From positions 1 through 39,708 of IMG/VR virus record IMGVR_UViG_3300005077_000072: a stretch of 39,708 nt of DNA. The stretch is one strand, 5' to 3'. Position numbers and translations under genes: made by a program. This document shows, piece by piece, positions 1 through 39,708 of this stretch; the stretch's first letter is position 1; every line of letters starts with the position of its first letter. The DNA comes from a virus. Its lineage: Duplodnaviria > Caudoviricetes. Below the pieces are notes generated by a model, which was not told where the DNA came from, ran no database searches, and saw nothing but the letters and a program-made list of their open reading frames with translations.

Positions 1-209
1 AAGTCGGCTCGACAATCACGGCCACACTCGGAACCACCACGCCCACAGGCGCAGCAATCGGCATGTACCCAGTGCCAAACAACTACTTCGACGGCCTGCA
101 CAACATCCTCATCATCGGGAAACTGCCCAGCACCATTACCGAAGCTGAAGCGGATCATTTGGTGACGGTGCTGTCGCAATATGCGAATCTCTACACGAGG
201 GCATGGTAA
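1..209 (+). CDS. 3' end of a partial gene, probably virion/tail protein with LamG-like C-terminus
   Basis: Frame starting at base 3 is open to TAA 207-209 (…AAIGMYPVPNNYFDGLHNILIIGKLPSTITEAEADHL…RAW*); TAATG overlap with the next gene. Confidence 0.5.
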   Translation, partial: VGSTITATLGTTTPTGAAIGMYPVPNNYFDGLHNILIIGKLPSTITEAEADHLVTVLSQYANLYTRAW

Positions 210-589
210 TGACTAATATCATTTGCATCGTGCCTGCCGCGCTGATGCCGATACCTGCACTGATCGGCAAAGCCATCGACACCGATACTGGCGGGGACTT
301 GTCATTCAGTATCAAGGCGCAGGATCAGTCGGGAACGCAATACCTCATCTCTGATGCGGTATCCGGTGACACCTTTGCATCTCAGGCAGCTTTTCTTGCT
401 ACTTCGCCAATGGCACTATTTGACTATTGCAACAACGAGCTTGCAATCAGATTTCCAGAGCATGAACAAATCACGATGCAACAGGCCGAGGAATTTTGTG
501 CCGCTGCAAAAGTGTTTACCGGAGTTTCCCTCTCCGAAGTACTGAAGCAGGCCAACTTGACGCGCACAGTTCAGGAGGTTGAGCCATGA
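209..589 (+). CDS. hypothetical protein
   Basis: ORF coupled at both ends (TAATG at 207-211, ATGA at 586-589). Confidence 0.7.
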   Translation: MTNIICIVPAALMPIPALIGKAIDTDTGGDLSFSIKAQDQSGTQYLISDAVSGDTFASQAAFLATSPMALFDYCNNELAIRFPEHEQITMQQAEEFCAAAKVFTGVSLSEVLKQANLTRTVQEVEP

Positions 590-991
590 AGAGAGCCATC
601 GCGGTGCTGGTGTTGCCGCTTTTAGCTGGCTGCAGGATGCTCGGTGGGGGCGATTATACCGCCTACAAGGAGGCCCAGCTTCGCCAGGCCGAACTGGCCG
701 CGAAGGGAAAGCCCCCGCTGGAAATGTCCTACACTGACAGCGGGGGCAAACCCGTTTCCATGGTCATCAACCTGCCGAAACAGCCGGTGAAGATCGAGCA
801 GCAGCGGGCCAATGATTACGGCGGGGAACGACCTGAGCATGAGCGGGTCCATGAACCACGTCACGGCGACATCCCTGGGCGACGGCGCGTCAACGGCGAC
901 GCATCAGCCATACGAGGTCCGCCCCGAAGTGATCGAGGTCGAGAAGGTCACGACCACCACGACGAACACCACTACTACGGCGGTGCCGTGA
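586..991 (+). pseudogene. lipoprotein, apparently frameshifted near 820
   Basis: Signal peptide with lipobox LAGC; after QQRANDY the +1 frame reads AGNDLSMSGS…EVEKVTTTTTNTTTTAVP* with TGA 989-991 overlapping the next ATG. Confidence 0.55.
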
Positions 992-1179
992 TGCACGACA
1001 ACAACGAACTGTTCAGACGTATCCAGATGATGCTTGTCTACACCATCGGGGCGGCGATCCTGCTGGTGCTGTTCGGCTGCGCCGATCCGCAGACCGAGGC
1101 GCGAACGATCCCCGCACCCTGGGGCGCTGTGGACTTTTGTCAGCGTCATCCTGAATCCGTCTGGTGCCAGGGGAGGTAG
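991..1179 (+). CDS. small lipoprotein resembling the N-terminal part of BTLCP/peptidase C93 proteins
   Basis: Hydrophobic stretch plus LFGC lipobox; APWGAVDFCQRHPESVWC motif; TGATG coupling. Confidence 0.6.
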   Translation: MHDNNELFRRIQMMLVYTIGAAILLVLFGCADPQTEARTIPAPWGAVDFCQRHPESVWCQGR

Positions 1180-1181
1180 AA

Positions 1182-1592
1182 ATGCTAAATTACCAAACAA
1201 CGTGTCGTCATCTGGGGCAAGTGCATCAAAATCTGTATAAAGTCTTTCGATGGACAGAAGATGCTGTAGTTTGGGATGTTCCAGAACACTGGGGGCTCCC
1301 GGTTGAACGTGATAAATTTCTATTGGATGACTGTGATGGCTTTGCCTTTGCGGTCTTGCGTGATTGGCAGGCAGAGGGATTCCCAGTAGAAAGCATGTAT
1401 CCTGTTGTTTGCGCCGTGCAACGGCTTCCTTACGATCATGCGTGTGCCGCAATCGAAACGGACAGAGGATTACTCATCAGTGAATGTAACTCTCCTCGCG
1501 TGATGCTAATAAGTGCCTTGCCCTACCGCCACTGGCATCGTCCCGGAGACGGGGGCAGAGCGCCGATCAATCAGCCGTGGGAGAAAATCTGA
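1182..1592 (+). CDS. transglutaminase-like cysteine peptidase (BTLCP/C93-like core)
   Basis: D..VWDVPEHW.LP, DCDGFA (Cys), DHACAAIETDRG (His), ISECN; GGGAGG RBS. Confidence 0.7.
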   Translation: MLNYQTTCRHLGQVHQNLYKVFRWTEDAVVWDVPEHWGLPVERDKFLLDDCDGFAFAVLRDWQAEGFPVESMYPVVCAVQRLPYDHACAAIETDRGLLISECNSPRVMLISALPYRHWHRPGDGGRAPINQPWEKI

Positions 1593-1930
1593 TGGCTGGC
1601 TGGCTGCGGGAGCATCTCATCAAGCCCCTGGAACGGTCGCCCGAATGGGGGGCCGTTCGGGCTAAGCATTTGGAACGGCAACCAGCCTGCCAGAACTGCG
1701 GACGAAAGGGTTTGATGGCCGGCCTTCAGGTGCACCATATAGTGCCCTTCCACGTCCAGCCCGACCTGGAGCTGGAACCCAGCAACCTCATCACCCTGTG
1801 CAGTAACCGCGAATGCCACATGGAGAAGGGTCATGCCGGGGATTTTCGGTCCTGGAATCCGCTGGTTATCGAGGATTGCCGGTACTGGTCGGGCAAGCGC
1901 CGTTCCCGGCCGTACAGGAGGGGGCGATGA
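1592..1930 (+). CDS. HNH endonuclease
   Basis: CQNCG…LQVHHIVPF…NLITLC..RECH…H. Confidence 0.88.
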   Translation: MAGWLREHLIKPLERSPEWGAVRAKHLERQPACQNCGRKGLMAGLQVHHIVPFHVQPDLELEPSNLITLCSNRECHMEKGHAGDFRSWNPLVIEDCRYWSGKRRSRPYRRGR

Positions 1931-2112
1931 TTGACCAGGCGGAACGCATCGAGGCCTGCGACGACGAGCAATGCCGCTGGAAATGCCGCTGCGCTCGCGG
2001 GATCATCTGGCAGAATACCCCGCCCGGCGTCGAGGTACCAATGCACCGGGGCATCGGCGGGCCGCAATGCAGCGACTACATTGACGCATCAGTGCTGGAG
2101 GTGGAAGGATGA
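1927..2112 (+). CDS. small Cys-rich hypothetical protein
   Basis: MIDQAERIEACDDEQCRWKCRCAR…CSDY; GGAGG RBS; ATGA overlaps. Confidence 0.6.
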   Translation: MIDQAERIEACDDEQCRWKCRCARGIIWQNTPPGVEVPMHRGIGGPQCSDYIDASVLEVEG

Positions 2113-2321
2113 TGGACAAGCCGCAGACCCGCACGGAGCTTTATGTTGCCATCGCAATGCTGCTCATGCCAGAGCTGCGCGGCTACCTGGACGATGCCTC
2201 GACCCAGGACATCATCGACACCATCCGCCGTGCGCACGGCAGCGAGTGGGGCTACATCGCCGGGGCGATCTACATTGCGGGCCGTGCCGCGCTGAAGATC
2301 GTAGACAGGTGGCGGCAATGA
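2109..2321 (+). CDS. putative holin / small membrane protein
   Basis: 70 aa, two hydrophobic segments, basic C-terminus, directly upstream of and coupled to the endolysin. Confidence 0.45.
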   Translation: MMDKPQTRTELYVAIAMLLMPELRGYLDDASTQDIIDTIRRAHGSEWGYIAGAIYIAGRAALKIVDRWRQ

Positions 2322-2806
2322 CCGGACGGTTCCCGCAGTGCTGCAAGTTCGTCGTCCATCAGCTTGAGGGCGGGCCCCAGGTCATCACTGATTCCGGGGG
2401 CCTCACAAAATATGGCATCTCGCAGCGAGCCTTCCCCGATCTGGACATCGCGACGCTGGAATACGAGGACGTCGAGCGCCTGTACCTGGAGCGGTATTGG
2501 ATACCGATGGGCTGCGACATCCTGCCGGAGAAATGGGACTTGGCTGTCTTCGATTGCGCCGTGAACCAGGGATGCGGCGCGGCCACCCGGCTGATGCAGG
2601 AGGCCCTGGGGGCCGAAGTCGATGGCGAGATTGGCCCCGTGACCCGCGAAGCCATGCGCCGGGCAAGCCTGCGTGTGCTCCCCCTGTTCCTGGTGTTGCG
2701 CCTGGGCCGGTATCAGCAGACGAAAGGGTATGAAAAATACGGTCGGGGCTGGGTCAACCGGCTGAAAAAACTCAGCCGGGAGATTGCTGGCCATGGCCCC
2801 GTTTGA
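2318..2806 (+). CDS. endolysin, glycoside hydrolase family 108 with peptidoglycan-binding C-terminus
   Basis: EGG…DSGGLTKYGIS, Y…YW, FDCAVNQG, DGEIGPVT, YGRGWVNR. Confidence 0.9.
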   Translation: MTGRFPQCCKFVVHQLEGGPQVITDSGGLTKYGISQRAFPDLDIATLEYEDVERLYLERYWIPMGCDILPEKWDLAVFDCAVNQGCGAATRLMQEALGAEVDGEIGPVTREAMRRASLRVLPLFLVLRLGRYQQTKGYEKYGRGWVNRLKKLSREIAGHGPV

Positions 2807-3368
2807 TGCACGGAACGAAATTGAGCGGCTGCGGTACGAAATGATAGATAAATTGTCCGCCCAGGACGTGCGGATCGAGCGCAGCCTGAACGAAGCCACA
2901 GAATGCGTTGTCGAGGCCAAGGACGCGGCCCGGCTGTCTTCAGAAGCGAGTAAGCAATCCATCGAAGCACAGACGAAAGCCAAGGAAGCTGCAGACAGGT
3001 CAATAGAGCTGCTCATCCGATTTGAAAAAGCCATGGCGGAGCAGACAGAACGGATGCGGCAGGGGGCGGAAGAGTTCAGGCAGATGCGTGAATGGATGCG
3101 GGAGAAGTCGAAAGAATGCGCTGGGCATGTTGAGGGGGCTGTGATGGACAGTGCGACGCTTCCGCCCCCGAAGCGGGATAGAGCGGCCCGCCGTGGCAAG
3201 CGTTCCAGCTTCCGCTGGCAACACTGCACTGAATGCGGACATGAAGGTATCGGCCTCGCCGTGCTGCATCTGCAAGACTGCTTCCCGTGCCCGGTCTGCA
3301 AACACTCTACGGTGCGCCGCTATGGCTCGCCTAACAGCCCAATAGCCGTCAAAACGCATAGCAGGTGA
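2793..3368 (+). CDS. coiled-coil protein with C-terminal Zn ribbon
   Basis: Heptad-rich N-terminus; CTECG…CPVC. Confidence 0.6.
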   Translation: MAPFDARNEIERLRYEMIDKLSAQDVRIERSLNEATECVVEAKDAARLSSEASKQSIEAQTKAKEAADRSIELLIRFEKAMAEQTERMRQGAEEFRQMREWMREKSKECAGHVEGAVMDSATLPPPKRDRAARRGKRSSFRWQHCTECGHEGIGLAVLHLQDCFPCPVCKHSTVRRYGSPNSPIAVKTHSR

Positions 3369-3420
3369 CATAGCAGGTAGAAAACCATGTCTCAATGGCT
3401 TGGATGTTGAGGAGGTTGTG

Positions 3421-3825
3421 ATGGATACGATTCAACAGCTGATTGACGGTGTGACTCTCATCGCTGTTCGCGGGCGCGAACTGCCGCACATACCGCTGGG
3501 TGAGTTTCCCCCCTGTTGCGGAGCCGGGCGGGGACTCCAGGAATGGCTTGTCCCCGACACGATATGGGGCCTTCGCATCAGCGCGGCCTGCCAAGTGCAT
3601 GACGATATGTTCGAGTTGGGTGATGCGTCGTGGGATGGTTTTCACCAGGCCAACGGGGTATTTATCCGTAATATATTCGCCATCATAGAGGCGAAGAGCA
3701 GCAATGCGTTCATGCGGGCGGTACGCAGACACAGGGCACTGTTATACCTCGATGCCGTGGATACGATGGGCGCAAAAATTTATTGGAATCTAAAGAAAAA
3801 GCAGGGGTATAGCGGTGGTCATTGA
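3421..3825 (+). CDS. phospholipase A2-like (CG…C..HD) phage protein
   Basis: PCCGAG…VPDTIWGL.IS.ACQVHDDMF…AN..F; GAGGAGG RBS. Confidence 0.6.
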   Translation: MDTIQQLIDGVTLIAVRGRELPHIPLGEFPPCCGAGRGLQEWLVPDTIWGLRISAACQVHDDMFELGDASWDGFHQANGVFIRNIFAIIEAKSSNAFMRAVRRHRALLYLDAVDTMGAKIYWNLKKKQGYSGGH

Positions 3826-4009
3826 GCTGATCTACAACGCCGACCTATGCACGGGCTGCGACGCCTGCCAAGTGATCTTCCCCGGTCTGATCGACCTGGC
3901 AGACGAAGACGGGCGCATCTTCATTGACGCAATCGGCGTGGTCTTCTTGCAGGTGGGCCGCGCGGCGTTCTCCTGCAAGTCCGGGGCGTTGAGGGTGGGT
4001 GCGCCATAG
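3815..4009 (+). CDS. single-cluster ferredoxin-like protein
   Basis: 64 aa; CTGCDAC plus distal SCKSGAL. Confidence 0.7.
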   Translation: MVIELIYNADLCTGCDACQVIFPGLIDLADEDGRIFIDAIGVVFLQVGRAAFSCKSGALRVGAP

Positions 4010-4072
4010 CTTTCGAGTTCGCGTCTGTATATCCCATCGCCACAGCCGTTCCGTTGGGAGCTATGTATTTTC

Positions 4073-4091
4073 GCTTATTGCGCTGTTATGC
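4073..4091 (+). mobile_element. attC right half (L'-spacer-R')
   Basis: GCTTATT-gcgct-GTTATGC; R' contains the antisense stop of ORF 4086-4262; left half not clearly recognisable. Confidence 0.5.
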
Positions 4092-4262
4092 TTCTATTTT
4101 CGGCATAAGAAATTCCCATGCCATCCTGTATCCCGCCTCAAAAAGGCGTTCCTCTTCACGAGTCCGATCAAGATGCGGCCGCGCTTCAAAAAACTTATCC
4201 ATAGCATCGTTGCGAGCATGCTCAAATTCAGAGACACGAATTTCATATTCTTTGTAAGACAT
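4086..4262 (-). CDS. cassette-borne hypothetical protein (58 aa)
   Basis: MSYKEYEIRV…KIEA*; both ends lie inside attC R boxes. Confidence 0.65.
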   Translation of the reverse strand: MSYKEYEIRVSEFEHARNDAMDKFFEARPHLDRTREEERLFEAGYRMAWEFLMPKIEA

Positions 4263-4347
4263 AGCCAGTCCCTCCAGCGGACCCCGCGAAACGTCCGCAT
4301 TTTTATTCAAGCTCAACGGCGCTGGTCCGCTGAGTTCGGCGTTATGC
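4259..4347 (+). mobile_element. integron attC-like site (R'' degenerate)
   Basis: ACATAGC-cagtc-CCTCCAGC-ggacc…ggtcc-GCTGAGT-tcggc-GTTATGC; 89 bp; extra C in L''. Confidence 0.72.
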
Positions 4348-4348
4348 C

Positions 4349-4552
4349 TCACCCCGTAATCTCTTGCAGCGCCTTGTACGCCCTCAGCATCGCCACCACG
4401 TCTCCGCTCATCACGGCAGCGTCGGCGGGGCGCAAGTCCTGCTCGATCATGGCCGCGCCGAACACTCCAGCCGGCCCAATCTCCTTGTAGTGTCCAAGCG
4501 CTTCACGCACTCGGGCTATTTCCTTCGGTAGCGCGTCTGCCAGTGTTTCCAT
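4349..4552 (-). CDS. cassette-borne hypothetical protein (67 aa)
   Basis: METLADALPKEIARVRE…; AAAGGAG RBS; lies between two attC sites. Confidence 0.8.
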   Translation of the reverse strand: METLADALPKEIARVREALGHYKEIGPAGVFGAAMIEQDLRPADAAVMSGDVVAMLRAYKALQEITG

Positions 4553-4575
4553 GTCACTCTCCTTTGTTGTCGCCG

Positions 4576-4647
4576 GCATAACCCGGCAGTCGAGCGCTAC
4601 CATCCGGCGATAAGGCCGCCTCCGGGCCGCTCACTTCTGCGTTGGGC
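4576..4647 (+). mobile_element. integron attC site
   Basis: GCATAAC-ccggc-AGTCGAGC…GCTCACT-tctgc-GTTGGGC; 72 bp; canonical R''/L''(extra C)/L'/R' spacing. Confidence 0.82.
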
Positions 4648-4902
4648 CTCCGGTTTGCACCCGATCTGCCGCCCCTGTCCGTCGAGGCGGGGCGTAATTC
4701 CGCCGCCCGGCACGCGCAGGTATTGGCAGCCGGTAAGCGCATCCGTCATCGGCTCCATGCCGCTGCGTCCGCCTCCCCATGCTCTCATGTCAGTGTCGTC
4801 GCGCCCAACCGGCGTTTTGCCGATGGCCCATACAAGCACAATCGCAATCACAAGCCACTTGCCTGTCCAGCGCGTCCAGTCTTTCAGCGTTTCAAGTTCC
4901 AT
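4597..4902 (-). CDS. membrane-anchored hypothetical protein (DUF6440-like)
   Basis: TM segment; RSGM…TDALTGCQYL…GGITPRLD.GR; AAGGAG RBS. Confidence 0.7.
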   Translation of the reverse strand: MELETLKDWTRWTGKWLVIAIVLVWAIGKTPVGRDDTDMRAWGGGRSGMEPMTDALTGCQYLRVPGGGITPRLDGQGRQIGCKPEAQRRSERPGGGLIAGW

Positions 4903-4928
4903 TGTTCTCTCCTTCAAAAGTCGGCGTC

Positions 4929-4948
4929 GGTTAGCCGGGGCGTTAGTC
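4929..4948 (+). mobile_element. attC right-half remnant
   Basis: GGTTAGCC-ggggc-GTTAGTC; R' contains the antisense stop of ORF 4943-5173. Confidence 0.4.
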
Positions 4949-5173
4949 AACCTCCGGCGGGGGAGGCAGCGGCATCCAATGGGTCGGAGGTTTATCGCGG
5001 CTGACTGTAGTCCTGTTATGGTCATCATCGCGTTTCCAGTATGGGCGTGGGCGTTTCGAGTAACGGTCATCGTTCCAATGGGCTACAGATACTGTTCTAC
5101 CGTTCCATATTGGGGGATACACAAGCACTGCGGTTCCATCTTTAGGAGCTGTTTCAATCGATTTCCATTCCAT
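4943..5173 (-). CDS. DUF551-like phage protein
   Basis: MEWKSIETAPKDGT…PTHWMPLPPPP. Confidence 0.85.
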   Translation of the reverse strand: MEWKSIETAPKDGTAVLVYPPIWNGRTVSVAHWNDDRYSKRPRPYWKRDDDHNRTTVSRDKPPTHWMPLPPPPEVD

Positions 5174-5190
5174 AGTCTTTCCTCCTTTTA

Positions 5191-5556
5191 TCATCGTTGT
5201 GCTATTGACACAAACCTGGAGTCAAACCCAGGTACTGCTTTATCGACCAATATATCAGACAAAAGTTCTTTAAGCCTATTGGTTTCTGTGGGCCGCGCAC
5301 AATCTGTTACATGGTTTACTTTATTAGCTGTTGTATGTTGTCGGGTTTTGCTGACGTGGTCTTTCAACCAGTTATCGAATGCCAACTTTGTAGTTAGGTA
5401 TGTGAAGCGGTATCCGCTGTTTGCATATTTTTTTATCGCAGGACATCCGTGCTCTTTTACTAAGTCTGAGGCTGTTGCTGGTGCCCTACCACATAATCTG
5501 AGCATGTCAGATAATTTAACGAGTTCTGATTCCGGTACATCTTCTGGTAGTGTCAT
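5191..5556 (-). CDS. hypothetical protein
   Basis: 121 aa; TAATG coupling to thyX. Confidence 0.7.
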   Translation of the reverse strand: MTLPEDVPESELVKLSDMLRLCGRAPATASDLVKEHGCPAIKKYANSGYRFTYLTTKLAFDNWLKDHVSKTRQHTTANKVNHVTDCARPTETNRLKELLSDILVDKAVPGFDSRFVSIAQR

Positions 5557-6362
5557 TACCGCGCCTCATGTGTCAAAGTTAGACAGCCGCAAACAGCCAA
5601 ACTCTGCTGTATCGGTTTGAGTAAATTGTGAATTTGTGGGTAAGCCGCGTTGCTGCACCGCAATTTAAAGATGTGTGCCCACTCGATGGTGTTTGTAGTG
5701 ACCATTATCTTTGTGGCTGTTGCGTTGGGCAACACTGACCTTGCTTGCTGTGGCGTACACCCATTTTTTATCAATAACCTGTATGTGTCTGCGCTGTGCT
5801 GGAGCGCTTGTATCCACTCTACTTCGTTTTCATCACACCACCATTGCCGTATCATGTCGATTGGAGCATCCTTGTACGATACGTACCTTTGGGATTGTTG
5901 GGAGTAAGCCACATCGTCCCTATGCCTGACCAATTCATGGGTGACAGCACGGTCTGTCACGAATAGCGCGGATATTCTAGTGTGCAGCGGGTCAGTAGTT
6001 TGCACACTCGGACCATATACGTCATTCCATAACATCCAGAAATCCCGGATGGGTGTGTCACTCCGCCCCATAAACTCCATCCAAGCGCGGATATTGCCAG
6101 ATGTTATTCCACCCTGGCGGTGAAGAAACCTGCCATTAACGCATTTGCATTTGTTTGTAACGAGATTTGAATGCTCCAGCACCGATAAGTGGCCGTTCGA
6201 TATGAGTTTATTAACAAATTTTTCGCTATCTTCAATGTTGGTCGAACACTGGCTATTATAACATAGCCGCCCCGCTCTCTCAATTCGACGTATAGTGCCG
6301 TTGAGCGTATTTGGGGTTTCTCCATAATATTCTGCATATTGGTTGATTAGCTGCATTATCAA
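5556..6362 (-). CDS. thyX: FAD-dependent thymidylate synthase
   Basis: GHLSVLEH, RAVTHELVRHR, YSQQSQRY, ARSVLPN. Confidence 0.95.
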   Translation of the reverse strand: MIMQLINQYAEYYGETPNTLNGTIRRIERAGRLCYNSQCSTNIEDSEKFVNKLISNGHLSVLEHSNLVTNKCKCVNGRFLHRQGGITSGNIRAWMEFMGRSDTPIRDFWMLWNDVYGPSVQTTDPLHTRISALFVTDRAVTHELVRHRDDVAYSQQSQRYVSYKDAPIDMIRQWWCDENEVEWIQALQHSADTYRLLIKNGCTPQQARSVLPNATATKIMVTTNTIEWAHIFKLRCSNAAYPQIHNLLKPIQQSLAVCGCLTLTHEAR

Positions 6363-6372
6363 GTCCTTAGCG

Positions 6373-6909
6373 TTATATATTTAACAATAACATAATATCT
6401 GTGGCATCATAGGTGATCTGGCCTGTACTCAGTTCAAAAATATAATCGGTCTTAGGCTGAACCGCAACCCCTTTTTCTGATTCATGTACGTCAGAGTATG
6501 AGTACCCATAGCGGCGCAGAAACACAATGTTACCACCAAGGTCTCTAATCAACTGTGCTTCATTATCAAAACGAATGTCATCTACAATCAAAATTGTATC
6601 ATGATTACGGATATTTCTAACCTCAGCAGCAAATATATCAGTCCACAGAGAGTCTTTTACCGTTTTTCTCCCCCATTCGGTGCCGATTGTCTGCAACAGT
6701 CGCCTGTATGTTATTCCCGGCAGAAACTCCGTAGTTTTGAACAGCGCGTCGCATAATTGTTGCTCTGTACAGCCAGTAAGTCCAGACACCATCCGACGTA
6801 ATGGATCAGCATAGGATTTTACCAACACATTACTCTTGAACTGCGCTATCCTGCGAGCTATTGTTGTCTTGCCTACTCCAGCCGGGCCTGTCAAGCCTAC
6901 AATCTTCAT
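6373..6909 (-). CDS. deoxynucleoside monophosphate kinase (copy 1)
   Basis: GLTGPAGVGKTT, YADPLR, LLQTIGTEWGR, DDIRFDNEA, HESE; GGAG RBS before ATG 6909. Confidence 0.92.
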   Translation of the reverse strand: MKIVGLTGPAGVGKTTIARRIAQFKSNVLVKSYADPLRRMVSGLTGCTEQQLCDALFKTTEFLPGITYRRLLQTIGTEWGRKTVKDSLWTDIFAAEVRNIRNHDTILIVDDIRFDNEAQLIRDLGGNIVFLRRYGYSYSDVHESEKGVAVQPKTDYIFELSTGQITYDATDIMLLLNI

Positions 6910-7021
6910 GATGTGTAATCTCCAGGTGTGAATCTTTTTTGTGCTGGCGCAGTTGCCGTTCTTTTTGAAAATCTTTACCACAAATCTCACAAATATGATC
7001 GTGTTTATTGTGCCATGCCAT
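6830..7021 (-). CDS. small C2H2 zinc-finger protein
   Basis: CEICGKDFQKERQLRQHKKDSH = C-x2-C-x3-F-x5-L-x2-H-x4-H; fills the gap between ligase and kinase. Confidence 0.65.
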   Translation of the reverse strand: MAWHNKHDHICEICGKDFQKERQLRQHKKDSHLEITHHEDCRLDRPGWSRQDNNSSQDSAVQE

Positions 7022-7027
7022 AATGTC

Positions 7028-8338
7028 TTACCTGGTAAGGATGTCATTTAGAGTATCCGCGATATTACGGTCAAAGCGGAATTTGGAAAAACGTGGGTGT
7101 GATAGCGAGTATGTTGTTTTATCGCCGCTTTTAGACACCGATTCATATTTCACTTCAATTATTGTGCCTACATAGTCATTCCAATTAGCTTGCCGTTGTG
7201 CGTCGGTGAATCCACTGAGTGCAACTTTTAGCTGACCACACGCGGATTCTGCGTTTACCGAACCCATACATTTTTCATACTTAGTGTGCGGTTTTCCGTA
7301 GCCCCATCCTGTAACGACCAGCTCACACTCAGACTCATTTTTCAATTTTATCTGATCCTGTGATGTGCCGGATTTCCATTTACCATGACAGTTTTTTACT
7401 ACAAGCCCTTCTGAACCCTCAGATCGCACCTTATTATACAGATTATTTATGTCATCTATAGAATCGACTATAAAATTATCTATGGCAAACAGCTTTCCGT
7501 GGTTTAGCATGTTACGCAAAGTGCTGACCAGCCAGGCAAACCTGTCACAATACTTTGTTTCAGCTTTACCACAAAGAAAACTACTGTAAGCAACCAAGTC
7601 CCACGCTGTATAAAACATCATATCCAATTCATGTGGAGTAGCCGTGCCTTTTATGGCTTTATTCACAATACCATTGCTTATTGATCGTGGGAGCGGGTCT
7701 CCGTCATCACCGGATACCTGCAATTCACCGGACAGCACAAAAGAACCGCTAATATTCCTGATGCTGCTCGCCAGGCTGTCCAGCCCTAATATTGAACTTC
7801 CTTTTCTGGTAATAAAATTAACATTATTATCGTGTTTAATAATATAACAGAAAGCCCCGTCACACTTTAGCTGGGCATACGCAGGGAATTTAATATTAGG
7901 GAGCTTATCGCGGGTACTGCATCGCATATATGGGGTAACAAGCGCTATACCCGGATACGCCTTATTAGCGTTAGTGGCAGAAACTCCGCACCGCAAATCT
8001 TTATTACAGATTCGCCGCACTAATTCCAGCACCTCTACACTGTTACGTTTGGCAGACACAGCAAGTTCCAGTATTTGTATATCCGTGACGCCTCGTGAGT
8101 TAGCAAACTCATCCAGCTTATTCAAAATATAGGTATCTGTGTCCGCTCCTGTTGATTCAATATGTGATACATCAGGAAACGTGCTTACATGGAATGTCGT
8201 GTGATCGCTTAATGCTTGAAACATAACCCTTCTAAACAATGGTGATAACGCAGCGTACTCTCGCAATTTAGCTAATTTAGTGGTAGTGGCGTTAGCTTGT
8301 GCAATGTCCTCAATCCGGTGATACACGTCATACAACAT
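7028..8338 (-). CDS. ATP-dependent DNA ligase
   Basis: QLKCDGA (KxDG), SGEL, WD, EGLVVK, KLK, HPRF…RFD. Confidence 0.95.
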   Translation of the reverse strand: MLYDVYHRIEDIAQANATTTKLAKLREYAALSPLFRRVMFQALSDHTTFHVSTFPDVSHIESTGADTDTYILNKLDEFANSRGVTDIQILELAVSAKRNSVEVLELVRRICNKDLRCGVSATNANKAYPGIALVTPYMRCSTRDKLPNIKFPAYAQLKCDGAFCYIIKHDNNVNFITRKGSSILGLDSLASSIRNISGSFVLSGELQVSGDDGDPLPRSISNGIVNKAIKGTATPHELDMMFYTAWDLVAYSSFLCGKAETKYCDRFAWLVSTLRNMLNHGKLFAIDNFIVDSIDDINNLYNKVRSEGSEGLVVKNCHGKWKSGTSQDQIKLKNESECELVVTGWGYGKPHTKYEKCMGSVNAESACGQLKVALSGFTDAQRQANWNDYVGTIIEVKYESVSKSGDKTTYSLSHPRFSKFRFDRNIADTLNDILTR

Positions 8339-8930
8339 TAGATACCCCCTTTTTCATTACCACATTAATATTATTATGTGCTTGTGCTGCCAATTCAGGG
8401 ATGTGCGATACAGCTATAACCTGTACGCCGAGCTCTTCACATAACCGGCGAACAAGCTCAGCCAATAACGTATGTTTAGCTCTATCTAAGTTCCTAAATG
8501 GTTCGTCCATTACTATAATAGGTCTAGTTTTTGAAAATCGCCAGAATGAGATACGGAGCGCAAATGACGCTACATCAATTACACCAAAGCCAGAATCATC
8601 AAATGGGCTTATCTCATGTCCACCCCTTTCAAACACCAAGTCACACTCTATAGTATTACGCCTCTCAACGAAATTCATTTTGAACGTATACGGGTCGGTG
8701 TCAAACACGGCGGCGAGCGCTGCTGTTGTTATATCACACAACTGTTTTTCCAGGTTTGCTTGTGTAATACTGTTAGTGGTTGAGAAAACCGCCAACGCCT
8801 GTTCACTCAAATGCAATTTAGCTTTAGCCCTACTGATTCCAGATTCTATAATAGGTAATTGTTCTTGTAAATAGGTGAGATTAGCAGCATATACAGATAA
8901 TCGTTTATTCAAGGTATCTGCCATACTCAT
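8328..8930 (-). CDS. SbcC/Rad50-like ATPase, C-terminal half
   Basis: Signature-like SGFGVIDVASFALR, Walker B IIVMDEPF, H-loop VIAVSH. Confidence 0.88.
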   Translation of the reverse strand: MSMADTLNKRLSVYAANLTYLQEQLPIIESGISRAKAKLHLSEQALAVFSTTNSITQANLEKQLCDITTAALAAVFDTDPYTFKMNFVERRNTIECDLVFERGGHEISPFDDSGFGVIDVASFALRISFWRFSKTRPIIVMDEPFRNLDRAKHTLLAELVRRLCEELGVQVIAVSHIPELAAQAHNNINVVMKKGVSNVV

Positions 8931-9159
8931 CCATGAACTCCTTATACATATCATTTACTTTTACCGTATCATTTTCTAACTGTTGTTTTGCCGTGGCTAG
9001 CCATGTTTCAGCAGCCTCAATTGAATCGAAACCAGATTGAGCTAGGGATGCTTTTGCTGCATCAAGCCTGCCTTGCAGTCTAGCTCGTTTTTGCTCTATC
9101 TCCGAAATCTTTGGCTGAAGCGCAGAAATCTTTGTGTGTAATTCAGTTAGCGAATACAT
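8905..9159 (-). CDS. small coiled-coil protein (likely SbcC arm segment)
   Basis: 84 aa heptad pattern, between SbcD and the SbcC C-half. Confidence 0.7.
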   Translation of the reverse strand: MYSLTELHTKISALQPKISEIEQKRARLQGRLDAAKASLAQSGFDSIEAAETWLATAKQQLENDTVKVNDMYKEFMDEYGRYLE

Positions 9160-10025
9160 CCCGCCTCCTTTAGAATTTCATTGGTTTCCAGTATAAGTGA
9201 TTGTTCAGCTTTCAGCAGCATTTTATTTATCAGCCCTAGCGGATCAATACTGTTTATTTCAGTAGTAAGTATGGTAGACAAATAAGCACTAATCCCCACA
9301 TTTTTTTCACGCAGTTTTTCAGCATTTTTATCATTTGACCATTCTTGAAGTTTATAAACACCCGATGCTGGCCGTATGGGTATGGGAATATTTTTACTCG
9401 CCATCGTGGCTAAATCGAACATTACAACTATCGGCTCGTAGTCTCTTTCATCTATATTATGTCTAGCTATAGTGCCTGGGTTTATAAAATGTACTCCATT
9501 TACGGTCTTCTCGTGATATTTATGATAGTCACCGGTTATAACAAGTTTAGCATTGACCTGTAATTCATCGAAAGTCACACTCCCTTTTATAAGGGTGTTA
9601 GGCTCCGGCGTTACACACCTATGATGAATAACAACCTCATGGTTATCTGCAATACTGTTACAACCCCACCCATACCCCCACTCTGGAGTAACTATAAACT
9701 GGCAGGCTTCCAGTAAGCCATAGTTAGTGTCCCGCATATCCTGTGAATGGTTTATCATGTCATGTTGGCCTGGACAGGTGAAGATACGAACATCCCGCAT
9801 TTCACCAAATAATTGAAGGTACTTTCGTAAAAATGCCCGACTTTCACGTGGCACATTGAAAACGTCTCCAGCAATAAGGACATCAGCGTTATTTGCATCA
9901 GCCAAGTTAAGTATCCAAGCCACTTTTTCCATCAAGTCTGTGCCATACGATTCTGTACGATAACCTGGCGATACGTCTGTCAAATGCCAATCTGACGTAG
10001 CAATAATTCGTTGTTTTGTCTTCAT
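9147..10025 (-). CDS. SbcD/Mre11-like metallophosphoesterase nuclease
   Basis: SDWH, AGDVF, GQHD, GDYH, NPG. Confidence 0.92.
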   Translation of the reverse strand: MKTKQRIIATSDWHLTDVSPGYRTESYGTDLMEKVAWILNLADANNADVLIAGDVFNVPRESRAFLRKYLQLFGEMRDVRIFTCPGQHDMINHSQDMRDTNYGLLEACQFIVTPEWGYGWGCNSIADNHEVVIHHRCVTPEPNTLIKGSVTFDELQVNAKLVITGDYHKYHEKTVNGVHFINPGTIARHNIDERDYEPIVVMFDLATMASKNIPIPIRPASGVYKLQEWSNDKNAEKLREKNVGISAYLSTILTTEINSIDPLGLINKMLLKAEQSLILETNEILKEAGCIR

Positions 10026-10048
10026 CGTTTTTAGCTTTGTTTACTTCG

Positions 10049-11173
10049 CTAATTAATTACGTTCCCACACAACGGACACTTGTTGTCAATTACCGTTAGC
10101 TCTTCTACCTCATTTTTAGTTTCTGTAATAGTTTGTAACACATCCGTGATTTTTTTCACCATCTCGCCAGTATCAAAAATTACCCTGAGTTGCCTTTTTA
10201 TATTCGTGAACATCTGATTTATATTGGCTGGCAAAACAGCCAGCTCTTCAGCACACGGATAGCTCTCACATAACTGCGCCACTGCTGAGATAACCCGCCT
10301 TCGATCCACTAATTCGGACATATCCGGTAGTGCGGTATTGATGACAGGCGCACCACTCAATTCGGTTTCAGACGCTTTATACACAGCGACAATTTTATCA
10401 ATATTGACTATTCTGCCGTTATCTAAATGTAGGTTTCTTACACCATCTGTTACAACTCCACACATTACAGACATAATAGGTGGCGCTTGTTTGAGCACCT
10501 CTTGAGCGGCTTCACGAGCATTACTAATTTTATTACCAATTGTGTCAATAATCTGTGTCCGGCCCTCTACCGCCAATTCCACTTTACTTAACTCATCGAC
10601 GGCACTTGACGCTAACTGCGTCCATTGCAGCTTTTCAATATCCTGTTGTATTTCATTGTATCTAGCCTCAAGGTCTCTAACAGATGTGGTTCTATCCTTT
10701 ATTCGTCGTTTAGTAATCTTGATAGCTCTGTCAAGTATTGACGTGTCAACAATATCATTTATGGCTTTTACTGCGTTGCCTGGGGTTTCCTGGAACAAGA
10801 AATATTGTTGATTTTGTAGTTGTAAATTTATGCTTTGCATATTAACAATTTTAGCGATGGCGTCAGGGAGAGCCCCACGCAATGCGCGGAGTTTTTCACC
10901 ACCATTTACGATATAATAACCGCCTGTACTATCAACACCTCTGGTAACGAAATTGCCATCATAAAACTCAATGACAACATAAGCGTCGTCATCTGAATGC
11001 CACGACCTCGGCCTCCACCCATACGGCTCATTGAAACACACCCACCGAATAGCGCGAATAATGTTAGATTTCCCTGCGTCGGATTCCCCGCTTATCACAT
11101 TCAGGCCATCGGAAAAATTGATTATCTGATGACTATACGATTTTATATTGTGTAATGTGATTGACTTTATCAT
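10049..11173 (-). CDS. SbcC/Rad50-like ATPase, N-terminal half ending in a Zn hook
   Basis: NIKSY, Walker A GESDAGKS, Q-loop region, coiled coil, terminal CPLCG. Confidence 0.9.
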   Translation of the reverse strand: MIKSITLHNIKSYSHQIINFSDGLNVISGESDAGKSNIIRAIRWVCFNEPYGWRPRSWHSDDDAYVVIEFYDGNFVTRGVDSTGGYYIVNGGEKLRALRGALPDAIAKIVNMQSINLQLQNQQYFLFQETPGNAVKAINDIVDTSILDRAIKITKRRIKDRTTSVRDLEARYNEIQQDIEKLQWTQLASSAVDELSKVELAVEGRTQIIDTIGNKISNAREAAQEVLKQAPPIMSVMCGVVTDGVRNLHLDNGRIVNIDKIVAVYKASETELSGAPVINTALPDMSELVDRRRVISAVAQLCESYPCAEELAVLPANINQMFTNIKRQLRVIFDTGEMVKKITDVLQTITETKNEVEELTVIDNKCPLCGNVIN

Positions 11174-11331
11174 TTGGTTTGCACGTCTTTCAGCATTATC
11201 AACATACGGCGTCGGTGCTCTTCCAATGCTTTGAAATATGCCGTCAGTGTCATATTAACTACGACAAACAACCATATTGGTGCAAGAATAGGGATGAGAA
11301 TTGCGTATATCAGCTCTTTGGAAATTTCCAT
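11170..11331 (-). CDS. small membrane protein (53 aa), not in the ORF track
   Basis: MEISKELIYAILIPILAPIWLFVVVN…; TAATG and ATGA overlaps at both ends. Confidence 0.7.
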   Translation of the reverse strand: MEISKELIYAILIPILAPIWLFVVVNMTLTAYFKALEEHRRRMLIMLKDVQTK

Positions 11332-11801
11332 TACATAGCTCCTTTATTCTGAATAATTGCTACAAGAACATTTATGGCGGCTGCAACGGTCGGCAATGGA
11401 GTAAAATCCAGTATGGATATACTTTTTTTACCTAACTTTTGTAGCTTATGCTGCACTTCAAAGGCACTCGCTACATACCACTGATCGGAGTTCTCCGTAA
11501 TATACCTAAAAATAAAAAATGCGTTATTGCCGGTTTGCTCAAATCTAGTCATGGTGCCAAGCTGGCTCATGGCATCAAGTGATATTACAGGGCGCTTAGT
11601 TAGCTCTTTCACCTCTATCAATGCTGTCGTACTGTTATAGGCCAACAAAAAATCTGCTGGCTGTTTTCCAAGCCTACCGCTACAGGACCTTGCATCGGGA
11701 AACCGATGAACAAAATAGCCAGCGGATGTGGCCATCAACCGCGCTAACTCAACCCCCGCCGTTTTTTGAGTAGTTAGCCCTCTATCTTTATAGTTGGTCA
11801 T
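11331..11801 (-). CDS. PD-(D/E)xK nuclease, Holliday junction resolvase-like
   Basis: QPADFL…LIEVKE…Q; TAATG coupling to the polymerase. Confidence 0.75.
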   Translation of the reverse strand: MTNYKDRGLTTQKTAGVELARLMATSAGYFVHRFPDARSCSGRLGKQPADFLLAYNSTTALIEVKELTKRPVISLDAMSQLGTMTRFEQTGNNAFFIFRYITENSDQWYVASAFEVQHKLQKLGKKSISILDFTPLPTVAAAINVLVAIIQNKGAM

Positions 11802-14800
11802 TATACACCGCCAAACGTTTGAGTTATTTCGGCAAAATCCGCGTCCCATGCGAACTCTTTAAGCTCCCCAAAGTTTAGCCCAATAGCTAAAGAGCTTTCA
11901 ATAGGCACAGTCATTGCGCCATACGGCGCTGTCATACAGTCATGCAGTTCTCCACAAAAATTCTGTAAATTATGTAAAGGAACGCTAAAAAGAACCTCAT
12001 CATGCACTGGCATATAAAATTTAGCTTCATATATTTGCAGTAATCGACGCCCCCATACTCGCCCGAGTGCTAATTTAGTCATTTCGGCACCAGATGACTG
12101 AATAATGAAATTCAGCGCGGATCGAACAGTATGTTTACCACCGTCATCGTTTGTGTGAAGGAGTTTTGCCACATGTTTGCGAGCACTGAGTAGCGTACTG
12201 GCATAGCGACGTTCCCGAATTTTCATACCCTCAGTATCCTTCCAAACATCCACACCAGGAAAAGCCTCTTGTTTAGCATCAAGAAATGCTGCGGCCTCGT
12301 CCTCCGTAATTTGTAGCTTTTTCGCCAACAACCATTTACCACCACCAAGTTCAGAATACTGGCTAAGAAAATTCGTCGGCTTAGCTTTAGACGTTCTGTA
12401 CTGTTTAGCCAGTGTATGTTTAGAGTGGTGCTTATCGGCAACAGCTTCTGCAAATTCCTCATACGAAGCAAATTCACCGCCTTGTCGTTTGCTAATCTCA
12501 TACGCAGTGATACTGTGCAAATCTTTCTTATTATCTCCAATATAGCAACTCAAAAAATTAGCATCTTGTGTTACATGAGCGCCAAGGCGTAGTTCTTGCC
12601 CGCTAAAATCCGGGGATACCAGGACACACCCAGGAGCGTGAGGGATAATACTGCTGCGTACTTTCCGACCTTCTTCTGAGCGTTTCGGAAGTTGATTCAC
12701 GTTGGGCATCGACGGCGCAAATCGTCTTGATGTTGTGCTGGATTGCTTGAATGATGGGTGAATTTTGCCATCATGCCAATGGGTCAGAAACGGGTAGGTA
12801 TGATAATACAGTCCTTGTCTGGTTTTTACATTAATGCACTTTTGGATGCACTTCAATGCGTCAGCCGCTGCCGGGTCGGTGTCATACTTTATAGCCCAAT
12901 TCATCGCATCTTCATCAGTGGATGGGTTGCCTTGAAAAATACCCGCGTCTTTCATTTTATCCGTAGCTTCACGGCGATAACGTACCGGGCACCGCAAATA
13001 ATCATAAAGCAGTTTTGCTTTCTGTGTGGGACTACTTGGGTTGAAGGCTATTGACGGTGTGAAGTGGTTTTCTAAATATGAATTAATAAGGTCCACATCT
13101 TCAGTACGAACAACGTCAGCGAAGTCCTTGTGGCCGGCACCTTCTATGGCGTCTGCAATTTTAGGCAGCTTCCGAAATGAGCACTCAAGTGGCTCGCCAG
13201 TAAAATCATTGTATGCCTTTTTTATAGCTGCCGCCGTCAATTCAGTTATTGGCTCAAAGTACGACCCAGGCCAGCCCATAGTGATTAGAAAATCACAAAC
13301 TTTATTGTAATTCTCATCATAAATGTCACTGTCATTTTTAGACAGCTCTTTGAGGCGGTCAAGATCAACAGAAATGCCGCCAACAAACGCGGACGCCGTC
13401 ATATACATAGACGCACTCTCAACTTGCTTATATGCGTCAAATGTCCCCTCAACCTGCATAATACGAGCGAACACCCGCCATAATGCCATTGTCATTATAG
13501 TGTCATCTACACCGTAACGGAAAACTTCAGCGGCGGATATTTCAGCCATACCCCGACCTTGTGTAGCCTCATCATAAGTTGTTTGCTCATAGCCAAGCCA
13601 CGATTTAGATAACTTTTTCAAACCATGTCTTTCATTCTCATCTACATAACACGCGGCTATCTGTGTGCATAGAATATTATCTGGCACCCAGCCCCATTGA
13701 CGCATAAGAACGGGAATTTCAAACCCTGAAGCATTGTGGCACAGAATATTGTCACATTGAATCCGCGCTACTAAGTCCCGTACTTGCTCAGAACTAACGT
13801 TGTTGGTATCTGCGTGATTTATTGAGAAATAAAACGAGTTATTATCATTAGACCCAACCGTCAGGCCCAACCCACACAAATATGAGCTATATACATCGAC
13901 TACTGCCGCCCTAGCGTCAACATTACTTTTGATACCCTGTATCCATTGTTTGGACTCTGGTGGTACGTCTGTCTCTATATCCAGAGCAATATCGCCATGT
14001 TTACTAGCTAGTATCAAACCAGCCACAGCATCAAAATTATCAGATGTCACGAGTGTCGTCTTCTGATACCAATGAGAAAATTCATTAATAAAATACTGCG
14101 TCTCTTCAGGTTTATGCACATACCCGGCATCCCACATCAACTGATCGTCACGAATTGGCATCCAGCCAGCCAACGCCCAGGTAAGCATTGCAGTCTCTTT
14201 GTGCTCTATAATCTTCGCCAAAATCGGAAGTTCTGGCACATCTTCTTGCAAACGGTCTAGCTGATTTGCAGTGAATAAACCACAGAGTACATCCAAACCA
14301 TCATAACCGAATGCTTCCTGCACTTTCAAAAACGCCTTTTCCCCAAACCCTTTCACGGACATGCCTGGGCCGAAGTCCCCTACATCACCAACAAGTGAGC
14401 GGTAAAGGCGAATATGCTTTCTGAGGATGTTGTTGTATCTATCTTCACACGATTCGCCGCTATAAATGGATGCGTCGATATACACATCGCAATCAATACT
14501 GAGCAAATCTTTATCTTTTGTCCATATAACTGCGTTGGGAATTTTGGGTGCTATGTGTGCGATAACATCATCGGCCTCAGTTTCCTTTACCGAAAGAAGC
14601 GTACCACCAAGGTCTTTTATAGCGTTACTGGCAAAATCAAAGAGTTTCGTGTATTGCTCATAGTATAGTTTACTGCGTTCTTTGCGGTGTGCTTTATATT
14701 GCGGATATAGTTTTTGTCGGCGTGATCTGGATTTAGGTGCGTCGAATACCCCAATAACCTTATTGGGGGTCAACTTGAGGTTACTTAGGGTATTTTTGAA

Positions 14801-14956
14801 TGTTGCAATAAAATTATCAATTCCATAAGCTGCGGTATTGATAAGTTCTTCACCATTGGAAGTTATATCGAGAATGGCGTTATCGTCTTTGCCGACGAGA
14901 AGTGAGGATGTGAGGACTGAATTTAGGTCTATTATCAGTGTTAAATACAGCGTCAT
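11801..14956 (-). CDS. polA: family A DNA polymerase with 5'-3' and 3'-5' exonuclease domains
   Basis: EADD/DKDL/GDVGD; DIET/HNA/YGVDD; PNVNQLP, DFSGQELR, AKPTNF…Y, VHDE. Confidence 0.95.
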   Translation of the reverse strand: MTLYLTLIIDLNSVLTSSLLVGKDDNAILDITSNGEELINTAAYGIDNFIATFKNTLSNLKLTPNKVIGVFDAPKSRSRRQKLYPQYKAHRKERSKLYYEQYTKLFDFASNAIKDLGGTLLSVKETEADDVIAHIAPKIPNAVIWTKDKDLLSIDCDVYIDASIYSGESCEDRYNNILRKHIRLYRSLVGDVGDFGPGMSVKGFGEKAFLKVQEAFGYDGLDVLCGLFTANQLDRLQEDVPELPILAKIIEHKETAMLTWALAGWMPIRDDQLMWDAGYVHKPEETQYFINEFSHWYQKTTLVTSDNFDAVAGLILASKHGDIALDIETDVPPESKQWIQGIKSNVDARAAVVDVYSSYLCGLGLTVGSNDNNSFYFSINHADTNNVSSEQVRDLVARIQCDNILCHNASGFEIPVLMRQWGWVPDNILCTQIAACYVDENERHGLKKLSKSWLGYEQTTYDEATQGRGMAEISAAEVFRYGVDDTIMTMALWRVFARIMQVEGTFDAYKQVESASMYMTASAFVGGISVDLDRLKELSKNDSDIYDENYNKVCDFLITMGWPGSYFEPITELTAAAIKKAYNDFTGEPLECSFRKLPKIADAIEGAGHKDFADVVRTEDVDLINSYLENHFTPSIAFNPSSPTQKAKLLYDYLRCPVRYRREATDKMKDAGIFQGNPSTDEDAMNWAIKYDTDPAAADALKCIQKCINVKTRQGLYYHTYPFLTHWHDGKIHPSFKQSSTTSRRFAPSMPNVNQLPKRSEEGRKVRSSIIPHAPGCVLVSPDFSGQELRLGAHVTQDANFLSCYIGDNKKDLHSITAYEISKRQGGEFASYEEFAEAVADKHHSKHTLAKQYRTSKAKPTNFLSQYSELGGGKWLLAKKLQITEDEAAAFLDAKQEAFPGVDVWKDTEGMKIRERRYASTLLSARKHVAKLLHTNDDGGKHTVRSALNFIIQSSGAEMTKLALGRVWGRRLLQIYEAKFYMPVHDEVLFSVPLHNLQNFCGELHDCMTAPYGAMTVPIESSLAIGLNFGELKEFAWDADFAEITQTFGGV

Positions 14957-14971
14957 TTCTGGCTCCTTTGT

Positions 14972-15015
14972 AATAAAATAACCCAGCGGCTATGCTGCCG
15001 CTGGGTTATTTTATT
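14972..15015. terminator. bidirectional rho-independent terminator
   Basis: AATAAAATAACCCAGCGGC-tatgct-GCCGCTGGGTTATTTTATT. Confidence 0.8.
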
Positions 15016-15037
15016 GTGTCAGTGTGCTAGGTATGCA

Positions 15038-15340
15038 TCAGGCGTTCGCTACAGCGACATCCTCAGCAGCGCCCTCAACGGTATCCTCAGCAACATCCTC
15101 AGCAACATCCTCAGCAGCCAGCTCCGCCATAACCTTAGCCATGATTTCTGCTTTGCGCGACTTCGCGTTCAGGTGAAACGCCACGGATTCGGCCCGATAC
15201 GTCTTCATCTGACGCGTAATAGTTGTGGACAACTTACGCGCCCGCTTCGCAGCCGCAGCATTGGATGTGGCATCCTTCAGCTCCGACATAAACGCCGTGA
15301 TAGATTCCGTAAGGTCAGAGATAGTGTTTGAAATTGCCAT
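15038..15340 (-). CDS. Hc1/histone H1-like small protein with acidic repeat tail
   Basis: NAAAAKRARKLS…MKTYRAES; tail AEDVAEDVAEDT. Confidence 0.65.
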   Translation of the reverse strand: MAISNTISDLTESITAFMSELKDATSNAAAAKRARKLSTTITRQMKTYRAESVAFHLNAKSRKAEIMAKVMAELAAEDVAEDVAEDTVEGAAEDVAVANA

Positions 15341-15354
15341 CGTAATTCTCCAAG

Positions 15355-16134
15355 TTAGTTTTTAGAAAAAGTCATGAGAGTAAACATGTTAGTGTCAAAT
15401 GTTTTCGTCCGCGCTGTAATCTTCATTTTACGGTACGCATTATCATCCTCACCGCGAGACTTAGCAACCGTAGCATTCAGACAATAACGCTCAAACTGAT
15501 TCACACTTTGCGGCGAGAGTGACAGCGTAACCATACTACCAATATTCTCATTGTCTTTTTCGGCATCTTCCAAGATACAGACCATATCAAGATACCGCTT
15601 ACTGGATGCATTGCTGTAGCCCATTTCGCGCAGATGTGCGATCCAAGAGTCCACCGTGCCTGTGCCATTGTTCAGGTTCACACCATCGGATGAAAACTTA
15701 CACAGGTTCTTCGGCGCCTTGTCCTCACATGGCGAAATGGCGAAGGAGTCATTAAAGCTTATCAGTTCCACAGAAATACTCGAACCGAGGCTGTTTGAGC
15801 CTTCCCAAAGCGCCCCCTGGGATGCCTTAATACGCGGCAAAGTGCCAAACTTAAGTGTCGGAAGAGCGCCCTTGAAATTGTAAAGAGACAGCGCTATGGC
15901 GCTGCCGATGTGCACCTGGACAGCGCCACCAATAGGGACAACAGACACGCTATCGGCAGTGCTGGCTACCGTAGCAAGCTCCGTGGCCGGATTGGCAGGC
16001 CGCACGTCGGCTGGTGGGCTTACTTCCACAAGCTCCTGAGCGCCCACACTCTGAACAGTAGCGTCGGCATCGGCGTTAATAACATCAACATCAACATCAA
16101 CATCAACAATCTCACTCTTACTGCGAAGTACCAT
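15355..16134 (-). CDS. hypothetical replication protein (possible SSB)
   Basis: AGGAG RBS before ATG 16134; SSB role inferred only from its position next to the polymerase. Confidence 0.55.
   Translation of the reverse strand: MVLRSKSEIVDVDVDVDVINADADATVQSVGAQELVEVSPPADVRPANPATELATVASTADSVSVVPIGGAVQVHIGSAIALSLYNFKGALPTLKFGTLPRIKASQGALWEGSNSLGSSISVELISFNDSFAISPCEDKAPKNLCKFSSDGVNLNNGTGTVDSWIAHLREMGYSNASSKRYLDMVCILEDAEKDNENIGSMVTLSLSPQSVNQFERYCLNATVAKSRGEDDNAYRKMKITARTKTFDTNMFTLMTFSKN
16081..16108 (+). repeat. in-frame hexamer tandem repeat (AACATC)x4+
   Basis: Encodes VDVDVDVDV on the minus strand. Confidence 0.85.
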
Positions 16135-16290
16135 TTTGAATCTCCTGTCAATTTTTGTTGCGCTAAACATGGTCAGTGTCAAAAATCCGTCATTTACTGA
16201 TTCGCTATGTATTATCACCTCCTTGCCGATGTTGTTATTACGAATAATAGTATTTTTTAGAAAAATGTCTATAATAAATCACAAATAATT

Positions 16291-17709
16291 TTATATTGGA
16301 TTGAAAAATTTTCTGTAATCCACCTGGTGATGTAAAATCATTTGTAATAAGTCGCTCTTATTCAAAAAGGCGTCGAATAAGCTTTCTTGTATAGTATTTT
16401 CTGCTACTAAGCATCTAATAACACACGGGCGATTTTTTTGTCCTTCCCTATCAACACGGCCACATGCCTGCTCAAACTGGGATGGTGTTAGCGGCATTTC
16501 CACAAACGCAACCCGGAAACACACATCCTGCAATCCGTCAGTTCCGACTCCTAACGATTTCGGATTACCGACAAGCCATCTTACTGATGAGTTCGGGTCT
16601 TTGAATAGCTCTAGATTCTTTTGTTGAGTTCCCCTATCCACATCCCCCCACACACCAACAGCGCTGTCGTCCCCATACTGGTGTTTTAGTGCATCCAATA
16701 TGGTGTTGTTTGTATTCCTATAATTCCCGAAAATAACCATTTTACTGTCATCTTCATCGCATATAGCAAACAGCAATTTAGCTAAGTTATCAACACTAAA
16801 TTTAGGGCAACGCAGTTTATCTGGAGATGTTATAAACTGCTGCAACATGTGGAATAAATTCTTAGTTTGCAGTGCAGTTAACGTTTGTCCATCGACTGTT
16901 AGCCAACCACTCTCAGCTAATTCATCATACGCTATTTTATGTTGGCTAGATAATTGATATGATACCTTGTCTATAACTGACGGCGTAACTTGATTGTCTT
17001 CATCAGGGTTTATATCAAAACATGATGAATAAAACCTGTCTCTCAATATATCGAGGTTCTTCCACTCTGTAACTTGCCCCCAGAAGTCCCTATTTTCGAT
17101 GTGCTCATTCTCAAATGATCGCCTCGTTGGGTATGCAAACGGGTCGAGAATACCAAGAAGCCCATACATATCCTCCGGGGTATTCGCAGGTGTGCCAGAT
17201 AGTGCAATAAATGGTTTATTTATGATAAAGGTCGTTAGATATTTCCATATTTTATTAGTTTTCTTTCTCAGCCCATCCTGAGCTTCGTCGTAAATAACCA
17301 TAACATTTGGCTTTTTGCCAAGCTCTGACAATATTCTGGCATAGTCTTTACGAAAAATGTGGTGGGACATAACAATGCAATCTGTATTGAATACCATCTT
17401 TGCCCGCTTTGCTGGCGTCCCCGTATACTCAAGCACACTCAGAGGTTTATTCAGCCCCTTTATTTTTATCCTACTGAACCATTTACTCCACTGATGTACC
17501 AATGGTGCGGGGACAAGTACAAGGGCGGAACTTATGTTGGACAACTCAGACGCCATGAGAAAAGATAGCGTGGCTACCAGGGTCTTCCCCTTCCCCACTT
17601 TCAAGGAAATCAAAGCTCTATTCGCACGAAATGCTGCGTCTGCTATTCTGGTTTGGAAAGGATATGGCTGAAACGGTAACTCAAAATTATTTTGAATAAC
17701 ATCTAACAT
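16291..17709 (-). CDS. SF2 SNF2-like helicase
   Basis: VGKGKT, DEAQ, SGTP, GVGTDGLQ, QACGRVDREGQ. Confidence 0.92.
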   Translation of the reverse strand: MLDVIQNNFELPFQPYPFQTRIADAAFRANRALISLKVGKGKTLVATLSFLMASELSNISSALVLVPAPLVHQWSKWFSRIKIKGLNKPLSVLEYTGTPAKRAKMVFNTDCIVMSHHIFRKDYARILSELGKKPNVMVIYDEAQDGLRKKTNKIWKYLTTFIINKPFIALSGTPANTPEDMYGLLGILDPFAYPTRRSFENEHIENRDFWGQVTEWKNLDILRDRFYSSCFDINPDEDNQVTPSVIDKVSYQLSSQHKIAYDELAESGWLTVDGQTLTALQTKNLFHMLQQFITSPDKLRCPKFSVDNLAKLLFAICDEDDSKMVIFGNYRNTNNTILDALKHQYGDDSAVGVWGDVDRGTQQKNLELFKDPNSSVRWLVGNPKSLGVGTDGLQDVCFRVAFVEMPLTPSQFEQACGRVDREGQKNRPCVIRCLVAENTIQESLFDAFLNKSDLLQMILHHQVDYRKFFNPI

Positions 17710-17727
17710 TTTGATTCCTAATTTTCA

Positions 17728-20421
17728 TTATTTAGTAACTGACACTCGATCCCAGTATACCTGGCCGTTAGATTTTAGGGGCCTCAAACCCAGCTTTTCT
17801 AACTCATTATTAAACTCAAACTTTTTGAGTGCCGCGGTAAACCCGTTTATTTGGCACCACTCTCTGTATTTCTTGTAAAGCTCTACGCGAGTCGCTCGCA
17901 TTGCATGATTCTTTATTGACTCTGTATACACAGTTACAATATCAGTATCCCCCATAAATTGTTTCACAGTATCTGTTTGAAAAAACATTGAGGCATGTCT
18001 ACGCTCATTCACTACCCCGGTAGAAAAGCCCCCTTGTTTATAGAGCCTCTCTACACCAGCCATCGCCCAGGCAATTATAGCACCAGCCTCTCGTGCAGCT
18101 ATAACTTTGCCTAATTGTGGAATACGGTTTTCTGCCGAAACTGAATTATCAAATGACAGAATAATCCAACGTCGTTTCATACCGTCAGATTGGTCCGTAG
18201 TAATAATATCATAATTGCCAGAAAATACCTGCGCGGCTGTGCTATCAAATTGAAAAGGTGCCTGGTACAGCCGCTTACCAGTTAATACCGCGCTATCAAC
18301 AACTGTTTTGAATGCAGCTCCCGGAATCCTTTTACCCTGCTCAATCTCAGACACAACATTCAGCATTTTTCCAGCCAGTTCCGCCAAGAATACAGGATTA
18401 TCAAATTGAAACGGTGATATATTTGATACGTATCTTTTAGGAATGAGGCCGGATAAAATATCAATAAATACGCTCTTACCGTTATTCCCCGCACCGCGCA
18501 GCATAACCGCTTTATGCCAATCTGTGGTTAGGACGCCAAATAAGATGGCTCCCATAATCTCCTGGGCTAAATTAATTTGGTACTCAGTACCGGCAAAGGT
18601 ATCCTCCATGTATCTGCCAAACATGGGCGGTATTTGCCCAGAATATTCAGAAGTAACCTCATGCACCGAAACTGGGAGAATAAACCTTGAACGCAATAAT
18701 TTACTATGGGGATAGCAAGTAGTTTTACTGTTTTCTTTATCAAACTCCCACACGCCATCAAGCGTAGCCAGCATCGGTTTTACCATAGTAAAGAACTCCT
18801 CATCTACAACCATACTATAAATATGCTTTTGGATAGCTGAGTAATCACTATTTCTGCTGCATTTACTGACCCCATCGAACTGTTCGATAATAGCATTTTC
18901 AATAATATTGCTGCTTATAGTACACCAACACAGGCTATCAAATTGATAAAAATTACCGCTATACCCTATCAAATTATCCCCGTATAACCGCGCAATAGCC
19001 GCACCCATTTGATGGTGCGTCGGGTCTAGCATGTCTTCAGGACTGGCCGCAGACTCTTTTTTTCTCGTACGAAATACTGCTTTGATTTCTTGGACGACTG
19101 TGTTTTTTGAAACCCCTATAACACCGCTTATATACTTAGCTGCGGTCTCCACAGCAATTGCGGAATGCTCCATATATGCCAAATTAGTTTTCCATATATT
19201 AGGCACATCCACAGTACTAAATGATTTCAGATACTCAACAAAATCATCCCCACCTAATAAAACCTCAAATACTCGCCCACCATGCGCGAACGAATTGATG
19301 ATGATTACATTATCATCTATAAATATCTTCGCTTTTGAAGTACCATATTCAGGTTCTAGTGGATCACGAATCGCCATCCCATTATAGGTATCTGGATTAA
19401 ACACTATATCCATAGCACGAAATTGGTGCATACTATTGGTGTAAAGAATATCACGCGCTGACAACTTACATTTTTGCCTGGATATTACTATATTCTTTGC
19501 TTCAGACGATTGAACGCCGTTCGCTATAAGTTTGTTAGTTTCTTCGTCAATATATGCAGCCTTGATTTTTGCTATCTCGTCACTGTGCTGTGTTGTTAGT
19601 TCAGCCACCATCTGCTTGTATAATAATGCCCCGCGATTTATTGGCATGGTGCTGAGATTAACATACTGCATACCATCGAAAAAAACAGCTTGGTTATTTG
19701 TTTGTCGTAGCCCGCACTTACATAACGGCGCTGCTGCAAAGTCAAGGCGCTCTGGGGAGAACACACTGGTATCAAAAATAGTACGTGGGAGCGCCGTACC
19801 GCTGCGAGAAATCGTAATATAACCAAAGTTCGCTTCCCAGGCAGTATATGTCAATTCACGAATAAACGCTGGCATACTCAAAGAGTGCATTACCGGCACA
19901 TAGATGCGCTGATTTGCAAGCCCTTTATGCGCCGTTCCATCATCCCCTATGATATTGGATGTGGATGATGGTTTCCACACCATCGGTACATTCATAAACT
20001 CTTGATGCAGGCTTTTGATAGCCGTTATTAGCTCATTCTTAGTCAATGGGTTACGGTTCTTTGGCACATCATAATCAAACATAATAATGGCTGGGTCGGC
20101 CCACTGAAAATTATCAAGAGTGCGGGTGACCGCATTTGGGAATTGCCTTTGCAATCTTTGGCTGCATATCTCGTACTCACCATCACCAAATTTTTTACAA
20201 ACGCCATGGATGAGGGCTTGGTTGGATTGCAGTGTGTTTAGGATGGCGGGGAGATTGGAAAAGTCTGTGATAACTGTGCGGGCGACACCGTAGTCAAGAA
20301 AGGCGTTATTTGCATTTTTAGTAAGTTTCCCGTTGCTGTCAATCGCAAACTCTTTAACTAGCGGTTTCGGCTCCTTTGTTTGTGGGTCCAACTTCGATAC
20401 AATCGTGAATGTTACCTTCAT
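17728..20421 (-). CDS. primase with D5/P4-family SF3 helicase
   Basis: N-terminal MFDYD/PSSTS Prim-Pol-like motifs; GAGNNGKS Walker A, VVSE, FSGN, GMKRR. Confidence 0.9.
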   Translation of the reverse strand: MKVTFTIVSKLDPQTKEPKPLVKEFAIDSNGKLTKNANNAFLDYGVARTVITDFSNLPAILNTLQSNQALIHGVCKKFGDGEYEICSQRLQRQFPNAVTRTLDNFQWADPAIIMFDYDVPKNRNPLTKNELITAIKSLHQEFMNVPMVWKPSSTSNIIGDDGTAHKGLANQRIYVPVMHSLSMPAFIRELTYTAWEANFGYITISRSGTALPRTIFDTSVFSPERLDFAAAPLCKCGLRQTNNQAVFFDGMQYVNLSTMPINRGALLYKQMVAELTTQHSDEIAKIKAAYIDEETNKLIANGVQSSEAKNIVISRQKCKLSARDILYTNSMHQFRAMDIVFNPDTYNGMAIRDPLEPEYGTSKAKIFIDDNVIIINSFAHGGRVFEVLLGGDDFVEYLKSFSTVDVPNIWKTNLAYMEHSAIAVETAAKYISGVIGVSKNTVVQEIKAVFRTRKKESAASPEDMLDPTHHQMGAAIARLYGDNLIGYSGNFYQFDSLCWCTISSNIIENAIIEQFDGVSKCSRNSDYSAIQKHIYSMVVDEEFFTMVKPMLATLDGVWEFDKENSKTTCYPHSKLLRSRFILPVSVHEVTSEYSGQIPPMFGRYMEDTFAGTEYQINLAQEIMGAILFGVLTTDWHKAVMLRGAGNNGKSVFIDILSGLIPKRYVSNISPFQFDNPVFLAELAGKMLNVVSEIEQGKRIPGAAFKTVVDSAVLTGKRLYQAPFQFDSTAAQVFSGNYDIITTDQSDGMKRRWIILSFDNSVSAENRIPQLGKVIAAREAGAIIAWAMAGVERLYKQGGFSTGVVNERRHASMFFQTDTVKQFMGDTDIVTVYTESIKNHAMRATRVELYKKYREWCQINGFTAALKKFEFNNELEKLGLRPLKSNGQVYWDRVSVTK

Positions 20422-20920
20422 CAATCGCCCTCTTATGACCGTGTTGGTATCTATACCCCTCAGTGACCGCCGTAGGGACGGCAAACGGTAGTTTTTCCAA
20501 CTGCCGGAATATCGTAATCAGTGGCTTAGCTGTACGGCTTCTCCCGTCTACAGTTTCTACATACCGCCAATAATCGGTTGATCTGATAGACGGGGAGAAT
20601 TGCGGTGATTCATACGTTCTTTTCAATATCTGTGGGATAACGTGGACTAATTTAGATGGGTGCGTGATGTCTACTGCGCGAAGCCCAGAAAGGCTGTGTA
20701 ACAGCCTGAAGTATTGCGGAGATAACGGCACCAATAACCAAATTTTATCCGCATCCCCCACCATGCAATGGCCAGATACATAAATAGTGCCGGATGGGTG
20801 AAAGACCCTTACCCATTCTAATTGGCCGAACCCTGCGTAAGCTACCGGCTTTTCATAAGTGTCTGATAATCGCTTATATTGCGCCTTTGGCAGTTTAAGC
20901 GGCCTCGCCCTCAATGGCAT
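20354..20920 (-). CDS. hypothetical protein
   Basis: Fills the gap between HTH and primase, with short overlaps. Confidence 0.6.
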   Translation of the reverse strand: MPLRARPLKLPKAQYKRLSDTYEKPVAYAGFGQLEWVRVFHPSGTIYVSGHCMVGDADKIWLLVPLSPQYFRLLHSLSGLRAVDITHPSKLVHVIPQILKRTYESPQFSPSIRSTDYWRYVETVDGRSRTAKPLITIFRQLEKLPFAVPTAVTEGYRYQHGHKRAIDEGNIHDCIEVGPTNKGAETAS

Positions 20921-21125
20921 GTTCCACACCTTTTTCAACCTCTGTTACGAAATCACCGGGCGTCACTGCGCCGTTTGTGGCTGTTGATATAGCCAATGCG
21001 CGGCCCAGACTTGGGCGAGCTTTGCCGGATTCATACTTAGAAATCATACCAATTGAAACTCCAACTTTTTCCGCCAACTCAGCCTGTGTAATGCCTGTCT
21101 GTTTCCGATACTGTGCTATATTCAA
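20895..21125 (-). CDS. Cro/XRE-family HTH regulator
   Basis: TQAELAEKVGVSIGMISKYESGKARPS…ATNGAVT. Confidence 0.92.
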   Translation of the reverse strand: MNIAQYRKQTGITQAELAEKVGVSIGMISKYESGKARPSLGRALAISTATNGAVTPGDFVTEVEKGVEHAIEGEAA

Positions 21126-21418
21126 TTTGCCATACCCTCCAGTTGATAAACCTCTAACTCACAAAAAAATTCAGGGTTATCCTGCATCAGTTTCGATAAC
21201 TTTTCAATAGCCACTATGGGTGATGCGTAATTACCATCCCTATCTGCTATACTGTCTAAAAAGGCCGTCACGCTATTTGGAATAAGCGAACGGGCATCCA
21301 AAAAGAGCCAGACTACGTCATCGCAAAAATCCCTAATCTCGGGGGCCGTATGGGTATAGTGCCTGGCTATGTCAATACACTTATGGACAATCAAGCCCCG
21401 CCGTTCAGTTTCTTGCAT
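21122..21418 (-). CDS. hypothetical protein
   Basis: 98 aa ORF in operon. Confidence 0.65.
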   Translation of the reverse strand: MQETERRGLIVHKCIDIARHYTHTAPEIRDFCDDVVWLFLDARSLIPNSVTAFLDSIADRDGNYASPIVAIEKLSKLMQDNPEFFCELEVYQLEGMAN

Positions 21419-21714
21419 TTTGCTATCTGCCTATCATTAGCGTCATAATACGGGTAAAATACCCCTGGAATAACTGAAATCACAACATACTCATTCAATG
21501 AATCCCAGTACGCATCGACTAACCTACCATCAACCCTAATTTTGCAGGTAAGTGACCTGGGCGCTTTCGATACCAAATACCTTTTTTGCTGATCTGTTAA
21601 ATCACCCACCCTGATGAAACGGCCACCGACAAGAACATTGTAAGAGCCGTCACTTGGGCGGTAATACGCCAGCCTGTATTCCCCTTGGTATTTGACAAAA
21701 AGTTTTTGTTCCAC
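21391..21714 (-). CDS. hypothetical protein with internal two-fold repeat
   Basis: VKYQGEYRLAYY / IRVDGRLVDAYW. Confidence 0.65.
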   Translation of the reverse strand: MEQKLFVKYQGEYRLAYYRPSDGSYNVLVGGRFIRVGDLTDQQKRYLVSKAPRSLTCKIRVDGRLVDAYWDSLNEYVVISVIPGVFYPYYDANDRQIAKCKKLNGGA

Positions 21715-21758
21715 GTCACACCGCTCTTGCAGGAAAGTCTGCCACTTGATAGTGACAG

Positions 21759-21787
21759 ACTTTACCGTCGGTAAACTTACTTGTCAA
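21759..21787 (-). promoter_or_regulatory. sigma70-type promoter with an overlapping palindromic operator
   Basis: TTGACA-17 nt-TAAAGT on minus; TTTACCG-T-CGGTAAA at 21761-21775. Confidence 0.7.
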
Positions 21788-21918
21788 CTCTGAATCGTCG
21801 AGCTTGCCCCTGTTTTCCATCCCAAATAACTACAGGTTGCAGCTTTTTTCTAATGATTGCAGCCTCTAACTTAAGGTTTCTTTTGTAATCCTGGTATGAC
21901 TCACCTTCACGTCGTTCT

Positions 21919-22239
21919 CTACTCATTTTGGCACCTTTGTATTGTTTTTTCAAATGCTTGCACCATTAATGCTGGCATATCACCTTGTGTTCGTGATGCC
22001 CGGTTGAGCTGCTTGCACACATCGGCCACAGACGCCCCTGATCTAAGTGCCAACGACGCCAGCCTGCACATAGCATCAGTGCCGGCCAATGTCAACTCTA
22101 ACTTGGGATCGCCAGACGTAGGAAATGCGATAAAGATTTCCCACGGCTGTCGATCTTTTATTGATACTGTGATGTAGACCGACACGTTTCTGTAAGAAAA
22201 TCGGAATCTTTTAGCGTCAAGCTCTTCAATAGTTGCCAT
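21919..22239 (-). CDS. stand-alone TSCPD domain (class II RNR C-terminal-like)
   Basis: YITVS…PWEIFI…AMCRLASLALRSGAS…KQL. Confidence 0.75.
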   Translation of the reverse strand: MATIEELDAKRFRFSYRNVSVYITVSIKDRQPWEIFIAFPTSGDPKLELTLAGTDAMCRLASLALRSGASVADVCKQLNRASRTQGDMPALMVQAFEKTIQRCQNE

Positions 22240-22268
22240 TTTTTGTCACCTTGGTTATAGCTGACTAC

Positions 22269-22673
22269 TCAATCTCCAGCCCACACACCATCAGGCCGCA
22301 TCTTTGCCAGTGCCAATAACTGCATTAGCGCCTGCTTTGCGTTTCCTTCGGTGGACTTCCAGTAATTCTCGTCGGTGTCGTTCCCAAGGGCGGCAATCGC
22401 CTTCTCCAAGGCCGGAATGCTCTCCGCGCCAGTCATTCCATACAGCTTCCGAATGCCGGTCATCCCACCGCCGAATACCTTATCGAATGCAGACAGTTCA
22501 ACTTCAGCATCTCCAAACACCCTGCGGAAATGTGGAGCATAGTTGTAAGTTACATTCAGACGTGCATCCGTTGTGCCCCCTATGACGTAAGTGCCGCCCC
22601 GCATGTGATGCGGCGCATCAAGTTGAAGCGTTTCTTTCGTTACTGGGTCTTGCAATTCGATGTCATAGCTCAT
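22269..22673 (-). CDS. phage hypothetical protein
   Basis: MSYDI…NVTYNY…GMTGAES…YW…GNA…PDGVW. Confidence 0.8.
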   Translation of the reverse strand: MSYDIELQDPVTKETLQLDAPHHMRGGTYVIGGTTDARLNVTYNYAPHFRRVFGDAEVELSAFDKVFGGGMTGIRKLYGMTGAESIPALEKAIAALGNDTDENYWKSTEGNAKQALMQLLALAKMRPDGVWAGD

Positions 22674-22753
22674 TTTCCTGGCTCCATTGGTTATTTTCAA
22701 TACAGTCTTTTAGCACACTAAGCGGTGCCGTTCTCCAATCCTACTGGAATCTA

Positions 22754-23053
22754 TCAAAGGATTCTATGCTTGGTTCCTGCTTCACTGAGGCTGCCAATGA
22801 TGCCCCCAGCGTTGGGCAACTCATCAATCCATCGCGTAACCAGTGGGTCCGCGCCGTATTCTACATTACAATTGTTACACACAAGATGGCCGTTCAAGAG
22901 TGTGTACGCATCGCGGCGCGTGGAGAGAAAACCACACGCCTCGCAGTGATACAACGCGGCTAACACCATCTCGCGTACTTTCGGTGCCTGCTCGTCTATC
23001 TCACTGGCATTGGTAAGAGTGCTGGCTTGTGCCTTAAACTCAGCTTCGTTCAT
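22754..23053 (-). CDS. Zn-ribbon hypothetical protein
   Basis: CEAC…CNNC; GGAGGG RBS. Confidence 0.65.
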   Translation of the reverse strand: MNEAEFKAQASTLTNASEIDEQAPKVREMVLAALYHCEACGFLSTRRDAYTLLNGHLVCNNCNVEYGADPLVTRWIDELPNAGGIIGSLSEAGTKHRIL

Positions 23054-23075
23054 TCCTTCCCTCCACGGTAATCGT

Positions 23076-24485
23076 CTATTTTCCATTAGAAACCGGCACC
23101 TGTGCAAACCACTTCTGAATCAAGTTCGTTGTTTGGTAGCCCTTTCCATAGGGAGTCAGTTCTGAAGTGTGGTACGATGAAGGGCCAAATTTTTTGTCTA
23201 CTGCATCTATGTACATGGAGTACAACCCTTCCTCCACATGGTACATCCAGTCTGGAATATCCTGGGATGCAAGTTTTTGTTTGTATTGTGCTGCAAGAGA
23301 AGTATCAATACAAAAATGTGTAGCCCCTGTATCTAACGCAATATCAATCCAATCTTTATCTTCCTTTGTCCGTGTAAGGTGCGTCAAGTCACCTGCACGC
23401 CCAATCTGCTTGTACCCTAATAGCAATAGCCGTGCATGATTTTCCTTACTGTACCTAAATATACCGCGCAGTTCCCAAACTTTGAGCAACTCCGGGATGA
23501 TGTGAAACACAATCTTACTACGCAGATTAGGGTTTTTGTCAAAATGCTCTAGGACATTCTGCATTTCTGCCTCGGAGGTTACCGATATTCCAATACCTGA
23601 GACTGTGCTTTCGAGTATCCGCAGTTTTCGTGGATCGAGTGCCCAAGCTGGCGTGTTTTGAGAATGCCACCCTCTGGTTGTGAAACTGATATTCAGTTTC
23701 AAATATGCCGCCTGTTCTAAGATATGGAAAAAGTCTGGGTGTTCGGTTGGTTCTCCCCCGCCGATTGCCACTTCAAATACCCCTCCCTCAGCTAAACTGT
23801 GAATAATGTAGGAAACATCATAAGTGTTAGCATGTACCCCCGAAGGTGTGCTGTCCTGATAGCAGAACTTGCATCCATGTGTGCAAAAATTTGTTATTTT
23901 CAGGTCCACTAGCATTGGAGTCTTTGGTTTGAACTCGTCAGGATTTGAGAGAAAAGAGAACGTCACCCTATCTCCAGTGGTCGTCATAAGCGTCCACCAA
24001 TCCCCGTCTTTTCGACAGTATGAGTAAGGGGTATCAGGCATAAATTCTAAAGTTGCCGGGGTGTATTCTCCTTGAATATCTATCGGTAGGTTTTCATTAT
24101 CATTCCCACCTAATATGACAAGATTTTCTTGCAGTACATATTTTTTGAAATCTTCAAAAAACTCCAGGCTTGTTGCCGTAGTTCTCTGCTCCAAAGGGAA
24201 TGTATATGCTGATTGATGATCTACTGTCTGGTCTATAGCTGGAAGTTTCAGCCCTTTCAGAATCGAGCGCATAATCTTTGCAGGTAATTCTGGACGAAAA
24301 TGGGAGTTGAGCAAAGCCGCCAAATATGCTCGTTTCGCCTTTTCAGATGTAAGTACAAAATCATCCCAATGAAACCCTTGGCCTTGGGCGTAGTTGCTCT
24401 CCTGCTGTGGCTTAGAAACAAATATCATGGAATGCGATGAAGATGAGTTTGTAGCAAACCCAAGCCTGACATTTTGCACTTTCAT
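23076..24485 (-). CDS. radical SAM protein with N-terminal TNSSSSHS domain
   Basis: CTHGCKFC, IGGGEP, FTT; N-terminal R.GF.TNSSSSHS. Confidence 0.9.
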   Translation of the reverse strand: MKVQNVRLGFATNSSSSHSMIFVSKPQQESNYAQGQGFHWDDFVLTSEKAKRAYLAALLNSHFRPELPAKIMRSILKGLKLPAIDQTVDHQSAYTFPLEQRTTATSLEFFEDFKKYVLQENLVILGGNDNENLPIDIQGEYTPATLEFMPDTPYSYCRKDGDWWTLMTTTGDRVTFSFLSNPDEFKPKTPMLVDLKITNFCTHGCKFCYQDSTPSGVHANTYDVSYIIHSLAEGGVFEVAIGGGEPTEHPDFFHILEQAAYLKLNISFTTRGWHSQNTPAWALDPRKLRILESTVSGIGISVTSEAEMQNVLEHFDKNPNLRSKIVFHIIPELLKVWELRGIFRYSKENHARLLLLGYKQIGRAGDLTHLTRTKEDKDWIDIALDTGATHFCIDTSLAAQYKQKLASQDIPDWMYHVEEGLYSMYIDAVDKKFGPSSYHTSELTPYGKGYQTTNLIQKWFAQVPVSNGK

Positions 24486-24514
24486 TTCAAATCTCCATTG
24501 TGTTGCGAAAATTT

Positions 24515-24763
24515 CTACCGATTACGGTTTCTTCCACTATAGCCTGCTGGATTCACCAAGTTTCCAGCAGCCTTTTTCTTATCTGCTACATGCCACGCTA
24601 TTGCTTGTGCAATAGCGGCAGTTTTCTTTCGTGCAGATGGTGTAAGTTTGAAAATTGTTTGTTCGGCAATAGGCACATGATTTTTAGGGTCATTTTCTAT
24701 GTCACTCATTATAGCTAACAATTCAGATTGGCTATATTTTTTATAGTATTGCAGTGCATCCAT
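24515..24763 (-). CDS. hypothetical protein
   Basis: MDALQYYKKYS…; GGAG upstream. Confidence 0.65.
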   Translation of the reverse strand: MDALQYYKKYSQSELLAIMSDIENDPKNHVPIAEQTIFKLTPSARKKTAAIAQAIAWHVADKKKAAGNLVNPAGYSGRNRNR

Positions 24764-24818
24764 CTCTACGTCACACTCCCGAAGACGATTTTGGTTTTTG
24801 GAAGTCTGGTCGGCATGA

Positions 24819-25004
24819 CTACTTTTTGACAAAGATAGGGTAGCCATTGTCATCAAAATTTCCCTCCCACGCATATAACAACCTGCCGGTCGTGGTGCTG
24901 TATATTTTTGCATTCTCTCCCCATGATGATGCAATCTGTAGGGCCTTATCGAGGCTGGTCGTTGTGGTCGTTCCACCAGCGATATTCCGCACTTCGTATT
25001 TCAT
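24819..25004 (-). CDS. hypothetical protein
   Basis: 61 aa; ATGA overlap. Confidence 0.6.
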   Translation of the reverse strand: MKYEVRNIAGGTTTTTSLDKALQIASSWGENAKIYSTTTGRLLYAWEGNFDDNGYPIFVKK

Positions 25005-25228
25005 CTTTGTTTCCCCGTTTGATTTTTAGTCTTTGGCCTTGTTTCGTTGAAAAATAGTCGTTCCGCCGATGTTTTAGGACAGGAGAGCAGCAGGTCGAGC
25101 TGACCGCGCGACTCCCATACGCCTTTGACCAACTCGGCGGCGCTGTATATCGCCGTGGCCTCACTAGTTAGGCGGACAAAGCTATAGCGCCATTTGCCGC
25201 TGATCCATTCTGCCGGGAGGATTTTCAT
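25001..25228 (-). CDS. hypothetical protein
   Basis: 75 aa ORF in operon. Confidence 0.55.
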   Translation of the reverse strand: MKILPAEWISGKWRYSFVRLTSEATAIYSAAELVKGVWESRGQLDLLLSCPKTSAERLFFNETRPKTKNQTGKQR

Positions 25229-25233
25229 TTTCT

Positions 25234-25797
25234 TTAACTATTGCGCCAATTTCGGTCCCACGATTTTATGCCTGTCATCTGCATAAAATTGATAGCATCA
25301 GAAAGAATCTGGTCAGGGGTCAGTTCGTATATTCCATCAACTGCGGGCTGAAACGTAACCCCTTTTTCTGATTCATGGGTACCTGAGTAAGAGAACCAAC
25401 AGCGACGTAGAAACACAATGCTACCACCAAGGTCACGGATCAATTGCGCCTCATTGTCAAATCGGACATCGTCTACAATAATGCTACAACCATGGCACGT
25501 ACCGATTTCCTTAGCAAATATATCTGTCCATAGGGAATTTTTTATTGTTTTTCTCCCCCATTCTGTGCCCAATGTTTGGAGCAGTTGCCTGTATGTGATA
25601 CCGGGCATAAACTCAGTAGTTTTGAATTGTGCATCACGTAATTGTTGTTCTGTACAACCTGTGAGTGTGGCTACCATTCGACGTAGCGGATCGGCATAAG
25701 ACTTTACAACTACATTAGTGCCATACTGAGTAGCTATTTTGTATGCTAACGTTGTCTTGCCTACCCCTGCCGGGCCTGTCAATCCTATAAGTTTCAA
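25234..25797 (-). CDS. deoxynucleoside monophosphate kinase (copy 2)
   Basis: GLTGPAGVGKTT, YADPLR, QTLGTEWGR, DDVRFDNEA, HESE; TTG start with AGGAGG. Confidence 0.92.
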   Translation of the reverse strand: MKLIGLTGPAGVGKTTLAYKIATQYGTNVVVKSYADPLRRMVATLTGCTEQQLRDAQFKTTEFMPGITYRQLLQTLGTEWGRKTIKNSLWTDIFAKEIGTCHGCSIIVDDVRFDNEAQLIRDLGGSIVFLRRCWFSYSGTHESEKGVTFQPAVDGIYELTPDQILSDAINFMQMTGIKSWDRNWRNS

Positions 25798-25831
25798 GTT
25801 CGTTTACCTCCTACTGTCTATGTTAAAGAGG

Positions 25832-26332
25832 CTAGTCTTCGCCTAGCATGTTGACGAGTTCCTGCACAGTCATTGTACGTAATTTGTCGATTTTTATCCA
25901 TGTTGAGTCCATATTGAGATTTTTTACATACTCCCGCGCCTTACTCATTTCGTCCCGCCATTCTTTACGCGATGTGTGATTTAGTTCTTCTACGAGTCTC
26001 CTGTGCGAGTCTATGAGGCACTGCACAGTAAGTACGGCATCATTCGGATTCCATCCGATTTCCTTAGTGTATTCTAAGAGCAACTCAGCATCTTTGTGTA
26101 CTTCGGTGTGTTTGGGGTCAAGCAGTCCAGCTTGTGCGAGTCTGTCAACCACATTGTGATATCCTTCGTTTTCTAACTTATTTAAACCGTGCTTACACAA
26201 CAAGCTCACATCTTCAGCTAGTAGCGGATCGCAATAACCTGGTATCACACCTGGGAGTTGCCGTGTCAGTGGCTGCCCCTGTTGGGCTGCACTTATTTGT
26301 TCCCGTGTGTAGCCGAAAATCAAGTCTTCCAT
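25832..26332 (-). CDS. hypothetical protein
   Basis: 166 aa; GAGG RBS. Confidence 0.7.
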   Translation of the reverse strand: MEDLIFGYTREQISAAQQGQPLTRQLPGVIPGYCDPLLAEDVSLLCKHGLNKLENEGYHNVVDRLAQAGLLDPKHTEVHKDAELLLEYTKEIGWNPNDAVLTVQCLIDSHRRLVEELNHTSRKEWRDEMSKAREYVKNLNMDSTWIKIDKLRTMTVQELVNMLGED

Positions 26333-26378
26333 GCTGTTTCCTCATTAGATTTCATCAGTTTTTGGCCAAGGATACCTA

Positions 26379-26768
26379 TTATCGCCATTTTCTATCAAGC
26401 AGCCGATCCACAAGCTGCATAAAATCTAGGTCAGGTTCAACTTCCCCAGTAGCTTTCAGCAATGAAAAATCAGAATCGTTCGCACCAAAAACACCGTCTC
26501 GCAGGTCAACCACACGTTTAGAACTGCCGAGCCACCCAAACAAAACTGTCCCGTCTGAATCCCGGAAACAATCAAGACCGCCTATGTCGTTCGCACCGTT
26601 TTCCACTTTTTGAATGAATGCAAGCGCTTCTGGTGAAATCAGCAGGCTGTCTGCCCGCACTACGAATCCTACGCACCCTGGGGTTGCTGGGCTACTTATC
26701 ACGCCCTCAGCATCCACGCTAGAATGAATCGCCAACATACCTCTGTAGCAATAAATCTTCGTTTTCAT
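26379..26768 (-). CDS. hypothetical protein
   Basis: 129 aa; AGGA RBS. Confidence 0.7.
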   Translation of the reverse strand: MKTKIYCYRGMLAIHSSVDAEGVISSPATPGCVGFVVRADSLLISPEALAFIQKVENGANDIGGLDCFRDSDGTVLFGWLGSSKRVVDLRDGVFGANDSDFSLLKATGEVEPDLDFMQLVDRLLDRKWR

Positions 26769-26804
26769 TATCGTTTCCTAATTAGACTTTGAATTGCCAT
26801 ACAA

Positions 26805-27359
26805 TTATCCCTTTTTAGTGACTACTACCATTTTGACATCTCGTCGCCCAAACTCCTTAGCTTCTTTTATTGTCGGCATCAACACGTCCACAGACCGCTC
26901 AAATCTGTCTGCCATGAGGTCGTCTACCTGCCGGACACCGATACCTGGCAAGTAGACAGTTGCACCCAAGAGGTGGCTGAGATCACGAGAAACGGCTACA
27001 GACAAGCCGGGTTTCGGCCTTTGCATCAAAGCGTTCTTGTTGGGTGTGCTGTCTGTCTGGCGTTTTACTGCGTTGTAAGCTGACAGGGAAACTTCGATTT
27101 CTCGCCCCAGTTTTTCCGCATCCTTCTTTTCCTGTTCATGCTGCTCCTGTACTCGAATTAGTGTGCTGGATGTCTTCAACAAGACGCCCCTGGCTTTGAG
27201 TATTTCAGCTCTAATTAGAGCGTTTTCAGCCCTCAAGACCAAGTTTTCATGAGATAGTGTTTCACAGTACCAGTAACTTGTCCCGGCTGTAATAGCGGCT
27301 CCAATTGCCGCAGCTACGAGGTGTGTGCCGACTGCTCGTAGAAAATTAGTGTTGTTCAT
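26805..27359 (-). CDS. 3D-domain (MltA-like) cell-wall protein with membrane anchor and coiled coil
   Basis: SAYN…VAVSRDL…GATVY…GIG…VDD…VDVLM…AKEFGRR. Confidence 0.8.
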   Translation of the reverse strand: MNNTNFLRAVGTHLVAAAIGAAITAGTSYWYCETLSHENLVLRAENALIRAEILKARGVLLKTSSTLIRVQEQHEQEKKDAEKLGREIEVSLSAYNAVKRQTDSTPNKNALMQRPKPGLSVAVSRDLSHLLGATVYLPGIGVRQVDDLMADRFERSVDVLMPTIKEAKEFGRRDVKMVVVTKKG

Positions 27360-27368
27360 ACCTTTTCC

Positions 27369-27572
27369 TCAGTAGAGCTGTGAGTTTTCTATTTTTGCCC
27401 TGAATGCTCTCACCCAACCCGTTTTATTCACGGAGACCCAAAGCTTCCCATACCCATTGCACAGATGGCAATTCTTATCGTCGTGAAATAAACCACCAAA
27501 CCCACTACATCTAGGGCATGTCTTTTTAGTGGCTTTTTCTACCAGTAAGGTAGATTTATTGTAAACTTTCAT
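27369..27572 (-). CDS. small DnaJ-type zinc-finger protein
   Basis: CPRCSGFG…CHLCNGYG; GAGGT RBS. Confidence 0.7.
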   Translation of the reverse strand: MKVYNKSTLLVEKATKKTCPRCSGFGGLFHDDKNCHLCNGYGKLWVSVNKTGWVRAFRAKIENSQLY

Positions 27573-27580
27573 CTTGTACC

Positions 27581-27835
27581 TCAAAATTTCAGAATATTTG
27601 ATATTACTCTTCGGTCTGTACGATTCAATGGGCGGAACCAATTAGCATACTCATGCAATGCTGCTGTCAGAAGTATTTTTGCAAGGAACATAGGTTCTTT
27701 CTGGTATTCATCTACGGCAACACTCCCATCTGAAAAATGCCTTTTGACACTCCGCATAACTTCTTCGTTATGGTATTGAAGTAATTCTTGTGTCAGAAGT
27801 GTAACCTGTTTTAGCTGTTTCTCTCGATTATCCAT
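27581..27835 (-). CDS. hypothetical protein
   Basis: 84 aa; AAGGGG RBS. Confidence 0.7.
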   Translation of the reverse strand: MDNREKQLKQVTLLTQELLQYHNEEVMRSVKRHFSDGSVAVDEYQKEPMFLAKILLTAALHEYANWFRPLNRTDRRVISNILKF

Positions 27836-27952
27836 TTTACTTTTCCCCTTTTGCAGCGAGCCCTAAAATAAATTGTTATGCTCCCGCACAGTCATCGCTA
27901 TTGGATGCACCGCCACACATTGCAAGTAATCTGAGTGTTTCAGAATACCGCC

Positions 27953-28792
27953 TTATGTAGCGGTTACCCACTTCGCTGATGTATTCGCAAAACGCCGCTC
28001 CATGACGCGCACAGCCTCCTCGTTACTATCCACAAGAATACAGTCACGGCCCAGGGCCAGGGCAGCCTCGCCGAAACTGCCGCTCCCAGCGAAAAAATCC
28101 AGCAGCAGATCACCAGGGCGAGAGTGGACCTTGACGATCCGGTCCAGCACACCACGGGGTTTCTGGGTGGGGTAGCCGGTCTTCTCCCGGCCATTTGGGC
28201 TGACAATCGTATGCCACCAGGTATCCGTCGGCGTTTTCCCTTTGGCCGCCTTCTCCGGCCCCACCAGGCCAGGCGCCATATAGGGGATGCGGTCGCACTC
28301 CTCCAGGTGAAACTGGTAGTTCCGCGGATCGCGGGCATACCAGAGGATGTTGTCATGCTTGGCTGGCCATTTTGTCTTTGACCGCGCACCGTAATCGTAG
28401 GCCCAGATGATCTCGTTAATGAAGGATTCCCGCCCAAAAATCATGTCCAGTAGCACCTTGACATAATGCACCTCACGGTAGTCGATGTGGAAAAAAAGGC
28501 TGCCGTTATGCCGTAGCACTCTGTGCGCTTCTTGCAGCCTCGGCTCCAGAAAAGCCAGGTAATCATCAAAAATATCACGATATTCCTTTGTACCAATCCT
28601 AACTGTTTTATACCGTTTCCCCTGAAACCCCGTTCGATCACCATTGGCATCACGAATTGTAGCTAATTGCGTCCGGCTTTGCACCTTCCCCGTGTTGAAC
28701 GGCGGATCAATGTAAATCAAATCCACGGATTCAGCAGGCAGGCTCTGCAAGACAGGCAAATTGTCGCCAAAGTAAATCGTCAGTTGCGTCAT
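27953..28792 (-). CDS. orphan beta-class N6-adenine/N4-cytosine DNA methyltransferase
   Basis: IDPPF (motif IV) precedes YPTQKP and DFFAGSG (motif I); no REase adjacent. Confidence 0.93.
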   Translation of the reverse strand: MTQLTIYFGDNLPVLQSLPAESVDLIYIDPPFNTGKVQSRTQLATIRDANGDRTGFQGKRYKTVRIGTKEYRDIFDDYLAFLEPRLQEAHRVLRHNGSLFFHIDYREVHYVKVLLDMIFGRESFINEIIWAYDYGARSKTKWPAKHDNILWYARDPRNYQFHLEECDRIPYMAPGLVGPEKAAKGKTPTDTWWHTIVSPNGREKTGYPTQKPRGVLDRIVKVHSRPGDLLLDFFAGSGSFGEAALALGRDCILVDSNEEAVRVMERRFANTSAKWVTAT

Positions 28793-28805
28793 CGTTATCT
28801 CCTAT

Positions 28806-29462
28806 TTAGTACACAAAACCCAGCTCTTCCACATCATGCCTGAACTCCTCCATCAGCGCCGGCAATCGCGCTGTCAGTTTCTCCACTGTAAAATCCTCCA
28901 ACTGCGCTTCCGGCCATATTGCACAGCTCCGCGCCGCCTCCAAATCAGGAGTATGGCAACTATATGTCGGACACCCTACTACACGCAACGTGCGCTGCTG
29001 CCCTTCCAGCACCAGGGGTTCCATATAGCGGTTCTTTGCGTCCATAGTGCGCTTGAGAGGTAATGGTGGACATTCCACCCCGTATTCCCCCAACACAGCG
29101 GGCAACTGAGCGGCGTCAAACAATCCAAGCAACACTTCTTTATGTGTGTGTCCGGCCAGGTACACAAAATACTGCTCATCATAGACATCCGATGCGTGAT
29201 ACATAGAGTTTGCTATGTAATGCAGAGGGCCGTCAGATGAACATGAATGCCATTTCAAATATTTTTGCAGATGTGGCATTTGTTCCGCGATAACCTCGTG
29301 AATCATCCCACAAGCCTCAATTCTTCCAACAGAATCGTGCAAAGTACCTGTGATTGCAAACGTATTGTGCTGATTGTTACACCTGTCATCATAGCGGATC
29401 GTTACTGCCAACCGACCACCACGATATACGCGCTGCTGTTTTTTTACTAATACACTTTCCAT
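28806..29462 (-). CDS. phage hypothetical protein
   Basis: 218 aa; AAAGGAG RBS. Confidence 0.75.
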   Translation of the reverse strand: MESVLVKKQQRVYRGGRLAVTIRYDDRCNNQHNTFAITGTLHDSVGRIEACGMIHEVIAEQMPHLQKYLKWHSCSSDGPLHYIANSMYHASDVYDEQYFVYLAGHTHKEVLLGLFDAAQLPAVLGEYGVECPPLPLKRTMDAKNRYMEPLVLEGQQRTLRVVGCPTYSCHTPDLEAARSCAIWPEAQLEDFTVEKLTARLPALMEEFRHDVEELGFVY

Positions 29463-29487
29463 TGTCGTTCTCCTTTTCAGTTACATT

Positions 29488-29718
29488 TTAGAATGGAGAA
29501 TCGCCATCCCCATCCCCGACACGGATGCAAGAGCCTGTCCGTGCAGACTTGTATTCGTCAATGTCGTGCAGGCCAGCTATGATATCCTGCGTAATCTCCG
29601 GTGGCAAACTCAGCCACAGGCCCGTCGTATAAATATTTATCTCCCCCGTATAGTGAGCCGCTACGACATACGCTATCAACCTCTCATACCTATCTTGCCA
29701 GTTTATCTTTTCCATCAC
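29488..29718 (-). CDS. hypothetical protein
   Basis: 76 aa; overlap coupling. Confidence 0.6.
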   Translation of the reverse strand: MMEKINWQDRYERLIAYVVAAHYTGEINIYTTGLWLSLPPEITQDIIAGLHDIDEYKSARTGSCIRVGDGDGDSPF

Positions 29719-30083
29719 ACACCTTTGAAAGTGAATTTATCTGTGTAACCAGTATGGATTGTAATAACCTCCATCGTCTCCTGCGATGCCGCTGATTTAA
29801 GTCCAGTAGCTACCACTTTTGCGTGACGAAGCGTAAAATCCAACCCCTCTCTTGCATACAAAGCATTAATATCATACTCATACTTAGCACACCGCTGATA
29901 ATTCAATGTGCTGCCATTTTGTGTAATATATGTTACGCCACAAACCGGCTCAAACTTCATAATAATACTCTTGATTTTTTTCAGCTCGCCATCCATTCGC
30001 TTTACATCTTCCGTAAGCCGCGCTGCGTCGTCAATCAAACTCGCAAACTCCGCCGATTCCACAATAACATTACTCATTTTCAA
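29715..30083 (-). CDS. hypothetical protein
   Basis: 122 aa; AGGAG RBS. Confidence 0.7.
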   Translation of the reverse strand: MKMSNVIVESAEFASLIDDAARLTEDVKRMDGELKKIKSIIMKFEPVCGVTYITQNGSTLNYQRCAKYEYDINALYAREGLDFTLRHAKVVATGLKSAASQETMEVITIHTGYTDKFTFKGV

Positions 30084-30163
30084 TCTCCTAATTAATGACT
30101 AGATAAATAACCACAGAAATCAAACCAATTACAAATAATGGGTGAATCATTTTGCCTCCTAAT

Positions 30164-30583
30164 TCAGAAATTGACAACATATAAATTTTTGTCCCTTCTC
30201 ACAAGCCCCCTATTCCGGCAACGCATTATAACATACTTGTACCAATCCCCTAAACCAAATGAATGAAAATGTTTTTTTATCGGTGCTGGTGGGGCTAAAC
30301 CCCTGACAATGTGAATCCACTCCATCGCTGTTATCTCTGAGCCTAACTTACCGAGTGTGGTATCATTATACCTCATATTAGCAGTATCTTCTGATAATAC
30401 CAAACACACCTCATCATCAGTGCTACGAGTATCACACGCCTTTACCGTTTGCGGATTAGATGCAAATGTATTGCAGTGCAGCCAGAATATATTAAACGTA
30501 CCGGGGTCAGATATATCCGCCGCATAGTTATAATATAACTGCACTTTAGGGCTCCAAATCACCATCATAGCCTCCTTACTCAT
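30164..30583 (-). CDS. hypothetical protein
   Basis: 139 aa ORF in operon. Confidence 0.6.
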   Translation of the reverse strand: MSKEAMMVIWSPKVQLYYNYAADISDPGTFNIFWLHCNTFASNPQTVKACDTRSTDDEVCLVLSEDTANMRYNDTTLGKLGSEITAMEWIHIVRGLAPPAPIKKHFHSFGLGDWYKYVIMRCRNRGLVRRDKNLYVVNF

Positions 30584-30812
30584 ACTGCTCGATCACATCC
30601 TGGCTGACATCTTGGCGGCTGCACCCCCAGCGAGCAATCGCTAAGTTTATGTGCCGCCCCGTCGCTTTACTCCATTTTGTAGTTGTACACAATCCACCCA
30701 CACCAGGCACAAATACAGCAACAGGTGTGTCATACGAATACAGCACAATAGCGCCCCCCGCTTTAGTAATCTCTACCTGATTTGCGCCCACCGTTTTCAC
30801 TTCCATTTTCAA
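30576..30812 (-). CDS. small phage protein (YSYDTPVA family)
   Basis: VLYSYDTPVA…WSKATGRHIN; AAGGAG RBS. Confidence 0.75.
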   Translation of the reverse strand: MKMEVKTVGANQVEITKAGGAIVLYSYDTPVAVFVPGVGGLCTTTKWSKATGRHINLAIARWGCSRQDVSQDVIEQYE

Positions 30813-30825
30813 TCTCCTTTACTAG

Positions 30826-31059
30826 TTATTTACACTTTGCAACAGCATGTTGTGCTACCCATTTCAATACCTGGCCCTCCCCCCATGTCGTTAGGTATGG
30901 CAAATCGTATTCGCCGATTTTGACTGTGCGTTTTTCAATAACCCGATCCGTGAATACGGCTATGTTACCACTATCCGTCGCTGCTACCTTGACCCCCTGT
31001 TTTGTGAGTGTGTCCATAATCACGCCTTTAATCGCCCTTCTCTCTATCGCTGTCATCAA
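30826..31059 (-). CDS. hypothetical protein
   Basis: 77 aa; GGAGGT RBS. Confidence 0.65.
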   Translation of the reverse strand: MMTAIERRAIKGVIMDTLTKQGVKVAATDSGNIAVFTDRVIEKRTVKIGEYDLPYLTTWGEGQVLKWVAQHAVAKCK

Positions 31060-31489
31060 TCACCTCCGATTGTGCGTTCGCCACCGCCCTTAACTTCCTC
31101 GCCGCTCGTTTACACGCCAAACGATCACATGATAGCGCCTCCGCCATACAAAGATATGGGGATGACCGCATTACCGTTTCGCCACAATCACATTTACAGG
31201 CCCACCACTGCTCATGATGCGGACCTATATGTGCTTTAGCCGTCACCGTCAACAACCCCACGCGCACCCCGACAAGATTCCTGGGTCGTCGCTCCGCGCA
31301 CCCAGCACAACCACCGCCCTTTGACCGCCCGCGTTTCTTTAATATCCAGGATGCAAGCACCGATTCGCGCCCACACTCACATCGCACCTTCCACCATGCG
31401 CCTTTCGTTTTACCTGGCGGGCGATCCGCCATTTCCAATACCGTAGATTTTCCAAACACTTGCCCCACAAGATTTTCTGGTAATTTCAT
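31028..31489 (-). CDS. protein with two W.C.C.CG Zn-ribbon repeats (homing-endonuclease N-terminal type)
   Basis: NLVGQVFG…WWKVRCECG and NLVGVRVG…WWACKCDCG; no HNH core. Confidence 0.75.
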   Translation of the reverse strand: MKLPENLVGQVFGKSTVLEMADRPPGKTKGAWWKVRCECGRESVLASWILKKRGRSKGGGCAGCAERRPRNLVGVRVGLLTVTAKAHIGPHHEQWWACKCDCGETVMRSSPYLCMAEALSCDRLACKRAARKLRAVANAQSEVIDDSDREKGD

Positions 31490-31517
31490 GTTGTCAGCTC
31501 CTTCGATTGTGAAACAC

Positions 31518-31733
31518 TCACCGCACCGTCCCGCACTGGCAATCCTTGCTCCCGCATAGGGTGTTTTCTACTCGACGTAACCGGCGCTCTGCCGCCTCCG
31601 TCGGGCAATGAACGGCGTGAACCAGGGCTTGCACCCAGAACCACGCCTCGTCTTCCTCGCAGTAATCTGGAACAATTACTGTAACTTCCGACCCGTGAAA
31701 CCTGTTCCGTAGCATAATCTTTTTCATTCCCAC
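31518..31733 (-). CDS. hypothetical protein
   Basis: LRNRFHGSEV…LCGSKDCQCG; AGGAGG RBS. Confidence 0.7.
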   Translation of the reverse strand: MGMKKIMLRNRFHGSEVTVIVPDYCEEDEAWFWVQALVHAVHCPTEAAERRLRRVENTLCGSKDCQCGTVR

Positions 31734-31757
31734 CTCCTAGCTGTTACCAATTGTGGT

Positions 31758-32333
31758 TTACTTTTTACCTAACAGCTTTTTTATCTGTTGAGACGCCGCG
31801 AGAGCAATGTCGCTGACCGGGATGTCAGAACATGGCTGGCCCAAATTTTTCGGGATACTGGCTTCAATTTCTGGGAATATTTCTACCAATTGATTGACTG
31901 TAGCCACTGAATCTATGATCCGTTTGGTAACCCTTCTGATCTGATCCCTCTTTGGGAAATATTCTCGGTAAATTTTATACCATGGTGCAGCAAGATCGTT
32001 CAGTGTCGCCAAGTCCAACCCCAAATCTAGGTAAGACAAAGACACTCTAGTCATTCTACGTGTTTGTTTGTTGCTAAAATAAATAGTCTGAGATGGGATT
32101 CGCGCAGAAGTTGGCAAGCGAACTAAAGAAATATACTGAGATGTGTTAATCAAGTGGAGTGGTAGTTTATCCATAAATGCTCTGATTTCTGCTGGGTAGG
32201 CTATTTCGTAAATCTTCTCAGCGAAAGCCCCTTGCGCTTCACTTTCTTCGGCTGCCAAAGGCCCAAGAACATCTGCCAGGTATTGACTCAGGATTCGGCT
32301 TCTCTTCTCGTGGTTAAGTCTGATAATCGCCAT
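31758..32333 (-). CDS. possible Nmad5-family (nucleotide-modification-associated) protein
   Basis: N-terminal IRLN…R..I and C-terminal IIDSVATVNQLVEIFPE…IP; AAGGAG RBS. Confidence 0.55.
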   Translation of the reverse strand: MAIIRLNHEKRSRILSQYLADVLGPLAAEESEAQGAFAEKIYEIAYPAEIRAFMDKLPLHLINTSQYISLVRLPTSARIPSQTIYFSNKQTRRMTRVSLSYLDLGLDLATLNDLAAPWYKIYREYFPKRDQIRRVTKRIIDSVATVNQLVEIFPEIEASIPKNLGQPCSDIPVSDIALAASQQIKKLLGKK

Positions 32334-32385
32334 TTGTTTTCTCCTTATTCTACCCATAAGATGCTGACATAACAGTAATTTTGTG

Positions 32386-32711
32386 TTATTTAATGCTTTG
32401 CCTCCTAGGTACATCATCACGAAAATCACAGAACCAATCGACAGCATCGGGGAAAGCCACACATATTGCCGCACACATATCCGCTGCCACCCCTTGCCAG
32501 TTCTGGCGGGTGAGGTGGTACAGCATTTGCGCCATCAGGCGCTTATCCGCTATAATGTTTGTGCCTTTGCAGCTGAGGGGTATGCCAGAAGAAAAATCGA
32601 GGTTGGCTTCGCGCAAATCCGCACCGCGCAAATTCGCCAGTGCCCCTGACTATTTTCTGTTTCCAGCCACAGCAAATGATCCGCCAGAACATCGTACAAG
32701 AGCCTTTTCAT
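32386..32711 (-). pseudogene. pentapeptide-repeat protein, frameshifted in a G4 run
   Basis: MKRLLYDVLADHLLWLETENSQG then -1 frame ALANLRGADLREANLDFSSGIPLSCKG. Confidence 0.65.
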
Positions 32712-32723
32712 TTTGTACCCCAT

Positions 32724-33002
32724 TCATGTTAGCGATTGCTGCTCCACCGTATGAAAATCGTCATAATCGTCATCGTCCTGATGAATCCAATCATAAACAG
32801 CATTGTGGACATCCAGCATAAAATCATCCTTTAGAATATCCTGAATGTCAACAACACTACCAGGCATACTCACTGCCACAATCTCAATCTCTTCAGGATA
32901 TCCCTGATCCCACCGTGTATCCGGCATCTCCGGCGTATACACATATTTCACAACCACATCAAACCCCTGCACGTCTACTGTTATTTCTATTGTTGTCCCC
33001 AT
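32724..33002 (-). CDS. acidic hypothetical protein
   Basis: VVVKYVYTPE…GYPEEIEIVAV. Confidence 0.65.
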   Translation of the reverse strand: MGTTIEITVDVQGFDVVVKYVYTPEMPDTRWDQGYPEEIEIVAVSMPGSVVDIQDILKDDFMLDVHNAVYDWIHQDDDDYDDFHTVEQQSLT

Positions 33003-33007
33003 TGTTA

Positions 33008-33199
33008 CTAAAGGCAAAACCGTTCCAAATGATGCTCCGGGTACATCACTACGCACCGCAACGGCCCATGTTGAGATTTTGTAATCTCAAACCACTTCAC
33101 GCCATTGCTGGCAGTGTATGTGTACTTCACGCTGACACAATCACCAGCGCGAAACTCCGCGCAACTAATTTTCGCAAACGCTGTCTTGTAATTCTTCAT
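33008..33199 (-). CDS. 63-aa protein, paralog of 35398-35589
   Basis: TAFAKISCAEFRAGDCV shared. Confidence 0.8.
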   Translation of the reverse strand: MKNYKTAFAKISCAEFRAGDCVSVKYTYTASNGVKWFEITKSQHGPLRCVVMYPEHHLERFCL

Positions 33200-33236
33200 G
33201 ATTACACTCCTTTTCCTGGAAATCCAGGAATCTCGG

Positions 33237-33728
33237 CTATAGTGTCGCCACAAAATTCCGCAATGCCCTCACATACTGGTCATCTTCCGGCAGCAGCATC
33301 GGCGCTACCACACAAACATCCTCGTTGTATATGAAATTATTAGCAAAGAACAACTTATCAGGCATGTACAGTGAGGCGGTTATGGCTTCCCAGTATCCAA
33401 CATCTATCCCAACCAGCTTATCCTCCATACGGAGCAATCTGACATTATACCGCCCATCGCTCCACATCAAATTTATATCTATAAGCTCAGTCTTATCCGT
33501 AGATTCCGCAATACGTCGGTAAATCCCTTGTAAATCCGGCATCATTGTACCATCATGTATCGTTTTATTTTTGTATACAAATGGTGTTTTTGAGTAAAAT
33601 GCCGGATGTATTTGTTTAGGGATTGTTAGCTGACAGGCGTCTACACGTATGATTGTGTGCCCATTTGATATGTAGGTGCCGTCAAAGTAAATGTCATCCG
33701 CATTGGTTAGTTTCATTTTCATCGTCAA
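33237..33728 (-). CDS. hypothetical protein, paralog of 35622-36113
   Basis: KLT..D.IYFD…SNG…PDLQ.IY…APM shared. Confidence 0.8.
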   Translation of the reverse strand: MTMKMKLTNADDIYFDGTYISNGHTIIRVDACQLTIPKQIHPAFYSKTPFVYKNKTIHDGTMMPDLQGIYRRIAESTDKTELIDINLMWSDGRYNVRLLRMEDKLVGIDVGYWEAITASLYMPDKLFFANNFIYNEDVCVVAPMLLPEDDQYVRALRNFVATL

Positions 33729-33760
33729 CTCCTTAGTTTACTAACAACCAGGTCTCTTAC

Positions 33761-33787
33761 GGGCAGCGCGGGGACCCCGCGCTGCCC
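33761..33787. repeat. perfect GC-rich palindrome (13-1-13)
   Basis: GGGCAGCGCGGGG-A-CCCCGCGCTGCCC; intergenic. Confidence 0.85.
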
Positions 33788-33796
33788 CACATTTTG

Positions 33797-34855
33797 CTAT
33801 CCAGCATATTCACGAGAAAAGGTGAATACGCCATACGGCACAGAGACATGCAGAAACACTCGCTCAACCCGTGCCAGCCTATCCTCATCCACTGTCGTAT
33901 CCGCCAGATACCCAACGCGCCCTTTAGGCGCTACGGTAGCGCCGGGGGTGAGCTTTTCAATACCCTCCATAATCTGAAAAGTCCCCTCAGTCACACTATC
34001 CATCGGGCCGGTAATGTATTTTACTTCCCCCTCATAATACTCATCAATAAAACCTTTTTCCGTGTACGACTCGATCACCTCCTCATCAGTGATATCTTCA
34101 TACCGCTGATAACCATCCAACGGAGCGAACACCTTCTCAGCCATATGCTGTTTTACCTCCTCAACATCCAGCAGCCCCCTTGCATGTCGGCGCTGGGCCG
34201 TCTCCGACATCGTGGCAACCTCGGCATCAATCTGCTCTCGCTCTGCCACCCTCTTAGCCATCTCCGCAGCTTTCTTAGCCTCCTCAGCAACCTTTTTCGC
34301 CGCCAGTTTTTCCTCATGCTCCGTCCGTTTCTGCGGCAGCAGCGCCCTCATGCGGATAATTTTCGATGCGGCCCCCTGGTGCGCCAAAACCGCATCCCTA
34401 ATGTCATTACTAACCGTTCCCAGGCCGTCATAAAAAACCACTTTCTCGTTATCCTGGATACTAAAAAAGTCATCCTCATCGCGGTCAAGAATGCGCCTGG
34501 CTAGCATCTCGACAATACCCGCCTGTGCGGCTGCCTTCTCCGCCGCCATTTCCGCCACAAACGCATCCCGCGCCGCTGGCCATGCGGCGATAATAGTGCG
34601 AATGCTCTCCAGTGAGCTATCCGCGATGCGGGGAACAGCGATGCCGTACCTGCCGCCCTCACTCGTTATCCACAGAGACGGAGAAATTTCGCCGTTGCTG
34701 TTACAACACATTTGCGAGAGGGCCACACGCTCTCCTTCAGACAATTGTGCAACCTCATCACTAGACAGCTCCCGCGCCACCTGGCCGTACTGCGTGCGCC
34801 CCGCCCTGATAGCGAGTTCCCGATTGATTTCAATGGCGATGCGTACCTTTTCCAT
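33797..34855 (-). CDS. hypothetical protein with central coiled coil
   Basis: 352 aa; AAAGGAG RBS. Confidence 0.8.
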   Translation of the reverse strand: MEKVRIAIEINRELAIRAGRTQYGQVARELSSDEVAQLSEGERVALSQMCCNSNGEISPSLWITSEGGRYGIAVPRIADSSLESIRTIIAAWPAARDAFVAEMAAEKAAAQAGIVEMLARRILDRDEDDFFSIQDNEKVVFYDGLGTVSNDIRDAVLAHQGAASKIIRMRALLPQKRTEHEEKLAAKKVAEEAKKAAEMAKRVAEREQIDAEVATMSETAQRRHARGLLDVEEVKQHMAEKVFAPLDGYQRYEDITDEEVIESYTEKGFIDEYYEGEVKYITGPMDSVTEGTFQIMEGIEKLTPGATVAPKGRVGYLADTTVDEDRLARVERVFLHVSVPYGVFTFSREYAG

Positions 34856-34928
34856 GATGCTCTCCTTTGGGGTCTCGCCCCATTATCCCCAGGTCATGCC
34901 TGGGTATTTTCCTGACAAACGGATGTTG

Positions 34929-35189
34929 TCAGGATGCCTGCATAGTTAGAAACGCCGCAAACCCCGCTTCAGTCAACCCGCACCCGGCGTCATGGGCGCG
35001 GCCGCTACTCCACACCAGCCCGGCGTTAAGCAGGCTGGTAAACACACCTTTATCTTCAGGGGTTTCAATTATTGTATCCCGCCAAGTTTCCGTTTCTTTT
35101 GCCGTCCTTGGAGTATCCCCGTTTACTGGGGTGTATTCGCTTGTAGCAATTTTTCTTATCATCAGCATCTGCAAATCCGTCATCGTCAT
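34929..35189 (-). CDS. possible winged-helix protein
   Basis: GVFTSLLNAGLVW…LTEAG; GGAGG RBS. Confidence 0.65.
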   Translation of the reverse strand: MTMTDLQMLMIRKIATSEYTPVNGDTPRTAKETETWRDTIIETPEDKGVFTSLLNAGLVWSSGRAHDAGCGLTEAGFAAFLTMQAS

Positions 35190-35397
35190 ATCCTCCGTTT
35201 TGTTTTTATGCGCCGGGCCTTTTCGCAGCCTGCCCCCAGCTCCGCATTAAGCAGAAATGAAAAGACGTTACATAACAATCATTTCACCTTTTTATAGCGC
35301 TTTTTCATACCTGGGTGATTATCGACGAGCCAGGCAACATCTTCCTCATCCATAGCTTATTGTTGTGGCATGGCCGCCTTGGCGGCATCATCGTATT

Positions 35398-35589
35398 TCA
35401 ACATTTTAGCCTCTCCAAGTGATGCTCAGAATACATAATTGTACGGCGTAATGGGCCGTATTGTGATGCTGTTACTTCATACCACTTCACGCCATTGCTG
35501 GCAGTGTGAGAGTATTTCACAATAACACAGTCACCAGCGCGAAACTCCGCGCAACTAATTTTCGCAAACGCTGTTCGGTATTTTTTCAT
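35398..35589 (-). CDS. 63-aa protein, paralog of 33008-33199
   Basis: 44-bp DNA identity 35531-35574 vs 33141-33184. Confidence 0.8.
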   Translation of the reverse strand: MKKYRTAFAKISCAEFRAGDCVIVKYSHTASNGVKWYEVTASQYGPLRRTIMYSEHHLERLKC

Positions 35590-35621
35590 TGCCAGGCTCC
35601 TTTTCCTGGATTTACAGGATT

Positions 35622-36113
35622 TTATTTTGTGGATTCCGTATGTGCCACAGCAGCGATCAGCATATTAAGATACTCATTATCTGTACCCAGCCTCATCGGC
35701 GCGATTATGCCGATGTCTTCAATGTATAAGAAGTTATCGGCAAAATACGCATTATGCTTGTGGGGTTCCATAAATGCCCAGTATCTCGTCGCGATTCCTA
35801 TGATTCCGCCGTTTGTACAAAACAGTTTGGCGTCATCACCGAACATCAGGCCGGTGTCAGTTATAGGATACTTATCTGCACTCTTCGCCGTGTTGTTGTA
35901 AATAGCCTGCAGGTCGGGAGCAACATCGTCTAGTGGGCTGTGATTTTTATAACTGAATGGTTTCTTTGCATAAAATGCCGCCCGCATTTCCTCAGTCGGG
36001 AATGTCCATTGGTACGCTGATGCCCGTGCCATAAAGTATCCGTTTGACACAAAATTTGTGTCAAAGTAAATGTTGTCGTTCTTCGTCAGTTTGATTGTCG
36101 CTGTCTTGCTCAT
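35622..36113 (-). CDS. hypothetical protein, paralog of 33237-33728
   Basis: AAAAGGAG RBS before ATG 36113 (alternative TTG start at 36167). Confidence 0.8.
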   Translation of the reverse strand: MSKTATIKLTKNDNIYFDTNFVSNGYFMARASAYQWTFPTEEMRAAFYAKKPFSYKNHSPLDDVAPDLQAIYNNTAKSADKYPITDTGLMFGDDAKLFCTNGGIIGIATRYWAFMEPHKHNAYFADNFLYIEDIGIIAPMRLGTDNEYLNMLIAAVAHTESTK

Positions 36114-36358
36114 TGTCGTTCTCCTTTTCATTGGCTTTTTGTCAACATCTACTTTGTGGATTTTCAAAAACCTCCTATTGTTATTTTACCTGTGTACCCC
36201 ATTGCATGGGCAATGGCTTCCATGGCGTCATTCTTGGTCTCCTTCTTGTTGGTGTGAGTGGCAAAATCCTGGAAATCTGTATGTTTTAGGGTGCAGGGTG
36301 CGGGGCATCCGACATGTCCTTGTTATGTTTCATGCTTTGGCGCTCTGTTTGAATTGCC

Positions 36359-37033
36359 CGATTTAGGGCATTTTTAAAATGGGGTAACGGATGAATATTG
36401 TTCAGCTTTATGGCCGCTCAGGGCATTAGGGCAATTGCTATCTGCTGTTAGGGCATTTTTAAAAATGGGATAATGGCAAGATATTGTTAGGATATTTTTT
36501 TTCTAAAAAAGTGACTGCCCTAGGGGTGTTTGCGAGATTTGCTGCGTAACTGTCTGAGATTATTTCTGTAATCAAAAACGAGGATTGTTTTTTTTATTAC
36601 TTTGATTAACAATCCATAGCTTGAAGGGGTCCCGTGGCATGGGGTTAGAAAAAAAAAAAAATTAGAATGGTTGTTAAAAAAGGCCTTTTTTAGGCGTTTG
36701 AATTTTTGCGGATTTGATAATGATCCCGCATAGAATTTTAAAAAATGTCGAAGAAGTGCGGCTTCGCAGCAGGCCCATATTTCAGCGGAACATCAAAAAC
36801 ATACGGCACAGAAGAAAATTTTCTAAAAAAACCCTGAAAATAAAAGTGGAATTATATCAGCAAATTACGTCAGGGCAAAAAAATTTAAAAATGCCCTGAA
36901 AAATGCCCTAAATCGCTAAAAACGACGCTATATCAATAGGCTACAGACAAAAGGCAAAAAACTTAAAAATGCCCTGAAAATGCCTTGAGGAGTACCACAG
37001 AGTATCTCAAAAGTGTCTCAAAAGTGTCTCAAA
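36359..37033. repeat. AT-rich non-coding region with oppositely oriented AGGGCATTTTT/AAAAATGCCCT motifs
   Basis: 17-bp perfect inverted repeat 36359-36375/36899-36915; A13 tract; palindrome 36675-36692; 11-bp tandem repeat 37005-37033. Confidence 0.75.
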
Positions 37034-37265
37034 CGCCTCAAGCCGTCATTTCGCGTCAATAGTCAGCTTTTTGACACTACCACATTGTACCGCGCTCGCC
37101 CCTGTCAAACTATTGACACCCCCAATTTTTGCCATTTTTCAGGCACAGTTTATGCAAGGTTCGCGTAAATATGTCTGACAATTTCCAGTCTGACCGACAA
37201 CGGAAACCGCCAGTATAACGACGACGCCATCGCGATCTGCATTGCGAGCTTCATTTTCGTTCCTC

Positions 37266-37454
37266 CTAGTACCCACACTGAGCACATACAATGTGCAGTT
37301 TCCCGCCATTCTGGATAGTGACGCTGTTACCCAACTCAGCACCGAACGTAACATGGTGCCCACAGTCGAGACGGAACTTTCGCCCATCAAGCTGTTGTAT
37401 GTAAGCCCGTAGTTCGTCGGCGGGCGCATACTGCATTTTCTGCTTTTTCGTCAT
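37266..37454 (-). CDS. small Zn-ribbon protein
   Basis: LDCGHH…VCAQCGY; GGAGG RBS. Confidence 0.75.
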   Translation of the reverse strand: MTKKQKMQYAPADELRAYIQQLDGRKFRLDCGHHVTFGAELGNSVTIQNGGKLHIVCAQCGY

Positions 37455-37742
37455 TTACAGTCCTCCAGGAAAAATCCGGTATTTACCGGATTTTTCCTGC
37501 ATGAACGCTTGGCAGGCTTTGATAATTAGCTCCGTCCTCACACCATAACAAAATGGCATGAAGGGGCCTCACCTGCCAAGCGTTCAAAAATCCGGTAAAA
37601 TACCGGATTTTAAAAACTTCACAGAAGGGCCGTCTGACGCATTTTCCAGACCCTACCAATGGTATTGTATGGTCAGTGTCGAAAATGCGTTAGACGGCCT
37701 ATTAGGGGGCTTGTAGGTGGCAGTGTTGATAACTGCCCGAAT

Positions 37743-37832
37743 TTATTGATAGGCTGCCCACAGTACGATGAACAGCGCATAGAACAGGACAATCGCCGTT
37801 ATTATGGCGATAACTTCCCTAAATAACGACAT
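37743..37832 (-). CDS. possible 29-aa single-TM peptide
   Basis: MSLFREVIAIITAIVLFYALFIVLWAAYQ*; no clear RBS. Confidence 0.35.
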   Translation of the reverse strand: MSLFREVIAIITAIVLFYALFIVLWAAYQ

Positions 37833-38046
37833 AGCCGTCAGCTATATCGTTGTTCAGGGCGACAAGGCGGTCTTCCTTGCCACGAAGACGCAGTGCCCGC
37901 TTTGCGCGGGCACTGCGCTCCAAGTGGCGGACTGCCGCGGCAAAGCGGCAGTCCGACATTGCCTGCTTGTACAGTAGGCGCTCCGCCGTCATCCGCCGGC
38001 GGATAGTGTCTTCAGTTTCCGGCATGATTACGATTCGCTTTGCCAT
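37819..38046 (-). CDS. basic hypothetical protein
   Basis: AAGGAGG RBS directly after palindrome A. Confidence 0.7.
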   Translation of the reverse strand: MAKRIVIMPETEDTIRRRMTAERLLYKQAMSDCRFAAAVRHLERSARAKRALRLRGKEDRLVALNNDIADGYVVI

Positions 38047-38174
38047 TGTCATTCCTCCTTGTGATTTTCCGGTAAAATACCGGATTTTCCCTGTCACAAT
38101 GACAGGCAAAAGCGTATTAATCCGCATTAATACGCTTTTGCCCGGCATTGACGCTGGGTGAGTGTTGGGCAGTT

Positions 38175-38393
38175 TTACGGCTTGCCCAGCAGTTCTGGGG
38201 GTACTGCAAGGGGTATCTCAGTGAATTTGTCACATAGGCACGACAGTGAATGCGGCAGCACGCCGCATACGTGCTTCCCCGCTACGGCGTCTGCCGTAGC
38301 GTGGGCGACCACTTCGGTCTGGCTGGAAGCCAGACCGATTTTTCGCAGATACTCAACTAGGCCGGGGTGTCTAGTCACGATAAGGTCAATCAT
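38175..38393 (-). CDS. Csx16 (VVA1548)-like protein, probably C-terminally truncated
   Basis: IVTRHPGLVEYL…VAHAT…V.GVLP…L.VPPELLGK; AGGAGG RBS. Confidence 0.7.
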   Translation of the reverse strand: MIDLIVTRHPGLVEYLRKIGLASSQTEVVAHATADAVAGKHVCGVLPHSLSCLCDKFTEIPLAVPPELLGKP

Positions 38394-38453
38394 TGTCCTT
38401 TCCTCCTGCTAATTTTCCGGTATTTTACCGGATTTTTCCCTGCATAACGCAGG

Positions 38454-38690
38454 TCAAATGGCGCTGTTAACGATCTCGGAAATGAGACCGTCCAGCAGGT
38501 ATACGTATTCCAGCCCCGCTGAATCATAGGAACGCGCCTGCCGAATGGCGCGTTCCGTGGCATTGAACCGCCCACGAATTGGCCATTTTTGGCTTTCATC
38601 AATCGCGCGGAACGCGCGATTGATGATTGTCCGCGATGCCCTGGCTGTCTTTGCAGATTCTGCCAGGTTGGCAATTTGTTCTGGCGTCAT
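38454..38690 (-). CDS. hypothetical protein
   Basis: MTPEQIANL…; GGGAGG RBS; stop abuts hairpin 38439-38453. Confidence 0.75.
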   Translation of the reverse strand: MTPEQIANLAESAKTARASRTIINRAFRAIDESQKWPIRGRFNATERAIRQARSYDSAGLEYVYLLDGLISEIVNSAI

Positions 38691-38746
38691 CTTTGGTCCT
38701 CCCATCTTCCCGGATTCAGCCGGGTCCGTCTCTGAAAATCCGGTAT

Positions 38747-39099
38747 TTACCGGATTTTTCCTGTCACAATGACAGGCAAAAGCGTATTAATCCGCATTAA
38801 TACGCTTTTGCCCGGCATTGACGCTGGGTGAGTGTTGGGCAGTTTTACGGCTTGCTCCCCAACTGGAAAATTACCAGAAGGGATCACGAAATACCGCTTT
38901 CCGTGATGGATTGCGGCATATATACCCCACCCACAATGCACCGGGTTACCGGGCATTGCCTTCATCGCACGCTTCACAAAAGTCCGTGCGGATGGATGGT
39001 TTGTCCGCGCGGCCTTAATGGCGCGGTCTGCGGTCAGAAGGTTACAAAAACAGGGCATTGTGGTATGCCCCGAAAGAACGTATGAACAATATTTTTCAT
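38747..39099 (-). pseudogene. probable frameshifted small gene running into a repeat module
   Basis: Strong RBS then MKNIVHTFFRGIPQCPVFVTF* (21 aa); an overlapping frame continues …LLTADRAIKAAR…KRYFVIP into the 96-bp repeat. Confidence 0.4.
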
Positions 39100-39244
39100 T
39101 TTCCTTCCTCCCATCTTCCCGGATTCAGCCGGGTCTGTTTTCAAAAATCCGGTAAAATACCGGATTTTTCCTGTCACAGTGGCAGGAAAAAGCGTATTAA
39201 TGCGGATTAATACGCTTTTGCCCAGCATCAAGCCTGGCAAGCGT

Positions 39245-39613
39245 TCAAAAATCCGGCTCCTTCATAAGCTCCGCCCGCGAAGGCAGAGTGGGACGCTCTG
39301 CCTTCGGCTCGCACGTCTCCCAGACGTGCGAGAATCTTTTTTCGCGCTTTCGCGCGACGAAGCGTCCGCCATATGAGGCGACTTGCAATCGCCTCATATT
39401 GTTAAACCAGTTGTCCGTAATATCACCGACGGGCAGTTCTGCCCGCAAGGTATCCAGGACGGCTATAGCAGCTGTCCTGTTCTCTTCCGCACCAACAATG
39501 CGGAAGAAATCGGCGGACGTAGAATAACCAGCGGCAAAGGCTGTGTATGCAGCTTTGCCGGTTTCAATGGTGATGCTGGTGATGCTGGCGATGTTGTTCT
39601 TTTTCATCTTCAT
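39245..39613 (-). CDS. hypothetical protein
   Basis: 122 aa; AGGAGG RBS; last codons are supplied by a repeat half-site. Confidence 0.75.
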   Translation of the reverse strand: MKMKKNNIASITSITIETGKAAYTAFAAGYSTSADFFRIVGAEENRTAAIAVLDTLRAELPVGDITDNWFNNMRRLQVASYGGRFVARKREKRFSHVWETCEPKAERPTLPSRAELMKEPDF

Positions 39614-39708
39614 TGTCCTTTCCTCCTGCTAATTTTCCGGTAAAATACCGGATTTTCCCAGCTCAAAATAAAGCTGGGGTAAACCTATAAATTTTATAGG
39701 TTTACCCC

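Follow-up and report, generated by a model that had tools for sequence, protein, structure and literature searches.

The window, the whole stretch of DNA analysed here, comprises 39,708 nt of a viral record that is about 25% complete by CheckV, and it carries no packaging genes. Its terminal part holds small minus-strand genes interspersed with copies of a short palindrome (A) and with further hairpins (B and C; Table 1). By its profile match, the Csx16-like gene is a truncated member of the predicted cA4 ring nuclease family, and excerpts of a published study describe cA4 ring-nuclease activity for this family (PMC12409355). The gene is about 20 aa short, its ORF stops inside a 108-bp repeat, and it lacks a full-length Cas_VVA1548 domain; a genome search with PF09652 returned no match, as did its control. 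The 78-aa protein had no usable match in the ESM Atlas, and the possible gene remnant, whose 103-aa open frame reads through B and C and ends in A, had none among cultured phages.

Table 1. Features of the terminal island and related elements (positions in nt of the window)
Feature	Position	Strand	Remarks
Cro-like HTH gene	20895..21125	-	76 aa; upstream of primase; Pfam HTH_3 E 1.5e-15; candidate binder of palindrome A
Degenerate A-like palindrome	33214..33229		directly before RBS of paralogous gene
Degenerate A-like palindrome	35604..35619		directly before RBS
AT-rich block	36350..37050		inverted AAAAATGCCCT-type repeats, 12-bp tandem repeats; bounds island
62-aa gene	37266..37454	-	just beyond saturated zone; 56% homologue in G006; z -1.0
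Hairpin-saturated island	37451..39708		coding and intergenic; continues past contig end
Palindrome A	37475..37490		2-nt spacer, arms reach 16 bp; 20 nt before start at 37454
Palindrome A	37591..37607		geneless copy; together with 37475 copy flanks long hairpin
29-aa hydrophobic ORF	37743..37832	-	overlaps preceding stop; no A copy before it
77-aa gene, no family	37819..38052	-	coding hairpins; z -3.2
Palindrome A	38068..38084		precedes 77-aa gene
108-bp block, first copy	38078..38185		C 38090-38106, B 38105-38142; truncates Csx16-like gene
Csx16/Cas_VVA1548-like gene	38175..38393	-	PF09652 E 3.7e-10, profile positions 2-71 of 91; z -3.3
Palindrome A	38416..38432		precedes Csx16-like gene
78-aa gene, widespread unnamed phage family	38454..38690	-	138 proteins at E<=0.001, query included; z -5.5
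Palindrome A	38739..38754		2-nt spacer; precedes 78-aa gene via hairpin E, 38709-38724
Possible gene remnant	38747..39099	-	21-aa ORF with RBS (39034-39099) overlapping 103-aa open frame (38747-39058)
108-bp block, second copy	38748..38855		99% identical; C 38760-38776, B 38775-38812
Palindrome A	39148..39164		precedes 21-aa ORF/remnant via hairpin E, 39118-39133
Third C (variant) and B	39170..39219		B spacer inverted relative to the other two B copies
Half-copy of A with flank common to 37591 copy	39233..39256	-	holds stop codon of 122-aa ORF; read from sequence
122-aa ORF, no family	39245..39613	-	coding hairpins; z -7.0
Palindrome A	39636..39652		precedes 122-aa gene
7-8-7 hairpin and 16-1-16 palindrome	39657..39708		hairpins 39657-39678 and 39676-39708; contig stops here

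The sequence-only reading had counted seven copies of TCCGGTA-N2/3-TACCGGA and six gene starts behind them, and both counts hold. The motif occurs nowhere else in the 39,708-nt window and was not matched in 2000 shuffles of the region. It lies 20–22 nt before the start in four cases and about 50 nt before it, via an extra hairpin, in two; the copy at 37591 has no gene behind it. The spacer measures 3 nt in five copies and 2 nt in two, and the arms are mostly 7–12 bp, with extended arms present in some copies and absent from others. Searched for as a pattern, A is present in none of 27 relatives and matched 0 loci in IMG/VR, and its copies are duplications within one genome that no relative shares. 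Two degenerate A-like palindromes, at 33214 and 35604, also lie before RBSs and had gone unremarked in the earlier reading.

Full modules had further been described as A, C and B in succession. Hairpins B (38105, 38775 and 39188) and C (canonical at 38090 and 38760, variants at 39170 and 38439) do exist, but the block is present at only three of the seven A copies, and two of these three are one 108-bp duplication with 99% identity. In its extended form B has 25-bp arms (three copies, -33 kcal/mol, between genes). The claim that the last module keeps the A–C–B geometry, with structure rather than sequence conserved, is unsupported: because hairpins are not limited to the modules, a stack of them following the last A copy is to be expected at any point of the island and is therefore no evidence for a conserved geometry. 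The end of the contig at the 39,708 palindrome is probably an assembly break, and the record G028 likewise starts exactly at a long palindrome. As had been noted, sigma70 pairs are absent from the modules; eight such sites occur in 33,000–39,708, compared to 9.0 expected, none of them at any module. The AT-rich block holds a 10/12 sigma70-like promoter on the minus strand (36851–36878). A search of Rfam gave 14 matches, all far below gathering scores.

A larger feature, which the earlier reading had not included, is a hairpin saturation of coding DNA that is common to relatives. Near-perfect inverted repeats reach 12.8 stems/kb in the island versus 2.0 in the rest of the contig (12.4 versus 1.07 in a separate count), and stems account for 34% of its 2.26 kb, codons included, versus 2.7% elsewhere. 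All 15 of the 150-nt segments fold at z <= -1.8 on the minus strand and <= -2.2 on the plus strand, with a mean folding residual of -4.7 in the island versus -0.9 for the next best. Synonymous permutation yielded z values of -7.0, -5.5, -3.3 and -3.2 for four island genes, and nine other genes ranged from -2.1 to +0.6. The 78-aa gene provides a direct comparison, as 15 of its homologues have a mean z of -0.6 (minimum -2.6) versus -5.5 in the island; the gene is folded here and its homologues elsewhere are not, which indicates that position rather than gene matters. Most of the 146 loci of this family lack dense hairpins: 83 were profiled, and a scan of all 146 counted no more than 7 hairpins in any 1.5 kb.

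Islands of the same kind recur in other genomes. The closest complete relative, G003 (polymerase 44%), has a sole island at 65.3–68.5 kb, flanked by an AT-rich repeat block on one side and terS–portal–terL on the other, and the terminase-related L329 and L353 have theirs beside terS; the island genes of all three are unrelated to those of the window. Stem densities are 12.8 per kb in the window, 12.1 in G003, 18.3 in L329 and 15.3 in L353, with 30–43% stem coverage in the four genomes, compared to 6.7 in MS2, 5.6 in T5 iss, 4.6 in T5 first-step DNA, 3.6 in the F leading region and 3.2 in the SPO1 terminal module. The hairpin density of the island is thus about twice that of a single-stranded RNA phage. 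Seven of eight island genes in the relatives have z values of -4.8 to -9.3 (0.0 in the eighth), and the three adjoining terS genes range from -1.6 to +1.1. A search of the main texts of the open-access literature for a hairpin-saturated phage coding region found nothing relevant.

The distribution of islands is patchy. Among 13 polymerase relatives, several of which are fragments, an island is clear in one and moderate in one; among 29 terL loci profiled it is strong in three and moderate in three, with G003 counted in both sets. It is absent from G006 despite the same layout, and no dense island appeared in a further 18 stretches taken from eight records, where hairpins did not exceed 5 per kb. 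In 13 of 21 terL contigs of at least 25 kb, the contig end lies no more than 10 kb upstream of terL, and in one it lies no more than 10 kb downstream; G028 and G029 showed no end overlap. Neither the polymerase nor the Csx16-like protein retrieved a relative in single-sequence searches of loci, and the polymerase alignment retrieved none from GTDB genomes. Among cultured phages the closest polymerases reach 28% identity and their gene layout was uninformative, and three nucleotide matches to cultured phages, 35 bp each, were dismissed as chance. L329 and L353, of a distant lineage, form the sole homologous island pair: they have three island genes in common, in unchanged order, at 61% nucleotide identity (proteins 56% and 65%). 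No further carriers of these genes were found in IMG/VR (three proteins, below E 1e-7).

This pair allows the register of the hairpins to be compared. Compensatory pairs numbered 14 and 12 versus 13.7 expected, without excess covariation; the hairpins have been rebuilt in new registers, and register is not conserved. The difference between sense and antisense folding energy is -0.5±0.5 over 11 islands and +1.0±1.1 in the window, compared to -3.1±1.1 for MS2 and -2.0±0.6 for rRNA. When the four strong islands are taken separately, the sense strand is favoured in three (-1.7, -2.2 and -1.3), and a separate run gave -4.3±0.5 for L329. The ratio of antisense to sense confident pairs is 1.08 in islands versus 0.88 in the RNA comparison. 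G.U pairs make up 80 of 1347 versus 122 of 1228, with pairs treated as independent and in a test whose RNA controls were no different from shuffles. A count of G.T against A.C by strand was discarded, as the MS2 and rRNA controls also gave about 0.5 and it had no power. Island spacers peak at 3–5 nt (30) over 0–2 nt (11), as foldable loops require, and in four islands GNRA/UNCG loops number 4 on the sense and 0 on the antisense strand, GNA triloops 0 and 3.

The repeats themselves carry marks of events at the DNA level. The spacer of the A copy at 38416 is the reverse complement of that at 39636 within near-identical flanks, and A spacers flip among AAA, TTT and AA between copies. As judged from the sequence, these inversions, those in B and the variable arms of A match template switching. 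Excerpts of the literature on template switching at quasi-palindromes describe arm homogenisation and spacer inversion, also within genes (PMC8604942).

Judging from its repetition and placement, A probably serves for repressor binding and not for gene shuffling. A repeated 14–18-bp dyad near early gene starts is found at 7+2 sites in the window, and 4 of 13 relatives have a motif of their own, a 14–17-bp palindrome repeated in G001 (5), G003 (12), G005 (22) and G006 (7), many of them 10–40 nt ahead of a start codon; the remaining 9 of 13 have no genome-specific repeated palindrome. The window and the relatives G003, G001 and G006 each have an HTH gene in syntenic position, ahead of the primase; the match in G005 is weak and elsewhere in the genome. 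The Cro-like HTH gene of the window is an addition to the earlier reading. Half-site spacing is not fixed, with 2- and 3-nt spacers in A and likewise variable ones in G001 (4 and 1), no such palindrome lies directly before the HTH gene, and the palindromes can also fold as RNA (-3 to -16 kcal/mol).

Based on these data, the explanation we tentatively favour, at somewhat less than even chances, is that a 2.3-kb block of early genes is saturated because a segment at the genome end is repeatedly single-stranded, with A as the operator of a Cro-like repressor. From the synteny with G003 and the contig breaks, the island would be a terminal repeat or the first-entering genome end beside the packaging genes. 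Its single strands would be exposed when the end is resected once the DNA has entered, or when it is copied by strand displacement. Fold-back and template switching would then perfect quasi-palindromes and flip spacers, and strands that snap back would be retained because they protect the genome end. Ordinary recombination between the resulting repeats would have duplicated the block and truncated the Csx16-like gene. The island genes would be read from promoters past the contig end and later shut off by the repressor. It is also conceivable, though rather unlikely, that a group of dsDNA tailed phages of 80–90 kb delivers or keeps a terminal segment of 1–3 kb as ssDNA. Any gene located there would be rewritten as contiguous perfect hairpins, and each strand could thus fold on itself and avoid nucleases that sense DNA ends, SOS induction or spacer acquisition. 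Such a segment would parallel, in a phage, the leading strand of plasmids and would be a type of genome end not yet described.

The main rival of the single-stranded-end reading is selection on mRNA, in which the first transcripts would be folded end to end against RNases or type III/VI CRISPR and A would be a 5′ stabiliser or attenuator hairpin. The foldable 3–8-nt loops, the sense lean in three of the four strong islands and in the separate L329 run, the sense bias of GNRA/UNCG loops and the Csx16-family gene within the array are consistent with it, and generic shielding requires no conserved register. However, strand asymmetry is about zero when pooled and positive in the window, the antisense strand folds equally, stem purity exceeds that of MS2 or rRNA, and spacer inversions are DNA events; mRNA selection appears somewhat unlikely. 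A further alternative dispenses with structural selection: in a template-switching hot zone beside an origin or packaging site, palindromes would accrue passively, filtered by protein constraint only. It overlaps the best explanation on origin and differs only on benefit. Unconserved register, covariation not in excess, perfect arms, flipped spacers and patchy presence in relatives would all follow from it, but sharp boundaries, with the terS genes and the 62-aa gene unaffected, and 30–43% coverage imply an extreme local rate, and it appears quite unlikely. An assembly or amplification artefact is suggested by the contig stopping at a palindrome and by the 99% identity of the 108-bp repeat; its probability is negligible given open frames and real homologues for island genes and the same feature in independent records with different sequence, and it could affect only how many times the 108-bp block occurs.

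The modules had also been read as sites for recombination, transcription or processing. The duplicated blocks, the gene cut by a repeat and the flipped spacers uphold repeat-mediated rearrangement and hairpins at the DNA level, but not site-specific exchange. Integron-like or RAYT-like cassette shuffling at the palindromes would fit the presence of one gene per repeat, the duplicated blocks, the truncated gene and a 510-aa protein of G003 with PHROG 'transposase' matches; it is extremely improbable, given that PF00589, PF00239 and PF01797 were found in none of five records (the window contig and four at least 90% complete), that A is found in this contig only, and that island gene order is kept between L329 and L353. 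The controls of these tyrosine, serine and Y1-HUH searches matched, and the result agrees with the earlier remark that no recombinase is present. Hairpin promoters like those of N4 or Frpo, where transcription starts on a cruciform or on a template strand that has folded, need preferential template-strand folding, a conserved oriented loop or a -35/-10 pair re-formed on that strand (described in part in PMC8708921). Modules without a sigma70 site, foldability of both strands and the three GNA triloops on the template strand in four islands speak for them. Against them, the pooled islands show no template-strand preference and no conserved loop, since the A spacer flips between AAA and TTT and therefore leaves no oriented loop, and A lies only 20–22 nt from the start codon. 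No RNA polymerase was found among the 74 of 108 G003 ORFs scanned, a Pfam genome search with PF00940 gave no match for either the phage or its positive control. Overall, the promoter reading is very unlikely. Early transcripts are processed into single-gene mRNAs in T7 and SPO1, and an RNase III site is an intergenic duplex of roughly two helical turns. Modules acting as sites for RNase III or a phage nuclease on one early transcript are highly improbable: the intergenic extended B, with its 25-bp arms and -33 kcal/mol, is the only possible site, but B is present in 3 of 7 modules, two from a recent duplication, A is mostly 7–12 bp, and hairpins inside codons are left unexplained.

The DNA of tailed phages is assumed to be double-stranded on entry and thereafter, and a coding block folded more densely than a single-stranded RNA phage is therefore unexpected. 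The island recurs beside terminase genes in lineages without common island genes and is imposed on genes that are unstructured elsewhere. If the single-stranded-end reading is true, it would represent a new strategy of end protection or entry; if mRNA shielding is true, a sequence-level anti-defence trait. More generally, folding under synonymous shuffling next to terS offers a simple signature for genome ends and for candidate anti-defence, first-expressed genes in uncultured phages.

The layer of palindromes before RBSs is of an already known kind. As described in excerpts of the respective papers, T4-type PeSL cassettes likewise have repeated intergenic stem-loops before small early ORFans, and recombination between repeats alters gene content (PMC2839356, PMC4122927), and here duplications were seen within the one genome; in these excerpts PeSLs are intergenic with consensus sigma70 promoters, whereas the present modules are promoterless and hairpins fill coding sequence. 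The ESAS/SAS elements of cluster K mycobacteriophages, in the part of the source available, share an inverted repeat of variable spacer upstream of many RBSs and a genome-specific consensus, but have imperfect 17-bp arms and 4–13-bp spacers, in contrast to perfect 6–8 bp arms inside a hairpin-saturated island (PMC3203893). Plasmid establishment or leading regions (Frpo, EGeRS1 inverted repeats, EGeRS2 operators) similarly place first-expressed, variable, likely anti-defence genes behind repeated elements; as far as the excerpts describe them, they enter as conjugative ssDNA with structure upstream of genes, at 3.6 stems/kb in F versus 12.8 here (PMC8708921, PMC13478746). Quasi-palindrome template switching is reported, in the excerpted source, as scattered events, compared to a saturated block on the kilobase scale here (PMC8604942). 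The T5 first-step-transfer DNA with its injection stop signal and the SPO1 host-takeover module are also terminal, with first-entering small early genes and a repeat-rich boundary, but at an overall 3.2–5.6 stems/kb they fall well below the islands. Finally, MS2 resembles the islands in having codons chosen so that the coding sequence folds; its folding favours the sense strand and includes more G.U pairs, whereas the islands are denser, purer and strand-symmetric, and reside in dsDNA tailed phages.

Hairpins saturate the island, the segment of early minus-strand genes that runs off the right end of the window (37,451-39,708). Each of the 15 150-nt windows between 37,451 and 39,700 is more stably folded than its dinucleotide shuffles, with z no higher than -1.8 on the minus strand and -2.2 on the plus strand, compared with a mean z of -0.5 for 52 background windows, six of which fall below -3. 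Stems account for 34% of the island sequence and 2.7% elsewhere in the window; with one finder applied to all sequences, they number 12.8 per kb, compared with 6.7 in MS2. Four island genes are more stably folded than any of 100 synonymous permutations (z of -7.0, -5.5, -3.3, and -3.2); nine window genes outside the island range from -2.1 to +0.6. The family of one island gene numbers 138 proteins, and 15 homologous genes on other contigs have a mean z of only -0.6, which indicates that structure is imposed on the gene at the island position.

The record, a 39,708-bp tailed-phage fragment, is classed as linear and about 25% complete. It encodes replication and repair proteins (family A polymerase, primase-helicase, SNF2 helicase, SbcCD-like proteins, and ligase) as well as ThyX, a methyltransferase, and a lysis gene; the closest polymerases are 28% identical in cultured phages and up to 51% identical in uncultured ones. 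Genes are directed leftward from the right end, and the island therefore comprises the most upstream genes of the contig.

Locations and properties of features in the window and in related phage records (G and L numbers, records and loci)
Feature	Location	Remarks
C93 peptidase, transglutaminase-like	window 1164-1592	
HNH endonuclease	window 1577-1930	
dNMP kinase genes (two)	window 6373-7047, 25234-25797	
Radical SAM protein	window 23076-24485	
Nmad5 protein	window 31758-32474	
Duplicated two-gene block	window 33008-33728, 35398-36113	163-aa paralogues, 39% identical
AT-rich block	window 36350-37050	seven AAAAATGCCC/TAGGGCA-type repeats in two opposed groups, plus 12-bp tandem repeats; origin-like or end-boundary-like
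AAAAATGCCC/TAGGGCA-type motif	G006 65,998	one copy
Hairpin C, CCTGTCA-CAA-TGACAGG	window 38090-38106	resembles repeated early-region palindromes of G003 (TGTCAYAAWTTRTGACA) and G005 (TGTCCAWWTGGACA); spacing differs
103-aa open frame	window 38747-39058	passes through hairpins B and C, ends inside A
Short tandem repeats between terS and first early gene	L231 8472-8556 (G003); L253 about 4890-4935 (G013); L244 about 7200-7700 (G006)	candidate packaging or end sites
510-aa protein	L230 11161-12690 (G003)	PHROG transposase matches; directly downstream of primase
TerL genes	L329 9887-12790; L353 9587-12496	about 350 aa longer than in G003; insertion looks like an intein (Hom_end domains in homologues of similar length)
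Repeated intergenic hairpins	L034 5700-7300	another locus of the 78-aa island gene family
Palindrome cluster	L001 4170-4690	another locus of the same family

Within the island, the sequence-only reading had described seven copies of palindrome A (TCCGGTA-N2/3-TACCGGA) ahead of six gene starts, with no sigma70-like promoter pair at any module. All of this was confirmed: the copies fall within 37,475-39,652, and the palindrome occurs in none of 2000 shuffles. The proposed module of A followed by hairpins C and B held for only three copies, two of which represent a single 108-bp duplication. Since the 103-aa frame reads through both hairpins, B and C may have begun as coding hairpins that were later duplicated. 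The arms of A are extended in four copies and not in three. Two degenerate A-like palindromes precede RBSs at 33,214 and 35,604, one before the short gene in each copy of the duplicated two-gene block.

Palindrome A is slightly more likely than not a repressor operator. An unbiased search of 13 relatives recovered a repeated palindrome of 14-17 bp in four (5 sites in G001, 12 in G003, 22 in G005, and 7 in G006), different in sequence in each and in many cases 10-40 nt ahead of an early start codon; the G003 sites extend up to 8 kb beyond its island. Upstream of its primase gene, the window has a gene for a 76-aa HTH_3 protein, and syntenic but diverged HTH genes occur in G003, G001, and G006. 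A genome-specific dyad paired with a diverged Cro-like protein would be typical of a repressor regulon that turns early genes off, and repressor control of plasmid establishment and anti-CRISPR genes, as described in section 4.1 of PMC8708921, offers a parallel. The main alternative is an RBS-proximal RNA hairpin or attenuator; against an operator, the spacer varies between 2 and 3 nt, and the palindrome is able to fold as RNA.

Islands recur in relatives. Among 75 loci in a polymerase alignment, 13 records were examined in full. The complete record G003 (83,396 bp; polymerase 44% identical) holds a single island (mean residual -3.3; next best -1.2) and G013 a weaker one (-2.6), and the remaining 11 reach only -0.9 to -1.8. 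As in the window, the G003 island is upstream of the replication genes, here between an AT-rich repeat block and divergent terS-portal-terL genes (terL and capsid were named by matches, terS and portal assigned from position and size). The two islands have no gene in common, and that of G003 lacks hairpin A. In a terL alignment of 92 loci, 29 were profiled (every one of the 24 that had 4 kb or more upstream, and five shorter ones): three islands were strong (G003, L329, and L353), three moderate, and 23 weak. Seven of eight island genes in relatives have synonymous z values of -4.8 to -9.3, compared with -1.6 to +1.1 for adjoining terS genes; that the saturation is an artefact is extremely improbable. 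No island was found in G006 despite the same layout, and the trait is therefore patchy. Among the 21 terL contigs of at least 25 kb, the contig end lies no more than 10 kb upstream of terL in 13 and no more than 10 kb downstream in one. Another record, G028, starts exactly at a long palindrome and the window ends at one; such limits could be either physical ends or breaks in the assembly, so the last palindrome of the window need not be the genome end.

The three island genes of L329 also occur in L353 (two were aligned, at 56% and 65% identity), but most coding hairpins are not common to both, and others occur in shifted registers instead. Compensatory pairs number 14 and 12, with 13.7 expected by chance. 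Saturation is conserved between these loci and a fold is not. The sense strand is favoured in three of the four strong islands, and an earlier L329 run gave a folding-energy asymmetry of -4.3 ± 0.5. Across 11 islands the asymmetry was -0.5 ± 0.5, and in the window +1.0 ± 1.1, with controls that behaved (MS2, -3.1 ± 1.1; rRNA, -2.0 ± 0.6; genome control, +0.7 ± 0.7). The antisense/sense ratio of confident pairs was 1.08 in islands and 0.88 in RNA controls, and the G.U share was 5.9% and 9.9%, respectively, and 8-13% in shuffles, the pairs not being independent. A strand count of G.T versus A.C was dropped because its RNA controls failed. Hairpin spacers are most often 3-5 nt long, suggesting that the sequences truly fold back and are not simply symmetric dyads. 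In two A copies whose flanks are nearly identical, the spacers are reverse complements of each other, as also seen in B; polymerase template switching is described in PMC8604942 as homogenising arms and inverting spacers. Together, register shift, strand symmetry, spacers, and flips favour, though not decisively, a DNA-level cause over one at the mRNA level.

The best explanation, advanced tentatively, is a single-stranded genome-end segment whose hairpins arise by fold-back and template switching. Based on synteny with G003, the island would most likely be a terminal, first-entering or terminally repeated segment adjoining the packaging genes. In lambda-type packaging, the end upstream of terS is packaged last and is the first to enter. 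At some step the segment would be single-stranded, either because the end is resected once the DNA has entered or because it is copied by strand displacement. Perfect hairpins would then be built through fold-back and template switching, and may be retained because either strand is protected. As rival explanations of the saturation, shielding of mRNA is rather unlikely and a neutral hot zone quite improbable.

The sequence-only reading had offered cassette shuffling, hairpin promoters, or RNase III processing, which even jointly are improbable. Five records, of which four are near-complete, yielded no tyrosine recombinase, serine recombinase, or Y1 transposase, which speaks against dedicated recombination sites, although G003 does have the 510-aa protein with PHROG transposase matches. 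Rearrangement did take place, as duplicated blocks of 108, 59, and 50 bp are present and one of them truncates the Csx16-like gene, whose profile match stops at position 71 of 91; ordinary recombination suffices for this, as has been suggested for PeSLs in PMC2839356 and PMC4122927. Csx16 is a cA4 ring nuclease reported in 2 of 28,114 phage genomes (PMC12409355), and the Csx16-like member hints at anti-defence genes in the array. For hairpin promoters, neither an oriented loop nor a template-strand preference was seen, and RNase III sites are possible on extended B only.

No description of a hairpin-saturated phage coding island was found in the open-access literature. In its palindrome ahead of the RBS, the window is like the ESAS elements described in PMC3203893, and this layer is likewise similar to PeSLs and operators. 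The coding island itself is akin to structured first-entering regions, which are known in kind, but its stem density exceeds that of the T5 injection-stop region (5.6 stems/kb) and first-step DNA (4.6), the F leading region (3.6), and the SPO1 terminal module (3.2).
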